From: a virus
DNA: 64,000 bases
IMG/VR virus record: IMGVR_UViG_3300031576_000008
Coordinates: 32,001 to 96,000 of that record
Reading direction: 5' to 3' (one strand)
The notes beneath the pieces are model-generated. The model was not told the DNA's origin and did not search any database. It saw only the letters and a program-made list of their open reading frames with translations. Both the position numbers and the translations under genes were made by a program. Below, in pieces: positions 1 to 64,000 of the stretch. How positions within the stretch are numbered: position 1 is the stretch's first letter; every line of letters begins with the position of its first letter.

Positions 1-219
1 GATCGCCCACTTGAGGTGCGGAAGCCTGCCCATTGCAGCAGCCCATTCCATCCACTTGGTCACGAAGTAGCCGGTACCTCCATCCTCGCCGAGATCGTGA
101 TCAAGGGATATCTCGGTGACCTTGCCGCCCTCAAGCAGCTTGATGGCTTCTCCAGCCGTCTTGACATGCACATCGAATCCGGCCGGCATCGGCCGAAGAT
201 CGTCCAACCAAAGTTTCAT
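1..219 (-). CDS. cyclic-phosphate-processing receiver-domain protein (partial, runs off window)
   Basis: Not in ORF track; manual translation MKLWLDDLRPMP...EAIKLL...ISLDHDLGEDGGTGY matches family motifs LWLDD and SLDHDLG..TGY. Confidence 0.75.
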   Translation of the reverse strand, partial: MKLWLDDLRPMPAGFDVHVKTAGEAIKLLEGGKVTEISLDHDLGEDGGTGYFVTKWMEWAAAMGRLPHLKWAI

Positions 220-279
220 GTCGCACCCAGACGAGGCTGGCCCCGGGGAAGACCCGGGGCCAGCCGTGAGCAGGACCTG

Positions 280-945
280 TTAGCCCTTGAACTCGAGGAG
301 CGGCGGGCGATCGTCGACGTCGCCGTTGGCGATCTTGTCGAGCTGGTGCGCGAGGTCCTTGGACATCGGCAGCTTCGAATTCACCTTGGCGATGTCGACG
401 GACTCGTGGTACGTCTCGGCCATCGACTTCGTCTTCTTGGCGGTCGACCACAGGTAGAACATCAGGTCTTCCGGCTCGCCGACCGCGAGCTTGAGCGTCT
501 GGACGTCCACCATCGCCTGAATGTAGAAGACGTCCTCGCTCTTCTTCTCGGTGGTCGGGATCCACGTCATGAGCGGCTTGATGCTGGCAGCGGTGTAGAG
601 TTTCTCGATGTCGGTACGGAAGCCACGGATCCCGTTGCGAAGCACCGTGCACTTGTCGCGGTAGAGGGCTTCCGTCACCTCCTCGTAGTCCTCCTTGTCG
701 CGGAACTTGCGGGAGAAGCGGACGCACTCCTTCTTGTACTCGTCCTGAAGCGTGCTCTTCGACATCAGGTCCTCGAAGCGGAAGCAGCCGGCGTCGCGCC
801 CGACGCGGTGCTCGACGATGAGCTGGCGGTTGCTACCGTCCTTCGCCCTCATCCGGACCGCGCCGATCCGGAACAGCTTGTCCAGCTTCTCCACGATCAG
901 CGACCCCCGAACCCTCTTCCTCGACTCTGCCGTGCCCGTCGCCAT
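280..945 (-). CDS. hypothetical protein
   Basis: 221 aa ORF, GC3-rich codons, AGGA RBS. Confidence 0.7.
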   Translation of the reverse strand: MATGTAESRKRVRGSLIVEKLDKLFRIGAVRMRAKDGSNRQLIVEHRVGRDAGCFRFEDLMSKSTLQDEYKKECVRFSRKFRDKEDYEEVTEALYRDKCTVLRNGIRGFRTDIEKLYTAASIKPLMTWIPTTEKKSEDVFYIQAMVDVQTLKLAVGEPEDLMFYLWSTAKKTKSMAETYHESVDIAKVNSKLPMSKDLAHQLDKIANGDVDDRPPLLEFKG

Positions 946-1693
946 GCTGGGTTTCCTTTCTGGAAGCCGTGATATCGGACTTCCTGTTGGTGAAGTTCAT
1001 GTACTGCAGAATCTCGTTCCAGTACCGGTGCCCGTACTCGTCCAACTTCTCGTAAAGGTCCTTCGTGGCATAGCGCGCATTCCAGATGGTGGTGTAGATC
1101 TTGGCATGCATCCTGCCCTTGTCGAACACGGAGAAGGGGAGCGTGTCAAAGACCAACCGCATCTTGAAGATGGCGTCATGCACCGCCTTGATGGCGTCAT
1201 TGACCATCTTCTCATTGAAGAGCTGCTCGACCTGCTTGGCGTCGTTCTGCTGTTCTCGTGGGGCGATTTGTCCTGTGGCCCGCATGACGGCCTCGGCCAT
1301 GAGGCAGCCGTCCTTCATGTAGGCCTTGATCTTGGCTACCACCGTGGGCGTGAGTCCTTGCTCGACTATCAGCTCGGCCAGCATGTCCCGGTTCTCGGTC
1401 GAGAGATCCCCAAAACCAAGCTCGGTGAGGATGCCGAACGAGATCTTTCCGGCAAGGAACATGTTGAACACCTTGTCGCTCGGCTTGCCCGCCACAATGG
1501 TGTAATCGCGGAGGGTCTTGGACGAGATGTGCTTGAATTCGGGGTCATCGGCCAGACGGTCTTGGATTTCCTTCCACGGCATCGCTTCGTCGTCGCCACG
1601 GATCGCCAGCGCCTTCTGGCGCAGGCTCGCCATCATCTTGGGCGTAAACTTCTGGGAGAACATCCCATCAGCCCGCTTCTTTCGCTCTGCCAT
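833..1693 (-). CDS. hypothetical protein
   Basis: 286 aa ORF, GAGG RBS; 3' end overlaps next gene. Confidence 0.65.
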   Translation of the reverse strand: MAERKKRADGMFSQKFTPKMMASLRQKALAIRGDDEAMPWKEIQDRLADDPEFKHISSKTLRDYTIVAGKPSDKVFNMFLAGKISFGILTELGFGDLSTENRDMLAELIVEQGLTPTVVAKIKAYMKDGCLMAEAVMRATGQIAPREQQNDAKQVEQLFNEKMVNDAIKAVHDAIFKMRLVFDTLPFSVFDKGRMHAKIYTTIWNARYATKDLYEKLDEYGHRYWNEILQYMNFTNRKSDITASRKETQHGDGHGRVEEEGSGVADRGEAGQAVPDRRGPDEGEGR

Positions 1694-1726
1694 AAGATTA
1701 GCCTCGTTTCATATCCGTCACCTCCG

Positions 1727-3343
1727 TTATTGCCAGCGGGTCGGAATGTGCGCATCGAGATCGGTGCCATTGCGCTTCGCATTCTTGCATGGCTTACAGT
1801 ACTTTGGCGTCCTGAAGTCGCCGAACTTCTCGAACAGCCACTGCTTCTCCCCCTTGGTGAACACGAAGTTCGTCCCGCACTCGAAGCAGACGCAGCTCTC
1901 GTCTTCCAGAGACCCGCGCATCTGGATCGCGATCTTCCGATAGGGGACGTCGCCAAGCGCAGACCACGCGAGCCCGTCCCATTCCTCTGAAGTGAAGATC
2001 CCCTTCGGGAGTGGCTTGGAGGGGAGGCCCGCCTTCTTGAGGCGGTCGCAGATTTCCTGTTGGGCAACAGCATCCCAAAGACGGCCCGGCATGAGACTCT
2101 TCTGCAGCTTGAGCTGATCGGGCATGAGTTCGCATCTCTCGATCTTGCCGAGGACCTTCTTGAGGCTCTCCTCAGGCGACGAGACCGTAGAGGGCTGTTG
2201 TGCTCCATTCGATAGCGGCGTCACGGACTTCTGGACCAATGCTGGAGCCAGCCCAGCAAGGGGCACGTAATCGGTCGACAGCTTCTCGACAATGGACGGC
2301 TTGTGCTCAGGCTTGGGTTCGGGCGCGGAAGCCGGCTTCGGTGCTTCCTTTGCCGCAGGCTTCAGCTCGGCCTTCTTGGGAGCTTCCGGTGTAGTTGTAA
2401 GTTGAGGATTGATAGGTGTCAGCTGAATTGAGGGGTCACGCTCAATCACCCAGCCTTGGTTTTCCACCTCCTTGATGATCTTGAGCTCGATGGCGTTCTT
2501 CACCATCACCATCGCATACGTGCGGCTGGGAGGCTTGCCATCCAGCGTGAAGAATTCCTTGTACTTCTGAAGCTCCCCGGCAATCCCCCATTTGGAAGAG
2601 TGTGGCCCGGGATGCAAGCCGGCGATGAAAAGCGTCATCTTCGTCGCCTGCGACTCCTTCCGGGCCGGAGGCTTTGGAGCGGCTTCGGCATCGACCTTGT
2701 AGTCGGAGCCGGCCGCCAGACGCTTCCATGTCGTGCCGACGGTGTTGGCGAGGACGCCCTTGACCTTGAGCTCATCCGAGGCGATGAGCTTCGCCAGTGC
2801 CTGCTCCGAGATCGACAGCTCCTCGGCAAGGATGGGGAAAAGTTCAACCTGATCGAGTTTCTCATCAGGCAGCATAAGCGACTTCACGACCTCAATCAGG
2901 CGCTTGCCGTAGTTGGCCCAGAGATCTTCGACCGTCCAATCATCCGGAGAGTCCTTCTGGGACGGCGACTGGACTTCAGTCTTGGGCTTCTCGACCTCGG
3001 TCTCCTCGGCTTCTTCGACCTTCTCCGTCAGGTACGGATCGATGCGTTCCTTGAACTTGTTCTTGTCGTTGGAGTGTTTGATGAGTCCGGCAAGGATGTA
3101 GTTTCCTGTTTTGGATTGAATGAGTGGTAGTTTTCGCTTTTGGGCTATGTCCTGCGCAATTCGCCATGCAGGCCTGCCCAACCATCGCGTCAGCGCCACG
3201 ATGACCTCGACGTCGGGGGCAACGCTCGTCGGGAACGTCTCCCTTGTAGAGGGCACGTGGACGTAATCGATCGCCTCACGCACCACCTTGGGGATGTTCC
3301 GACGTTCGTCACCTCCAACGATGAGAGCCCGGATCTTTTGCAT
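1727..3343 (-). CDS. DUF2325-like N-terminal domain plus C-terminal zinc ribbon (zf-trcl-like)
   Basis: N-term ALIVGG...VIVALT...AQKRKLPLI; C-term CFECGTNFVFTKGEKQW...PKYCKPC. Confidence 0.65.
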   Translation of the reverse strand: MQKIRALIVGGDERRNIPKVVREAIDYVHVPSTRETFPTSVAPDVEVIVALTRWLGRPAWRIAQDIAQKRKLPLIQSKTGNYILAGLIKHSNDKNKFKERIDPYLTEKVEEAEETEVEKPKTEVQSPSQKDSPDDWTVEDLWANYGKRLIEVVKSLMLPDEKLDQVELFPILAEELSISEQALAKLIASDELKVKGVLANTVGTTWKRLAAGSDYKVDAEAAPKPPARKESQATKMTLFIAGLHPGPHSSKWGIAGELQKYKEFFTLDGKPPSRTYAMVMVKNAIELKIIKEVENQGWVIERDPSIQLTPINPQLTTTPEAPKKAELKPAAKEAPKPASAPEPKPEHKPSIVEKLSTDYVPLAGLAPALVQKSVTPLSNGAQQPSTVSSPEESLKKVLGKIERCELMPDQLKLQKSLMPGRLWDAVAQQEICDRLKKAGLPSKPLPKGIFTSEEWDGLAWSALGDVPYRKIAIQMRGSLEDESCVCFECGTNFVFTKGEKQWLFEKFGDFRTPKYCKPCKNAKRNGTDLDAHIPTRWQ

Positions 3344-3404
3344 GCGGTTCTCCTGTCCTCACGAGTTCACCTTATATCATGACACCGTGCCGGATGCCAT
3401 CAGT

Positions 3405-3635
3405 TCATGAGTCTTCCCCCGGGATGATGGGCTCGATCTCCTCCGTCGGCTCGCCGTCGAACAGCTTGGCCACCGGGATGATGACTGTCTTCCCCTCCTT
3501 TTCGAACTTCATGCACAGCACGGTAACGGTGTCGCGCGTGGTGACATAGCGGCATTCCATCAGGACGGTGCGGCCCTCGGCGAAAGCGTCCCGCAGGGCT
3601 TGGACGAGCTTCTTGTGATCATCGGGGATGGACAT
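3405..3635 (-). CDS. hypothetical protein (DUF6117-like)
   Basis: MSIPD...LMEC...PVAKLFDGEP resembles this small family; GAGG RBS. Confidence 0.55.
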   Translation of the reverse strand: MSIPDDHKKLVQALRDAFAEGRTVLMECRYVTTRDTVTVLCMKFEKEGKTVIIPVAKLFDGEPTEEIEPIIPGEDS

Positions 3636-3752
3636 GGTTCCCTCAGGTTAACACCTCGCGCGTTGGAGGTCTGCGCCTCCACCCAGCACAGGCACGGAAA
3701 GGTTAGTAACCCCACCAGCGCAAGGCCGCGCGAGGCGCGCTCATTCTAGACA

Positions 3753-3989
3753 TCATTGGCTCGCAACGCGCAGCGGTTCCTTGCTCGCCCGACGCGGGCG
3801 ATGGATGCGGTCCCATCGGGCCTGCTTGGATTGCCGATGAGCGTCTTCAAGGCAGTCGTCGCATAGCCGGATCACGATCCTGCCGGTCTTGATGACATTG
3901 ATCGAACTCACGGCCGAGTGCTGCTTCGTGCAGCCCATGCATCCGCCGACTTCGAAGATGCAGGCCCGGGTCACTACGATGTTAGACAT
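3753..3989 (-). CDS. small Cys-rich hypothetical protein
   Basis: CMGC and CDDC motifs; start uncertain. Confidence 0.45.
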   Translation of the reverse strand: MSNIVVTRACIFEVGGCMGCTKQHSAVSSINVIKTGRIVIRLCDDCLEDAHRQSKQARWDRIHRPRRASKEPLRVASQ

Positions 3990-4503
3990 GGCTGGTCCGT
4001 TCGTCATTCGATTCAGCTCGCAGGACGATCTCGATCCCCGCAAGTGCGCTGGCGGGAAGGCTTCGCAGCCTCCGGACCTGCTTCTGTGACCCAACCTCGC
4101 ACCGGCAAAGATGAATCTGCAGGCGACGCGCCTTGGTCAAGAATGGCCCAACGTCACGATTGGGGACCTCGCAGGAGATGCTCCTCATGAACGCCCCGGA
4201 ATCGCAATCATCCCGGAATGGGAGGCCCATGAGTTCGCTCAAGCGACTCAGATTGACCGCCATGACCATGTGCCGAAGCGTCTCCTCGAGGGGGCCATCC
4301 ATCTCCAGATCGAGACGGGCAATCACGCACTGGCCGGGAGTCAATCCTGAAGCTTGGGAAGATTCCTTTTCGAATTCATCCAGAATGCCCTTGTCCTCAT
4401 CGTCATCGTGCCAGAGATTACTGGCCACTTTGACGAGCTTCGGTTCCTTCTCGCGCTCCTTCTTGTCTTTCTTCTTGTCCTTCTTCTTGTGTTTTTTGCT
4501 CAC
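3982..4503 (-). CDS. hypothetical protein
   Basis: Probable GTG start coupled to upstream stop; Lys-rich N-terminus. Confidence 0.5.
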   Translation of the reverse strand: MSKKHKKKDKKKDKKEREKEPKLVKVASNLWHDDDEDKGILDEFEKESSQASGLTPGQCVIARLDLEMDGPLEETLRHMVMAVNLSRLSELMGLPFRDDCDSGAFMRSISCEVPNRDVGPFLTKARRLQIHLCRCEVGSQKQVRRLRSLPASALAGIEIVLRAESNDERTSHV

Positions 4504-4844
4504 TTGAGCTTTCTCCCGGTACTCCCGTCGATGATGGTGATCTTCTTGAACTCGTCCCTGATGTATGCTTCCAGACCGGGACGATAGATGGTGACGTGCT
4601 GTAGCGTAGGCATGCAGTCGTAGAGCGTGTCGATCAGGACATCCCGGTTGTTGATCTTGATGACGATACGCCGCCAGTCCAGCTCGCTGCGCTCCTCGAC
4701 ACGGCACTTCCGTTCTTTCGCCCGAATCATCAGGGCGTTCAGGTCCCCCAGATCGTAGAGAAGCTCCACGATTGGCCGGCTCATGTCGATGCTCAAGACA
4801 ACCTCTGCGATCATCGGCGGGGCCTTGATCCGAGTCCTAGGCAC
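4500..4844 (-). CDS. hypothetical protein
   Basis: 114 aa, AGGAGG RBS. Confidence 0.6.
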   Translation of the reverse strand: MPRTRIKAPPMIAEVVLSIDMSRPIVELLYDLGDLNALMIRAKERKCRVEERSELDWRRIVIKINNRDVLIDTLYDCMPTLQHVTIYRPGLEAYIRDEFKKITIIDGSTGRKLK

Positions 4845-5187
4845 GCTTGGCCTCCTTCAAGCGCTTCTTCTTGGCCGACTTGTGATCGTGCTTCTCCTGC
4901 TTGAGCCGCTCCCGGTCCTCGGCGCTGTAATTCAGCCTCAGGCGATAGAGCGATCGAATGGCCTGATCGAAGACGGTCTTCGTGCGGTCCAGTTCGCGGA
5001 TCATCTCGTCGATCTGCTTCTCATCAGGCAGGTCGGGCCGGTAGCTCCGCTCCATGATGGAAGAGAGGAACTCCTCCACGGCATGCGGGCAGGAAAGGGA
5101 GGTGCGGTCCGCATTGAAGTCGAAAATGCGCTCGAGAGCGGGTTGCTGGCGCGCGACCGATTTGACCATGTTCCCCAGAGTGATCAT
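4837..5187 (-). CDS. hypothetical protein
   Basis: 116 aa, AGGAG RBS. Confidence 0.6.
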   Translation of the reverse strand: MITLGNMVKSVARQQPALERIFDFNADRTSLSCPHAVEEFLSSIMERSYRPDLPDEKQIDEMIRELDRTKTVFDQAIRSLYRLRLNYSAEDRERLKQEKHDHKSAKKKRLKEAKRA

Positions 5188-5197
5188 CTGACTCTCC

Positions 5198-5245
5198 TAA
5201 AAAGAGGCGGGCCAGTCCCTCGGTTGGGAGGGACTGGCCCCTCTC
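5198..5245 (-). terminator. intrinsic terminator-like hairpin
   Basis: GGGCCAGTCCCT/AGGGACTGGCCC stem followed by a T-run on minus strand. Confidence 0.5.
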
Positions 5246-5260
5246 GAAGATCATCGTGTC

Positions 5261-5770
5261 CTACTTGAGCATTTCGTCGATCAGCTTCTGGAGCTTGTTG
5301 CGCATCGGTTCGAGATTGGTGAGCTTCGTACGCGCCAGATCGGCCATCGACGTGTACTTGGAGATCTCCTTGCTCACCGTCATGAGTCTGGACTGCATCT
5401 GCCGGTAGATCGGGTCGGTCTTACTGATGAGACCGTTCGACGGGCCGACCGCTTCGGCTTCCGCCTTGACCGGCTCACGCCCCGCGAGCTTCATGTCGAG
5501 AGGGACGTTCTTGAACTTGGCACGGGCGATGGAGCACGTGTGCAGATGGTCATTCCACATCTTCGACGGAATCGCTCCGTGCTTGGAACAGATCGGGCCC
5601 GGTGCGGCCGGCTTCTGCGAGACATCGGCCTGCGCCGCACCGTTGGTCCGGACGCCCTTTCTCGCGCAGATCGGGAAATGGCGGGCGTGGCCCAACCACT
5701 GGTAGCCACGGAATTCGCCATGCTTGCACTTGTAGATGTACTGATTCATCGCCAATTTGCTGGCAGCCAT
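5261..5770 (-). CDS. hypothetical protein with two CxH..H..C motifs and C-terminal coiled coil
   Basis: 169 aa ORF, AAGGA RBS. Confidence 0.6.
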   Translation of the reverse strand: MAASKLAMNQYIYKCKHGEFRGYQWLGHARHFPICARKGVRTNGAAQADVSQKPAAPGPICSKHGAIPSKMWNDHLHTCSIARAKFKNVPLDMKLAGREPVKAEAEAVGPSNGLISKTDPIYRQMQSRLMTVSKEISKYTSMADLARTKLTNLEPMRNKLQKLIDEMLK

Positions 5771-5879
5771 TGTGGGTTGTTCCTTGAGTGGAAAATGGAT
5801 CGAGACCGTTAAGGACTGGGAGCCGGGGCGACAGGCCCCGGCTCCCCATCGTAGCGCTACGTCATGACTGCCGTGGGTC

Positions 5880-6368
5880 TTAGGCGATCACGCGGATGCG
5901 ATCGCGGAAGACGTACCCACTCTGAGGACGGCCGTCCGGCGTGGTCCAATGGCAATGGACCTTGCCGTAGTTCTCATCGACCGTCTGGACGATCCCCTTG
6001 GACCCGAGCGCCAGAGCCGGAAGCTCCTCCGCAACGCGGACGAGTTCGACCATGGAGCCCGGACGGATCACCTGAGGAAACGCGGACACCACCGGCGCGC
6101 GGGCCGGGAAGATGTCCTTGCCGAGGAACCGCTTGAGGGCCTCGCCGTAGTTCGCCCCGAGCCAGACAACCATCCACGCCGGGAAGGCCACGAGGCCCAT
6201 GGCGAGGGTCATCGGCCAGAGGAACGACAGGCCACCGACGATGAACGACGGCCAACGGCCCTTCGTGTGGACGGTGATGAACCGCCCGACGAGGACCGAG
6301 ATCGCGCCCCACGCGGGGACGCCGGCGGCCACGAGAGCCCACAGCGGAACGGTCAACGCGACGTGCAT
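5880..6368 (-). CDS. membrane protein with small C-terminal beta domain
   Basis: Two to three hydrophobic segments. Confidence 0.6.
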   Translation of the reverse strand: MHVALTVPLWALVAAGVPAWGAISVLVGRFITVHTKGRWPSFIVGGLSFLWPMTLAMGLVAFPAWMVVWLGANYGEALKRFLGKDIFPARAPVVSAFPQVIRPGSMVELVRVAEELPALALGSKGIVQTVDENYGKVHCHWTTPDGRPQSGYVFRDRIRVIA

Positions 6369-6481
6369 AGCACGTTCCCTTTCTCACGAAAGTGAGGATG
6401 TACCTACTACACAGCGGACAGGACTCAATAGAGGGCCTCCTTTCTCAATGGACACAGATATAGTCCAACATCACTCGTCCT

Positions 6482-6918
6482 GACTTGGAATTAGTCCGGG
6501 CCGCCTGCTCGACGCGAGCTGAAGATCTCGAGTTCGCGCGCTATGGATCCGAGGTGGATTAACTTCTCCTCGAGATCCGTGATTAATTTTCGATTCGAGG
6601 AACGCAGCTGTACTCGAATCGATCGAGTTTGCTGGTTGCCTGCGTAAGCATCTCCGCGTCCTTGACCGGCAAGCTCGATCGGTTCGAGTACAGACCGTTT
6701 CTCGAATCGATAATTAATCGCGGATCTCGGGGTGAAGTTAATCCACCTTCGGATCCATTGCGCGCGAGCTCGTGATCTGCAGCTGCGGAGTCTCTTGCAG
6801 GACTAACCAACAAACCAAGCCAGCGGTGCGCCGGCCTACCATTGTCCCTTCAGACATGGCCTAGGCTCCAGCCTTCCGGAGCAGCTGGTTGTGCCAAGCG
6901 GACTAGACGTCCCAAGTC
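6482..6918 (-). ncRNA. dispersed retron-like msr-msd unit U5 (about 120-bp msd stem)
   Basis: a1/a2 pairing 6895-6918 with 6482-6507; G|CAC at 6894; GGCG-CAC-CGCU hairpin 6818-6836 followed by UGGUU; inverted repeat 6517-6637/6664-6784. Confidence 0.75.
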
Positions 6919-6925
6919 TTGACTT

Positions 6926-7192
6926 CTACCATTTCGAGACGATGTTTTTGAGCTCCTGCCGCGCCTGAGCGGCAAGCTCCTTCGCTTCCTTCTCGTCCTT
7001 CGCGACAGCCAGATAGACCACTTCGCTATGCATGGGATGCTCCACCGTCTGCTTGACGATGGCTCCTCGCGAAGTACGGCGCACCTCGACATGCCTTGGT
7101 GCCGTCCATCGGAGCTGGATTTCGTAGTCGGTCGTCTCGTCACTCACGAAATGAACTGGCACGACTTCGATGCGGAAGTCATCAGGGATCAT
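6926..7192 (-). CDS. hypothetical protein
   Basis: ATGA overlap with upstream gene, GGAGG RBS. Confidence 0.55.
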   Translation of the reverse strand: MIPDDFRIEVVPVHFVSDETTDYEIQLRWTAPRHVEVRRTSRGAIVKQTVEHPMHSEVVYLAVAKDEKEAKELAAQARQELKNIVSKW

Positions 7193-7713
7193 GGCTTGCG
7201 CCTCCCGGTCTTGGCAATGCCACGGCCAAGCTCGCGGATCCGTGTCTGGAGATGCCCCCAATCGGAAGTCACGAGTACAAAATGCGTCCCAACGAGAATC
7301 CGCTCGAGAATCGGACGCACTTCTGACGGGTCTAGGCCTCCGGCACCGCAGCCAACGATCGGCACGGCGATCGGGTCGAGATCAGGCCATTCGGCCAGCT
7401 CCTTGGCGCTCTTTTCGATGAGCTCGAGGCTTGCCTTCGATTTCCACGAAAGCCAAGGAGATTGCTTGTTGAACGGCTTGACTGGGAACAGAATGATCGA
7501 CGTACCGGAGTACTGTACGACCGTGATGTCCGCCCCCAGTTTCTTGCAGAGATCCCCGTACCATTCGGCAATCCCGGGGTACCGCTCCGCCGCATCCTTC
7601 GCCAGCCCCTTGCCCATGATGTTCGAGCCAGACGAATTCCAGCCGATGTTCGTAGGCACGACGATCAGGTGTGTCTTGGTGAGCTTCCAGATGTCTCCTG
7701 TCAGCGTTTTCAT
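7189..7713 (-). CDS. macro domain (ADP-ribose-binding/hydrolase-like) protein
   Basis: GDIW...IVVPTN...MGKGLAK...FPVK...AVPIVGCGAGGL. Confidence 0.75.
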   Translation of the reverse strand: MKTLTGDIWKLTKTHLIVVPTNIGWNSSGSNIMGKGLAKDAAERYPGIAEWYGDLCKKLGADITVVQYSGTSIILFPVKPFNKQSPWLSWKSKASLELIEKSAKELAEWPDLDPIAVPIVGCGAGGLDPSEVRPILERILVGTHFVLVTSDWGHLQTRIRELGRGIAKTGRRKP

Positions 7714-7822
7714 TCCTCATTCCCGTACCGCAGCCTCCCGCTTCAAGCAGGGGGAGCGGTACCAAGAGTATGACTGCGATGTGATTTTTCATGGTTTCCT
7801 CTCTCCAGAACCGACCTAGCGA

Positions 7823-8053
7823 CTACTCTGCCCCGACTTCCTCGACCTCTTCGTCATCCTCCTCTTCGTCATCTTCTTCGTCATCCTCCTCTTCGTCCTC
7901 TTCGATTTCCTCTTCCTCCTCGCCTTCCTCCTCATCGTCCTCCTCATCGTCCTCTTCGTCATCCTCTTCGTCATCCTCTTCTTCGACTTCCTCGGGATCT
8001 TCTTCGATCTCTTCCTCGCGTCGTTTCTTCTCAGGCAGCATCATATCCTTCAT
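7823..8053 (-). CDS. very acidic small protein
   Basis: 57 of 76 residues are Asp/Glu. Confidence 0.55.
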   Translation of the reverse strand: MKDMMLPEKKRREEEIEEDPEEVEEEDDEEDDEEDDEEDDEEEGEEEEEIEEDEEEDDEEDDEEEDDEEVEEVGAE

Positions 8054-8246
8054 CCCTCCGGATCCTGCGACAGCGACAAATCATCTCAAGGATGATCTCG
8101 AACTGCCATCCTTCTGCGTCATCGACCGGCACATCCTTCAAGATCGCCCGGCACTCCGGACAACGGTAGATCAATCGCGGGTAACCGACGATGGAGATCT
8201 CGAACTTGTCGTTCTCCCAGCAGACATGTTCCCGTGGATTCTTCAT
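8031..8246 (-). CDS. small zinc-ribbon protein
   Basis: CPEC motif. Confidence 0.5.
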   Translation of the reverse strand: MKNPREHVCWENDKFEISIVGYPRLIYRCPECRAILKDVPVDDAEGWQFEIILEMICRCRRIRRDEGYDAA

Positions 8247-8249
8247 GCA

Positions 8250-8450
8250 TCACTTCCGGCCATGAGCCTCATGGCGATGCCGTTTGATGCAGGCTTTGCA
8301 GAAGATGTGACCGCAGGGGCATTTCACGGACGCGACGTACCTGCATCCCGACATGGGACAAAGCTCCACCCACGTTTCGCGATAGGCGACCTCGTCATTC
8401 GCCTGAGCCGTCGGTGGGCACGACTGCGCCAGCTTCCCTCTCCGCGCCAT
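8250..8450 (-). CDS. small Cys/His zinc-finger protein
   Basis: CPMSGC...CPCGHIFCKAC...HRH; GGAGG RBS. Confidence 0.5.
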   Translation of the reverse strand: MARRGKLAQSCPPTAQANDEVAYRETWVELCPMSGCRYVASVKCPCGHIFCKACIKRHRHEAHGRK

Positions 8451-9075
8451 CCTCCCCTCCCTCCGGCCGCAGAACCGCGTATTTCTTGCGATGATGTGGC
8501 GTCAAGCCGTATTGCCTGATGGCCTCCCATTGCTTCTTGGTCCTGTAGCCGACCCCCGTGTCCCAGCCGTACTGGGGGTACTCCAGCGCCAATGCCTTCA
8601 TGTACGTATCCCGAGTCGCCTTGGCCACGATGCTTGCCGCCGCAACCGCAAATACTTTCCGATCGGCCTTGACGATATTGTACTGCACGACTCCGGGCTC
8701 GATGTCTACAAGCGTGTGGAAGTCGGTGATCACGGCCTCGGGGTTGACCTTGAGATCGGCGACAGCCCGTTCCATGGCCCGAATGGAGGCGTAGAAGATA
8801 TTGAACTTGTCGACCTCCGCAGGCTCCATCCATCCATAGCCGACGGCGATCGCCTTCGCCTTGATCTCCTCGGCGATTTGGACGCGCGTCTTGTGCTGTG
8901 AAATGAGCTTGGAGTCCCGGACGCCGTCAATCTGGACATCCTTTGGAAGGATGACGGCAACGGCAAGAAGTTTTCCTGCAATGGCGCTCACGCCGACTTC
9001 GTCGACGCCGGCATAGACAATCCCTTGGGCATCGAGCTTACGCTCGAGGACCGACCTCGGGATTGCCTTGTTCAT
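8395..9075 (-). CDS. rnhB: ribonuclease HII
   Basis: AGVDEVG, RDSKL, VKAD, AAASIVAK, GY.T..Q, TPHHR motifs. Confidence 0.92.
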   Translation of the reverse strand: MNKAIPRSVLERKLDAQGIVYAGVDEVGVSAIAGKLLAVAVILPKDVQIDGVRDSKLISQHKTRVQIAEEIKAKAIAVGYGWMEPAEVDKFNIFYASIRAMERAVADLKVNPEAVITDFHTLVDIEPGVVQYNIVKADRKVFAVAAASIVAKATRDTYMKALALEYPQYGWDTGVGYRTKKQWEAIRQYGLTPHHRKKYAVLRPEGGEDGAEREAGAVVPTDGSGE

Positions 9076-9084
9076 GCCGGGAAT

Positions 9085-9297
9085 CTATCCTTCGCGGCGC
9101 TTTTCCACGATCTCGTCGATGGAAGCGTACCCCGCGACATCCGACATGAAGGCCTGCCGGTCGTACGGCTTGTCGCTACGCACGGCAGGGGGTGACCGCC
9201 GTAGGGGCGACGTCCCATTCACCTGCGCCTGCATGCGGCCGACCCTGCTCACGATCATGAGCATCACCCATGCGATGATGAAGATGACGAGTTCCAT
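9085..9297 (-). CDS. small membrane protein
   Basis: N-terminal TM segment, AAGGAG RBS. Confidence 0.5.
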   Translation of the reverse strand: MELVIFIIAWVMLMIVSRVGRMQAQVNGTSPLRRSPPAVRSDKPYDRQAFMSDVAGYASIDEIVEKRREG

Positions 9298-9298
9298 G

Positions 9299-9766
9299 CT
9301 ATTTCTCCTTAGAAATCCACAGCCGATATCCAGTGCCATTAGGCTGTTTCATTTTCGTCAATGTCGATTTGCGGATGGGTTTTGCCCTGCCACGAACGAT
9401 GTTACATGCCTGACATACGGGCGTCACTTCAAGAGGCCGATTGTAGTCGCGATGGTCATACATCGTCGCCTTAGTACCGCAATCCGCACAACGTATGCGC
9501 CCGTTGAGCTTTGGCAGATGCCCTGCCTTGATCGCGGAAGCCACAATGGCCATTGCGATGTTTTGCCCATCGTGATAACAACCCCGGCACATACGTCGGA
9601 CGCCGGGCTGCTCAAATCTCATATCCCACTGTTGCCCGCAAGTCCGGCAAAAGAAAGATTTTTTTCTCCAGAATGGACTCTTGCACTTCGCGCAGATGCG
9701 GACTGGCCACGTTCGAGGGGTCCAGCGATGCTTGCACCGAGCACAGGAAAGAGTTACGAGCTTCAT
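9299..9766 (-). CDS. HNH-like/zinc-finger endonuclease
   Basis: CADC...DHRDYNRPLEV..VCQACN plus N-terminal CxxC pairs; lower GC than neighbours. Confidence 0.6.
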   Translation of the reverse strand: MKLVTLSCARCKHRWTPRTWPVRICAKCKSPFWRKKSFFCRTCGQQWDMRFEQPGVRRMCRGCYHDGQNIAMAIVASAIKAGHLPKLNGRIRCADCGTKATMYDHRDYNRPLEVTPVCQACNIVRGRAKPIRKSTLTKMKQPNGTGYRLWISKEK

Positions 9767-9776
9767 CAGACTATCT

Positions 9777-9807
9777 GAGCTTACTCTAGAGTAAGCTCGA
9801 TCGTCAA
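9777..9807 (-). promoter_or_regulatory. putative promoter with overlapping 22-bp perfect palindrome
   Basis: GAGCTTACTCTAGAGTAAGCTC at 9777-9798; TTGACG-18-TAAGCT on minus strand. Confidence 0.45.
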
Positions 9808-9955
9808 GATCTAAATTGACGGCTGGCGGAGATGGACCTCCGCCAGCCGCTGGAGAAACGAGGGGCATCCGGTGTCGGCTTCCCTCTAAGGGTGCAAAGA
9901 GAGGAGATTGACTCAGATACCCAAAGAACGAGCATCCGGCCACACGCCGGATGAA

Positions 9956-10417
9956 CTAATCAACCATGAGCACCAAGACCATGATAGCCCAGACCATCTT
10001 CTGGATGCCGGGCGACTTCGACTCACGGTTGCCTGCGACATTGATGGTCTTGATGCGGTGGGACTCGACCCATGTCTTGATGCGGGCAGGAGCCGCTTCA
10101 GCGTCCTTGGTCAGGTCGATCCACAGAGACGGCTTCTTACGCTCTTCACAAAGACGCATGGTGAGAAGGCTGCCGCGCTCCAGTACGCCGAAAGTGAACA
10201 CGACCGTGCCATCCGACTCGGCCACATTCCTGCGCGTCCGAGGAGGATAGTCGACCGAGTCCATCTCGGTGAGCTGATAGCGATCTGGGATTGGTCCCGT
10301 TTCCGAGCGCCGGCCGCTTGGACACCAACCTCCATGAGGTACGCCAGCATCGATGGCGGCATCAAGACCGCCTTGATCCGCCCCGGTCTGGCCGCCTGAG
10401 ATGATCTTCTCGATCAT
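9956..10417 (-). CDS. putative molybdenum carrier / SLOG-family protein
   Basis: KIISGGQTGADQGGLDAA, GGWCP.GR, RT..NV..SDGT, INVAGNRES. Confidence 0.85.
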   Translation of the reverse strand: MIEKIISGGQTGADQGGLDAAIDAGVPHGGWCPSGRRSETGPIPDRYQLTEMDSVDYPPRTRRNVAESDGTVVFTFGVLERGSLLTMRLCEERKKPSLWIDLTKDAEAAPARIKTWVESHRIKTINVAGNRESKSPGIQKMVWAIMVLVLMVD

Positions 10418-11082
10418 GGCGATGGTGCCTCTGGCGGCTGCCCATGCTTGGGCTTTGAGTAGAAGTGACCCAAGAACTGGGCATAGCTCTCGGAATCGAT
10501 TTTCTTGGCCATATCGATCAAGCTAGCGTAGGGCTCCGAGACAAAGAGATGGATCTTGGACTGCGGGGCGATCATCGAGTTCTTGTAATGATCCACGACG
10601 AGCACCGAAAGAATGAGCAACTCGGGCGGTATGAGATCGGCGTGGCGCAAGCCCTTGATCGCCAGATGATCGAGGCAGAAACACGCCATCTGGCGACGGT
10701 AGTCCTTGGCGACCGTTTCCGGCATGGTCGCAATCTTCTGGTTCAGCCCGTTGATGATCTCCTGAAGCTCGCCGACTTCCTCCTCATGCGCGGTTCTGAC
10801 GGTCCGCAGATCTTCATTCAGGTTCTGGGTCTCGAGCGTGAGCTTATCGACGGCCGCCTTCATCTCGGCTTCCTTGGCGGCGATCGTCTCCTGCAACTTC
10901 TGCGCCTCAGACTGCATCTTCTCCAACGCCTCGCGGGTCGCAAGCGCCGCGCCAGACAGCTCACGAAGCTTGTTGACGTGGGCGGGGCAGAAGCATCGCT
11001 CCTCTTCGATCAGTCGCTTGATGAGAGTCGAGGTGAGTTTCGTGTACTCGCGCGGGCCATCGTCTTTGGTTTTCTTGGCCAT
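10414..11082 (-). CDS. coiled-coil hypothetical protein
   Basis: 222 aa with heptad-like central region. Confidence 0.6.
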   Translation of the reverse strand: MAKKTKDDGPREYTKLTSTLIKRLIEEERCFCPAHVNKLRELSGAALATREALEKMQSEAQKLQETIAAKEAEMKAAVDKLTLETQNLNEDLRTVRTAHEEEVGELQEIINGLNQKIATMPETVAKDYRRQMACFCLDHLAIKGLRHADLIPPELLILSVLVVDHYKNSMIAPQSKIHLFVSEPYASLIDMAKKIDSESYAQFLGHFYSKPKHGQPPEAPSP

Positions 11083-11091
11083 GGCTGGCTC

Positions 11092-11856
11092 CTAGGGGTT
11101 CGGCAGTCCATCCTTCTTGATCTGCTCCAGTAGATACTCGTCGTAGATCTTCCCGGTCGGGAGCTCCTCACAAACCAAGGTCATGCGCCGGGAGACCGTG
11201 ACCTCCTTCTTCAGCTTGGGATTGAATCCTTTCTTCAGGGTGCTGGCCCAATGGATGCCGGTCCCGTTGCGCTGCCATGCCGGCAGACGCGCGAAGTTGA
11301 CTCCGCGCTTGAAGAGAAGCTCGTTTTTGAAATGCGGCCCCTTGTTGAGCAGTTCCTTCGACGCGGCCGCCGCAGATTTTCCCTCGTTCCGGAGCATCCA
11401 GTAGGCCCAGCCATTGAGCGCGCAGCGTGCCGCATCCGCCTGACGCCAGCGGAAGTAATCCACGACCTGCTGATCCCCGATGCCCAGCCAGATGCGGCTG
11501 TCGAACTCGAGGGCGCAGTGCATCTGAAGCGTCATCTGCGAGGTCGCGATCGCGGCCGAGATCGACACGAGCTTCTCGACTTCCCTGTCGAACAGGTCGG
11601 CGTTCCGCCGCAGGAGCACCGAGATCTCGTCGCTTTCCGTGTAGGCATAGAGGCCCGAGAGCTTCTGAAGCAGGACGTTGGCCGTCTCCACCATCATGCG
11701 ATGGAAGCGGTCGTCGAAGGGCTTCTCCATCGTCTCCGTCAGCTTGCTGAAGCTGCGGCCATCCACCCGGATGACGATGTACGCGTCGTCGATCGCACGC
11801 AGGGAATGGAAGTATTCGCCCAGACGCATCTTGGCCTCGAACAGGTCGGGATTCAT
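11092..11856 (-). CDS. thg1: tRNA(His) guanylyltransferase Thg1-like 3'-5' polymerase
   Basis: RVDGRSFSK, KPFD, YTESDEIS, FDSR, YFRWRQ.DA.R; AGGAG RBS before MNPDLFE. Confidence 0.92.
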   Translation of the reverse strand: MNPDLFEAKMRLGEYFHSLRAIDDAYIVIRVDGRSFSKLTETMEKPFDDRFHRMMVETANVLLQKLSGLYAYTESDEISVLLRRNADLFDREVEKLVSISAAIATSQMTLQMHCALEFDSRIWLGIGDQQVVDYFRWRQADAARCALNGWAYWMLRNEGKSAAAASKELLNKGPHFKNELLFKRGVNFARLPAWQRNGTGIHWASTLKKGFNPKLKKEVTVSRRMTLVCEELPTGKIYDEYLLEQIKKDGLPNP

Positions 11857-11930
11857 GGATGATCTCCTAGAGGAAGCCCCGGGCCCGTTGGGGGCGGGCC
11901 CGGGGCAATTGAGAGAGGGAACTAGCTTGG

Positions 11931-13022
11931 TTAGGCCCCGGCGAGGATCTTCTCCATCGGGGTCGCGAGGACCTTCGCGCCGGCGTCCTCGTACATGTTC
12001 TTGTCGTCGTCGGACAGGTTCTCCCCGTGGACCTGATACGTGACCGCCTGCACGAGACCATAGCGCGTGAAGTCCTTGTCCTTGATGAACTTCTCGCGGA
12101 TCCTGTCGATGGCGCTCTTGGGCAGCTCCGCCAGCTCGACAACCGCCTCGACGGCCTTGACCGGATCGGTGACCTCCTCCTTTTTCGCACCATTCAACTT
12201 GGCGATCACTTCCTCGAACTTCGCGGGATCGAAGGCCGTCCGGATGATGTCGCGGACCTTTCTCCACGTGAGATTGTCGTCCGCTTTCTTAGTGTCGTCC
12301 GACATCCAGCCCTCTTCCTCGATCTTGCGACCGAGGTGGATCTTGGTCAGGCCCTCATCCCAGACATTGAGGTTCCAGCACACGTAGCGAAGCGTCGCCG
12401 GACGCACCTTGAGCTTGCCCTTGCCCGTCTCGGAATTGCCGATCGAGATGGCGGCCACGTGCCGGTCTCCGGCTTCCCACTTGTATCCCGGGCGGTCTTC
12501 CTTGACCTCGCCGGTGATGCCCGGCGCAACGGCGTAGATCCGGAACTCATCATCGGAGAGCCGGGCCTCCCAGATCTCCGCCTTCACTTTCTCGAGCTCC
12601 TCGACCGAGACCATGAAGAGGTCGAAGTTGTCGAGCGTCTTGTAGCTGTTGGACAGGACCGCGCGCACGCGCCCGTCCAGCGTCCGCACCATCCGCTTCT
12701 GGGGGTCGGTGTGCAGGAGGTGCGTCGCGAAATGGGCGAGCTCCTCGCGGTTCTTGGGATTCGTCTCGACCCGGCTCCAGAAATCGAGCGGGAAGCGCAT
12801 CGACTCCGCCAGCTGCGCGCGGCCGGTGCGCGTGAATCCGTAGACCTGCTTGTCCTTGTCCTCCACGTCGAACGTGAAGACGAGCTCGTCGTCGGCGACC
12901 TTGAGCCTCATCTTGCGGGTGTCGCCGACGTAGTCCTTCGACGTCTTCTTGCGGCGCTCGATCTCGGTCATGATCCTGCCGATGCGCTCGCGATCGAACG
13001 TGAGTCCTGCCATGTCGACCAT
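11931..13022 (-). CDS. DUF932/DUF945-like phage protein
   Basis: RAVLSNSY..LDN, IGNSETG.G, R.VC.N motifs. Confidence 0.75.
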   Translation of the reverse strand: MVDMAGLTFDRERIGRIMTEIERRKKTSKDYVGDTRKMRLKVADDELVFTFDVEDKDKQVYGFTRTGRAQLAESMRFPLDFWSRVETNPKNREELAHFATHLLHTDPQKRMVRTLDGRVRAVLSNSYKTLDNFDLFMVSVEELEKVKAEIWEARLSDDEFRIYAVAPGITGEVKEDRPGYKWEAGDRHVAAISIGNSETGKGKLKVRPATLRYVCWNLNVWDEGLTKIHLGRKIEEEGWMSDDTKKADDNLTWRKVRDIIRTAFDPAKFEEVIAKLNGAKKEEVTDPVKAVEAVVELAELPKSAIDRIREKFIKDKDFTRYGLVQAVTYQVHGENLSDDDKNMYEDAGAKVLATPMEKILAGA

Positions 13023-13061
13023 GAGTTCTCTCCAATTGGGTTGGTGGTTTCTGGGCCAGCA

Positions 13062-13718
13062 CTACGCGGCATGACGGATGCCGATCTCCCTGAGCTTGGT
13101 CTCACCCTCCTTGCCAGACTTGATGAGGAGCAGCTGCGCGATGAGCGTGTCCACCGGAGGCATGTTCAGATCCGCGTGGATCAGGCAAAACCGCTCCACG
13201 ACCTTATTGCCCTGTGGACCCGCCATGACGTCGATTTTGTGACTGGGCCGCAGGCGGTAGCGGATGCCGGAGATTCCACGAACTTCGAGGAACCCCCGCT
13301 TCTGGAAGCTCTTGTACGTCTTCTGGCCGATGACGCTCTTGAGCAGGATCAGTGCCTTGGCATTCGCTTTCGCGATGCGCTTCATGCGCTTCTTGAGCCG
13401 GCGACGTGCCATCCTCGAGCGGCGGGTAGGCGACCCAAACTGGAATGGATAAAAGCTGGATGCGACATGAGTCGAGATGATGGCATGGTACTGAATGCTC
13501 TCGATCTGCATCGGGGCGACGACATAGTCGCCGGCCGTCCCATGGTTGACCCAGAAGTTCTCGTCATGCACGTAGAGAGTGGACGCGTCCCCACTATTGC
13601 AGACAAACTCGTGCGTGGCATACATCGTGTCCGCCATCCAGCTTGTACTTGCGTCGTAAACGTAGCGGACGGACGTGGTCTGACCTCCGAACGCCGGGAA
13701 TCCCGTAAGCGCCGTCAT
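13062..13718 (-). CDS. hypothetical protein with C-terminal Cys-containing domain
   Basis: Start after GGAGG; FCLIH...PPVDTLIAQLLL. Confidence 0.6.
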   Translation of the reverse strand: MTALTGFPAFGGQTTSVRYVYDASTSWMADTMYATHEFVCNSGDASTLYVHDENFWVNHGTAGDYVVAPMQIESIQYHAIISTHVASSFYPFQFGSPTRRSRMARRRLKKRMKRIAKANAKALILLKSVIGQKTYKSFQKRGFLEVRGISGIRYRLRPSHKIDVMAGPQGNKVVERFCLIHADLNMPPVDTLIAQLLLIKSGKEGETKLREIGIRHAA

Positions 13719-13720
13719 GA

Positions 13721-14041
13721 CTAGCCTCCACGCACAGGCGGGGACATCACCAGCCGTTCCGCGAAAGGATCGAAATCGTTGATCATCTCGCCCTTCTTTC
13801 CGTCCTTGTCGAGCTTGAACGAGAGATAGCCCTCCTTCTTGAGTCGGTAGAATTCCTGCTTGGCGTCCTCGGTCTCCCACGGATTCTGCGGGTTCCACTT
13901 GACCGTGAGATCGCCGGACTTTCCCATGACCGCCATCTGGCCCATCGTCTCCTCCTTCTTTTCGGGCATCAGCTCTTCGAGGCGTGCCTTCTGGCATTCC
14001 GGGCACGTGCAGTCTTTCACAGATTTGAATTTGGCCATCAT
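13721..14041 (-). CDS. small protein ending in Gly-Gly
   Basis: C-terminus ...LVMSPPVRGG*; AGGAGG RBS. Confidence 0.7.
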   Translation of the reverse strand: MMAKFKSVKDCTCPECQKARLEELMPEKKEETMGQMAVMGKSGDLTVKWNPQNPWETEDAKQEFYRLKKEGYLSFKLDKDGKKGEMINDFDPFAERLVMSPPVRGG

Positions 14042-14454
14042 GCTCCTCCTTCACGCATCGTGTTGGAAATGGCCACAGTCAGCTTGAGCTTGGGATACTG
14101 CGTCTGGATCATCTTGGCGACGGTCACGTACATCTCATTGGCGATGCCGACCATCCTCGGCTCGTCCAGAGCGTCAATGCCGTTGATGACAAGAGACGAC
14201 TGCAGGAGCGCCAAGATGTACCCTTCGATCGTGATGGCGATGACCTTGAGGCGATGGCGTTTCTCGCGCGCCGACAGGCCCCGTTCCTTCTTGATCTCGG
14301 GATAGTTGAGGGCCGCCTTGACGATCTGGTCATGCCAGAACTTGACCGTCTGCCGCGCAAGGCGTTCGCCAATCGCCTTGGTCCTCCTCTCGAATGCCTC
14401 CTGATTCAAACCGGGCCTCCTTGAGAGATATAAAATTGTGACCGGGCTCGGCAT
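14038..14454 (-). CDS. hypothetical protein
   Basis: ORF coupled to the downstream gene. Confidence 0.5.
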   Translation of the reverse strand: MPSPVTILYLSRRPGLNQEAFERRTKAIGERLARQTVKFWHDQIVKAALNYPEIKKERGLSAREKRHRLKVIAITIEGYILALLQSSLVINGIDALDEPRMVGIANEMYVTVAKMIQTQYPKLKLTVAISNTMREGGA

Positions 14455-14480
14455 AGCCACGCCCGGTCGGAAGTTGTGAC

Positions 14481-15350
14481 CTACTCGCGATCGATGAGCG
14501 GCTCGATGTAGCTGGCCCGATCATGGCCGAGCACGCCAAACGGGAAGGGATCCGAGATCGGCAACCCGAAGATCTTCCGGCCCACGATGTAGTAGTGCGA
14601 GAGGAAGATCTTGATGGTCAGCCGGAGCGCCTTGGCGTGCTTGTGGGCATCGAAGCACGGGATCGGCTTCTTGGTCTTCTCATCGAGATGGACCTTGTGG
14701 CAGGGGCGCTGCTCGACCTCCTTGCGGAAATGATCGTAAAGCTTCCGGTAGGAATCGCCCTGCTTCACGAACTGGTTGCCGATCTTCCAGACGAGAACCT
14801 TCGCGCCCGGATTGTAGCCGAGCTTCTCGCCCCGCCGGCGGCGGTCCGCCTCCCCGATGCGAAAGAGCTGGCCCTTGCACTTGGGGCATCCATTCTCGAA
14901 TTCTGGCACATCCGCGACGGGGAACTCTTCCTTGCAGGCACCGCAGTGGTAACGGGTCGTCACGACCGCCATCCCGCAGTACTTCCAGACCGAGCTGACG
15001 TGCGTCGCCCGATAGAGATCGATCCACGCCAGAAGACCGCCCGACAGGCGGGGGCCGATGCCCTTGACCTTCGAAAGCCAGCGGTCATAGATGGGGTGGT
15101 CCTTGATGATCGCAAAGGACTCCTTCTCCATCCATTTCTCGTTCTCGGCATAAGATTCGTCGGCGTGGCTGTGGTACTCCTTGAGCTCGGCTTCCGTCGT
15201 GTCGGCGATCTCGCAGTACTTCTTGATGCGATTCGAGGTGGCGATGCGGACCTTCTGGAGATCGTACATCGTCTCCACGAGGAACCGAAGCTGGCCGATC
15301 TGCTTGGGCGGCAGATTGTTGACGGCCTGCAGGATCTCATTCTCGGCCAT
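14481..15350 (-). CDS. IS110/IS116-related Nop-like protein lacking the RuvC (DEDD) domain; TasA-like
   Basis: DLQKVRIATSNR coiled coil; LSKVKGIGP, SSVWKYCG, YNP..K, YR.LYD motifs; CGAC...CPKC insert; AAGGAG RBS. Confidence 0.7.
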   Translation of the reverse strand: MAENEILQAVNNLPPKQIGQLRFLVETMYDLQKVRIATSNRIKKYCEIADTTEAELKEYHSHADESYAENEKWMEKESFAIIKDHPIYDRWLSKVKGIGPRLSGGLLAWIDLYRATHVSSVWKYCGMAVVTTRYHCGACKEEFPVADVPEFENGCPKCKGQLFRIGEADRRRRGEKLGYNPGAKVLVWKIGNQFVKQGDSYRKLYDHFRKEVEQRPCHKVHLDEKTKKPIPCFDAHKHAKALRLTIKIFLSHYYIVGRKIFGLPISDPFPFGVLGHDRASYIEPLIDRE

Positions 15351-15412
15351 GTAGAACTCCTTTGTTTGGAAATGGCTGCGGGAGTATGGTTGCTGATGTG
15401 CCGTGGTGCGCG

Positions 15413-15688
15413 CTAGAGGATCTGCCACTGACCATCCGGGCGGACGGTCATGCCATTGACGCAGGGCCACGAGATGTGGAGATCGCGGAACCAACGGACG
15501 GCCAGACGAATGCCGCTGCAGCCGTCCATCTTGCAAATCCTCTCGCCATCGAGGACTCTGCCCTTCTGCTTCCCGTCGCGGGAATAAACAAGCTTGGCCT
15601 TGGGATTCGAGTTCACGAACATTCCCCCAAGGCCAAGCGGCTTCATGGCATCGCGGACCTCGTCGATGCGACGCCGGATGACGTGCAT
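15413..15688 (-). CDS. hypothetical protein
   Basis: 91 aa, GGAG RBS. Confidence 0.5.
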   Translation of the reverse strand: MHVIRRRIDEVRDAMKPLGLGGMFVNSNPKAKLVYSRDGKQKGRVLDGERICKMDGCSGIRLAVRWFRDLHISWPCVNGMTVRPDGQWQIL

Positions 15689-15689
15689 G

Positions 15690-16094
15690 CTAGGCTCCCT
15701 TCTTGCGATCCTCGGCCCTCATGGACACGGCGACCGCCTCGTAAAGCCGGAACGTGCACCGCAGGCACGACCTCTGATGGACTGCTTCCTTGGATTTGCG
15801 GTTCCGACTCGCCCGCTCAAGACCATCGATGTCAAGGCAGCTTTCGGTCTCCTGCGATGGATGCAGATGGCGAAACCGGGGAGGCAGCTCAATGACGGCC
15901 ACCGCCTTCACCTTCTGCGAGCATTCGTCGCAGACTCTGACACGGACCGCCAGATCGATGATCCAGTCCAGCCATTCGTTGCTCACGCAACGCGGCGGTC
16001 GACAGAACGCGCGGATCGACTTGAGAACATCCGCATGATCGACATGCAAATGGGCCATGTAGTTTCGCTCCTTTCTTCGAAGTTCCCTCTCCAA
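15690..16094 (-). CDS. hypothetical protein
   Basis: CDEC and CLRC motifs; start uncertain. Confidence 0.45.
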   Translation of the reverse strand: MERELRRKERNYMAHLHVDHADVLKSIRAFCRPPRCVSNEWLDWIIDLAVRVRVCDECSQKVKAVAVIELPPRFRHLHPSQETESCLDIDGLERASRNRKSKEAVHQRSCLRCTFRLYEAVAVSMRAEDRKKGA

Positions 16095-16294
16095 AGAAAG
16101 GTTACCCGATCAGTACCCGCGAGAAGCCGGTCTTCGACGCAACCGAGAAACGGCGCGGCTTCTTGCGACGCATCATCAGCCGGATTTTCCGGAGCGCATC
16201 CCGTTCGCTCTTCGCGCGGATGCGCACCGCCTGCTCATGCAGGCCGGCAATGTAAACCATGAAGTACGGCATTCGATATCTCCTTTCTGGAGCA

Positions 16295-16669
16295 TCATGG
16301 CACTCCCCTCCTCCGGGGCCGGATCTTCCTCTGCTGGACAGGCAGGGGCGGATACGGCCATGTCATCTGTTTGTCCTTCGCCTTCTGGACAGCAGCCTTG
16401 GCGGCCTTCCTGTCGGGTGGAAGCGTAACGACGACATTCTGGGCGACCATGGCGTACTGCTTCTTCACGTGTGTCTCATACTCCATCCGCTGCTTCTTGG
16501 TCGTCGGCGGATACGGCTGCAAACGGATGGGCGGGAGCACGCGGACCTCCACGTGCTCCCGCCCCGACTGACCCCAGCAGAATCCGATGAGCGGCACGGA
16601 ATTCCACCACCAATCCGTCCGCCCACAGAGACTGCAGGGTCCCACCGCCTTGTTTCTTAAGTCGCTCAT
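16295..16669 (-). CDS. hypothetical protein
   Basis: ATGA-coupled ORF. Confidence 0.5.
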   Translation of the reverse strand: MSDLRNKAVGPCSLCGRTDWWWNSVPLIGFCWGQSGREHVEVRVLPPIRLQPYPPTTKKQRMEYETHVKKQYAMVAQNVVVTLPPDRKAAKAAVQKAKDKQMTWPYPPLPVQQRKIRPRRRGVP

Positions 16670-16932
16670 GGACCTGTCTTCGAGGCCTCTTTCCGCTCAC
16701 GGAGCTGCTCCTGCCGCTCCTTGATCTGGCGGTACTTGAGACCGTCGATCGAGATGTGGAAGAACTCCTTGTTGTCGCCGGCGTTGTCACCCTCGTCGTC
16801 GAGCATGATGACGATCGCGATCCCCTTGTACTTGATGACGGCGATGAGCAGCTCCTCGTCGGTGGGCGACTCGCTCTTCGCCTCGTTCTCGTCATCGCAG
16901 ATGATGACCTTCGCGGGGAATTTGAACGACAT
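16666..16932 (-). CDS. hypothetical protein
   Basis: GGAGG RBS, typical codon use. Confidence 0.6.
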   Translation of the reverse strand: MSFKFPAKVIICDDENEAKSESPTDEELLIAVIKYKGIAIVIMLDDEGDNAGDNKEFFHISIDGLKYRQIKERQEQLRERKEASKTGP

Positions 16933-16947
16933 GATTGCCTCCGGTGG

Positions 16948-17214
16948 TTAGTAGTAGCCCCCGAGTTCCGGGGTCGGAACCGAGGAGAATCGCGCCCGTG
17001 TGACAAGCGAGCTGACACGGTCCCATTCGGAATCCGTGATCACTTCCTCATCACAAAGCGCCGCCCCCGTCCACTTCACGTACTTGCGGATCGTCTCGTA
17101 GAGATGATCGTTGGACGGGTTCCGCCGCAGCATGCTCGTGGCATTGGTCAGCACGCGGTAGAACTTGAGCCGCTTCAGGGCGCGCCTGATCGGATTCTTT
17201 TCAGGCTCCATCAT
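16948..17214 (-). CDS. hypothetical protein
   Basis: AGGAG RBS. Confidence 0.55.
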   Translation of the reverse strand: MMEPEKNPIRRALKRLKFYRVLTNATSMLRRNPSNDHLYETIRKYVKWTGAALCDEEVITDSEWDRVSSLVTRARFSSVPTPELGGYY

Positions 17215-17224
17215 GGCATGACTC

Positions 17225-17992
17225 CTAGATCAGCGCGGCGGGGAACCTCGTCGCGATCGCGCCAACCAACATCCCGTTCTGCGCCTCGAAATTCTTGATC
17301 TCGCGGCGGACGACCAGCCGGTCGTGCTCGCTCTGGGCGATGATGGTCCCGGAGATGTCGGCGGAGATGAGGCGGTCGAGGAAGTCGCTGAACTCGCTGC
17401 AGACGCCCACCTCAACCGCGAACCGGCGCTGATTGTCGTCCTGACGGTCCTCTTCGCAGAGCTTGTCCTCTTCGAACACCTCGTCGGCGATCTGCTTGAC
17501 AAGGTGCAGCTTGGCGAGCTGGTGCACGAGGACGACCGTGTCGGCCATCATGTCGATCTTGATCTGGAAGGTCACCGAGTCTTCGAAATCGTTGTCTCCG
17601 ATGTCGGCGACCTCCTCGGGTTCCGGTCTGGCGTCCGGCACGCGCATGACATCGGGATCATTTTCCTCAGCCTCCTCGATGCCGAGCGCATCGAGCTCCT
17701 CGTCGTTCGCGTACATCTCATCGGATCCGACGCGGCACGGGGCGACGTCGAGCTTCCTGAGCTCGTGCGAGGCGCGCATCATGAGGTCGTACTCGATGCG
17801 GGTCTCGTCGGTGGACCGGCCTTCCTTGATGATCTTCATGAGCTCCCAGACCCGCTTCTCGATGATCGCGAGATAGCCCGACAGTCCGATCTCGCCATCC
17901 CAGCCCTGCTCCGCCGCGATCTCCTTGACCCGCGTCATGAGCTTGTTCGCCTTCTCCTCGTTCTTCAGGAAGGCCGCTGCGCTGGCGTTCAT
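17225..17992 (-). CDS. acidic hypothetical protein
   Basis: AAGGAG RBS before MNASAAA. Confidence 0.65.
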   Translation of the reverse strand: MNASAAAFLKNEEKANKLMTRVKEIAAEQGWDGEIGLSGYLAIIEKRVWELMKIIKEGRSTDETRIEYDLMMRASHELRKLDVAPCRVGSDEMYANDEELDALGIEEAEENDPDVMRVPDARPEPEEVADIGDNDFEDSVTFQIKIDMMADTVVLVHQLAKLHLVKQIADEVFEEDKLCEEDRQDDNQRRFAVEVGVCSEFSDFLDRLISADISGTIIAQSEHDRLVVRREIKNFEAQNGMLVGAIATRFPAALI

Positions 17993-18222
17993 CTTGATTT
18001 CTCCTTTTTGATGTTCTTGAAAAGGGGCCGCACTTCCAGCGGGAGGAAGTAGAACCAAAGGGGTCTCCCATTCACGTACTGATAGGGATGCAGATAAGCG
18101 GCCATGGCCGCCTCTATCGCCATTTTCTGGAGCGCCCTCTGGTAGGCTTCCTCGTATTCAGGCATCAGTTCATGGCGCGGCTTCTTGCACTTAGATCTCA
18201 CAAGAACAGCCATCACGGCCTC

Positions 18223-18600
18223 CTAGACGCCGATCTCGCGTCCGATCTCTTCTTCCCTCCAAAGCGATTCTTCGACCGTCTCTCCATTGGGTCCCTTGAG
18301 CGCAAGGAAGAAACAGGGTCCGCTGGACCATGGCTCCTCCTGCACGAACTCCACGTAGATCCGCCCGTCCGGCAGGATGTAGCGATGCAGGTCGTACTCG
18401 ATGTCGAACATGCCGTAGAACTTCTCCCCGGACAACTCACACTTCACCGGGCTGCCATTCACCGGCCGAGGCCCGATGGTTTCCTGACTGCCGTCCGGAT
18501 AGATGCGGGTGATCGTCTCGGTGTAGAACAGCTCTTCCTTGGCTTCCAGCAGCTTCTTGGCACGCTCGCAAAGGCCGATGATCTGGTCAGACCGGCTCAT
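18223..18600 (-). CDS. hypothetical protein
   Basis: AAGGAG RBS; EPWSSGP motif. Confidence 0.6.
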   Translation of the reverse strand: MSRSDQIIGLCERAKKLLEAKEELFYTETITRIYPDGSQETIGPRPVNGSPVKCELSGEKFYGMFDIEYDLHRYILPDGRIYVEFVQEEPWSSGPCFFLALKGPNGETVEESLWREEEIGREIGV

Positions 18601-18768
18601 GTGCTCACTCCTTCTCCGGCGCGGGCTCTTCACGCTTCCTGCTGAAGAGCGAGAGAATCCACGCCCCAATGAACTTCCTGAATCGGACGACGAATCCGAT
18701 GCCAGCCACCGAACTGGTGGCCACCGTGACGACGCAGTGCGGTCAGAGAGCCATGATTCCCCCTCCAA

Positions 18769-19131
18769 TTACGGCGTGATCTTCTCGAAGTACTTCGAGA
18801 TCCAGATGACCATGTGCTCGTGGTCCTTCTCGATGATCCGGATCCCTTCCGTCTTCTGAAGGTCCTTGCGCAGGATGTTGAGACGCTCGATCATGTCGCC
18901 ATCGATCACGCGCCCCACGAGGATCGAGAAGTTGATCTGGATGCGCTTGGGGCCGTCCTTGCTCTCGGTGTCGGGAGCCGCCCCGATGGTGATCATGTGC
19001 TCCGGCAGATGCAGGACGCCGGCGATCTTCTTCACGCATCCGTAGAGCGACGTCGGGTCGTCCGTGAACTTCTTGGCGAGCGGGATCTCCTTGCAGATCT
19101 TCTGTTCGAGCATCAGGTCCGTCTCGTTCAT
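18769..19131 (-). CDS. hypothetical protein
   Basis: AAGGAG RBS. Confidence 0.6.
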   Translation of the reverse strand: MNETDLMLEQKICKEIPLAKKFTDDPTSLYGCVKKIAGVLHLPEHMITIGAAPDTESKDGPKRIQINFSILVGRVIDGDMIERLNILRKDLQKTEGIRIIEKDHEHMVIWISKYFEKITP

Positions 19132-19214
19132 CTCAGACTCCTTCTGGTTCCCGGGTTAAAAGAAAGGCCCGGCCCCCTTTCGAGGGCCGGGCCCCAACGA
19201 TCCATTCCGAGGTG

Positions 19215-19955
19215 CTAGGCGCAGCCAGCCTCGACGCAGTGGTTCTCGTTGCAGTCACGGCAGAACTGGACCGGGTGCGACTCATTGTTGGAGTCGTACG
19301 ACATGTCGCAGTCATTGCAATGGCTGTCATCATCCGGCTCGTCCTGACGAGAACGAACCGGGGACGGCACGGACGAGTACGAGTCGCAGCGGTGACCCTC
19401 GCGGATCGAAACCGCCAGACCGCACTTTCCGCAGGTCATGCCCGAACGGCGGGCGTTGACCGGCATCGGAGCATTGACGTTGCACTGGTGCGGAGCCATC
19501 GTCGCCACGGAAACACCGCACTTGCGGCAGTTCACGGCATTGACGACTCCCTTCCCATGGTGGATCACATTGACCACCGTGGGATGCTCAAGGGCATTCT
19601 TGATCGCGTTCGACTTCACGCGGTCCGCCGCCAGAATCAGCGGGTAGAACACCAACGAGCCCAGCTTGCGCCCGACCTTCCCGCCGGCGAAGAACGGCCA
19701 GAAGATCGACTGGATGGCCAGCTGCTTGAGCCGGAGACCGCGCTTCGACCGCGCGACCTCCTTCATCTTGGCGTAGATCTCCACCTCGTCCTTCACCCCG
19801 GGGTACGAGGCCGCTTCCTTGGCGTCCTCCTTCCACCAGCGCGAGAGGAAGAGATAGACCACCGCCGACGCGCCCATGGCCCACAGGCCGAAGAGGAGCG
19901 CATTGTGGTGATCGATCACGAACGGCAGGGCCTGAAAAACCAAGAACTCCTTCAT
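19215..19955 (-). CDS. membrane protein with Cys-rich C-terminus
   Basis: TM segments and repeated CxxC...H.C motifs. Confidence 0.6.
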   Translation of the reverse strand: MKEFLVFQALPFVIDHHNALLFGLWAMGASAVVYLFLSRWWKEDAKEAASYPGVKDEVEIYAKMKEVARSKRGLRLKQLAIQSIFWPFFAGGKVGRKLGSLVFYPLILAADRVKSNAIKNALEHPTVVNVIHHGKGVVNAVNCRKCGVSVATMAPHQCNVNAPMPVNARRSGMTCGKCGLAVSIREGHRCDSYSSVPSPVRSRQDEPDDDSHCNDCDMSYDSNNESHPVQFCRDCNENHCVEAGCA

Positions 19956-20104
19956 GAGCCCTTTCTCCTTCCTTGAGTAAGAAACAGTCGTCGACTACGG
20001 TGTCATGCAAGCATAGGGTACCCTCCAATCACACGCGCTTGGCGCGTTCCAATGGGAACCAGACTCATGAAGAAGAAGGAGTCTTCTTGAGCCGATGAGG
20101 TTCT

Positions 20105-20362
20105 CTACGCGGACTTCTGCTTCGCCTGCTCTTCGAAAGCACCGGCGAGTTTGCGCAGAAACTCCGGAAATGTCTCAGTCGTCGCCGAGACGGTCTGCGA
20201 CACGGCATGGCCGCGACGCAGCTGCTCGATGTATGCCGTAGAGAGAAGTGTGACTACGTTCTTGAGGCCGAACTCAGCCGTGTAGGTGGTGAGGATCTTT
20301 TCGTTGACCGCCAAAAGGGAATCGTTGATCTCGCGCAAGGCCTTGTCTGCCTTCTCGTCCAT
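20105..20362 (-). CDS. hypothetical protein
   Basis: AGGAGG RBS. Confidence 0.55.
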   Translation of the reverse strand: MDEKADKALREINDSLLAVNEKILTTYTAEFGLKNVVTLLSTAYIEQLRRGHAVSQTVSATTETFPEFLRKLAGAFEEQAKQKSA

Positions 20363-20394
20363 GGCCGCCTCCTATCGGGACCTATTCATGTCCC

Positions 20395-22530
20395 CTAATT
20401 TTCATCGTCGTCGCTTTCATCATAATCGCCGCCGAGATCTTCTTCAACAGCGACGACGGGTGCCTTGTCATGGTCAGCCGCATTGCCATTGCCGTTGGTC
20501 GGCACAGGCACGGGCTTGTCCACAGGCTTGTCCACGGAAATGCCCAGCCGCTCCTTGATGCGGATGTTGGCGACATGCCGGCCGGCCTTCGCCTTCGAGA
20601 TCCTGAGACGGTCGTGGATGAACTGGATGAGCTCCTTCTCGGGGAGGTGCTTGGCCTCCACGTAAACTTTCTGGACCTCTCCCTCTTCGCTGGCTTCCTC
20701 GGAATACGGAAAGAAGCGGAGCGACATCTTGTCGCGGATCATCTTGAAGGGCTTGCCGCCGTTGGGCTCGTCCGAATCGCGCAGCTCGAAGCTGATCTCC
20801 ACGAACTTCTGGTCCAGAATCTCGTCCTTGCGGCGCTTGATGATCATGTGCGCGTTGCCCCAGTCGCCGATGACCGATGCGCCACGGATGGCCTGCAGGC
20901 CCTCGCGCTCCTGCCCCTCCTGAGGCTTGCCGTGGTGGTGCACAATGATGCTGGCGATGCAGCCGGCGTCCTGCGCAACCTTCTCAATCGTCGAGAGCAC
21001 CTTGGCCATGTCGCCCTGTTTGTTCTCGTTCAGGAAGTGGAAGCGCGCCAGAGGATCGATGACCAGATACTTCGCGCCGACCTTCCTGACCGTGTTGGTC
21101 AAACTGACGACATGGTTGGGCTCTCCCAGATTGAGCCGCTTGTGGAAGAAGAAGAGATCGTGCTGGAGCTTGCAGTAATCCCCGCCACGGGAGATCGACA
21201 TGCGTTCGAGACGGCTCCGGAGCGACGACTTGTTGAGCTCGCTCTGGAGATAGAAGACCGATCCGGTAATCCCGACATTGAAGTGCTCAAGGAATTTCCC
21301 GTTCGCGCCCGCCAAGAGTAGGATCAGGTCCTCGACCATCATCGACTTGCCCGCCTTGCCGGGGCCGGAGACGATCATCATGCCGCCCACGGGCAGCAGG
21401 TCCTCGATGGCGAACGTGACCATCGTGGCCTTGGACAGGTCATCGGCGGTCTCGTAGGGCAGGACGTCGCCATAGACTTCCTGACCGCGCGTCGACTCGA
21501 TCTCGACCTGCAGCCGCGCGTTCTTCCAGTTCTGATCGAGATAGTGGTCGAGATTGCCCTTCTGAGCCTCGGTCTTGAGCGCCTTCTCCGAGATGCCGAA
21601 GGCCGAGTTCTTGAAGATCGCGCAGTAGTCGTCGAACGAGAAGTTGGCCCTCAGGAGGTCCTTGGTGACCCGGAAGTCGACTTCAGAACGGTCGAGCTCG
21701 CCTTCGGGCGTGATCGCGTTCTTGGAGTAGATGCCGGCATGCTTGTAGCCGAACCAGATCGTGTTCTGCAGCTCGAGGTTCTGGATCTTGCGGACCTTCT
21801 CCTCGATCGACAGGGAGCTCATGTCGACCTTCTTCTCCGGCTCGGACACGTTGAGCTCGCGGGGGTTGACGCCCTCAAACACGTAATCGATGTCGCTCGA
21901 CCAGACCTCGCAGCGGAGCTCCTTGGTGAGGTCCTTCCAGTTCCTCGTGCCCGGCAGGCGCAGGAGCCGCCGGCAGTCGAACGTGTGGTCCGAGCCGACG
22001 TACTTCTTGATCAGGTGCTTCATCTCCCGCTCGGCCTGTTCGGCGGCCACGGGTGCGGCGGTCTTCAGGTAGACATGGCATCCATGTCCGCTGGAGATGA
22101 CGAACGTGCCACGGATGTTGTGGATGTTGAGCACCTTCTGCCATTCGGGATGGTCGATGTCCAGCCACAGGCACGGCACGGACGAGACGTGCTCCTTCTT
22201 GCCGGGCATGTAATGGCCGTTTGCGTACCGGTCCATCCGGAAGCGCGGGGCCACGCCGTAGTAGATCTCGTAGCCCTTCTGGTTGTGGTCGGTCACCCAG
22301 TTGCCGAGCGCGCCTTCGAAGGACTTCTCGAGCGCCACGATTGGCGTAACCTCCATGTACCGCTCTTTCATGCCTTGGGGCGGCGGGCGCTTGCGGCCCG
22401 TCTTCTTCCCTTCGGAATAGTCCTCGGGCATGATCGCCCAGAACTCCACGAGCCAGTCCTCCGGCACGTCGCTGAAGAGGAACATGAGCATCGCCTGAGC
22501 GGACGAGAGCGGGTGCTTTTCCGGGAGCAT
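20395..22530 (-). CDS. primase-helicase (RepB'-like primase plus AAA_25/RecA-type helicase)
   Basis: LWLDID, SSGHGCHVY, RLLRLPGT.N.K; Walker A GPGKAGKS; LVIDP; IVHH.GK; RGAS. Confidence 0.85.
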   Translation of the reverse strand: MLPEKHPLSSAQAMLMFLFSDVPEDWLVEFWAIMPEDYSEGKKTGRKRPPPQGMKERYMEVTPIVALEKSFEGALGNWVTDHNQKGYEIYYGVAPRFRMDRYANGHYMPGKKEHVSSVPCLWLDIDHPEWQKVLNIHNIRGTFVISSGHGCHVYLKTAAPVAAEQAEREMKHLIKKYVGSDHTFDCRRLLRLPGTRNWKDLTKELRCEVWSSDIDYVFEGVNPRELNVSEPEKKVDMSSLSIEEKVRKIQNLELQNTIWFGYKHAGIYSKNAITPEGELDRSEVDFRVTKDLLRANFSFDDYCAIFKNSAFGISEKALKTEAQKGNLDHYLDQNWKNARLQVEIESTRGQEVYGDVLPYETADDLSKATMVTFAIEDLLPVGGMMIVSGPGKAGKSMMVEDLILLLAGANGKFLEHFNVGITGSVFYLQSELNKSSLRSRLERMSISRGGDYCKLQHDLFFFHKRLNLGEPNHVVSLTNTVRKVGAKYLVIDPLARFHFLNENKQGDMAKVLSTIEKVAQDAGCIASIIVHHHGKPQEGQEREGLQAIRGASVIGDWGNAHMIIKRRKDEILDQKFVEISFELRDSDEPNGGKPFKMIRDKMSLRFFPYSEEASEEGEVQKVYVEAKHLPEKELIQFIHDRLRISKAKAGRHVANIRIKERLGISVDKPVDKPVPVPTNGNGNAADHDKAPVVAVEEDLGGDYDESDDDEN

Positions 22531-22556
22531 CAGATCTTCCTCCCCTTCCAGTTTGC

Positions 22557-23732
22557 CTAGATGCAATCCTTCGCAACGGTCATCGGCGCGTCGTTGTGCT
22601 CGAATTCGTCGGGACCCCAGTCTTCCATCGGGAGATCCATATCCGGCTTGCGGCCGACGCCATGGACCATCGTGAAGGCGGCTTCGATCGCCGAGCCCAT
22701 CTTCGCGTTCTCCCAGATGATGTCGCTGCCCCACTTCGGCTTGTCGTAGTGCTGCGTGATGTAGGTGGCGCGCTGGTCGATGATGCCGTGGACGCGGCGG
22801 TATTCCTTGACCCGCCGGCAGAGCCGGCGCGGCTTGCGGTTCGGGGCCTGATCGATGCGCTCCGACTTCTTGCCGCCGAGCAGAACGCCATAGGTGTACG
22901 CGAAGAAATGGCGGGCCCTGTCGCGGGCCTTGTAGATCAGCCTCTGGATCGCCCGGATCGGCACCGCGCGCAGGACCTCCCAGCGGAGATTCGAGTTCCA
23001 GTACTTCTGCTTGCCGTCGTAGTCGGGAATGAATGCACGAGTGCCGTTCTTGAGCCCGTTCTTGAGGATGTCGGAAACCTTGCGCACGTCACGGATGATG
23101 TTGAGCGGATCGTAGTAGTCGGGATACTTCAGGAACTCGTTCCGGCGCGAGACGCGCTTGGCGATGCCGGCCCAGAGCACCTTCTCGCCGGCCTCGGTGA
23201 TCATCCAGCGATCAGAGTTTCCACCGAGCTTCGACTTCTTGGCCACGAGCCCGTCCTTCTCGGCGCGCTTGAGCATCCTCGCGACCGTCTCGCGCGGGAG
23301 CTTCGTCTCGATCACGATCTCCTTGACGGTCTCGAAGTTCGAGACGTAACGACCCATCTCGTTGTAGCGCGTCGGGAAAAACTGCTCGTCCGGATCCACG
23401 ATGGAGAGGTCGATATTGGTGTTGAAGTCGCTCGCCTCGAGCTGGTTGAACGGATAGACGTCGCTCGCATCGAGATCGTACGAGACCGGCCCGTTCTTCA
23501 TGAACTGCGACTTCGACCGGTGCAGGCATCCGAACACGTGCAGCAGCTTGAGTGTCCAGCGGCTGCCATTGTTGTTGGAATGATTGAACGGCTGGTCGAT
23601 CTTCCTGTCGACTTTCTTGGTCCACGACCGCCATTCGCGCTGTTGCTGTTTGAAAGGGTCGAGTTCCTTCTTCGAAGTCCGATGCCGCCTAGCTTTTGAG
23701 ACGGCAGTACCCCCCTGCTTCACGAAAGGCAT
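22557..23732 (-). CDS. basic protein with winged HTH; possible replication initiator or regulator
   Basis: TVKEIVIETKLPRETVARMLKRAEKDGLV...WMITEAG. Confidence 0.6.
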   Translation of the reverse strand: MPFVKQGGTAVSKARRHRTSKKELDPFKQQQREWRSWTKKVDRKIDQPFNHSNNNGSRWTLKLLHVFGCLHRSKSQFMKNGPVSYDLDASDVYPFNQLEASDFNTNIDLSIVDPDEQFFPTRYNEMGRYVSNFETVKEIVIETKLPRETVARMLKRAEKDGLVAKKSKLGGNSDRWMITEAGEKVLWAGIAKRVSRRNEFLKYPDYYDPLNIIRDVRKVSDILKNGLKNGTRAFIPDYDGKQKYWNSNLRWEVLRAVPIRAIQRLIYKARDRARHFFAYTYGVLLGGKKSERIDQAPNRKPRRLCRRVKEYRRVHGIIDQRATYITQHYDKPKWGSDIIWENAKMGSAIEAAFTMVHGVGRKPDMDLPMEDWGPDEFEHNDAPMTVAKDCI

Positions 23733-23973
23733 TTCTCCCCCTAGCCGGCGTGAAAAACAAAAACCCCGCTACAGGACGGGTGCGCGGCGCAATCAGTTAC
23801 TGTCCGGGAGGATTCCCAGAAGCAAACGAATTGGTGCGCGTTTGAGGAAGGTTTACGCGCACCGCGCCCTGTAGCGGGGTTTCGCTTTTTCGGACCTGCG
23901 TTGTCAGAGAGCATCGCTGCTCCTAAAAATCCAACCCCGACACAGAAACCGCCTGCGAACCTTCCTGACTTGA

Positions 23974-24002
23974 AGTCTATTCGACTGGTTATTTGGTGTC
24001 AA
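23974..24002 (-). promoter_or_regulatory. sigma70-type promoter
   Basis: TTGACA-17 nt-TAGACT. Confidence 0.7.
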
Positions 24003-24282
24003 GTAGAATTCGTCAAAAATGTTCGATTTTTTCGATTGGTCCCATGGCTGATGGGCCGCCAAACGCGCTAGCCGTTGGCCATCTCACGAGGTACGTGAGG
24101 AAAACTACGCATCAATGGGTCTCTGTGACGTTAATTGAAGTGTAACTCCCCACTCCGTGGGGGTCTGGGGGATATAAGAGCTACGCAGGGGGAGTTACTC
24201 TTCAACTAACGTCACACCGGGTATCACCGACACATCGTACTCGTAGGACGTGAGACATTCTGGCCCCAGTCTCGTACTCATG

Positions 24283-26973
24283 CTATCTAGTAGCATGTTT
24301 AGGCAACCGATCGGTGTCTGGTGCATTCTCAAGATTGAAGCCTTCCTTTCGACAAGTCCTGACCCGGTCCATCGAGTGCCTGAATGTGTACTTTGACCCA
24401 GTGTCGATGAAGTCGTGGATCGTTGCCTCAGTCTTGCCGGGCGCGATTCGAAGCGCGCGGCCAATCCTCTGGAGCACCCTTACCGCAGACTTTCCACCAG
24501 CGGCGAGCACAACTACTTCCAATTCGGGGAGATCCACTCCTTCATCGAAGATGGGGGTGGCCACGATGACTTCCAGTGCACCCGACCTCATGTCCTTTCT
24601 GGCCTGACTGCGGATCATGCCGGAGTGCTTGCCAGTCAAGATCTTGCAGCGGACGTTCTCCCCGCGCAGGATCTCGGCCACGATCCGTGCGTGACGGATG
24701 GTGTCGCAGATGATGAGGCAGCGCCGGCCGACGTCTACTTCGGACATGGTGATGGATACGACCTCGGCGTTGCGGTTGGGGTTCTCCTCGATGAGCATCC
24801 GCCGGGCGTCCATGTATGGCGTCCCCGGCGGCACGGACTCGTTCTCGACCTTGTGGTACATGACCTTGCACTTTGAGCTCCACCCGATCGCCTGCAGGTC
24901 CTTGGTCTTGACCTGATCGATGATCGGGCCGGTCGCGGCCTCAAGGCGCAGGTCCCGGACCGGATCGCCGGTCTCCGGGGTTCCCGTGAGTCCGATCCTG
25001 TAGAAGGCTGGAATCGCCTGCGTCACCTTGTACCACGTGGCTGCAGCACCCGTCCGGTGGGCCTCGTCGAGCATGATGACGTTGGCATCCTTGACCAGAT
25101 CACAGAAGTACCGGAGCTCGTCCTGCACAGTCTGGGGCATGATGATCACGAACTTCTGGTCGGGCTTGATGTCGTCCCAGCAGCCGTCTCCAAAGAGAGC
25201 AGCCTTCTGGCCGGTCCGGAGCTTGATGCGCTCCGAGGTCTGGTGCAGCAGGTCCTTCCGGTGGACGATCCAGATGCACTTTCCGGCGATGTGGGAAGCG
25301 ATCGCGATGCCGACCTCGGTGTTATGGGTGACGAAATTCTCGACGAGGAAGCTGTGGGTATCCTCGATCTCGATGTCCCATGTCTGTTTGAGGCCGACGT
25401 TTCGAACCTCCTTCACGACATCCCAGCCGACCGAAGATTTCGCCATCGACAGTAGGAGATCGTCATCCAATGCGGTTCCAAGCTTCTCGGCCAATCCACG
25501 GGACATGAGGGAGTCCGGCAGATAGGACATGCTCGTCTTGATGGGGGCGTTCCAAGCCGGCGAGGTGTCGCGCCCGATGCCATAAGGCCGCGAACGCCAT
25601 TTTGAGGCGTATTCCATCGTGCGCAGCGGGAGGCGGTCATGACCGCTGTTCTTTCTGGGAGCCAGCGCCATCTGCAAGGCGGCCGTCTTGCCTAGAGGAG
25701 GACAAGCGCTCAGGCCGGACACTGAGCGCCTGAGCGAGGCATCGAACTGGAATGCCAGTCGATCAGTAGTTTCTCCCTTATACGTGTACTTGATGTGGCG
25801 TTCCCGCAGCTTCCCGAATACCCCAAAGCGTAGAAGGAGATCGCGGATGTCTTCAGCCAAGGACTTAGAAACGCTCGTGAAGCTGAAGTCCCCCCGAGGC
25901 ATGGTGATTGATCCATCACAACCCAGATAGGCCGACAGAAGATCGGCCACTCGCGCTTTCGGCCAGCTGAAGATGCAGGACGGCACGAACTTTTCGTGCG
26001 CATTCTTGCCCAGCAGTCCATATCGTTCTAGAATCTCGACACAGGCAGGCCGGGGCCTGTGGGCACCTCCTCGAGGCCCCCTACGAACCCTGTAGTCGAC
26101 CCTGTCGACGTAGACGAGTTCATCACCGAAGAATTTGACTACCCTCTTCAGCGTCTCCAAACGAGTTGCGTCGGCCACCGAGAATCGCAGAAGCGTGGAA
26201 TTAGTGCCATTGCCATCGCCCAAATAGAATCCCAAAAGCAGGGCTTCCTCGCTGCTAGGTCCATCCTGATTGCCGTCGACTTCGATCTTGTCGGCCACGC
26301 CAACAAGCATGCCGGGCTTCAGGTCTTCTGCATGGGTCCATTCATCCGCGCCAGTCAGGAACGGATGGTCATGGGAGACGATGACCGAGTGCCCACGCTT
26401 CGTGATGACTTCGACACAATCCTTGAGTCCATTGCTGACCAAGGCCTTAACGGCGGAAGGCTTGAGATCGTGCGAGATTCTGTCATACCCAAAAACGCAG
26501 TCTCCCTGCTGCAGCTGCTCAATAGCTGTCCGCCGGCCATCGGAGGTCGTCAGCCTCATTCCGCTGGCGACGCATTTGCCGGCGTTCACGGCCAAGGCAA
26601 GGATCCCCCTAGCCTTGTCGAGCGCGATCTTGATCGCCTTCTCCTGATGATCGGCGAAGGTGATGTCCTTCAGGATCTTGGCGTTGTACTCCACCGTCGG
26701 GGGCCGGACGCGCTCGTCGATGACCCGGGCGATTGGGATGATCTTCCTGATGCGAGTGAGCATGCCCGTCGGGAAGGTGCCACGGATGGGGTCCACGGGG
26801 TGCCAGCGGCCGTCCCAAAGCGGGCGGTGCCGGCGGGCGTATTCCGCTCCGGGAAATTCGACCGCTGTCGCCGTGTCGAGCTTGTAGAGCAGTTGCCGAT
26901 CGCACTCGATCTTCGAGACGGCGTTCCCGACCCTGATGATGGGCTGTTCCATATGAGGTAATCTTCTCGGCAT
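24283..26973 (-). CDS. SF2 DEAH-box helicase (UvsW/ResIII-like) containing an intein
   Basis: AGK|T Walker A split by intein; DEAH, GLTGTP, EGVDLP, QRIGRALR. Confidence 0.9.
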   Translation of the reverse strand: MPRRLPHMEQPIIRVGNAVSKIECDRQLLYKLDTATAVEFPGAEYARRHRPLWDGRWHPVDPIRGTFPTGMLTRIRKIIPIARVIDERVRPPTVEYNAKILKDITFADHQEKAIKIALDKARGILALAVNAGKCVASGMRLTTSDGRRTAIEQLQQGDCVFGYDRISHDLKPSAVKALVSNGLKDCVEVITKRGHSVIVSHDHPFLTGADEWTHAEDLKPGMLVGVADKIEVDGNQDGPSSEEALLLGFYLGDGNGTNSTLLRFSVADATRLETLKRVVKFFGDELVYVDRVDYRVRRGPRGGAHRPRPACVEILERYGLLGKNAHEKFVPSCIFSWPKARVADLLSAYLGCDGSITMPRGDFSFTSVSKSLAEDIRDLLLRFGVFGKLRERHIKYTYKGETTDRLAFQFDASLRRSVSGLSACPPLGKTAALQMALAPRKNSGHDRLPLRTMEYASKWRSRPYGIGRDTSPAWNAPIKTSMSYLPDSLMSRGLAEKLGTALDDDLLLSMAKSSVGWDVVKEVRNVGLKQTWDIEIEDTHSFLVENFVTHNTEVGIAIASHIAGKCIWIVHRKDLLHQTSERIKLRTGQKAALFGDGCWDDIKPDQKFVIIMPQTVQDELRYFCDLVKDANVIMLDEAHRTGAAATWYKVTQAIPAFYRIGLTGTPETGDPVRDLRLEAATGPIIDQVKTKDLQAIGWSSKCKVMYHKVENESVPPGTPYMDARRMLIEENPNRNAEVVSITMSEVDVGRRCLIICDTIRHARIVAEILRGENVRCKILTGKHSGMIRSQARKDMRSGALEVIVATPIFDEGVDLPELEVVVLAAGGKSAVRVLQRIGRALRIAPGKTEATIHDFIDTGSKYTFRHSMDRVRTCRKEGFNLENAPDTDRLPKHATR
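25321..26574 (-). mobile_element. intein with LAGLIDADG homing endonuclease (418 aa)
   Basis: Starts CVASG, block B HPF, LLGFYLGDG and LLSAYLGCDG, ends THN before Thr. Confidence 0.92.
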
Positions 26974-27024
26974 TCTGCAGGAATTTCATGAAATTCCTCT
27001 GCAGTCCGGAGAAGAGTACCTTCC

Positions 27025-30000
27025 ATGGGAAACTACGGCATTTTGCACGCTCACTCCGAATACAGCGTCCGCGACTCGCTCATCCGCGCCGAAGACCTGC
27101 CTGTATTGGCCAAGTCGAAGGGCTGGGATGCCTGCGCCCTGACCGACCACGGCGGCATCGAGGGCTTGTACACCTTCTCCAAGGCCTGCCGTGCGAACGG
27201 CGTGAAGCCAATCCTTGGCTGTGAGTTCTACGTCGGATGCTCCGACTCCGACAGGGCCCATCACCTGACGGTGCTGGCTAAGAACGTCCGGGGCTTCACG
27301 TCGATGACGGAGCTCCTGTCGATCGCCCACCGCGATCATTACAACGGCAGGAGGCACCGCGCCGACATCCCCATCGACATGATCCTCGAGAAGCTGACCG
27401 ACTGCGTCATCCTCTCAGGCTGCTTCTCGAGCCCGTTCTGGAGGGCGTCGGACAAGTCGATGGACGAACTCGTGGCGTTCGTCGACAGGTTCGGCGACGA
27501 CTTCTACTTCGAATTTCAGGGTCTCTGGGATTGGCATGAGCAGGTTGATCTTAATTCGCTCGTCATCACCATGTCACGCGAGCTCGGCCGGCCGCTCGTG
27601 GTCACCCCCGATTGTCATTTTGCGACTCCCGACGAATCGCGCTTCCATGAGGCTCTGCTCGCCGTGGCATCCCGCGCTCCTGTCGGTAGCCCCAAGGCAT
27701 GGAGGTTCTCGACGCATCTCAACTACGTCCTGACGCCGGAAGAAAGCGTCGCTGGCCTCGTCAAGGCGGGCGTGCCCGAATCAGATGCAAGGAAGGCGCT
27801 GGAGGAGACCGGGAAGATCGCCGCCAAGATCTCCGACTGGTCGTGGGACGACCTGCCTATGCCGAGGATCCCCGACGTCGGCGGCGACATGAAGAAGCTC
27901 GTCTGGGATGGCCTGACGGCCAAGGGGCTCGACCAGACCGATGAATACAAGACCCGGCTCACCGACGAGCTCGACTGCTTCACCAAGGCCGGCCTCGATC
28001 GCTACCTGCTCCTCGTTAGGCATTGCCTGAATCTCTTCCGCAACAATGGAGCCGAGATCGGGCCGCGCGGATCGGTCGGTGGCAGCCTCGTCGCCTACTG
28101 TCTCGGCATCACCAATCTTGATCCGGTCAAGCACGGGCTCATCTGGCAGCGCTTCTACTTCCCCGGCCGCAAGGGCTGGCCGGACGTCGACATCGACGTC
28201 GACACCCATTTCCGCGAGCGGGTGCCCGAAGTGCTCAGGAAGGAGTTCGGGGATGACCGAGTCGCCCAGATCTCGAACTTCGGTACGTTCGGGCTCCGGC
28301 AGGCGATCAACGACGCCGCCAAGGCCTACGGCATGAAGGTCGATAATCCGCTGTCGGAGTTCGAGCTCCGGGATCTCATCAAGGCGCATGAAGGCGACGA
28401 GGACAAGGTCCCCATCGAGGAGCTCAGGACTTGGCAGGCTCTCCGCGCCAAGAGCCCCGATGCATCCGAGTTCGCCAAGAAGCTCCGGGGCCGCATGCGC
28501 CAGTTCGGTGCCCACGCTGGCGGATTCGTCATCGCCGCCGACAGCCTCCTGTGCGGACGCGGCGCGGTCGTCACGCGCGGCAAGGACAAGGCGCTCGTCT
28601 GGGACATGGGGACCGCCGATGCGCTCGGTTTCGTGAAATTCGACTTCCTCGGGCTCGATTCGCTGGCGGCCATCCGCGAACTCGGACGCTCGATCGACAT
28701 CAAATGGGATGAAGTGCCGCTCGACGATCCGGCGGTCTACACCGATATCTCCGAGGGGCGCACCGCCGCCGTTCCCCAGTTCCTGACGAGCGGACTCAGG
28801 AGTTTCGCAGAGCGGCTACAGCCCGACAAGTTCGAGGATCTCGTCTGGGCCAACGCCGCGTTCCGGCCGGGCGCGCTCGGGCAGTTCTCCCCGCAGGAGC
28901 TCGCCGAGCGCTACCACGAGAACCCCGACAGCCTGATCGTCTATCAGGAAGACATCATGGCCATCTGCGTCTACATGGCCGGCTTCTCGTGGAAGGAGGC
29001 CGACGGCGTGCGCAAGGTGGTCGCCAAGAAGGAGGGCAGGGACGAGTGGAAGAAGCTCGCCCCCAAGTTTGCCGAAGGATGCGTCAAGCAGGACTCCATG
29101 ACCTACGAGGAGGCGATCATCCTCTGGTCGAGCCTCGAAGAGTTCACAAGGTACGCGTTCAACAAGGCGCATTCGGCCGCCTACAGCTGGAACGCCTATC
29201 GCATCGCATGGGCCAAGCGCCGCCATCCGATCCACACGTTCGCGGCGCTTCTCAATTCGAGCAAGGAGGAGAAGATTCCGCGCATTCTCGAAGAAGCCGA
29301 GGACAGCTTCGGGCTCAAGCTCCTGCCGCCGGACGCCAACAAGTCCGGGCTGGTATGGATGATCGAGGGGGACGCAATCCGGGCTCCGCTCAATCAGTCG
29401 GAGCTGATCGACCTGCGCATCACCAAGGCGATCATGAAGCGCCGGGAGTCGGGTCCTTTCGTCTCCAAGAACGACTTCATCACCCGGATGAGTACGATCA
29501 AGTACCACCCGCAGGTCGTGGACATCCTCTTCGACGGGCGCGGCTTCGCGGCCCATTTCGCGCTGCCGCTCGTCGATCCGAGGATCATCGTCTCCAAGGA
29601 CTACATCGAGACGATCCGCTCCTGCATGCAGTGCGATCTCCGGGGCACCTGCCGTCAGGTCGTTCCTCCCGATCTCGGGAAGACGAATGTCCTCATCGTC
29701 GGAGAGGCTCCCGGCAAGGATGAGGACCGCCGGGGCAAGCCGTTCGTGGGCCCATCGGGCCAGCTTCTTTTCAAGCTTCTCGAGGAGAACGGCATCAAGC
29801 GCACCGATGTGACGGTGACCAATGCCTGCCACTGCAAGCCGCCGTTCGTGCCCGACGAGGATGCCGACGCGTCCGAGCGCCGCTCCCGCAACGAGGCGCT
29901 CATGCTCGACTGCCCGTGGGTCTTCAAGGAGATCGAGCTCATGAAGCCGCCGCTCATCCTCGCCGTCGGGGCCAAGGCGTGGAAGAAGCTCGGCGGCGAG

Positions 30001-30204
30001 GGCGGGATCACCAAGGCCAACGGCACCGAGATCGAGCGCGGCGGATCGAAGATCATGGCATGCCTGCATCCGGCCTTCGTCCTCCGGGACCCGACCCAGA
30101 TGCCTGAGATCGAGCACGCCATCCGCCGCTTCGGCAGGCTTTACCACGCACTCGTGCCCAAAGTGGCCGCTAAGCCTCTCGTTTCGAAAGGAGCGACGTC
30201 ATGA
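27025..30204 (+). CDS. dnaE: DNA polymerase III alpha fused to a C-terminal family-4 uracil-DNA glycosylase-like domain
   Basis: PHP HAHSEYS, TDHG; RGSVGGSLVAY, PDVDID, HAGG, KFDFLGL, FNKAHS; then CMQC, GEAPG..ED..GKPFVG.SG, HPAFVLR. Confidence 0.93.
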   Translation: MGNYGILHAHSEYSVRDSLIRAEDLPVLAKSKGWDACALTDHGGIEGLYTFSKACRANGVKPILGCEFYVGCSDSDRAHHLTVLAKNVRGFTSMTELLSIAHRDHYNGRRHRADIPIDMILEKLTDCVILSGCFSSPFWRASDKSMDELVAFVDRFGDDFYFEFQGLWDWHEQVDLNSLVITMSRELGRPLVVTPDCHFATPDESRFHEALLAVASRAPVGSPKAWRFSTHLNYVLTPEESVAGLVKAGVPESDARKALEETGKIAAKISDWSWDDLPMPRIPDVGGDMKKLVWDGLTAKGLDQTDEYKTRLTDELDCFTKAGLDRYLLLVRHCLNLFRNNGAEIGPRGSVGGSLVAYCLGITNLDPVKHGLIWQRFYFPGRKGWPDVDIDVDTHFRERVPEVLRKEFGDDRVAQISNFGTFGLRQAINDAAKAYGMKVDNPLSEFELRDLIKAHEGDEDKVPIEELRTWQALRAKSPDASEFAKKLRGRMRQFGAHAGGFVIAADSLLCGRGAVVTRGKDKALVWDMGTADALGFVKFDFLGLDSLAAIRELGRSIDIKWDEVPLDDPAVYTDISEGRTAAVPQFLTSGLRSFAERLQPDKFEDLVWANAAFRPGALGQFSPQELAERYHENPDSLIVYQEDIMAICVYMAGFSWKEADGVRKVVAKKEGRDEWKKLAPKFAEGCVKQDSMTYEEAIILWSSLEEFTRYAFNKAHSAAYSWNAYRIAWAKRRHPIHTFAALLNSSKEEKIPRILEEAEDSFGLKLLPPDANKSGLVWMIEGDAIRAPLNQSELIDLRITKAIMKRRESGPFVSKNDFITRMSTIKYHPQVVDILFDGRGFAAHFALPLVDPRIIVSKDYIETIRSCMQCDLRGTCRQVVPPDLGKTNVLIVGEAPGKDEDRRGKPFVGPSGQLLFKLLEENGIKRTDVTVTNACHCKPPFVPDEDADASERRSRNEALMLDCPWVFKEIELMKPPLILAVGAKAWKKLGGEGGITKANGTEIERGGSKIMACLHPAFVLRDPTQMPEIEHAIRRFGRLYHALVPKVAAKPLVSKGATS

Positions 30205-30497
30205 AGAGTTACGCGGAAAAAGGCGCGGAGATCGGTCTCTTCGTCGAGGAGAAGAACAAGGCCTATGGCAGCGCCTTCGCCAAGGCTGGGGAATTTCTCA
30301 AGCTGCTATACCCGGAGGGGGTGGAGCCCGGGCAGTACCGGGACATGCTCCTCCTGACCCGCATCTTCGACAAGATGATGCGCATCGCGACCGACAAGGA
30401 TGCGCTGGGGGAAAGCCCGTACCGGGACATCGCAGGCTACGGCATCATCGGCGATGACACCGAGGAGCGCGAAGCCCGCGCCAAGAAGCCCGTCTAG
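30201..30497 (+). CDS. DUF1599/nucleotide-modification-associated-like protein
   Basis: KNKAYGSAF, RIFDKMMR, ESPYRDIAGY. Confidence 0.6.
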   Translation: MKSYAEKGAEIGLFVEEKNKAYGSAFAKAGEFLKLLYPEGVEPGQYRDMLLLTRIFDKMMRIATDKDALGESPYRDIAGYGIIGDDTEEREARAKKPV

Positions 30498-30506
30498 GAG
30501 GACCTC

Positions 30507-31283
30507 ATGCACCGCGTCACGCCAAAGCCGTTCCTCGTCGGGGAGACCAAGCTCGATCAGGGGGCCATCAAGGCCTATCTCGACCATGTCGGGACGAAGT
30601 GGTGGGAGATGGAGGATGGCGCTTCGGACTCCGAGAAGCTGATCGAGATCATGGGCCGCCTTTGTTACAGGAGCTGGGAACCCGGATTGAATAAGAATGT
30701 CTCCAAGATCCGCAAGGGCAACGATCTCTACGTCGGCAACATCCTCAAGTCGAAGCACGGCTCGGTGACCGAGCACGGCGTTTCGAACTGGATCATCGCC
30801 GACTGCTCGAGAGTTCTGACACACGAGCTCGTTCGCCATCGCGCCGGGACGGCCTTCTCGCAGGAGAGCCTGCGGTTCGTCCGGCTCGACGATCTGGGGC
30901 TCTGGATGCCGCCGGAGGTGACCGACCCCGTGCTCATCCGGATGTGCGAGGAGAAGTTCAAGGCCGACGAGGAGTTCCAGAAGAGGCTGTCGGACTACCT
31001 CAAGCTCGACGAGCCCGGGAAGGACTTTCACTACAAGAAGCTCTGGACGAGCTTCATGCGCCGGTTCGCCCCGGAAGGCCTCGCCACCACGATCGGCCTC
31101 TCGATCAACATGCGCTCGATGCGGCATGTCATCGAGTACCGCACGGCCGAATCGTCGGAGGTCGAGATCCGGTTCGTCTTCGACCAGATCGGCCGGATCG
31201 CCAAGGAGCGCTGGCCGAACCTCATGCAGGATTTCGTGAGGCAGGAGGACGGCGAGTGGAAGCCGGAGCACTCGAAGATTTGA
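30507..31283 (+). CDS. thyX: FAD-dependent thymidylate synthase
   Basis: HGSVTEH, SR.LTHELVRHR...SQESLRFV. Confidence 0.95.
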   Translation: MHRVTPKPFLVGETKLDQGAIKAYLDHVGTKWWEMEDGASDSEKLIEIMGRLCYRSWEPGLNKNVSKIRKGNDLYVGNILKSKHGSVTEHGVSNWIIADCSRVLTHELVRHRAGTAFSQESLRFVRLDDLGLWMPPEVTDPVLIRMCEEKFKADEEFQKRLSDYLKLDEPGKDFHYKKLWTSFMRRFAPEGLATTIGLSINMRSMRHVIEYRTAESSEVEIRFVFDQIGRIAKERWPNLMQDFVRQEDGEWKPEHSKI

Positions 31284-31367
31284 CCGTGATGCGAGAATCT
31301 CAGGAAATAGTTCTGGAAGGTCGAGAAGACTACCTATTAGGACCCGAAAGGAAAGGAGGACGGCAGG

Positions 31368-31841
31368 ATGAGGGACGCGCCCTTTGAGGTCACGGTCGGC
31401 GGGGAAAAGTTCACCTTCTCCACGAAGAGCGAGCTTTTCATCGACCGGGACAACCTCGACGATGATCTCGCAAGGCAGGCGGCCCTGTACGCATTCTTCG
31501 GCATCAGGCTGTCGGCGGAGCTGAAGAAGGAGAAGGCCATTTTGGAGGCCGACTACGAGGAGCTCTTCAACCGGCTCGATCAGGAGGTCCGCCCGACGTT
31601 CAAGACGAAGCCGACGGAGACCGAGATCAAGAACAAGATCAAGACCGATCCACGGATCATCGTCTTGTCCAAGAAGCTCACGAAGCTGGAATTTGACGAA
31701 TACAAGATTTCGATCATGCTCAAGGCGCTCGAGCAGCGCAAGGACATGCTCAAGGCCTTGAGCATGAACCGGAGCATGGAACGCACGATGCCGTCGTCCG
31801 ACGAGATCGAGCGCATGAAGTCGAACTTGCTTGGCCGTTAA
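31368..31841 (+). CDS. UvsY-like recombination mediator (putative)
   Basis: Helical; KPTETEI and LEQRKDML; lies before the SSB and recA genes. Confidence 0.5.
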   Translation: MRDAPFEVTVGGEKFTFSTKSELFIDRDNLDDDLARQAALYAFFGIRLSAELKKEKAILEADYEELFNRLDQEVRPTFKTKPTETEIKNKIKTDPRIIVLSKKLTKLEFDEYKISIMLKALEQRKDMLKALSMNRSMERTMPSSDEIERMKSNLLGR

Positions 31842-31871
31842 CCCAAAAACCTATTTGAAAGGAGATCAGTC

Positions 31872-32750
31872 ATGGCCATGGGTCGCAGCGATTACCAGTC
31901 CGCCAAGGAGCGCTTCCTCGACCGCCAGAAGCGCAAGAGCGAGTCCGAGGGATGGTGGAAGCCCACCGAGGGCCGGCACCGCATCCGCATCCTGCCCCCG
32001 CCGTCCAATCAGGAGAAGCAGAAGTTCTTCTACGTCGAGTACGGCGTCCACTACGGGCTCGTCGGTCCCGAGGGCAACACCGAGACCGTGACCTGCCCGA
32101 AGGCCACGCTCAAGAAGCCCTGCCCGATCTGCGAGTTCACGCGCGGACTCTGGCAGAGGAAGAGCGAGGAGGATCAGGTCATCGCCCGCAAGATCGGCGT
32201 GAAGACCCGCGCCTGCTGCAGCCTCGTGTTCCTGAACGCCCCGTCCGAGGCGAAGATCTGGTCCTTCGGCAAGAACGTCCGCGACCAGCTGGACGAGCTG
32301 TGCTTCGCCAACGAAGGCTCGGAGGTCATGATCGACGACCCCGACAACGGCTACAACCTGACCGTCACCGTCTCGGTCAGGAACACGCCCGACGGCACGT
32401 ACCCCGACTACATCGTGACGCCCGAGATGAAGTCGTGTGCCGTCCTCGACAAGGCCGTGCTCGGCAAGACGAAGAACCTCGCCGAGATGATCCATTCGGC
32501 GGTGAAGAGCTACGATGAGATCCGCTCGATCCTCCTCGGCTCCGGCCACGAGGACGGCGGGGAAGCTCCTGCCCCGGTCGCCCGCAAGGTCGAAGAGGAG
32601 CCGACCGAACCGGCATCCGATGATGTCGTCGAGGATACGCCGGCCCCGGTCGCGAAGGCGTCCTCGCCCGCTCCCAGCCAGCGCCCGTCGGCCGATGATC
32701 TCGTCAAGAAGGCCCGGGCGGCCTTGGCGAGCAAGAAGGCGGGACAGTAG
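31872..32750 (+). CDS. gp32-like single-stranded DNA-binding protein
   Basis: WWKP..G...IRILPP, H..., CP...CPIC, DP.NG; acidic tail. Confidence 0.75.
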   Translation: MAMGRSDYQSAKERFLDRQKRKSESEGWWKPTEGRHRIRILPPPSNQEKQKFFYVEYGVHYGLVGPEGNTETVTCPKATLKKPCPICEFTRGLWQRKSEEDQVIARKIGVKTRACCSLVFLNAPSEAKIWSFGKNVRDQLDELCFANEGSEVMIDDPDNGYNLTVTVSVRNTPDGTYPDYIVTPEMKSCAVLDKAVLGKTKNLAEMIHSAVKSYDEIRSILLGSGHEDGGEAPAPVARKVEEEPTEPASDDVVEDTPAPVAKASSPAPSQRPSADDLVKKARAALASKKAGQ

Positions 32751-32758
32751 GTGGCGTC

Positions 32759-32974
32759 ATGATGAAGAAAAAGAAGTCCCTCCAGCAGCGTCTGCGCGAA
32801 TCCGAGCTGCGCGAGCAGGCGTCGGCGCGCAGGCAATGGCGGGTCGTCGACCGGCTGGAGCTCGAGCTGAGGTCGCTTGAATTGCAGATCCGGAAGATCG
32901 AGCTCGAGATCAAGAAGGCGAAGGCCGAAGAGCGGTTCACCCAGTCGATCAACGCCATGAAGAAGGGGGCATAA
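32759..32974 (+). CDS. small coiled-coil protein
   Basis: In operon, TAATG coupling. Confidence 0.5.
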   Translation: MMKKKKSLQQRLRESELREQASARRQWRVVDRLELELRSLELQIRKIELEIKKAKAEERFTQSINAMKKGA

Positions 32975-34098
32975 TGCCGCCTCGCAAGAAGAACATGGGG
33001 CGCACCAAGAAAGGTGCGCCCCCACCTTCTCCCGACGAAGCTCCGGTGAAGCGGAGGAGGGCCTCGTCACTGGCGCAGCTCGTGGCCGAGATGCACGAGT
33101 ACCGCCCGGTCCAGTGGCTGCGCACCGGCGTCCATGCCATCGATCTCATCATCGGACAGGGCATCCCGAGCGGTCGGATGGTCGAGGTCATGGGCGACCC
33201 CTCGACGGCGAAGTCGGCGTTCGGATATGTCATCCTCGCCGCCTACCAGCGCTCGGGGGGATACGCGTTCCTCCTCGACAGCGAGCAGAAGACCTATGAC
33301 GAGTTCGCCAAGCGGATGGGCGTCGACTTCGACAAGATCGGCTATTCCAAGGCCGACTCGATCGACGACTGCGTCCGGCTCATCGGCCAGATCGTGAAGC
33401 TCGCCGATCCGGCCACCCCGACGGTCATCGTCTGGGACTCGATCGCATCGACCCCGGGCGCAGAGGAGTTCGAGAAGGTCACCGACAGTGGCGAAAAGGG
33501 CGGCGTCTCCGGCAGCGGAGGCGCGAAGGCGGAGCGCGCCCGGCAGCTCTCGACGATCTTCAGGGCGACCTTGGGGAAGATGGCCCAGAAGGGCGTGACG
33601 CTGGTGGCCATGAACCAGCTCCGGACGAACTTCAATTTCGCCACGGGCTACACATCCCTCGAATCGACCGGTGGGCGCGCCGGCAAGTATCACGCCGCCG
33701 CCCGGCTGATCATGCGCCCCAAGGGCCGCATCCGTGCCCAGAACGCCGACATCGTCACCGGCATCCAGATCGAATGCGAGGCGCTCAAGAACACGCTCGC
33801 GCCTCCGTTCCGCAAGGCCATCGTGAAGTTCAAGTTCGACACCGGCTTCGACACCTGCTCGGGGCTGGACGAGCTCCTGCTCCGGCATGGGCGCATCGTG
33901 ACGAAGGCTGGCTGGCTCTGCTACAAGGACAAGAGCTTCCGCCGGTCCGACATGGACCGCATCGTGATTGAGATCCCGGAGATGACCGAGCCGCTCAAGG
34001 GCACGGTGGAGATCAATGAGGTCACGGCGCAGGTGCCCGGCTTCGCAGACGACCAGAAGGAGGCTCCCGTCGAGACCGCCATGGAAGCGGAGGATTAA
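32974..34098 (+). CDS. recA: RecA/UvsX-like recombinase
   Basis: GIPSGRMVEVMG..STAKS, VWDSIA, NQLR, TGGRA.KY.A, KN..APPFR. Confidence 0.9.
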   Translation: MPPRKKNMGRTKKGAPPPSPDEAPVKRRRASSLAQLVAEMHEYRPVQWLRTGVHAIDLIIGQGIPSGRMVEVMGDPSTAKSAFGYVILAAYQRSGGYAFLLDSEQKTYDEFAKRMGVDFDKIGYSKADSIDDCVRLIGQIVKLADPATPTVIVWDSIASTPGAEEFEKVTDSGEKGGVSGSGGAKAERARQLSTIFRATLGKMAQKGVTLVAMNQLRTNFNFATGYTSLESTGGRAGKYHAAARLIMRPKGRIRAQNADIVTGIQIECEALKNTLAPPFRKAIVKFKFDTGFDTCSGLDELLLRHGRIVTKAGWLCYKDKSFRRSDMDRIVIEIPEMTEPLKGTVEINEVTAQVPGFADDQKEAPVETAMEAED

Positions 34099-34718
34099 TG
34101 CTCGACCCGGCCACGCTCACCTATGCTCCGCCGGAGGCGTTGCGGTACGACGATGAAGAGCACAAGTACTTCATCGGCGACCGTCCCGTCATCTCGGTCA
34201 CGAACGTCCTGAGAGAAGCCTCCGTGTACGACTACGGCTTCTCGGACGGGATGGCCATGGATCGTGGCACGGCCGTCCATACCATGACCGAGCTCTTCGA
34301 CAAGGGGGCTCTGGACGTCGACAAGCTCGACAATCCGGTCCTGCCGTACTTCGAAGGCTACCTCGCGTTTCTAGAGGACCACAAGCCCATCATGGTCTCC
34401 ATCGAGGAGCTCGTGGGGAACCTTGTCTATTGGTATGCGGGCCGGCTCGACCGTCGGGTGATCCTGCACGACCATGAGGTGCTGCTCGACATCAAGACCG
34501 GCCATCCGGCGGCGTGGCATGGGCTCCAGACGTCGGCCTATGCCAAGTGCATCGGGCGTCCGCTCCGGCGGGCGGCGCTCTACCTGTCCGACAAGGGAAC
34601 CTACAAGCTCGAATACTTCGACCATCCCGATGACTGGGACGTCTTCCGGGCGGCGCTCACCCTCGTGATGTGGAAGCGCAACAACGGCGTACGCCGTCAT
34701 GTCAACCAGCCCGTGTAA
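34098..34718 (+). CDS. PD-(D/E)xK exonuclease
   Basis: SVTNVL, RGTAVH, YAGRLD, LDIKTG, Q.SAY. Confidence 0.8.
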   Translation: MLDPATLTYAPPEALRYDDEEHKYFIGDRPVISVTNVLREASVYDYGFSDGMAMDRGTAVHTMTELFDKGALDVDKLDNPVLPYFEGYLAFLEDHKPIMVSIEELVGNLVYWYAGRLDRRVILHDHEVLLDIKTGHPAAWHGLQTSAYAKCIGRPLRRAALYLSDKGTYKLEYFDHPDDWDVFRAALTLVMWKRNNGVRRHVNQPV

Positions 34719-34728
34719 GGAGAACGCC

Positions 34729-35427
34729 ATGGCAGAAACGAAGGCGCTGGCTCTGCCCGACACCAAGGAAATTGACAAGAAGGCGATGACGGTCCTCGAG
34801 ACGTCGAGGGCGATCACGATCCAGAACAACAAGCAGTACGTCATCGCCGGCGACTTCCTCAGGGACCTGAAGGCGATCGAGAGGGAGATCGACGAAACCT
34901 TTGATCCGGCGATCAAGGCCGCCTACGATGCGCACAAGGCCGTCTTGGCCGCCAAGGGCAAACATTCCAAGCCGATCGAGGAGGCTGAGAAGATCATCAA
35001 GGACAAGATGATCGGCTATCAGGAGGAACAGGAGAAGAAGCGCGCTGAGGACGAGGAGAATCTTCGCAAGCTCGCCCATCAGCAGGAGGAAGCGGACCGC
35101 AACTTCCGCGCCGAGAAGCTCATCGAGGAGGGCAAGCCCGAGGAAGCGCTCGCCGTCCTCGGCAGGGAGCTCGAGCTCTCGCCGGTCATCCTGCCCTCAT
35201 CGGCCCCCAAGATGAAGGGCATCGTCATGCGCGAGCAGATCAAGGCCGAGGTCTACGACCTGCTCCTGCTCGTCAAGGCCGTCGCCGAGGGGAAGATCCC
35301 GCTCACGCTCGTCGAGCCGAACATGAAGGCGATCAACGGCATGATCCGCGCGGCCGGCGGAGACTTCAAGCTGCCGGGCGTGCGGGTGGTCACCGAGAAG
35401 ATCATGGCGACGGGTGCAATGGACTAG
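34729..35427 (+). CDS. coiled-coil phage protein
   Basis: AAGGAG RBS; C-terminal LPGVRV. Confidence 0.65.
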   Translation: MAETKALALPDTKEIDKKAMTVLETSRAITIQNNKQYVIAGDFLRDLKAIEREIDETFDPAIKAAYDAHKAVLAAKGKHSKPIEEAEKIIKDKMIGYQEEQEKKRAEDEENLRKLAHQQEEADRNFRAEKLIEEGKPEEALAVLGRELELSPVILPSSAPKMKGIVMREQIKAEVYDLLLLVKAVAEGKIPLTLVEPNMKAINGMIRAAGGDFKLPGVRVVTEKIMATGAMD

Positions 35428-35429
35428 CC

Positions 35430-35921
35430 ATGAGACATCTGACGAGGTACGAGACGCCCGAGACTCAGGGCCCGCAGAATGACGTCCGAAATGAGATCTG
35501 CAAGACGTTCCGTCTGCTCTGGGACAAGAACCCATGGGGCAATGTCGGCATTAACACCATGTTCCGCGACCTGAATGACACGCCCGTCCTCTTGGCCGAT
35601 GTACGCGTTCGGAACGTCGATCACAACACCTATCCCACGATCATGATCGGGGTGCCAGATGGCTGGGTCCCGGCCATGAAGATGCTCGACTGGCTCGACG
35701 AACACGAGCTGTCGGGCTTTCCCATCGCCTACGTCCATGGATTTACGGACGGCATCTACTTCTGCCCCATCCGGCGCGAACTGAAGAGATTCGTGCGCGT
35801 CAATCATGGCGGCAGGACAGACCGCGATGATCCTGCAGATTCTGGTTCCTGCGTCTACATCCCTACGGCATACTTCAAGCCGGTCAAGGATCTGGATCGA
35901 CTGATCGGGAGGCCGGCATGA
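35430..35921 (+). CDS. hypothetical protein, possible PD-(D/E)xK fold
   Basis: GGRTDRDD..D motif; in operon. Confidence 0.55.
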   Translation: MRHLTRYETPETQGPQNDVRNEICKTFRLLWDKNPWGNVGINTMFRDLNDTPVLLADVRVRNVDHNTYPTIMIGVPDGWVPAMKMLDWLDEHELSGFPIAYVHGFTDGIYFCPIRRELKRFVRVNHGGRTDRDDPADSGSCVYIPTAYFKPVKDLDRLIGRPA

Positions 35922-36472
35922 TCTTCGTGGGCGTAGATCCGGGGAAAGACGGCGGCATTGTCGCCCTTTCGAAGGATTCGAAGATCCTCGAGAAGTGGAA
36001 GCCCCCGCTCATTACGGCGACTAAAGGCAAGACCAAGGACGAGTACGACATCCCGGCCCTCAAGCAGATCTTCGAATTCTCCAAATTGCAGGCCCGGATG
36101 GAATGGGGCGACGAATCGATCATGATCGTCCTCGAGAAGGGCCAGCCAATGCCCATGGCTGGCGTGGCTGCCCAGTTCCAGCGCGGGTTCGCCTTTGGGA
36201 TGTATCAGGCGCTCTTCGTCGGTCTGGGGGTCAGCTATCACGTCGTGCCTCCTAGGACATGGCAGAAGGCCATGTTCGCCGGCGTATCCGCCGATGACAC
36301 CAAGGCGGCGTCCATCCTCGTCTCCAAAAGGCTCTGGCCGAGCGAGAACTGGAGGCGGACGGAGAAGTGCAGGACCGACGACGATGGATACACCGACGCC
36401 GCTTTGCTCGCTGAATATGGCCGGCGGACGCTGGCTACTCCTTCGACAAGTCCGGCAGCTGTTCGCGTATAA
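35918..36472 (+). CDS. ruvC: RuvC-like Holliday junction resolvase
   Basis: VGVDPGKDGG, VLEK, P.TWQK, DG.TDAALLA. Confidence 0.8.
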   Translation: MIFVGVDPGKDGGIVALSKDSKILEKWKPPLITATKGKTKDEYDIPALKQIFEFSKLQARMEWGDESIMIVLEKGQPMPMAGVAAQFQRGFAFGMYQALFVGLGVSYHVVPPRTWQKAMFAGVSADDTKAASILVSKRLWPSENWRRTEKCRTDDDGYTDAALLAEYGRRTLATPSTSPAAVRV

Positions 36473-36815
36473 GCCTGCCGACCCGCCGGAGATCCCGCCC
36501 GTCTCCCTCAAGGAGCACCTTGAGCGTGTCTTCCTTCATGGCGTAGGGCAGGAGATCGAGGATCTCATGGACGAGCGCCGTCTCGTAGGCGAGATCCAAG
36601 ACGGGCTTGTCATGCCCCATGATGGGGATCCGGATCTGGTTCCACTCCCGCTCCTTCTTGCGGTGGCGGGCGGCCCGGACCTTGGCTCGGCTTTCAGCGA
36701 CGTCTGGATCACCGGGACGCCGGCGCTCGGCCAGCGCGCGGCCAAGCGCCTCTTCCTGACGGACGTCGTCCCTGTCAAAGCCGACAACGGTGCCAATGCG
36801 CCGATACTGTGGCAA
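36435..36815 (-). CDS. hypothetical protein
   Basis: Minus frame has better codon use than plus frame; upstream TTCACC-17-TATACT. Confidence 0.4.
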   Translation of the reverse strand: MPQYRRIGTVVGFDRDDVRQEEALGRALAERRRPGDPDVAESRAKVRAARHRKKEREWNQIRIPIMGHDKPVLDLAYETALVHEILDLLPYAMKEDTLKVLLEGDGRDLRRVGRLIREQLPDLSKE

Positions 36816-36876
36816 GGCTCCTTCCTTCCTCAAACGAGCGAAGGGGAGTATAGCACCTACTTTCTGTAAGGTGAAC

Positions 36877-36920
36877 AAGAAAAAGATGGGCCTGCCGGCC
36901 CTGTCGACCGGCAGGCCCCG
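36877..36920 (-). terminator. intrinsic terminator closing the RT-Ubl operon
   Basis: GGGCCTGCCGG/CCGGCAGGCCC stem plus T-run on minus strand. Confidence 0.65.
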
Positions 36921-36929
36921 TTCCATCCA

Positions 36930-37457
36930 TTAGCGTATTACGAACCCGGTGGACACCCTTGAGATCATCTTGAGCGTCTGACTCCGACTCCGCTTGTTGA
37001 GCTTGTGGCCGGCGAGGTTGAGGACGTACAGCGGCCCCTTCTGGAACACCGTGCCAGCATCCTTGAACGAATACGACTCGTTCTTGCCGACGACGATGTG
37101 GTCCAAGAGGGGCATCCTCGCCGCCTTGCCGACCGAGAACACGCCCTCGGTGAGCGCGATGTCCTCGACGGTCGGGACGGCCCTTTTCTCATACGGGTGA
37201 TTGTGACAAAGGATGATCGCCTTCGTCTCCCGGATGAGCGCCTCCCTGAAGATGTCGCACGTGTCGAAGCAGCAGCTTTGTGAGTTGCCTACGGCGGCAA
37301 CCTGCACGTAGCGGGCCACCAAGTCAGGGGTCAGATGGATGACCACCATGACTTCTCGTGGGAGGTTCCGAAACTCCTCGAGGAGCTTCATAGCATCCGA
37401 GGGGCGTCCGATGATCGGCTCCCCCTCGACAGGTCGGACGGCCAATTCGTACTTCAT
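36930..37457 (-). CDS. radC: RadC-like JAB domain protein
   Basis: REV, IFREAL, ILCHNHP...PT.ED, LLDHIVVG. Confidence 0.85.
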   Translation of the reverse strand: MKYELAVRPVEGEPIIGRPSDAMKLLEEFRNLPREVMVVIHLTPDLVARYVQVAAVGNSQSCCFDTCDIFREALIRETKAIILCHNHPYEKRAVPTVEDIALTEGVFSVGKAARMPLLDHIVVGKNESYSFKDAGTVFQKGPLYVLNLAGHKLNKRSRSQTLKMISRVSTGFVIR

Positions 37458-37544
37458 CGGTCGCTTCCCCCTGTATTGGCATGCGGGTCTTCGATGACGA
37501 GGGAGGAGGGGGACCGCTCCCCCTCCTCCCCTTGCTGATGCGTG

Positions 37545-37778
37545 CTAGCAGCCCTTGGTGCCGGCGGTCCGGACGAACTCCACCAGATCGCCGTCCTTCA
37601 CGATGTAGCTGTCCTGCACCGGGAACGGCTCGCCGCCGTTCTGGGACACGGTCGCCGGGGCCCCCGCCGGGATGTTGAGCTCGTAGGAGAGCATGTTCCT
37701 GAGCTCGCCGACCGACTTGCCGACGTACTGGTCGCCGATCGGCGTGGACGACGGGCCCGAGCGAACCTGCGCAGCCAT
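37545..37778 (-). CDS. ubiquitin-like (beta-grasp) protein
   Basis: 77 aa, GKSVGEL...VKDGDLVEFV, ends AGTKGC; adjacent to ThiF; AGGAGG RBS. Confidence 0.75.
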   Translation of the reverse strand: MAAQVRSGPSSTPIGDQYVGKSVGELRNMLSYELNIPAGAPATVSQNGGEPFPVQDSYIVKDGDLVEFVRTAGTKGC

Positions 37779-37868
37779 GGGATCCTCCTTCTGAGGGGTT
37801 GAAAATGAAACCAAACTGAGACGAACTTCTCACGAGTTGCTTGGGAAACTGCTTGCGAGTAACGGCCG

Positions 37869-38633
37869 TTACTTGCGTGCCACCATCTTCTTCTTGGCGA
37901 AGCCGGAAACGCCCCGGTTGTAGGCCAGCGCGCTCTTCTTCTTCGCGTCGAAGAACACTTCACCGACCGCCTTCAGGTTCTGCGCCATCACCTCCTTCCC
38001 ATGCGGGATGTCTTCCATGATCTGGGTGACGTACGTGGCTGCCCATGCCGCCACCATCATGTTCGTCACGGCCAGCTGACCGCCGCCCGGAAGCCTCGCC
38101 CTCTCCTCACAGGAGAGCTCGCCCGGATTCTTGTCCTTGGGCGTGGCGATCTCCGGGTGCGTCTGTTCGAGCTTCTGCGTGATGTCATCGCCGTCGAATC
38201 GAGCGTACACCTGCACGTTGCCGTCCCACATCTCGTTGCCGCCGTGGACGAGGATGACGTTCTTCCTCTTGGCGGCCTGCTGGCTGACGAGCAGCTTCGT
38301 CGCGGCATTGTCGACGAAGAGGAAACTGAGCATGTTGTCCTTGATGGCATCTTCGATGTTCTTCTTCGTGACGAACTTCGACTGCGGCAGGACCGCCAGA
38401 TCGGGGAACGCCCGCTTGATCCGGTCGGCGTACACCTCCGCCTTGGGCTTGTTCTCGTCCTCCTCGAACATGTCCTGCCGGGGCATGTTGTCCTTGGTGA
38501 ACTCGTCTCCATCCCAGAGGACGAGCTCCCTCGGCATGCCCTTCTGGTAGACCATCGTCCGGCACAGGATTGGCCAGAAGTACGACCAGATGCCGCCCAG
38601 TCCGATGACGGTCACATTCTCCAGTTTCATCAT
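37869..38633 (-). CDS. ThiF/E1-like adenylating enzyme
   Basis: VIGLGGI, DGD....N..RQ, VDN, candidate catalytic Cys in SCEE. Confidence 0.85.
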   Translation of the reverse strand: MMKLENVTVIGLGGIWSYFWPILCRTMVYQKGMPRELVLWDGDEFTKDNMPRQDMFEEDENKPKAEVYADRIKRAFPDLAVLPQSKFVTKKNIEDAIKDNMLSFLFVDNAATKLLVSQQAAKRKNVILVHGGNEMWDGNVQVYARFDGDDITQKLEQTHPEIATPKDKNPGELSCEERARLPGGGQLAVTNMMVAAWAATYVTQIMEDIPHGKEVMAQNLKAVGEVFFDAKKKSALAYNRGVSGFAKKKMVARK

Positions 38634-38642
38634 TTCTCCCTG

Positions 38643-39890
38643 TTAGGTGCCCGAATGCCCCAGATCGCCGCTCGTGACGTGGTTGTGCTCGTATCCCTTG
38701 AGCGGGCACTTCTCGCCGCAGTCGGGCGTCAGGCTCAGGATTTCGGTGATCTTGACTTCTCCCTCCTTGGTCTGGCCTCCTTCCTCACTCTTGACCTCAT
38801 TCTTGTCGGAGGACGTCTCCGATTCGATCTCTCCCACGAGCACGTCGTTGGTCATGCTGGCCACGGACTCGACGATGGTCTGCTCGTGGACCGGCTTCTT
38901 GCATTCCGGGCAGTGGAAGGTCACGACTTCCTTCTCGCAGCCCTTGTTGTCGCACTGGAACAGGGCGCGTTTGGACTTGTCCGACGCGAAGACGCTCGGG
39001 TCCTGCGACCAGATCTCGTAGGCGTCCATGATGATCTTCTGCGGATCGCTCATGAACGCGTCGCTGACCTCGTCGTTCATCGACTCGACCTGATCGATGT
39101 GGTCCTCCGGGAAGAGGTGTTGCGATCCCTTCTCGAACTGCCCACGGCGGTTCCTCGACGAGCCCCTCCAGTCTTCTCCATGGCGGTAGCGGTCCGGCCA
39201 GTAGTTGTGGATTGTGGTGACCGGCTTGAGCTTGGCACAAGCGTCGCAGTTGCCGACGTGGAACCTCTGCTTCCATTCCTCGGGGAAGTCGTCGTCCCCG
39301 TCACAAGCCGAGAAGTCGAACACGTGGTCGGGGTTGATTGAGAAGCGGTTGCCCCGGATCGTGCCGTAGACCATGGGGTCGCAGGTCATGATCGTGAAGT
39401 CCCGGACGACGATGAAAAGGCCGTTGTTCTTCACCTCGTCCTTGTGATCGGTCCCGGAGTGCTCGGACGACCCGAACTTGGGATGGCTGTGAACGTCGCC
39501 GACGATTCCGCAGGCCTCTGCGGGGTGCATCTCCGGGTGGTAGCAGACGCCGCCGGCCGAGTCCCACTGCTCGGGGCAGATGAGCCCCCACTTCTCATTC
39601 CTGTACGTGAAGGCGATGAATCCCTCGCTCTTGTGCTCGTCGTAGCACCAGCGCAGGAACTTCAGGGCCTTCTTCCAGAGGGAGATCGGGATCGGCTTGA
39701 ACTTGATGTAGATCTCCTCCTCGACCTTCGGCTTGGACGCGTCCGCCTCGACCCTGTTCCAGCAGTGGTAGATTCCGTCCGCGATCTGCATGGCATTGGA
39801 AAAGAAATCGCCCTTGAACTTCACGACTCCCTTGTAGAGGTCATCCTCGTACTTCTGGAAGATGCCGTTCGAACCGACGATGAGGTCCAC
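38643..39890 (-). CDS. Prok-JAB metallopeptidase with zinc-ribbon tail
   Basis: E...GDVHSHP...HSGTD..DE. Confidence 0.8.
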   Translation of the reverse strand: MDLIVGSNGIFQKYEDDLYKGVVKFKGDFFSNAMQIADGIYHCWNRVEADASKPKVEEEIYIKFKPIPISLWKKALKFLRWCYDEHKSEGFIAFTYRNEKWGLICPEQWDSAGGVCYHPEMHPAEACGIVGDVHSHPKFGSSEHSGTDHKDEVKNNGLFIVVRDFTIMTCDPMVYGTIRGNRFSINPDHVFDFSACDGDDDFPEEWKQRFHVGNCDACAKLKPVTTIHNYWPDRYRHGEDWRGSSRNRRGQFEKGSQHLFPEDHIDQVESMNDEVSDAFMSDPQKIIMDAYEIWSQDPSVFASDKSKRALFQCDNKGCEKEVVTFHCPECKKPVHEQTIVESVASMTNDVLVGEIESETSSDKNEVKSEEGGQTKEGEVKITEILSLTPDCGEKCPLKGYEHNHVTSGDLGHSGT

Positions 39891-39913
39891 GTGTGCTCCT
39901 TTCAGGTTTGGTA

Positions 39914-40744
39914 TTAACGGCGACGCGGAGTGGACTGTATGAGCTTGCGGACGAGAAGACCCGTGACGTCCTCTTCCTGCTTGGCTTCAGGATCGGCATC
40001 GTCTTCATCGTTCCCGCACATGTGCGAGATCACTTCTGACAGCGTCCAGTCATCGAGCAACCATGGCAGCTTGAGGACGGCTCTGGGATCTCTCTTGGAG
40101 ATGATTTCCCAGCTCTGCAGGAAGCAGGCCGTCGGATCGCCGTTCTCGGTGGCGATTTCGCAGAACTCGGCGCACGTGTGCTTCCCGGCCTGTCTGACTT
40201 CGGCGTCCGGGATGTAATCGGCGAACTCGGTCATGTCGCTGGAGAAGTCCCGCGAGAGGAATGTATTCATGTACTGCTGGGCCGTCTCCATGATCGAGCC
40301 GCGCACGAGTCCCCGATTTTCTCCGATGCAGATGTGGCCGTAGTCTTCATAGCTGATGTTGGGCATGGGAAGCATGCCGACGAAATCGCGCAGAGACTTC
40401 AGCGGGGCATTGGCGCTCACAGCATGCGCCCTGACAAGCGATCTCTTGCGGAAATAGAAAAGCAGATAGCTGTGCGGCCAGACGAGCGAGTAGATGTGCC
40501 GTTTCCGGCTGTCGAGGTCGTTGTACCCGACCAGACGCAGCTTGGGGGACAGATAGGCCCCCAAGATCGTCTCCTCGCCGATGAGCGGCATGACGAATGC
40601 GCATCCCATCTCCGATGGCCAGAAGAACTGGCAGGTCTGCCCCGCCCCGACGATTTTCATGAAGTCCTTGGTCCTACCCTTGGCCGTGATCCTCCCTTCG
40701 ATGGTCATCCATTCGCCGTTCTTGATGAAGATCATCTGATCCAT
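39914..40744 (-). CDS. prokaryotic E2-like protein (Prok-E2_D/PRTRC-B-like)
   Basis: PMPNI....GHICIG; operon context. Confidence 0.65.
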   Translation of the reverse strand: MDQMIFIKNGEWMTIEGRITAKGRTKDFMKIVGAGQTCQFFWPSEMGCAFVMPLIGEETILGAYLSPKLRLVGYNDLDSRKRHIYSLVWPHSYLLFYFRKRSLVRAHAVSANAPLKSLRDFVGMLPMPNISYEDYGHICIGENRGLVRGSIMETAQQYMNTFLSRDFSSDMTEFADYIPDAEVRQAGKHTCAEFCEIATENGDPTACFLQSWEIISKRDPRAVLKLPWLLDDWTLSEVISHMCGNDEDDADPEAKQEEDVTGLLVRKLIQSTPRRR

Positions 40745-40754
40745 GCAGGTCCTC

Positions 40755-41018
40755 CTACGGCCGTTGCATCCGCGCGGCCGTCTGAATCTCGGTGAGCAAT
40801 TCCTGCATCTGGGTCAAGTCCGCCGATGCCCCCAAATACTGGTTCTTGATCAGCCAGTCCCTCTGCAGGTCGAGGATCTGGGCGCGGACGATCCCGAGGT
40901 TGGCATTCGTGATCATCCGTCCCGGGTCCCGCAGGACCTGTTCAAGCGTCACCATCTGCCTCCCGCGCTGCCGCACGAGCGCCGACCAGAGGGTGCGAAA
41001 AGCGATGTCATCGCTCAT
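40755..41018 (-). CDS. small helical hypothetical protein
   Basis: Between the E2 paralogs, GGAGG RBS. Confidence 0.55.
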   Translation of the reverse strand: MSDDIAFRTLWSALVRQRGRQMVTLEQVLRDPGRMITNANLGIVRAQILDLQRDWLIKNQYLGASADLTQMQELLTEIQTAARMQRP

Positions 41019-41750
41019 CTAGGCCTCCTCTTCCTTGATGTTCCAGAGCTCCCGGATGATCGACTCCAGCGTGTGCTCCACGTGCCAATCGAGCGCGAGG
41101 ATTCCGTCCATCCCCTTCTCATCGGAGTACTTCTGCCACTTATCGAGCATCTCCTCGTTGGCCTTGTAGAAGTCGTTCCGCCAGAGCTTCTGATCCGGCT
41201 GGATCTCCTTGGGCACGAGGGTGAAGTGGTTGTTGATGTGGGCGGTGAACTCGCTCGTGAGGAAGTACTTGAGGTACGAGCCCGCCGTCTCGGCCGGATC
41301 CTGCGTGATCGGCCACATGGCCCGGGTGCCCGTGCAGATGTGCCCGTAGGGCAGCGACAGGTTCGGGAGGGCCGCCATCCCGAGCTGGTCCTTCATGCTC
41401 ATGATCTTCTTCTTGGCCACGAGCGCATAGCCGTTTTCGATCGCGCCCCCACGGAAGAAGAGCGCGATGTACATGTGCGGCATGATGATCGAATAGGCCG
41501 TGCGTGCGTTCGTGTTCTCGTTCAGGTACTGAATGACCCGCTTCTTGGGCTCCATGTACATCAGGAAGAAGCGGCGACGGTCGTGCTGCCCGAACGCGGC
41601 GCAGCCGGCATCGCCGTACGGCAGGAAGACCGGGGCGAAGCTGAACCGGTTCTGCAGGGACTTGAGGAGTTCGCTCATCGGCCCGTTCGCCACGATGCGT
41701 CCTTCGAGCGCGTACCACATGCCATCGCGCGCGAAGAGGATCTGTTCCAT
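41019..41750 (-). CDS. prokaryotic E2-like protein (paralog of 39914-40744)
   Basis: ALPNL...GHICTG; N-terminus MEQILFARDG..EGRI parallels MDQMIFIKNG..EGRI. Confidence 0.65.
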   Translation of the reverse strand: MEQILFARDGMWYALEGRIVANGPMSELLKSLQNRFSFAPVFLPYGDAGCAAFGQHDRRRFFLMYMEPKKRVIQYLNENTNARTAYSIIMPHMYIALFFRGGAIENGYALVAKKKIMSMKDQLGMAALPNLSLPYGHICTGTRAMWPITQDPAETAGSYLKYFLTSEFTAHINNHFTLVPKEIQPDQKLWRNDFYKANEEMLDKWQKYSDEKGMDGILALDWHVEHTLESIIRELWNIKEEEA

Positions 41751-41784
41751 GATGGGTCCTTTCGTATGGGTTTTTAAGGGGAAT

Positions 41785-41988
41785 GCTTCCATGCTTGGAG
41801 ATCCGGGTTTCCAACGGTCTGGACTCCAGATCCCAGTCGAAGAGAGCGGCTGTATGCGACCGGAGACTGGGATCTGGAGTCCAGTCCGGTGGAAACGGAG
41901 GATCTTCCCCCATCTTCAGCCGCATGAGCGAGAACCAATCAGGCGGTGCGCCTGACGTGCTCTTTGTGCAAGAGCGTGCCATGGAAGC
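41785..41988 (-). ncRNA. retron-like msr-msd unit D1
   Basis: a1/a2 41980-41988/41785-41793; G|CAC; GGCG-CAC-CGCC hairpin 41939-41955 plus UUGGUU; 20-bp perfect IR 41819-41838/41865-41884. Confidence 0.8.
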
Positions 41989-42027
41989 TTGTGATGATCA
42001 GGCGGGCATCCATCGGATGCCCTCAAG

Positions 42028-42271
42028 CCGGAAAGCAATACTGAAGGCGGAGAAACACCGAGGCGTCAGCGCCGAGGTCTTCTCACGGGATTGCCCCGTG
42101 AGGATTCTCGCGTCCTACTGGTCTACTGCGTATCGTGCAATTCCGTGAGAAGATCGAGGCGATGTCGCCGGGGTGTTTCGCAGCCGAGCTCTTCTTCACT
42201 GGATGCACGTCATTCCAACCGGTCGGATCAACCGGCCTCGCCATACAGCGCGATGTGCTAAAGCTTTCCGG
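42028..42271 (-). ncRNA. retron-like msr-msd unit D2
   Basis: a1/a2 42263-42271/42028-42036; UUA|GCAC; triloop hairpin 42219-42235 plus UUGGAA; msd hairpin 42051-42179. Confidence 0.75.
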
Positions 42272-42278
42272 GTACTAC

Positions 42279-42560
42279 TCCTTCATGCTTGAACCCCAGC
42301 ACGGCGGGACATCGCCGTGCCGAGGACGGATTCGGAGCCCTGTTCTTCAGGGGTCAGGGGTCCCCTAAGAACAGGGGCAGTAGCGGAGAACCCACAGGGC
42401 GGGCAGGCGGCCCTTCCGGGCCGCCTGCCGTCCGTTCTCGGCCGGAGATGTCCGGCGGTGCGGGGTTCTTCAGCTGCTTCGTGGCATTGGGTCACGAACC
42501 AGCCCGACGATGCGCCGGGCCATCCGCATGGATCGCTCCATGCAGCCAGTCCATGAAGGA
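42279..42560 (-). ncRNA. retron-like msr-msd unit D3
   Basis: a1/a2 42552-42560/42279-42287; GGCG-CAU-CGUC hairpin 42501-42521 plus GGUU; branched msd 42291-42468. Confidence 0.75.
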
Positions 42561-42793
42561 AACTTTCACGCTTCGTAATGTACCGGTAGACTGCTTCTGA
42601 GACAGCCTGTAGTCCTGTCCGGCGATGCACCGGACATGGGATGAAGCATCCTATCGATTGCCGTCCCACCCGAGCCGTGCCCTGCTTCAACCAATTTAAG
42701 TGACATTTCAAATACTCAGACATTCAACTGATTCGCCATTGTGGGCACCGGACGGCAACGTCACGAATGCAATCAACCCGTGCCGTGAAAGTT
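42561..42793 (-). ncRNA. retron-like msr-msd unit D4
   Basis: 10-bp a1/a2 42784-42793/42561-42570 overlapping the RT stop codon; G|CAC; GGUG-CAU-CGCC hairpin 42616-42636. Confidence 0.7.
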
Positions 42794-43787
42794 AGATCGT
42801 TAGCCTTGCGTCGATGATCGCTTCAGCAGCCAAGAGGTCCTTCGAGTACTTGTCGAAGTACTTCGGATTGATATGTCGTGCGAACGAGAACCAGCCTTTG
42901 AGGCTCGTGAGCTCGTTCTTGAGCTCCTTCCAGTCGGTGACGGCCTTGCCCTCCTTGTTGACGCCGAGAACCGCCGCCTTCTTGATCTGATTGACGGCGG
43001 CGCGATGATTCCTCCTCGCATCACGCGGGATGTTGAGCTTCTCGTTGATGACGATGCCACAGAGGATCTGCCGCCCGCTCTTCTTGCGCATGACGTGGAA
43101 CTTCGCGCGGTTGAGCTTGAATCCGTTGGCTTCGATGATCCGGCAGAGTCCTCCGACGATGCCGACGACCTTGTGCTTGTTGGATGAGAAGGCCAGATTG
43201 TCGGCGTAGCGCGTGTAGCGCCCGTCCTCCGGGCACTGCTCGCGCATGAACTTGGCCAGCTTGAAGTCGATGATCTTGAATGCCATGTTCGCAAGAAACG
43301 GCGAGAGCGCGCTTCCCTGCGGCAGGCCCAGCTTGAACATGTCCAAGGGTGACGGGATGAACGCGAACTGGATCAGGCCCAAGGGCGGCGGAATGTCGAG
43401 AATCCTCTTCCCCGTGACGGCCTCGGTCGGGAAGATCTTGAACCGCGTCTCCAGTTCTGCAGGCGTCAGGTTCTCCGCCTCCCATGCCCGCTTGACGTGC
43501 TCGGGCGTGACGTTCGGGAAGAAGTCCTTGATGTCCAGATGCACGATGAAGTTCCGCCCGACGTGGGCGGAGGCGTGCTCCTTGATGCCCTTGTTGCGCA
43601 CGAAGCCTGTGGCGTAGGGACCGGCACCGATCCCGGTGCGGTACTCGTTGTACAGCAGCTGACGCTGCTTCATCTTGAGGTCGTCGTCAGGCGCGTGGAT
43701 GATGCGCAGTCCGCCGCTCGCCTTGGGAATGACGATCCGCTTGTAGCGCTTCTCCATCAAACGGCAGGCAGCCATGAGCTCTTCCAT
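42792..43787 (-). CDS. retron-like reverse transcriptase (YADN variant)
   Basis: IPKASGGLRII.AP, GF....I..HA..H, LDIKDFF, LPQGS.LSP.LAN, YTRYADN, QILCGIVIN (VTG-like region Y); no maturase or endonuclease domain. Confidence 0.9.
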   Translation of the reverse strand: MEELMAACRLMEKRYKRIVIPKASGGLRIIHAPDDDLKMKQRQLLYNEYRTGIGAGPYATGFVRNKGIKEHASAHVGRNFIVHLDIKDFFPNVTPEHVKRAWEAENLTPAELETRFKIFPTEAVTGKRILDIPPPLGLIQFAFIPSPLDMFKLGLPQGSALSPFLANMAFKIIDFKLAKFMREQCPEDGRYTRYADNLAFSSNKHKVVGIVGGLCRIIEANGFKLNRAKFHVMRKKSGRQILCGIVINEKLNIPRDARRNHRAAVNQIKKAAVLGVNKEGKAVTDWKELKNELTSLKGWFSFARHINPKYFDKYSKDLLAAEAIIDARLTI

Positions 43788-43907
43788 GATCTCTCCCCCA
43801 TCCGGGCGGTTCGCCCGGGTCAAATAATTCGGTCCATCTGGCGACGAATTTCTTCGTATTTGCCTCCTAAAGATGCTTTAGGGGCCCTTTTTGGGCCCGC
43901 TGGACAA

Positions 43908-43946
43908 CAAAAAAGGCCGCTAGGAGGAGTTCCCAGCGGCCTTCTT
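43908..43946 (-). terminator. intrinsic terminator upstream of the RT
   Basis: AAGGCCGCTGGG/CCTAGCGGCCTTTTTT on minus strand. Confidence 0.6.
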
Positions 43947-43971
43947 GTTGCGACCCTTCCCGTTTCCCGGT

Positions 43972-44523
43972 CTACAGACCGATCGACTGCTCTTCGTACT
44001 TCTTCTTGGCGTACTCGAATCCTTCGACGTCGTCGCTGAAGACGACGAGTCCATGCGAGAACCCGAAGCTCTTGGTCCAGCCCAAGAAGAAGTCGCCCTT
44101 CATCGGGTTGAGCATTTCAGGCTTGAACTCGGTCCGCTTGATGTGGCGGATGTCTTTGTCCTTGAAGACCTCCGCGAAGTCGGCTTCGGCCGGCGGATTC
44201 TTCATGTGCCAGTCCTCGAAGTCCTTGCGCGAGAACTCCGAGCGTTCTGGGTGGATGGCTCCGTAATTCGCGATGGTCCGCCAGAGGAAGAGCCGCGCGC
44301 TCCTCCCATAGACCTCGACATCATGGGCCCCGGACTCCAGCGTCTCGAGACTCGTGTTGACCGATCCGACGAGGTCGGGCGCGCACCAGAGATCGGGGTT
44401 GCCCTTGACACCTTCGGTATTGTTCCACTTCTCGTCGGCCCATTCTTCCACGCTCTTGTGGAAGTAGACGAACGGCCAGTCATGCTTCGATGACAGGTCG
44501 TCGCGCGAGACCAGATGAATCAT
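43972..44523 (-). CDS. hypothetical protein
   Basis: AGGAG RBS before MIHLV. Confidence 0.6.
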   Translation of the reverse strand: MIHLVSRDDLSSKHDWPFVYFHKSVEEWADEKWNNTEGVKGNPDLWCAPDLVGSVNTSLETLESGAHDVEVYGRSARLFLWRTIANYGAIHPERSEFSRKDFEDWHMKNPPAEADFAEVFKDKDIRHIKRTEFKPEMLNPMKGDFFLGWTKSFGFSHGLVVFSDDVEGFEYAKKKYEEQSIGL

Positions 44524-44558
44524 GCGCTCTCCTAGTTTCCCTTCCCATTCGTTCCCGG

Positions 44559-44747
44559 TCATTCCGCACACGCTGCAATCGTCTCGATCACCTTCAAGTG
44601 CTCTTCCGGTGACATCCTCTCCCGGCATTTCTGGCAGTTCGTGACGTGCCGCATCAGATGCTTGAGCTCATCCTCGGACAGGGTCCCCAGCTTTTCCTGA
44701 CACTTCGTCAGGACCGTGGCCTTGGTGCAATCCATTCCTCTCTCCAC
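44559..44747 (-). CDS. small protein with zf-HC2-like H...C..C motif
   Basis: HVTNCQKC. Confidence 0.45.
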   Translation of the reverse strand: MERGMDCTKATVLTKCQEKLGTLSEDELKHLMRHVTNCQKCRERMSPEEHLKVIETIAACAE

Positions 44748-44762
44748 CTCTCCATGCTTGGA

Positions 44763-45152
44763 TCAAACGACCGTCTCCTCAAATCTCCTGCTCCATTCCA
44801 ACCATGCGAACGTCCGGCATCCCAGACAGCTCTTCACGTGGACTGTCGGCAGCCAGTCATTCGCGTCCTGCTGCAGATGGGCGATCTCCGACACCGAGAG
44901 ACACTCGGACCCCATGGTGTAGGAATGTGTCAGATCCGGCAGCCGCTTCTTCAGCTCGTTTTCGATCTTGGGCAGGCGCTTGGCCCGCTCTTTGTCGAAG
45001 GAGTAAAAGAAGGCGACGAGCTTCTCAAGAAACTCCTTGGCCTTCAAGGTCTTTTCCTTGTCGTAGTGCTGCCGGATCGTGGGGTTGTACTTGAGCGCCT
45101 CTGCCATGAGATCGTATTCGCTCTTCGAGAAATGTCGTTTCCTGTCGCTCAT
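44763..45152 (-). CDS. hypothetical protein with C-terminal H...C..C motif
   Basis: GGAGG RBS; HVKSCLGC. Confidence 0.55.
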   Translation of the reverse strand: MSDRKRHFSKSEYDLMAEALKYNPTIRQHYDKEKTLKAKEFLEKLVAFFYSFDKERAKRLPKIENELKKRLPDLTHSYTMGSECLSVSEIAHLQQDANDWLPTVHVKSCLGCRTFAWLEWSRRFEETVV

Positions 45153-45253
45153 GGGTTTCCTCCGAAGCCTTCTTCCGCTCGTAGAAATCGAACATCAACG
45201 CGGCGAACCACCGCGTCCACGGATCGGATCCGTTGGGGTCCAAGGCTTCTTGA

Positions 45254-45442
45254 CTAGCTTCCGAGTTCCTGCTTGCGTTTCTGGGCCGTCCGTTCCCAGC
45301 GCCGACGCGTCTTCTCGCTGGCGAAGGGATACTCGCGCCCCTCTTGGAGGAGCTTGCAGATCTCCTCGTCCGAGGCCGCCGCCCGCAGCTTGGAATAGAT
45401 CCCATCCGTGCGCGACTCCGAGCGTTTGCATTTCACGTTCAT
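45254..45442 (-). CDS. small hypothetical protein
   Basis: ATGA coupling, GGAGG RBS. Confidence 0.45.
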   Translation of the reverse strand: MNVKCKRSESRTDGIYSKLRAAASDEEICKLLQEGREYPFASEKTRRRWERTAQKRKQELGS

Positions 45443-45852
45443 GAGGAGTTCCTCCAGTCGTCTTCGCTGAACACCTTCTGGCCTATGGCTTCTTCGATCT
45501 TGCGCATGAGCTCGCTGCGCATGGTTCCGATGACCGACTCCGTCTCCGACATCAGGTCCCGGATCTTCCCGATGCGCGCGTCCACCAGCTCCAACGCCAT
45601 CTCTCCAAGCATCCGGTCGTGCTGCTTGTCCCATTCCTCGCAGACCTCGAGGATCGGTATCTCGACCCCATTCCAAAGGAGCTGGACTTCGCACTTGCCT
45701 TCTTTCCAGTCGACCATCAGCTTGTCGTCATCCTGCACGCTACGTTTTCTGATCTTCGTCATCGCGTTGAGTAGCATGTGCTCGAACATCCCCTTTCCGC
45801 CCGTGGGCGGATTCCTGAACCATTCCGTTACTTCCTTCGGGTCGAACTTCAT
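45439..45852 (-). CDS. hypothetical protein
   Basis: AGGAG RBS. Confidence 0.6.
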   Translation of the reverse strand: MKFDPKEVTEWFRNPPTGGKGMFEHMLLNAMTKIRKRSVQDDDKLMVDWKEGKCEVQLLWNGVEIPILEVCEEWDKQHDRMLGEMALELVDARIGKIRDLMSETESVIGTMRSELMRKIEEAIGQKVFSEDDWRNSS

Positions 45853-45868
45853 GGGTTGCGTCTCCTCG

Positions 45869-46024
45869 CTAGAATCCGTGTGCCTTCTTCTCGCATTCCT
45901 TCGAGCAGAACACCTCCTCGAGTGCGACGAAGATCTTGCAGTTGGGACCGCCGCATTTGACGAGCTTCTTCGTCTCGTCCTTGGCGGACACTTTCTGCTT
46001 CTCGTCGGGCTGGGTGCGCATCAT
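45869..46024 (-). CDS. 51-aa zinc-ribbon protein
   Basis: Manual translation ...CGGPNC...FCSKEC; GAGG RBS. Confidence 0.5.
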   Translation of the reverse strand: MMRTQPDEKQKVSAKDETKKLVKCGGPNCKIFVALEEVFCSKECEKKAHGF

Positions 46025-46082
46025 GGTTCCTCTCTGGTTGTCTGCCTCTCTCGGACATAGCGGTCGTGGTTCTCCTTTCAGA

Positions 46083-46571
46083 TCAAGATACGTTTCGGCG
46101 TGCGGGCCGGCCGCTGGCCTCGAGCCACTTCTCGTTTACATGCTTGCACTGGTAATTGTCCGTCTCTTCCCAGTCGAGCGCCTGCAGCAACGACCACGGC
46201 CCTTCGTCAAACGGTATGAAGCTTGGGCCCACTTCCCATGTGACGCGGCGGCATGCCCATCCGCTTTCTCCGTTCGGCCGCCACGCGGGACCCTTGAGCA
46301 GCACCAGCGTGTTGTGTCCTTCGACCACCGGCAGCTTGGCCGAAAGGATCTTGTTCACCCACGTCTCGTTGAAGTACCGACGGACGCCGAATTCGATGTA
46401 CGTCCTGACCAGCCGGATTTCGTCATCTGTCGGCATCGTCGACTCCACGTCGATCGAGACGGTCGGGCGCTCGAACATGATGGCCGCGAACGTGCAGATG
46501 CCAAGCCCGCGCCCTTTTGTCACTGGCACCTTGAACGACTCAATGTGCTGGACCTGTTCCTGAGTAAGCAT
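46083..46571 (-). CDS. hypothetical protein
   Basis: AAGGAG RBS before MLTQE. Confidence 0.6.
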   Translation of the reverse strand: MLTQEQVQHIESFKVPVTKGRGLGICTFAAIMFERPTVSIDVESTMPTDDEIRLVRTYIEFGVRRYFNETWVNKILSAKLPVVEGHNTLVLLKGPAWRPNGESGWACRRVTWEVGPSFIPFDEGPWSLLQALDWEETDNYQCKHVNEKWLEASGRPARRNVS

Positions 46572-46595
46572 CGTTCTCCTTTTCTCAAAAAGTGC

Positions 46596-46733
46596 GAAAC
46601 CTTGCTTGGCCGCAGGGTATTCCCCGAATACCCAAGGCCCGTGCCCTGAACGGCTAGAGAGATGTCCGGCGCGGCGAATCACCGCGCCTGCTCCGGATGC
46701 CAAATCGCATCCGATGAGCGGTGCCAAGGCTTC
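46596..46733 (-). ncRNA. dispersed retron-like msr-msd unit U6
   Basis: a1/a2 GAAGCCUUG/CAAGGUUUC; G|CAC at 46724; CAAG before a2; GGUG-AUU-CGCC hairpin 46668-46688. Confidence 0.7.
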
Positions 46734-46736
46734 TAG

Positions 46737-49211
46737 TTACTTGTCCTTCTTCCGACGGCCGATGCCGAAGATCCGGTCGACCTCCTCACGCCGGAACTTC
46801 TTGTCGCATTCCTTCTGGAACTCCGGGGTCTCGAACCTCTCGCGCACCGGCTCGAATGACCGCTCGACCTGATAGACAGACCACTTCCTGATGGATTCCT
46901 TGCGCTCCATCATCTCGCGCGCAGCGCAGCGTTCCTCCTCGTCACGCAGGTAGGTGCGTGAGGCGCACTCGTCGCACGCGAAGTAGAGCTTCTTGCGCTC
47001 CTCATTTTCGAGCTCCTTCTTCTCGATCTCTTTCTGTTCGGGCCCTTCTTTCTTGGACTTGGGTGGAACCAGATGGAGCGGACTTCCACAGGGGACCTCG
47101 CAGGCGCACCGGACATACCTTGGCTGGTTGAAGATCGTGTCGATGTCGAACGCTGGCTTGGTGACCGCATGCTCGCTGGCGAGCCGGACAGGGTGCTCTC
47201 TCTGCTTGACGACTTCGATGATGGAGCCATCTGCCCGATGCATCGTGATCTCCCTTTCCACGTTGATCGTCCGGTCGACCACGTAGAGCTTGATCACCTC
47301 GGTCTTGGCCTTGGGATACATGTCGCCCAGCGAGTAGGGAAGCGTGTGATACGGACAGAACCCTTCGCCCGCGCATTTCGTCCGAAGCATGGCGTAGTTG
47401 ATCGTGACGTACCGCTCTTCTTGCTCCTTCTCGCTTACCGAGCCTCCGGTCCGCTCCAGAACCACCGGCCTGACGACGCGCCTCAGCTCGACGGTCTGGA
47501 TCTCGCCCGATGCCTTGTCGAACGTCCCGTCCGGACGCCTGACTTTCCACCAGCCCAGCTTGTGGACGCGCTTGACGGGCCTGCCGCAGATCTCGCAGCA
47601 GAACTTGTCGGGCTCGTTGATGATCTTGACCGGCGGGTTGTAGATCACGGCGGTCTCCGCCAGACTCAGGCTGCGAGGCGTGTGGAGGCTGCTGCTCCCA
47701 TCGAGGTCTGCATACGTTGTCGAAATCCGCTTGAGCAGGAGCAGCAGGTCGAAGTGAACCACCCCTGTCTGGCTGGCGACTTCCTTGGCCAACGCGAGCT
47801 TCCGGCGGCTCTTGTCGATCTCCTGCCGCATGCCGAGGATCTTCGCCTTGGAGAGCTCGTACTGGATCTGGTCCTCGCGGGTGGACAGGTTGAGATCCTT
47901 TTGGAACATCTCCAGATAGACGATCTGATCGACACTACGCCGGATCTCATCCTCGAAGCGGGCCACCCGCTCGACGGCCCCCGCGAACCGCTTTCTCGTG
48001 GAATTGAAGTAGTTGCGGATGCGTTGCCTCAGCTCGACGATCTGGGCAGGGTTCTCGAACTTGCGCTGACGCTGGATGGTCGAGCCGAGTCCTTTGACCG
48101 TCCGGTGCTCATCGCAGAGGAGCGATCCGGCGGCCTGTGGCTGCTTGCAGTCCGGGTAGCGGATGCACTTCGCATGATCGCTGCAGAATGGGCCCGGCTC
48201 GTCGATCCGGAGCTTCCTGACCTTGAGGGACGTAGGATCGATCGCATCCGGATCTTCGCCTCGTTGCTCCGCCTCCCGGCGGGCTTCATCCATGGCCTTG
48301 TCCTTGCACGTCGGGCAGTGGGAGCGATCCGTATGAGCATGGCAGGTCTTGTCGTTGTGATGGTTGAGGATCTCCTCGCAGGCCACTTCGCCCGCGCCAA
48401 GACATGGCCGGCACATCTCGAGAACCGGATCCTTCTTGACCGTCCGCCTGCCGAGACACGTGACGCAGGCGCGCTTCCTGTCGCCGAGGCATTCCGGGCA
48501 GACCGCGTCCTCGCCGGTTTCCACCTCGCGCTTGCCGGCGCAAGCGGCACACTTCTTCTTCGCGTTGCACTTCCGGAGCATGATGCCCGCGCCTTCACAA
48601 GCGTAGCAATCACCGTTCGCCTGCTTGTCCCCATTGCACGCCGGACAGGGATCATCCATGCGCGGCCGATGCACGATCACTTCGGGGTTGGCGCAGAGGA
48701 AGCAGACGTATTTCCCTAGATATGGTGCAAGCCGCTCCCGGAAGATGCTATCGACATCGTTGAGATAGACGCGATCAGTCGAGCCGATGGGACCGCGCCG
48801 ACCCCAGCGAAGCGACGCGCTCCGGGGCTCCCGACCTTCGGGATCGGTCATCTCTTCGTGGACCTTGCAGAAGAGCGAACCCGAAAGGGCCAGCTCCTTG
48901 CAGTCGGCCTTCTCCCAGCTGCAGAGCTTCTGGGCAACCTTCATGAGGACGGCCGAGACCTCCTCGCCGCAGGAGGCGCACGTGCCGGGCCTGAGCCAGT
49001 AGCACTTCTCGCACCGCTGCGAGACGCCAACATTGACAGTCTCGCACTCGGGGCAATTCCAGCTGAAGGTCTCCCGGTAATGCTCACGGCAGAGGAGCAT
49101 GATGCCGAGAGCCTCCACCTCGACTTCCCATGTCGCCTCGTGCGCGCACAGGGGATACGTGCATTGTCCCTGCACGCCCATGCCGATCGCTTTGATGAGT
49201 CTTGCGGTCAT
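46737..49211 (-). CDS. large multi-zinc-finger protein with DnaJ-like CxxCxG repeats
   Basis: Many CxxC and CxxH pairs; central coiled coil. Confidence 0.7.
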   Translation of the reverse strand: MTARLIKAIGMGVQGQCTYPLCAHEATWEVEVEALGIMLLCREHYRETFSWNCPECETVNVGVSQRCEKCYWLRPGTCASCGEEVSAVLMKVAQKLCSWEKADCKELALSGSLFCKVHEEMTDPEGREPRSASLRWGRRGPIGSTDRVYLNDVDSIFRERLAPYLGKYVCFLCANPEVIVHRPRMDDPCPACNGDKQANGDCYACEGAGIMLRKCNAKKKCAACAGKREVETGEDAVCPECLGDRKRACVTCLGRRTVKKDPVLEMCRPCLGAGEVACEEILNHHNDKTCHAHTDRSHCPTCKDKAMDEARREAEQRGEDPDAIDPTSLKVRKLRIDEPGPFCSDHAKCIRYPDCKQPQAAGSLLCDEHRTVKGLGSTIQRQRKFENPAQIVELRQRIRNYFNSTRKRFAGAVERVARFEDEIRRSVDQIVYLEMFQKDLNLSTREDQIQYELSKAKILGMRQEIDKSRRKLALAKEVASQTGVVHFDLLLLLKRISTTYADLDGSSSLHTPRSLSLAETAVIYNPPVKIINEPDKFCCEICGRPVKRVHKLGWWKVRRPDGTFDKASGEIQTVELRRVVRPVVLERTGGSVSEKEQEERYVTINYAMLRTKCAGEGFCPYHTLPYSLGDMYPKAKTEVIKLYVVDRTINVEREITMHRADGSIIEVVKQREHPVRLASEHAVTKPAFDIDTIFNQPRYVRCACEVPCGSPLHLVPPKSKKEGPEQKEIEKKELENEERKKLYFACDECASRTYLRDEEERCAAREMMERKESIRKWSVYQVERSFEPVRERFETPEFQKECDKKFRREEVDRIFGIGRRKKDK

Positions 49212-49362
49212 CGCGTTTCTCCTTCGTGTCGAAAGTGTTCGCCGGAGAAGAACGCCTTCTCCTACATGGCGCTCTCGGATCCATGCCCTTGTGAGACTCG
49301 ACGCACGAGTCCCATAAGGGACCCACCGCCTCGCGGTGAGCCCCGATCCGAGAGAGGGATGA

Positions 49363-50256
49363 TTACTGCTGGAACTTCCTGATGTCCCGGCTGAGTGCGG
49401 CCTCGACTTCGGCCGGCGACGGATCCTTGGCGAGCTGTTCCTCCGGCCCCTTCAGGGCCTTCTCGATCTGCTTGGGCGACGGTTCTTTCTCCGTGACCAT
49501 CACGGACTGCGGGGCCTCGCGGATGACCGTGCTGGTCATCTTCTCCTCGGCCTCGGCGACTTCATCCTTGTCGAAGCCGTCCTCGAGCCTGAAGATCCGC
49601 TCGGCCCTCTCAGCGCCCTGAACGCGCAGCGAGAAGTCGTGACCGACCTTGACGGTCACATGCGATGGCGCGCCTTCGAGGTCGCCCGAGCGGCGAACCT
49701 CGAAGACATCGCCCGGCGCGACCACCAGAAGCGCCTCGCTCGAATAGCCGTTGTACGAGAAACTGCCCTTGCGATTGAACTCGATGAGCGACTCCCCGCG
49801 CGCCAGAACCGTGTTCTGCTTCGCGGGGACGATTATCGCGCGCCCACGCAGGCCGGGCTCCGCGACGAAGTGGATTCCGATCTTCTGTCCCCTCACCTCC
49901 TCCGTGCTCTCCTCCACCAGCACGAGGGTCTTCTTCTGGGTGACGAAGATGGAACCCTCGAACGGATTGTGTATGGCCAGCTTCTTGACGAACGGGTGCT
50001 CGTTGTTCGGGCCCAGCACGGCCGGACCCTTGCAGATTTCGCAGGGCTTCGCCCCGATGGGCTGCCCGTCGTTGTCGCAGAGGTGCTCGCGCATGACCGA
50101 GAGCAGCCTCATGAACTTCTGCCCAACGGCGACCCAAACCGACGCTCTCTTGAGCGTCCCCACCTCGAAGTGAGGATACGGCAGCACTTCGATCGGGATG
50201 CCCGGACCACAGTTGACGATCCCGGACTTCGTCAGGACAGCGTTGTAGAGCTTCAT
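49363..50256 (-). CDS. hypothetical protein
   Basis: 297 aa, GGAG RBS. Confidence 0.6.
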   Translation of the reverse strand: MKLYNAVLTKSGIVNCGPGIPIEVLPYPHFEVGTLKRASVWVAVGQKFMRLLSVMREHLCDNDGQPIGAKPCEICKGPAVLGPNNEHPFVKKLAIHNPFEGSIFVTQKKTLVLVEESTEEVRGQKIGIHFVAEPGLRGRAIIVPAKQNTVLARGESLIEFNRKGSFSYNGYSSEALLVVAPGDVFEVRRSGDLEGAPSHVTVKVGHDFSLRVQGAERAERIFRLEDGFDKDEVAEAEEKMTSTVIREAPQSVMVTEKEPSPKQIEKALKGPEEQLAKDPSPAEVEAALSRDIRKFQQ

Positions 50257-50390
50257 CGTCTCTCCAGTTTCTTTGCCGCTAGGTTCGGCTGCCCCGGTCG
50301 CGGCGTAGACCTTAATGGGGCAGCGTCGATACCGATTTCCCCTACTGCTACATGTGCTCTTCGTGGCGTGATACTGCGTAGAGTCCGCTT

Positions 50391-50774
50391 CTAGACCTTC
50401 GCGGGCTGGAACTTCCCGGCGACGAGATCTTCGAGGTTCGTTGCGACCCTCGTTTCCTTCGTGCCGGCGTAGCGGGCGACCTCGACTCCTTTCTCGTAGA
50501 AGATGAACGTCGGGATCATCTCGATCTTGAGCGTGTCGATGATCCAGAGATTCTTGTCGCAGTTGACCGTGTAGAACGCGACCAGCCCGAACTTCTGGTT
50601 GAGCCGCTCGAGCATCGGACCGGGCTGCTCTTGCAGATCCTGTTTCTGCTCCTGCACGGGAGCGATCTCAGTGCAGCCGCCTCACCACTTCGCGTAGAGG
50701 GTGAGCAGCGTCCAGCGGTTCATCCTCATGCGGTCCTCGAGGGTGTCCATCGTGATCGTGTGTGGAAGGAACAT
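50391..50774 (-). CDS. thioredoxin with in-frame UGA at the first active-site position (WUGGC); candidate selenoprotein
   Basis: AAGGAG RBS, ATG at 50774; LYAKW-TGA(50682-50684)-GGC...VNCD...IPTFIFY..G; hairpin 50652-50676. Confidence 0.8.
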
Positions 50775-50944
50775 TTTCTTCTCCTTTCTGCCATATGCTA
50801 GGCCTCGCTTGAGTGTGTGAACCGCTCACACTCCTCATCTCAAGCGGGCCATCTAGTGCCTTATAGTTAAATGACCAGCGGGCGGACGCCTTCCGTCAGC
50901 TTGCCGGCGCGCGCATCGGTGATGAAGCGCTCGATGGCCGTGAT

Positions 50945-51337
50945 CTAGTGCCAGAAGAGAACGACCTTGGTCTCCGGCTTGAGCCTCTTGATCCGCCGGA
51001 GGACGTCCTTGTTCCACTCGCTGAAACCATTGCAGTCCAGCTTCGCCAGCTCGCCAGCCGTCGAGTACGTCAGCGGCTCGCCGTACGGATCCTTCGTGAC
51101 GATGCCGGCCCGGCAGTCATCCGGACCCGGCTTGAAGACGCCGAACGGCAAGTGCGTCTCGAGGATCCGGAACTTGACCTGTTCCGGCAGCGGCTTCGGC
51201 TTACAGGCCTGCTTCACCTGCTCTTCGCACATGACCGTGTTGTCGATCTTGGCGAAGAGCTGGTAGTCCCGACTCAGTCCCCAACCCACACTCTTCTTCT
51301 CGGCCCCCAGCGGGTACAACGTCAAATCCATGCCCAT
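50945..51337 (-). CDS. hypothetical phage protein
   Basis: MG.DL...DPYG.PL...VVLFWH. Confidence 0.6.
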   Translation of the reverse strand: MGMDLTLYPLGAEKKSVGWGLSRDYQLFAKIDNTVMCEEQVKQACKPKPLPEQVKFRILETHLPFGVFKPGPDDCRAGIVTKDPYGEPLTYSTAGELAKLDCNGFSEWNKDVLRRIKRLKPETKVVLFWH

Positions 51338-51346
51338 GTCGCTTCC

Positions 51347-51625
51347 TCACACATGCGAAAGGTCTGTCGCCTTCCGCTCGTTGTTGATCTTCCTGAGCGC
51401 CGCGAACCGCTCGCGACCTTCCTTGCTCTTCTCCCATGGATCGCATCCGCCCGAGCAGGTCTCGGTCAGGCACATTTCCAGCTTCTCGACCTTCGTCCTG
51501 AGCGCCGCATATCCTTCGGTCCCGCCGAAGAGAAGTGAGTTGATTACTCACATCGGCTTCAGGCACCGCTGGCAGCGGACGATCTCCTCCCATGGGAATT
51601 TGACTCCGCCGTAGCTGTCGTTCAT
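51347..51625 (-). CDS. Cys-rich small protein with in-frame UGA
   Basis: CQRCLKPM-TGA(51548-51550)-VINSLL..., frame stays open for 66 more sense codons. Confidence 0.4.
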
Positions 51626-51898
51626 GAATTCACCCCCGACACACGGATGTACTGGATGTTCAGGATCTTGATCATGCGACAGGCCGGGCAATTGCCGAGA
51701 TCCTGATCCGCCTTGGGAACGAGGACCTTGTTCTGGACGAAGTCCTCGACGACCGACGGCTCCAGCTTCTGTGGGCTGAGAATCATGACATGGCAGTCCG
51801 TGCACTCGCCGATGCGGGTCCGGTCCCTCCGGTCGTTCAGGATCGCGGCAGCTACTTCGGCCGCCACCCTCGCGCTTGAGCTCCTGAGCCGTCTTCAT
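51622..51898 (-). pseudogene. zinc-binding small protein with an apparent +1 frameshift
   Basis: AAGGAGG-ATG MKTAQELKRE joins VAAEVAAAIL if one G of GAGGGTG is removed. Confidence 0.4.
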
Positions 51899-52716
51899 GA
51901 TGCCTCCTTCGGAAAAGGTCCGATCGCCGTCCGCACGCGTTCCGGCAACAGGCCGTAGCGCTCCGCCTCGATCTTGTGGATGGCGCTGTAGTCGCGGGGA
52001 TAGCGCTCTCCGGTGCGCTTCTCCTCGTTCACCCAATCCATGTAGTGCGTGAAGCCCATGTAGGGATTGGCCTTCCACGGCTTCATGAACTGGCCATGCA
52101 GCTCCATCTGCCGGATGTGATGGCATAGGGCCTCGCGGCAGTCGTGACCGCCAGCCCAGCAGCCCGTCTCATTGTCGCCTTCCCAGCGGCCGCTAGACGT
52201 CAGCGTGTACCATTTGCCATCCACGTCCGCCGGCCGCCAGTTGTAGTAGAAGTTCCCGCCGTTGATCGACCGTTCGCAGTACGTGTCGAAGACAAGCAGG
52301 ATTCCGTTCTTCTCCTGCCAGCGGAAGAAGAGCTTGTTGGTCTTTTTCTCTTCCTTGTCCAGAAACGGGATCTCGAGCACCGTCTCGAAGCCGATCGCAT
52401 CCGTGAGTCTGAAGACGTCGGGCAGCGGGATGCCGTGATAGAAGTCGTCCTGCTCGACGAGCATCTGCTTCTTCTGGGCGTTGTGTTGGAAGAAAACACC
52501 AAGCGCGATGCCTTCGAGTTCCTTGTCGCCCTCAATCCGCTTGCCGGCGATCTTCTCGATCGTATGGATCGTGTCGAACTCAAGGACTGCCTTGACTTCC
52601 TGCGGATGGCGCTTGCCGCAGACGGCGCATCCATGCCCCTTGCAGCCGTCCTTGCAGCCGCTGTACTTCCCTTCGCAGTAGACGAGCCCGGTGTCGTTGC
52701 AGTTCGCGCAGCCCAT
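51895..52716 (-). CDS. hypothetical phage protein
   Basis: N-terminal Cys cluster; AAGGAG RBS. Confidence 0.6.
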   Translation of the reverse strand: MGCANCNDTGLVYCEGKYSGCKDGCKGHGCAVCGKRHPQEVKAVLEFDTIHTIEKIAGKRIEGDKELEGIALGVFFQHNAQKKQMLVEQDDFYHGIPLPDVFRLTDAIGFETVLEIPFLDKEEKKTNKLFFRWQEKNGILLVFDTYCERSINGGNFYYNWRPADVDGKWYTLTSSGRWEGDNETGCWAGGHDCREALCHHIRQMELHGQFMKPWKANPYMGFTHYMDWVNEEKRTGERYPRDYSAIHKIEAERYGLLPERVRTAIGPFPKEAS

Positions 52717-53051
52717 CACTTCTCCTTCCTGTCCGGGATCACGATGTCCTCGAAGAATTCCGAGAGCATCCACGCGCAGCCAGCGGTCTTGTGCTCGTGC
52801 TGGGGCTCGAACGATCGCATGCACGTGCCGACCATTCGGAGCGCCATCGCCTTGTCCACGCCTTCCTTCGGCTTCCAGACGGTCTCCTTGGGCAGCCCCT
52901 CGAAGAACCAGAGGTGCACGATCTTGTTCCACTTCGTGTGGTCGTCCTTGAACTCCTTGGGGATGTCCTCCCATTTGGGTAGGAGCGCTCCGATCACCCT
53001 GCCGGGGAAGACGGCCATGACCTTGTCGACATCCTTCACTTCGAGCTTCAT
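52716..53051 (-). CDS. conserved-type phage hypothetical protein
   Basis: WFFEG...SFEPQHEHK.A.CAW. Confidence 0.65.
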   Translation of the reverse strand: MKLEVKDVDKVMAVFPGRVIGALLPKWEDIPKEFKDDHTKWNKIVHLWFFEGLPKETVWKPKEGVDKAMALRMVGTCMRSFEPQHEHKTAGCAWMLSEFFEDIVIPDRKEK

Positions 53052-53059
53052 GGTTCCTC

Positions 53060-54319
53060 CTAAACCGATCTCAAGATCCGGTCCCAGTTGTGCTTCATCA
53101 CATCCGGTCCGACAGCGACGAAGTTGAGATTGCGGGAATCGAAGATGAGCTTCGCGGCCTCATGCACCTCCTTGGGCGTCACCGCCCGATTCATCATGAT
53201 CACGACGTCAGGGTCATGATCGAGCCCGTAGTCGAACTGGTACGTGGCCTTCCAAAGCGCCATGTCCTTGGCCCGTTCAAGCGACCGGATGAACTCGCCG
53301 ATCATCATCTCCTTGGCCCGGTCGACTTCCTCCCGTGTGACGCCCTTGTCGACGATCTTCTCCGTTTCCTTGAGGATCGCCTTTAAGGCCTTCGGAGCTT
53401 GGTGAGGAGAGGTGGACGTGTTCACCCGGAAGACACCCGTGTCCGGCAGGAAGGCCGTTTCAGCCCCGATCAAGTAAGCCAGTCCTTCGCGATCCCGCAC
53501 CTGTTCGAAGAGCCGCGATGACTGGCTTCCTCCAAGCACGACGGAGAGGACATTGATGGCGCGCCGCACCTCTTGCGAACATCCCCCGGTGGTGACGCCG
53601 ACCGTGAAGTGGGTCTGCTCTAATCTCTTCGTCTTCAGGCTCGTCTGGAAGCCGTTCTGATTGTTCCTGAAGTGCTCGAGATGCCGCCTTGGTCCGATCT
53701 GGATCTTGGTGAACTGGCGCACGGCCTGTCGCTCGATCTGCTCGTCGATGTCGCCGGCAATCGAGACGATGATGTTGGTCCCCGAGTAATAGGTGCGCCA
53801 CCAGTCGACCATCTGCTTATGGCGGAGTGCCGAGATGCTCTTGATCGATCCGCCGATTGGGAGCGCCAGCGGGTTGGGGTCGTAGACGAGCTTGTGCCAG
53901 AGATTCTGAAGGATCCATTCCGGCTCATCTTCCTCGGAGCGGATCTCCTCGAGGATGACCTTGCGCTCCATTTCGAACTCGTCCTTCGGAAAGCGCGGCT
54001 CGATCGTCATGCTGGTGATGATGTCGAGCGCCGACTTCACCTTGTCGGCCTTGGTAACGATGAAGTACCACGTCCGGTCGATCTCCGTGAACGCGTTGAA
54101 GTCCGCGCCCATCCGGTCGAGCATCCTCGAAACTTCCGTGGACTTGGGGAACTGCCGGCATCCCTTGAAGCACATGTGCTCCAAGAAATGCGAGACACCC
54201 GACGTCTCTTTCTCCTCGTATCTCGAACCGGTCTTGACCATGACGACGATGGCCACCGCCCGCGTTCCCGACATGGGCGTCGTGATCAACGTCAGCATAT
54301 TGGAAAGGTTGTGTCGCAT
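53060..54319 (-). CDS. M16 family (pitrilysin-like) zinc peptidase
   Basis: GSRYE, GVSHFLEHM.FKG, NAFT, E..VILEE, SSRLF.QVR...GLAY. Confidence 0.93.
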   Translation of the reverse strand: MRHNLSNMLTLITTPMSGTRAVAIVVMVKTGSRYEEKETSGVSHFLEHMCFKGCRQFPKSTEVSRMLDRMGADFNAFTEIDRTWYFIVTKADKVKSALDIITSMTIEPRFPKDEFEMERKVILEEIRSEEDEPEWILQNLWHKLVYDPNPLALPIGGSIKSISALRHKQMVDWWRTYYSGTNIIVSIAGDIDEQIERQAVRQFTKIQIGPRRHLEHFRNNQNGFQTSLKTKRLEQTHFTVGVTTGGCSQEVRRAINVLSVVLGGSQSSRLFEQVRDREGLAYLIGAETAFLPDTGVFRVNTSTSPHQAPKALKAILKETEKIVDKGVTREEVDRAKEMMIGEFIRSLERAKDMALWKATYQFDYGLDHDPDVVIMMNRAVTPKEVHEAAKLIFDSRNLNFVAVGPDVMKHNWDRILRSV

Positions 54320-54368
54320 CGGTCCTCCTTACTGATGCATCCTAGCGGACACAGGAGAACGCCTCCTG

Positions 54369-54986
54369 CTATAGATCCACCCGCGCGGCCAGCTGTTCTG
54401 CCAGATGCTCCGTTTCGCGCACGACTTCTTCGACCTCCCACATCTTGCCTGCGCAGTCGCCGATTTCAGGCGGCATGGCGACCCAGTCGCCTCCATGGGC
54501 GAAGTCAAAGCCGAACCACGAGCCTCCGCCTTCCGCCTTCTGCCGGAAGGACAGGCCGCAATGCACGGTCACATCCCTGTCCAGCTCGTCATCCGTCTTG
54601 TGCTCGTCGGGGTGCCCTTCCGGGAGATGCACGTAGGCGCAATAGGCGTGCTGGGTGTTGGCGATACAGCACCGAAGCCCATGGGCCGCCCATTCCTTGA
54701 CGAGCGTTCCTTGAGGCGGCCAGACCATCGGATCTTCCAAGGACTGGCGCAATCGTTCCTGCTGCCGCTTGTCGGATTCTTCCTCGGCCTTGATGGACTC
54801 GGCGCAGGGCATATCGTCGCTGTGGGAGCCGCTGCAGAACACGCACTGCCATGACTCCAAGCCGGGCGGACGGGGCGGACGAAGCACCTCGAAAAACTTG
54901 TCCAAGGCTTCGTATAGCGACCCCATCGGGTCGCACTCGCAGTCCTTCTTGGCCTTCCCGCAGACCACACAGTCGAAGTCTCTCAT
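54369..54986 (-). CDS. hypothetical phage protein
   Basis: CAYV, VHCGLSF, WFGFDFAH.GD. Confidence 0.6.
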   Translation of the reverse strand: MRDFDCVVCGKAKKDCECDPMGSLYEALDKFFEVLRPPRPPGLESWQCVFCSGSHSDDMPCAESIKAEEESDKRQQERLRQSLEDPMVWPPQGTLVKEWAAHGLRCCIANTQHAYCAYVHLPEGHPDEHKTDDELDRDVTVHCGLSFRQKAEGGGSWFGFDFAHGGDWVAMPPEIGDCAGKMWEVEEVVRETEHLAEQLAARVDL

Positions 54987-55388
54987 TCAGACTCCCTTTC
55001 GCATGCACTCCTTCATGAGCGCCATCTTGACCTGCGACATCATCGATCGCTCCTTGGTCTCGCAATGGGGACACCCATCGATCGGCCCCTTGATGAACTT
55101 CGGGTCGTACCAGACGACGAAGACGCGGTCTCCCGGCGGGATCACCGTGATCTCCGAGTCCTCCCAGTACGTGTGCCAGCCGAAGAGCGGCTCCGAGTCC
55201 GTGGCCATCTTCATGGCCATTTCGTACTCGGCGTCAGTCCCATACTTCTCGATGTTCGCCGCCTTCTTGGCTTCCTCGGCCACCTTCGTCATGAAGTCGA
55301 CTCCGAAGATCCGTTTCTCGTACTGCCGGCGCTGCTGCCTCCGCGCCTCGCGGCCTTCCGGCGTGCCGATACCGCACGACTCACACAT
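54987..55388 (-). CDS. hypothetical protein
   Basis: CESC and CPHC; AGGAGG RBS. Confidence 0.55.
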   Translation of the reverse strand: MCESCGIGTPEGREARRQQRRQYEKRIFGVDFMTKVAEEAKKAANIEKYGTDAEYEMAMKMATDSEPLFGWHTYWEDSEITVIPPGDRVFVVWYDPKFIKGPIDGCPHCETKERSMMSQVKMALMKECMRKGV

Positions 55389-55572
55389 GTTTCTCCTCCT
55401 TGCTCACGATCTTCTGCGCGTCCTCTTCGCAGTAAGGCTTTCCGCCCTGCTCGAACATTGGGACGCGGACGCCGTCCTTCATGAAGACGGCATCGAACAT
55501 GCACAAAGGGCCGTTGCAGACGGTGCAACGGCCCAAGCCCGACACATCCAGATCACAATCTTTGCACTTCAT
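55381..55572 (-). CDS. small zinc-finger protein
   Basis: CKDC and CTVC. Confidence 0.5.
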   Translation of the reverse strand: MKCKDCDLDVSGLGRCTVCNGPLCMFDAVFMKDGVRVPMFEQGGKPYCEEDAQKIVSKEEKHV

Positions 55573-57113
55573 CAGTTCCCTTTCTCCTTGAGGGAGCGCA
55601 GTCGTTCCGTGAACAGCTTGCGCGGGGGATAGTCGGCGGGCGCGATCTTGAGGAGCATCTCAATATCAGAGATGGCCCCCTTGACGTCGCCACGGATGGA
55701 CCGGATCTGGGCCCGGTTGCCATAGGCACCCAGCGCCTTCGGATTAAGCTCGATCATCCGATTGAAGTCGGGCAATGCCCCGTCATAGTTCTTCATCTGC
55801 ATGTAGGCCGTGGCTCGTGCGCCCAGCGCATCTGTCGAATTCGGGTCGATCTTGAGCGCGTCGCTGGCGTCCTCGATGGCGGCGATGTAATCGAGCTTGT
55901 AGACCTTCGCGACAGCCCGATTGGCGAGTGCGGTGACGTTGGTTGGATCGGACTTCATCGCTGCGCTGTAATGCTCGATGGCGCGATCGTAGTTGCCGTT
56001 CTGCATGCAGACCATCGCCTCGTAGATGGACTTCTGCGCGTCCTTCCGGCGGGACTCCTCGGCGGCGCGCTTCTTCTCGTCCTCCGCACGCTTGGTCTCC
56101 TCCGCGCGCTTTTCGCCCTCTCGCTTGGCCTTCTCATCGGATGCCAGCCGGTCACGCTCCACCTTCTCGTGGGCGGTCTTGAAGCCTTCCTCGGCCTTCT
56201 TCTTCTGCCAGATGATGATGCCTACGGCCGCAAGAGGAAGAAGTGCACCCAGCACCACGGCCGTGATCAGGTTCCTCCGGCGGAACATGAACTTCTTGGC
56301 GCGATAGATGACGCTTGGAGCGTGAGCGAGGATCGGCTCCCCCTTGAGCCAGCGGTCAAGATCGGCGGCAAGTCCGCCAGCCGTCTGATAACGCGCCCGC
56401 TTGTCCTTTTCGAGGCACTTCATCACGATTGTCTGAAGCTCGGAGTCCACATCCTCGATGGGCTGGGGGTCGTCTTCCTCGACCCTTTTCAGGGTTTCGT
56501 AGATCGTCTTGCCCTTGAATGGACTCTGGCCCGCCAGAAGCTCGTAGAGTGTCACACCGAGCGAATAGACATCCGTCCGCTCATCGACCTTCTCCCCACG
56601 GGCCTGCTCCGGCGACATGTAGGACGGCGTGCCTACGATCAGGCCGGAGGCGGAGAGATTGGATGCGCCCTTGGTAGAACGTGCGAGTCCGAAGTCCATG
56701 ACATAGACGCGGTGTTTCCGATTCTTCTCCTCGACCATGATGTTGGCGGGCTTGATGTCGCGATGGATGACGCCTTCCCTGTGCGCGAAGGCGATGGCCC
56801 GCGCCGCGTTCATCATGAGCCGGACGAGCAGCTTGACATCGCCTCCATGAATGATGTAACCGTTGATGTACTGCATCGCGATGTAGTGGCGTCCATGGTC
56901 CTCGCCGATTTCGTAGACTGACGCGATGTTGGGGTGATTGAGCTTGGCGGCCAGCTGCGCCTCGCGGTGGAAACGGGCCAGCTGCTCCTCGTCGAAACCC
57001 TTCATGAATTTGAGGGCGACCCGACGGTCGAGCTCCGTGTCATGAGCAAGCCAGACCTCGCCCATGCCGCCTTCGCCAAGCTTTTCCTCGAGCATGAACT
57101 TTCCGAGGTTCAT
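55572..57113 (-). CDS. Hanks-type Ser/Thr kinase with TM segment and TPR repeats
   Basis: LGEGGMGEVW, VALK, HRDIKPAN, DFGLA, GTPSYMSPEQ; TM; TPRs. Confidence 0.93.
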   Translation of the reverse strand: MNLGKFMLEEKLGEGGMGEVWLAHDTELDRRVALKFMKGFDEEQLARFHREAQLAAKLNHPNIASVYEIGEDHGRHYIAMQYINGYIIHGGDVKLLVRLMMNAARAIAFAHREGVIHRDIKPANIMVEEKNRKHRVYVMDFGLARSTKGASNLSASGLIVGTPSYMSPEQARGEKVDERTDVYSLGVTLYELLAGQSPFKGKTIYETLKRVEEDDPQPIEDVDSELQTIVMKCLEKDKRARYQTAGGLAADLDRWLKGEPILAHAPSVIYRAKKFMFRRRNLITAVVLGALLPLAAVGIIIWQKKKAEEGFKTAHEKVERDRLASDEKAKREGEKRAEETKRAEDEKKRAAEESRRKDAQKSIYEAMVCMQNGNYDRAIEHYSAAMKSDPTNVTALANRAVAKVYKLDYIAAIEDASDALKIDPNSTDALGARATAYMQMKNYDGALPDFNRMIELNPKALGAYGNRAQIRSIRGDVKGAISDIEMLLKIAPADYPPRKLFTERLRSLKEKGN

Positions 57114-57183
57114 TGGTTACTCCTGTCTTGCTCAAGATTGGCAGCGCGGAGACCTCCTCCGCATTCATCTGCCTCCAGATTGT

Positions 57184-57681
57184 CTAGCTATCTTCTCCAC
57201 GCATGACGCCCGGCAGCTCTTCGCCACTTCGTGCGAGCCGGATGAGTTCGTCCTCCTTTTCCTGCGTCCAGCGGCTCCGTTCGCGCAGATAAAGAATCTT
57301 TTCTGCGGCCGCCACGCTGATGCCGAACTCGAATGCGGTTTCCTGCACATGCGGATTTTCAGTCTGCAGCATGTTGCGAATCGCATCCGAGCACGTGAGG
57401 TCACCTTGGGCACGGGCCGATGCCCAATCAATAGCGACCTGCTCGTCTGGTATGGGGAAGAGATGTCCTTCCTTTTCGAGCTCGGCCCGGTTGGCGAGGA
57501 CAAATCCATCCTTGGTGTCGATGATGACTTGCGTGATCGATTTTGGCAGCCGTACGCCAAATTGCGTGCTGATGACACCAATGACGTCGTTCTGCAGCAG
57601 CTTCTCTGCTTCTTGCCGCGTGATTCTATGACCTTTCATGCCAGATCTCCAATTGTTCAATAATCTTTCCCTTTTACTCAC
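57184..57681 (-). CDS. hypothetical protein
   Basis: ORF in the minus-strand run. Confidence 0.55.
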   Translation of the reverse strand: MSKRERLLNNWRSGMKGHRITRQEAEKLLQNDVIGVISTQFGVRLPKSITQVIIDTKDGFVLANRAELEKEGHLFPIPDEQVAIDWASARAQGDLTCSDAIRNMLQTENPHVQETAFEFGISVAAAEKILYLRERSRWTQEKEDELIRLARSGEELPGVMRGEDS

Positions 57682-58019
57682 TCAGGAAGTTCTCGATCAG
57701 CAGGGCGATCGGATCCGCCTGCTCCCCGGAGCGTCTCGCTGCGCTCCTCATTGTCGGCGATCCGCGCGAGGACGCGGTGCGCCTCGGCGAGGACTTTCCG
57801 CTCGGCAGGCGAGAGCTTCTCGATGCAGGGCTCACAGGTCCCGTAGACGCCGTCCTTGCCGCACGCCTCACACTGGTTCGCCTTCCGCGTGCAGTCGATG
57901 CAGAGATTGAGGGTCCGCCCACTGGTCCGCTCGAACGTCGCCGCGAGCGGCTTCGCGTCGATGAGCGCGTGTTCGCACCACTCGTCCGCGACCGGCTGGA
58001 CCTCTTCGAGTCGCTTCAT
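57678..58019 (-). CDS. Cys-rich hypothetical protein
   Basis: Four CxxC motifs; GGAGG RBS. Confidence 0.55.
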   Translation of the reverse strand: MKRLEEVQPVADEWCEHALIDAKPLAATFERTSGRTLNLCIDCTRKANQCEACGKDGVYGTCEPCIEKLSPAERKVLAEAHRVLARIADNEERSETLRGAGGSDRPADRELPE

Positions 58020-58197
58020 CGGAATGGCCCTCCAACAAGTATCCAAAGAATAAAGGGTCGGAAGAAGCAATGCAGAACGCCTGCATTGATTGTCTTCTCC
58101 CAGCCCAGAAGGAGTTTCTCTTGGATGCTCGACGCACGAGCACCCAAGAGAGGGCACGACCCCGAGAGGAGCCGTGCCCCATGCGAGAGAGAGGGAA

Positions 58198-58626
58198 CTA
58201 GCGCTTGAAGCACTTGCACCGGGCGAGCTCGCCGGAAAGCGGCTGGAGCTTCTCATCGAAGAGGAGCCAGCCGTTCTCGCCGACGAGGACGATCTTCGCC
58301 TTGGTCCGATCGCCGTCCTTGAGCTCGGTGCACTTCTCATCGGAGTGCAGCGCGCCCTTCTGGACGATGCCGTCCATCGTCCGGAACTCGACCTTGGAGG
58401 TCGAGACCGGCTTGGGGACGACTTCCACGGTCGTCTTGCCGTCGGGCGTCGTGGAGATCTTGATCACGTCGCCGGCTGGTTCCGGCTTGGGCGGGCAGCA
58501 GGAGTCCGTTTTGCGCAGCTGCACGATGGGTCTGATGACGCCCGTCATGTAGAGCGCGAGGGACACGAGGGAGATGAACAGGACGAAGGACTTGAGGTTG
58601 GAGCCCGGAGTGAGTTTGTCGCTCAT
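58198..58626 (-). CDS. membrane-anchored protein
   Basis: N-terminal TM segment. Confidence 0.55.
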   Translation of the reverse strand: MSDKLTPGSNLKSFVLFISLVSLALYMTGVIRPIVQLRKTDSCCPPKPEPAGDVIKISTTPDGKTTVEVVPKPVSTSKVEFRTMDGIVQKGALHSDEKCTELKDGDRTKAKIVLVGENGWLLFDEKLQPLSGELARCKCFKR

Positions 58627-58692
58627 GGTTTCGATTCCAAGTGGGTTTGAAAAACCGGGAGGGCTGGCACAGCGCCAGCCCTCCCAAGGAGA

Positions 58693-59535
58693 CTACGCCT
58701 TGATGCCGAAGGTGAGCGCCCAGCGCAAGACGTTGACGAAGGCGCTCTGGCTGCTCTCACCCGCGATGATGACGACGAGGAAGATGGCGAAGTACGCGAC
58801 CGGGATGGACCACCCGTACTTCTCGATCCACGCCTTGGCCCGGGGCCACGCCTTCGTCCGGGGCCACCACCGCGTCGGGGGATGGATGGGCTCATAGCGC
58901 CGGAACAGGGACTGCAGGATCTTCTTCCAGAAGGAGATCGGAACCGGCTTCTGGGATTCCTGCGCCGGCTCCTGCGCCATCGGCTCCTCCTTGGCCGGAG
59001 GCTTGCCTGTGATCTCGAGCTTGATGATGTTGGGATTCTCCTCCGGACTGACCATGGCCGGAGCGTCATCCCTCATACGCTCGGCGTTCTCGAGTTCGGC
59101 CTTGCGCTCCTCGAGCTCGACGCCGAGCTGCTTGCCCAGTGCGCTCGATGCCGCGAGATCTGGCTTGACGCTACGAAGCCGCTCGATCTCGTTCTTGGCG
59201 ACCTCGAGAAGACCCTTCGTCTCCTCGAGCTGTCCCTTGAGACGCTCGACTTCAATGAGCGTCTGGCGGTGCTTGGCGATCTCGCCCGAGATGGAGAAGT
59301 CGGCGACCATCATGTCCGACTTCTGGAAGGCCTGCGGGATGGCCTTTAGCGCCTCGAAGAACGAGAGCTTCTGCGACGTCCGTGCGCTCGGGACGAGAGT
59401 CCAGAATCCCGGCCCCACCAGCCACGCGAGCAGCCGGTGCTTCCAGCCCAATTCCTTGGGCAGCGGAAAGTGCACCATGTTCCAGACGAACCACGTGATG
59501 ACGATCGCGATGAGGATGCCAAGGGTCCAAAGCAT
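58693..59535 (-). CDS. membrane protein with coiled coil
   Basis: N- and C-terminal TM segments; AAGGAGG RBS. Confidence 0.6.
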   Translation of the reverse strand: MLWTLGILIAIVITWFVWNMVHFPLPKELGWKHRLLAWLVGPGFWTLVPSARTSQKLSFFEALKAIPQAFQKSDMMVADFSISGEIAKHRQTLIEVERLKGQLEETKGLLEVAKNEIERLRSVKPDLAASSALGKQLGVELEERKAELENAERMRDDAPAMVSPEENPNIIKLEITGKPPAKEEPMAQEPAQESQKPVPISFWKKILQSLFRRYEPIHPPTRWWPRTKAWPRAKAWIEKYGWSIPVAYFAIFLVVIIAGESSQSAFVNVLRWALTFGIKA

Positions 59536-59605
59536 AGGACCCCTCCTTGAAAGAAAAGATGGTCTCTTGGCCTGATGCGGAACGCCCGCATCTAAAAGGC
59601 CCGTG

Positions 59606-59794
59606 CTACTTCTTCTCGTACTTCTCGATGGCTTCGATGAGTTCCTTGCTGAAGCGCTGGTCGCGCGCCTCATTCATGAGCTCTTTGCGCGTCTCCGGCG
59701 GAAGCTGGTGAAGCTGCTTCATGATGGCGTCCACGTTGAGCTGCTTCCACGCGTTGAGCATCTTGATGACGCTATTGATTGATGACCCGTCCAT
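59606..59794 (-). CDS. small hypothetical protein
   Basis: GAGG RBS. Confidence 0.5.
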   Translation of the reverse strand: MDGSSINSVIKMLNAWKQLNVDAIMKQLHQLPPETRKELMNEARDQRFSKELIEAIEKYEKK

Positions 59795-59878
59795 TCAGTC
59801 CTCTTCTCGTCAAATGAACAAGGGCAGGGCGAAGCGCGGAGTCTCCTCCGGCAACCTCTTCGCCCTGCCCCGTTTGTG

Positions 59879-60823
59879 CTAGATGGTGGGGGTCATCGGC
59901 ATGATGAGGGGCTCGCCGCACCTCCCGATGGCCTTGCTGATCGCCTCGGCCAGCCATGCGGCTGGGACGCGCGACGGGGTCAAAGCCGGGGCCTTGTAGG
60001 TGCCGCGCGCCGCGAGGAACCCGGCGGCGTGGAAGAACCAGCTCTGGATCTCGTCCGATGCGCACTCCTCGATGATCGGGCGGACGATCGTGCCGAGGTT
60101 GAACGTCTCCTCGGAGTTGCGCACGGCCCCGAGATTGAAGCCGTCGATGAAGACGACGACCTTGGCCCCCGCCTCGAAGAGGAGCCCGTTCGTCATCTTC
60201 GACTTGGCGTTCTCGATGAGGGCGACCTGCTGATACCACCTCGCCTTGATCGCCTCGGCCTGCGCCCCCTCGCGCTCGAGCGCGGCCTCGTAGATGGCAT
60301 CGAGGATTTTCGCCATCTCGACGAAGACCTTGATGTCCTCGCCGTAGATACGCTCGTAGATGGTCCTCAGGCTGGCGAGGTTGCACAGCCAGAGAGATGC
60401 GGGCACATCCTTACGACCGACGGGCGTGCCGTCGTCTCGGAGCCAGCCCTGCTCCGAGATGATGCCGAAGATCCCGTCGCCAGTCGAGTCCTGCTCCTCG
60501 ACGAACTCCGTGAGCGGGAAAAGCGCCTTTGAGAGGCCCGGATCGGCCACCTTCTCGATGACGCTGGCGAACGCGCTCATGACGCGGACGGACCCGTCGA
60601 TCATCGTGCGCTTGTGGCCCTTCAGGCCCTTGCCGCCCGCCTCGATGTCAAGGGCGACGTCGCCCGGGCCGATCTCGGCCCCGTTCCAGTTCGCGGGGAC
60701 GAACTTGACCGACGAGAGCATGTCCTCGATGCCCCGGCCGAGGACGAACCGGATCCACGCCCACACGGACGCGATCGCGTCGAGGTCGGGCTTGATGTGC
60801 GTGTAGATCGTCATGATCCACAT
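59879..60823 (-). CDS. DHH/MYG1-like phosphoesterase (putative)
   Basis: THIKPDLDAIAS and C-terminal FFHAAGFLA. Confidence 0.55.
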   Translation of the reverse strand: MWIMTIYTHIKPDLDAIASVWAWIRFVLGRGIEDMLSSVKFVPANWNGAEIGPGDVALDIEAGGKGLKGHKRTMIDGSVRVMSAFASVIEKVADPGLSKALFPLTEFVEEQDSTGDGIFGIISEQGWLRDDGTPVGRKDVPASLWLCNLASLRTIYERIYGEDIKVFVEMAKILDAIYEAALEREGAQAEAIKARWYQQVALIENAKSKMTNGLLFEAGAKVVVFIDGFNLGAVRNSEETFNLGTIVRPIIEECASDEIQSWFFHAAGFLAARGTYKAPALTPSRVPAAWLAEAISKAIGRCGEPLIMPMTPTI

Positions 60824-60890
60824 GCCTTTCTGGGTCTGTGACCCATGGGTTGCGAAGAGCAGTCGCGGAGAACGCCTCCGCGAGAATCTG

Positions 60891-61136
60891 CTAGCCGACG
60901 ATCGGCTTCGTGACGCAGGCGACCTGCGTCTTCCTGTTGATGCGCTTGATCATGTACTCCTGCCCGTTGAGCGTGACGAAGTCCCCGCCGTCGAGCTTGG
61001 CCGACAGCTGGATCTCTTCACCCGCGATCCCCTGCCGGCGCGCCCACAGATAGGCCTCCTTCAGGTCCTCCGCCGCGAGCGCGAACGCCTTCGTCCGGAT
61101 CTGGAACTGCCGCTTCCCGACGCTCACCGTGGTCAT
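60891..61136 (-). CDS. hypothetical protein
   Basis: GGAGG RBS. Confidence 0.5.
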   Translation of the reverse strand: MTTVSVGKRQFQIRTKAFALAAEDLKEAYLWARRQGIAGEEIQLSAKLDGGDFVTLNGQEYMIKRINRKTQVACVTKPIVG

Positions 61137-61194
61137 GCTCTCCTCCATTGCCTTATGGTTCTGGCAGTGTCGAGAACGCCTCGACAAGTGCTGC

Positions 61195-61512
61195 CTAGTT
61201 CTCCGCCGTGATGACGTCCTCGAACTGGTTGGCTTCGCGCTGATTCTTGAGCAGGCCCAGCTTGAGCAACTGGTCGCACCAGTTCTGGACTTCGTGCTCC
61301 GCGTCCGCCATGCACGGCACAAGCTCGTGCGCGGCCTTGATGCTCGCGACAACGCCTTCTTCGCCACACGCGCTCTCGGGCATCCTCTCGATGCGCCGGA
61401 CCATCCGAGGCATCAAGCACCACTTGCACTTGAAGATGGGCGAACCATCTCCTTCCGGGTTCGTCACGGTGGCCCCGGAAGCGCAGTCCTTCTGGCAGAC
61501 ATCGCAGATCAT
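61195..61512 (-). CDS. hypothetical protein
   Basis: CDVC and CKWC; AGGAGG RBS. Confidence 0.55.
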   Translation of the reverse strand: MICDVCQKDCASGATVTNPEGDGSPIFKCKWCLMPRMVRRIERMPESACGEEGVVASIKAAHELVPCMADAEHEVQNWCDQLLKLGLLKNQREANQFEDVITAEN

Positions 61513-61606
61513 GTTTCCTCCTATCCGAGTTCGGGCGAATGCCCATGAGTCCCTCCAAGTGGAGGAGCTTATGGGCAGGCCTCCCATTGCTGGGAGGCCA
61601 TGCCAC

Positions 61607-62113
61607 TTACTGGGGAGTCTTGTGCTCCGCCTCTTCCTTGGCCTTGCGTTCGTCGCGCTTCTTGCGGATCTCGACGATCTCGGCCTTGGCCTTCTCGATC
61701 GCGGCCTTCCGCTCGGCCGGGCTGTCGAACTCGTAGTAGTCGTAGCAGAGATCGACCTCCGTCTCGGCGCGGTCGATGTCCCGGCACATGGAGCAGACCA
61801 TGTATTCCTCGTGGGTCTCATGGTCGGTGAGGCCGCTGACATCGGTGCCCCGGTGATGGCACCAGTCGCAGGTCCACTCTTCCTTCTCGGCCTCGCGGTT
61901 GCAGTCGAGGCAGAGTAGGTGAACCTCGCCGGGGCCGAAGCAGTCGCGCTCATTGTGCGCGACGACCTTCTGCTCGATGCGCTCGTTAAGAAGCCAGTTC
62001 CCCTTCTCGTCCATGACATGGGAGCAGCCGGTCGTGCCCTCATAGTGCTCGTTGTCGAAGCGCTCGATCGCCGCCTTGAGGTGGTATTCGCCGAGATTGT
62101 GAATGCCGCTCAT
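61607..62113 (-). CDS. Cys-rich hypothetical protein
   Basis: Multiple CxxC motifs. Confidence 0.55.
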   Translation of the reverse strand: MSGIHNLGEYHLKAAIERFDNEHYEGTTGCSHVMDEKGNWLLNERIEQKVVAHNERDCFGPGEVHLLCLDCNREAEKEEWTCDWCHHRGTDVSGLTDHETHEEYMVCSMCRDIDRAETEVDLCYDYYEFDSPAERKAAIEKAKAEIVEIRKKRDERKAKEEAEHKTPQ

Positions 62114-62236
62114 GTGATTGCCGCCTTGTCTAAAGACATGAACTGGCAGCGCGCAGAACACCTACGCATCATCTGCCCATTGGATCCTCCAAGCGGAGGA
62201 CCCAATGGGCATGGCTCCCGAAGGAGCCAATGCCAT

Positions 62237-62413
62237 CTAGCAGGAGATCTCGAACCGCCCGAGGATCTCCCGTGCGGTTGCTGAAGGGTCATCCGTAATG
62301 ATGACTTCGACCGGCTCGTCGAGTTCGCGGAGCGTCTCGACGTTCGCCTCGGCCTCGGACTCCCTACGGATCACGAGATGACTCTCTCCATTGGGAGCGG
62401 CGACCATCTCCAT
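62237..62413 (-). CDS. small hypothetical protein
   Basis: Between repeat copies. Confidence 0.4.
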   Translation of the reverse strand: MEMVAAPNGESHLVIRRESEAEANVETLRELDEPVEVIITDDPSATAREILGRFEISC

Positions 62414-62481
62414 CTGCCCATTCGCCTCTCCAAGTGGAGGGGCGAATGGGCAGGCCTCCCATCGCTGGAAGGCCAACCCGT

Positions 62482-62940
62482 TCACGCGCGCTTACGAGCC
62501 CGCTGCGCGAGCTCGTACTCGAGTCTCGCGTTCAGTCCCACCCACATCTCTGTGGGTTTGGCGGGCAGCCGGAGCATCGCCTCGCGCCGGTACTCGCCAA
62601 GCGCGAAGAGCGTCTGCCGCAGTAACCCCGCCTCCACCCCGCGCAGGAAGTGGATCTTGTAGTCACGCTCGATCGAACGGACCACGTCCTCGGCGATGCC
62701 GAGGACTTCACGCCGATTGCTCGGCGTGTCGTACTGGTACCGCTCATTGCGGTTCAGACGCGCGCCAATGGCGTCGAACGCCTTGGGCCGCTTCTCCAGC
62801 AGACAGTACGAGTTGGAACTGAGGTGGAGACCCACCCCAGTCGGCCTATTGATGGCCGCGTTGTCGATCACCTCGACTTCGAGATAGACGCCGGCTGCCG
62901 TTACGGCGACGGCGTGGAACAGATGATGTTCTGTAAGCAT
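62482..62940 (-). CDS. hypothetical protein
   Basis: 152 aa ORF. Confidence 0.5.
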   Translation of the reverse strand: MLTEHHLFHAVAVTAAGVYLEVEVIDNAAINRPTGVGLHLSSNSYCLLEKRPKAFDAIGARLNRNERYQYDTPSNRREVLGIAEDVVRSIERDYKIHFLRGVEAGLLRQTLFALGEYRREAMLRLPAKPTEMWVGLNARLEYELAQRARKRA

Positions 62941-62993
62941 AACGAAGTCTTTCTGCTGTGGACATTAGGGCAGGCAGGAGAACTCCTCCTGCT

Positions 62994-63206
62994 TCATCTG
63001 CCCAGCTTGTCCAGAATGCCCTCCATCCGGCGGAGCCGGTTGAGGGCCATGGGGATGTTGGGATCAGGCCGGTCATCGAGGGAGAGGATCGCTTCTCTGA
63101 TCTCGTGGCCGAACTTCTCCCTGATCTCGCCTGCGATCTTTGCGACCGCGTCCTTGACCTTCGCCTTGAGCCAGCCATCGACTGCAAGGCGCTCGTCATC
63201 GGTCAT
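62994..63206 (-). CDS. small hypothetical protein
   Basis: AAGGA RBS. Confidence 0.5.
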   Translation of the reverse strand: MTDDERLAVDGWLKAKVKDAVAKIAGEIREKFGHEIREAILSLDDRPDPNIPMALNRLRRMEGILDKLGR

Positions 63207-63241
63207 AGCATTTCCTTTCTGCCAGAGACCGTCTGGCGCGG

Positions 63242-64000
63242 TTTTCCAAAGGACCTCGAACCGGCCTCTTGTGGCTAGCAAGAGACCGGGAAACGAGGTT
63301 CTTGGGAAGGGTCTCGTTTGCTCCTCTCCACAACTTCCGCCCCGTTCCGAACTTCGATCCTTGGGAGTGCCATGGATCGGCTTACCTGATCCCGCATTGC
63401 GCGTTCAGCAGGTGCCGGAGGGCGTTCGTTCTTTGTCCCGATGCTTACTGACCTAGGGGTCTGGGATTCGTCATCGGAGAACCAGAGGTGCCCACGGACT
63501 TGTGGCTGCCCGCATACACCTGAATGCCAGCGCGATATCGCTAGGCTTGTGGCCCGCGTCTATATCTTCTACGGGATTGCTTGGAGACTTCCCTGTGATC
63601 TTTCATCCGACCTCCACCGTGGCCATGGAACCGTGACCGTTAGGGATTCGTCATCCCCCTCATGATCTACCACCTCTTCAACCTACTAAGGCTTACCCTG
63701 CCCGTTCGATCCAGTTCGACGTTTGCAGGAGCATTCGCTCCCGCGCCCGTCTGATGACCCTCACCCAAGAACCTCTTGCTTCCGCGACTACCCAAGCCGG
63801 AAGCGCCTTGTCCTTGGACTAGGTACCGTTTGAAGAGGCGACGTCTGCCTCACCCCACCCGTGTCCATGTGTGGGGGATATTGGCTTCGACCATGCAGTC
63901 ACTCGGCTTCGATCGAACGCCCAACCACCACCGAGCTACCCGTCGCCGGGTCTTAGAAGGGGCATAGGCTTGCGGCCCGAGCCAGTTCCTTCATCAACCC
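63242..64000. ncRNA. possible large structured non-coding RNA (extends past window end)
   Basis: More than 750 nt without a convincing ORF; long-range pairing 63295-63313 with 63756-63775; internal repeats. Confidence 0.35.

Follow-up and report, generated by a model that had tools for sequence, protein, structure and literature searches.

The DNA analysed in this study is a window of 64 kb (the whole stretch of 64,000 nt) from a large uncultured cave/soil phage, represented by an IMG/VR virus record (G000) of 105,993 bp that is ~65% complete, encodes a DNA polymerase, a helicase and a primase, and has 24 tRNA calls by ARAGORN. On the minus strand of the window there is an ORF for a thioredoxin that is interrupted by one in-frame TGA (Table 1). 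It had been predicted from the letters of this stretch that a ribosome-binding site and an ATG at 50774 open 30 in-frame codons which end in a TGA exactly at the nucleophilic cysteine of a WCxxC motif, and all of these elements can be read in the sequence, where the local motif is K-W-[TGA]-G-G-C and 96 in-frame codons follow the TGA. The 88-residue C-terminal ORF of that prediction was also found (50391..50657, with a GTG start), in the same frame as a 30-residue ORF at 50682..50774. Public gene calls split the gene in a comparable way, into products of 30 (P0037), 74 (P0002) and 88 residues (P0153, a Logan/ENA call). The 30 codons 5' of the TGA have a GC3 of 0.93 and those after it 0.73–0.91, versus 0.57 upstream of the ATG, and since GC3 is high on both sides of the TGA, both halves are evidently coding and in one frame. 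A screen for same-frame ORF pairs was too noisy to use because the antisense frames are also high in GC3.

Table 1. Features of the thioredoxin locus, in coordinates of the window.
Feature	Position	Strand	Details
Shine-Dalgarno-like AAGGAG	50781..50786	-	6 nt 5' of the ATG (50774-50772); from sequence
Thioredoxin ORF	50391..50774	-	127 codons including one in-frame TGA, then TAG stop (50393-50391); translation with the TGA read through
In-frame TGA, codon 31	50682..50684	-	proposed Sec codon; nucleophilic position of W-C-x-x-C
TGC, codon 34	50673..50675	-	resolving Cys of the proposed U-G-G-C; C34 nearly invariant in the 24-thioredoxin alignment
Pro88 codon (I-P-T)	50511..50513	-	cis-proline of the thioredoxin fold; P88 invariant in both homolog alignments (comparison with P0004; 24 thioredoxins)
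Q/E-rich insertion, residues ~38-52	50619..50663	-	splits helix alpha2, immediately past the active site; its codons lie in the hairpin region
First-named hairpin, CUGCAC-U-GAG-AUCG-CUC-CC-GUGCAG	50652..50676	-	6 bp + 3 bp, loop AUCG; minimum free energy (MFE) fold only in contexts of <=55 nt
Preferred SECIS candidate, GCUCC-CGUGCA-GGAGC	50648..50663	-	5-bp stem, 6-nt loop (50658-50653) with G-U as its second and third bases; spacing from the UGA 23 nt
Extended irregular stem-loop	50623..50678	-	MFE structure of 60-66 nt (-23.6 kcal/mol); its tip is the hairpin 50663-50648

Two ways of accounting for the second half of the gene were rejected. A separate, functional C-terminal fragment of 88 residues is unlikely, since no Shine-Dalgarno-like sequence precedes either GTG 50657 or ATG 50615 and since such a fragment would be missing the active site. 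Frameshifting past the TGA is excluded because the second cysteine and all of the downstream homology continue in the zero frame. A search of 50200–51000 for a sigma-70-like promoter or an intrinsic terminator found none; a 7-bp hairpin (GAGUGUG...CACACUC, 50811–50833, minus strand) lies between the upstream gene and the ribosome-binding site of the thioredoxin gene.

The identity of the read-through product is well supported by both sequence and predicted structure. It matched the Pfam thioredoxin family PF00085 with E=1.8e-14 and 54 bits (cut-off 23.5) over residues 10–111, a match that spans the TGA, and 90 solved thioredoxin or PDI chains matched it at E<=1e-3. The AlphaFold2 model of the read-through product has a mean pLDDT of 86.8, a pTM of 0.82 and thioredoxin topology, its predicted elements occurring in the order H9-18, E21-27, H53-61, E65-71, H76-81, E89-94, E97-103 and H107-118, in agreement with the beta-alpha-beta-alpha-beta-alpha-beta-beta-alpha fold expected of a thioredoxin. 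When aligned with 24 thioredoxins, the columns of W30, [TGA]31, C34 and P88 are invariant or nearly so, the TGA taking the place of the first cysteine. The insertion just after the active site was modelled at low confidence (pLDDT of 62 for residues 41–50), with no helix in residues 35–52, and in alignments canonical thioredoxins have a gap of 14 residues at this point and the cysteine-form homolog P0004 a gap of 7 residues. An RNA element that shaped the coding sequence would fit with such an insertion, although this fit is not proof of one.

The TGA itself is a genuine codon. Reads with TGC or TGT at this position would have counted against the original prediction, and neither was seen: the locus has a depth of ~38x in the probable source run, with zero variants. 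Contigs of differing length in three collections (JGI/IMG, ENA and Logan) carry the same truncated products. In addition, a soil contig of 349 nt (X5) that spans the TGA codon differs from the window by nine substitutions, none of which is T>G or T>A at 50682, and its codon is therefore neither TGC nor TGT.

Elsewhere in this phage TGA is a normal stop, just as had been claimed, since 55 of 155 high-GC3 ORFs and 38 of 127 crude gene calls terminate in it. Taking TGA as sense lowered the coding coverage from 0.76 to 0.65, and ARAGORN identified no UCA-anticodon (suppressor) tRNA in the 105,993-bp record. The genome has 35 TGAs in an open context, and only that of the thioredoxin gene falls in a recognisable domain and motif. 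Genome-wide reassignment of TGA was excluded on four grounds, namely its use at the end of about one third of the genes, the drop in coverage, the lack of a UCA-anticodon tRNA and the lack of any other in-frame TGA in a recognisable domain. As a separate observation, the commonest stop in the crude gene calls is TAG (55 of 127, compared with 38 for TGA and 34 for TAA), which is unexpected at the 59.7% G+C of the whole record; taking TAG as sense produced fewer, longer ORFs at equal coverage, and no CUA-anticodon tRNA was found.

The family to which this thioredoxin belongs is tiny, with three known lineages. The protein P0004 (122 residues, 53% identical over its full length) reads W-C-A-G-C, with its first cysteine aligned with the TGA. 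An alignment of homologs at this codon had been put forward as a check on the original prediction, and it returned cysteine both in P0004 and in the set of 24 thioredoxins, in which C31 is nearly invariant; the gene and its homologs accordingly have the UGA-to-cysteine alignment of a Sec/Cys pair. The other relative, P0003, is 80% identical and is encoded on a contig of 6,537 bp in run X2, which belongs to a different cave study. It was called as a protein of 82 residues that starts at the GTG equivalent to codon 40 of the window gene, the earliest start codon past the TGA, and the same GTG start is used in P0153, the gene call for the window phage. A full-length thioredoxin product of the X2 contig was absent from both protein databases searched.

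At the DNA level, the X2 contig has 127 mismatches to the window over 1,048 nt (~12% divergence) and 29 gap letters. Across the 384-nt ORF there is no frameshift and the sole indel is an in-frame deletion of 18 nt (~50628–50646), and in the adjacent intergenic stretch of 134 nt there are five indel events, four of them of 1 nt. From the start of the gene call, the intact frame and the lack of a full-length database product, we infer that X2 has retained the stop. Considered with X5, this suggests that the UGA and the frame on both sides of it have probably been kept in diverged relatives. Just upstream of the thioredoxin gene, 103 nt of the window (50848–50950) are replaced by 624 other letters in X2, and the window phage and the X2 phage differ here by an insertion or replacement polymorphism.

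Selection on the part of the gene downstream of the UGA was marginal when the window was compared with X2: the longest identical run had p=0.056, a test of site conservation gave no significant sign of purifying selection, and four of the five substitutions at the 3' end, among those listed, are non-synonymous. Additional relatives were sought by several routes. With blastn, the segment 49000–53000 had no match among 50,697 phage records. Scans of viral contigs with DNA and peptide patterns returned only L009, an unrelated thioredoxin of a low-GC phage with WCGPC; a pattern scan of metagenome contigs returned only secreted TlpA-like proteins with WCPPC (L007 and L008, 32% identical), and that of genome contigs returned nothing. 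Searches with neighbouring genes for syntenic phages also returned nothing, and a search for the N-terminal fragment of a relative returned only P0037 of the window itself.

The RNA that follows the UGA can form overlapping hairpins, and it is here that the original prediction was borne out in part. The SECIS-like hairpin it had named (50652–50676) exists and is the MFE structure of short contexts, but it does not conform to the rules of the bacterial SECIS (bSECIS) consensus for the G and for the spacing, which is 15 nt. That consensus has a loop of 3–9 nt, an upper stem of 4–16 bp, a G as the first or second base of the loop, usually as part of G[G/U], a distance of 16–37 nt from the UGA to the loop, and an MFE of <= -7.5 kcal/mol (PMC13188914). 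The hairpin 50663–50648 agrees with it in loop, stem, G, spacing and MFE. Its energy is -8.3 kcal/mol with dangling ends (-6.8 kcal/mol for the bare stem), its pair probability in the 66-nt ensemble is 0.95, and it was always the MFE structure when the 12–15 nt after the UGA were held single-stranded. As inferred from ribosome footprints, these 12–15 nt lie inside a ribosome that is decoding the UGA, and the first-named hairpin would be partly inside the ribosome during that step. The lower stem of the extended stem-loop is not conserved, because part of its 3' side (~50628–50646) is deleted in X2.

The fold of a 71-nt context (-23.2 kcal/mol) was not exceptional relative to shuffled sequences (z = -0.59). 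Among 2,500 random TGAs of the same genome, only 8.8% were followed by an equally good consensus-like hairpin, or 3.6% if G[G/U] was required, and about 6–8% of random TGA contexts (n=2,500) folded as stably, the value being 7.5% for the extended stem-loop. This background was tested under more than one definition of a hairpin, and the specificity of the hairpin evidence is moderate. A search of 50000–51200 with Rfam matched no family at E<=10, SECIS families included; no single model covers the known diversity of bacterial SECIS elements (PMC12013277).

The 105,993-bp phage record contains no tRNA-Sec, SelA, SelB or SelD, and insertion of Sec would therefore need a Sec-competent host. The best Rfam match to tRNA-Sec in the genome scored 37.7 bits, below the 47-bit cut-off, and is a long-arm tRNA-Tyr(GTA). 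An attempt to infer the host via an M16 peptidase of the phage found no relative, and there were no RNA runs among the sequencing runs listed for the locus. That peptidase, of the insulinase-like M16 family (53060–54319, minus strand), and a Ser/Thr protein kinase fused to TPR repeats (55572–57113, minus strand) are unusual cargo for a phage. The phage, whose tRNA array is large, also encodes in the window a protein of 391 residues (11092–12267, minus strand) that matched the PHROG for tRNA-His guanylyltransferase (Thg1-like) with E=2.2e-36. Far from the main tRNA array, ARAGORN called an 84-nt tRNA-Ser with the unusual anticodon ACT (3657–3740, minus strand) and an 80-nt tRNA-Lys(CTT) (2003–2082, plus strand); since Rfam matched no family at E<=0.1 over 1900–3900, both calls are doubtful or represent highly atypical tRNA-like sequences.

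A potential partner of the thioredoxin is encoded outside the window, in the same record. It is a class II (B12-dependent) ribonucleotide reductase (RNR) of 1,128 residues with an intein and a LAGLIDADG homing endonuclease (L016:1427-4813, minus strand, equivalent to G000:C1:17226-20612), whose Pfam matches are RNR_Alpha, RNR-II_ins_dom, Ribonuc_red_lgC, Intein_splicing and LAGLIDADG_3. Thioredoxin is the reductant of class II RNR. The only other protein with a thioredoxin fold, also outside the window (L015:1480-1809, minus strand, equivalent to G000:C1:12893-13222), has 109 residues and matched PF00085 with E=2.7e-9, yet has no CxxC and no cysteine at all. It is presumably redox-inactive for that reason, which leaves the UGA gene as the only candidate for a redox-active thioredoxin in ~106 kb.

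The gene probably encodes a thioredoxin of 127 residues with Sec as its nucleophilic active-site residue, in a W-U-G-G-C motif. Observed at the locus are a real UGA at the position of the catalytic cysteine, coding in one frame on both sides of it, a homolog in the cysteine form and a consensus-like hairpin. The phage Sec-thioredoxin of the original prediction is the best-supported reading, with the UGA aligned to cysteine and a SECIS-type hairpin at the right distance, but it is not proven; for a 'candidate' to be moved to 'selenoprotein', the UGA is required to be conserved in >=2 different sequences (PMC1088965).

Synthesis of the selenoprotein would begin with the infection of a Sec-competent host, whose SelB-GTP-Sec-tRNA(Sec) complex would bind the SECIS stem-loop inside the ORF, which is most likely the hairpin 50663–50648. 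SelB would then deliver Sec to the UGA (50684–50682) in competition with release factor 2. On reaching the UGA, the ribosome should open the more stable upstream pairing by melting its 5' arm, so that the consensus-like hairpin is exposed. The protein would serve as a disulfide reductant for the nucleotide metabolism of the phage, a role that is likely given the class II RNR, a thioredoxin-dependent enzyme, in the same genome. The proposal as a whole, in which the phage has a UxxC selenoprotein of its own, made by means of host SelB and tRNA-Sec, with a SECIS exposed only when the ribosome melts the competing hairpin, and in which this protein reduces the B12-dependent RNR of the phage, is in our judgement evenly poised.

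The main rival is a nonsense mutation that changed TGC or TGT to TGA in a recent ancestor of a small phage lineage, in which case the gene would be a pseudogene or decaying and the hairpin would be a chance feature of DNA with 60% G+C. Such a change takes a single base, and it would fit with cysteine in the more distant homolog P0004 and with the marginal selection on the downstream domain between the window and X2. However, of the single-base routes to a stop in the gene just 1 in 44 falls on codon 31, a chance of ~2% that a random stop mutation would land there. The case was chosen for having a stop at the cysteine, and chance matches are therefore expected somewhere in a large scan. The state of the gene also argues against decay, as the ORF has no second stop, the 30 upstream codons keep their ribosome-binding site, their ATG and a high GC3 (0.93), and the ~12% diverged X2 has no frameshift despite the five intergenic indel events. 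Likewise, the phage has an RNR that depends on thioredoxin, and no other thioredoxin found in it is potentially redox-active. On the other hand, SECIS-like hairpins follow 4–9% of random TGAs in this genome, the phage record is without Sec machinery, and the sampling of the family is very thin. On balance, we consider a nonsense mutation unlikely, but it is an explanation that has to be taken seriously.

Considerably less probable is read-through of the UGA independently of Sec, which would yield little full-length protein. The decoding tRNA would then be a near-cognate one, for Trp or Cys, or a suppressor whose gene lies in the ~1/3 of the genome that is missing from the record. Of the stop codons, UGA is the leakiest in bacteria, and the phage carries a tRNA-Trp(CCA) and a tRNA-Cys(GCA) among 24 ARAGORN tRNA calls in a record that is ~65% complete. 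Cysteine inserted at the UGA would restore a normal CxxC enzyme, whereas tryptophan at codon 31 would give an inactive one. Against any such decoding are the absence of a UCA-anticodon tRNA from 106 kb, the ~1/3 of genes that end in TGA and the degraded gene calls when TGA is sense; in addition, it would leave the consensus-like hairpin at SECIS spacing unexplained. As for a sequencing or assembly error at a true TGC or TGT, the IMG record alone is a single assembly, but the ~38x coverage with zero differences in the probable source run, the truncated products common to JGI/IMG, ENA and Logan, and the independent soil contig X5 without the substitutions required for a cysteine codon make it so improbable that it can be dismissed.

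A published selenoprotein gene of a bacteriophage was not found in the literature searched. Viral selenoproteins are known only from two poxviruses (PMC8310308), phages are never mentioned in a 2026 review of prokaryotic selenoproteomes, and a marine survey had few or no viral selenoprotein sequences. If the UGA of the thioredoxin gene encodes Sec, then catalogues of phage genes systematically miss genes of this kind, which they split into two "hypothetical" fragments. The host must then have the Sec trait, which would be a usable constraint for host prediction and would limit the host range to Sec-utilising bacteria, and the nucleotide metabolism and replication of the phage would be tied to the selenium available to its host. 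At ~130 codons and with a homolog in the cysteine form, the gene also represents a compact test case for the benefit of Sec to a viral redox enzyme.

The closest counterparts to a Sec-containing phage thioredoxin are bacterial. Sec-thioredoxins with UxxC and a SECIS inside the ORF are known in bacteria (PMC13188914, PMC1088965), and some with the UxxC arrangement have been validated experimentally (PMC13188914). The phage candidate resembles these proteins, such as the Treponema denticola thioredoxin of Kim et al., in its Pfam family (PF00085), in its proposed U in place of the N-terminal nucleophilic cysteine, in the stem-loop that follows the UGA inside the ORF and in the existence of homologs in the cysteine form. 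It differs in being carried by a phage, in its proposed W-U-G-G-C motif, which is not WCGPC-like, and in the 14-residue insertion after the active site; at <=35% identity to ordinary thioredoxins, the phage product represents a divergent subfamily. The candidate SECIS is similar to the E. coli fdhF-type bSECIS (bSECISearch; PMC13188914, Fig. 2) in being a stem-loop right after the UGA with a small apical loop containing G-U and an upper stem of 5 bp. It is different in that its loop is CGUGCA rather than GGUC, it has no obvious bulged U, and it overlaps a competing hairpin.

Among phages there are thioredoxin and glutaredoxin genes that serve the RNR of the phage, as in the case of nrdC of T4. 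The products of such genes and ordinary phage thioredoxins with WCGPC, such as that of L009, are, like the product of the window gene, small reductants with a thioredoxin fold in genomes that encode an RNR, but they use cysteine, L009 reading WCGPC with TGT. Genes for tRNA-Sec have been predicted in Basilisk-like Bacillus phages, in a paper that reports no selenoprotein gene (PMC6145125); this is a hint in the literature at an interaction of phages with the Sec system. The record of the window phage has a candidate selenoprotein gene and no tRNA-Sec. The viral precedents are the glutathione peroxidase selenoproteins of the poxviruses molluscum contagiosum and fowlpox, the SECIS of the latter being located in the coding region (PMC8310308). 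Those genes and the selenoprotein proposed for the phage are alike in being encoded by a virus and in needing the Sec machinery of the host, and they differ in that the poxviruses have eukaryotic hosts, depend on a eukaryotic SECIS and SBP2 system, and encode selenoproteins of another family.
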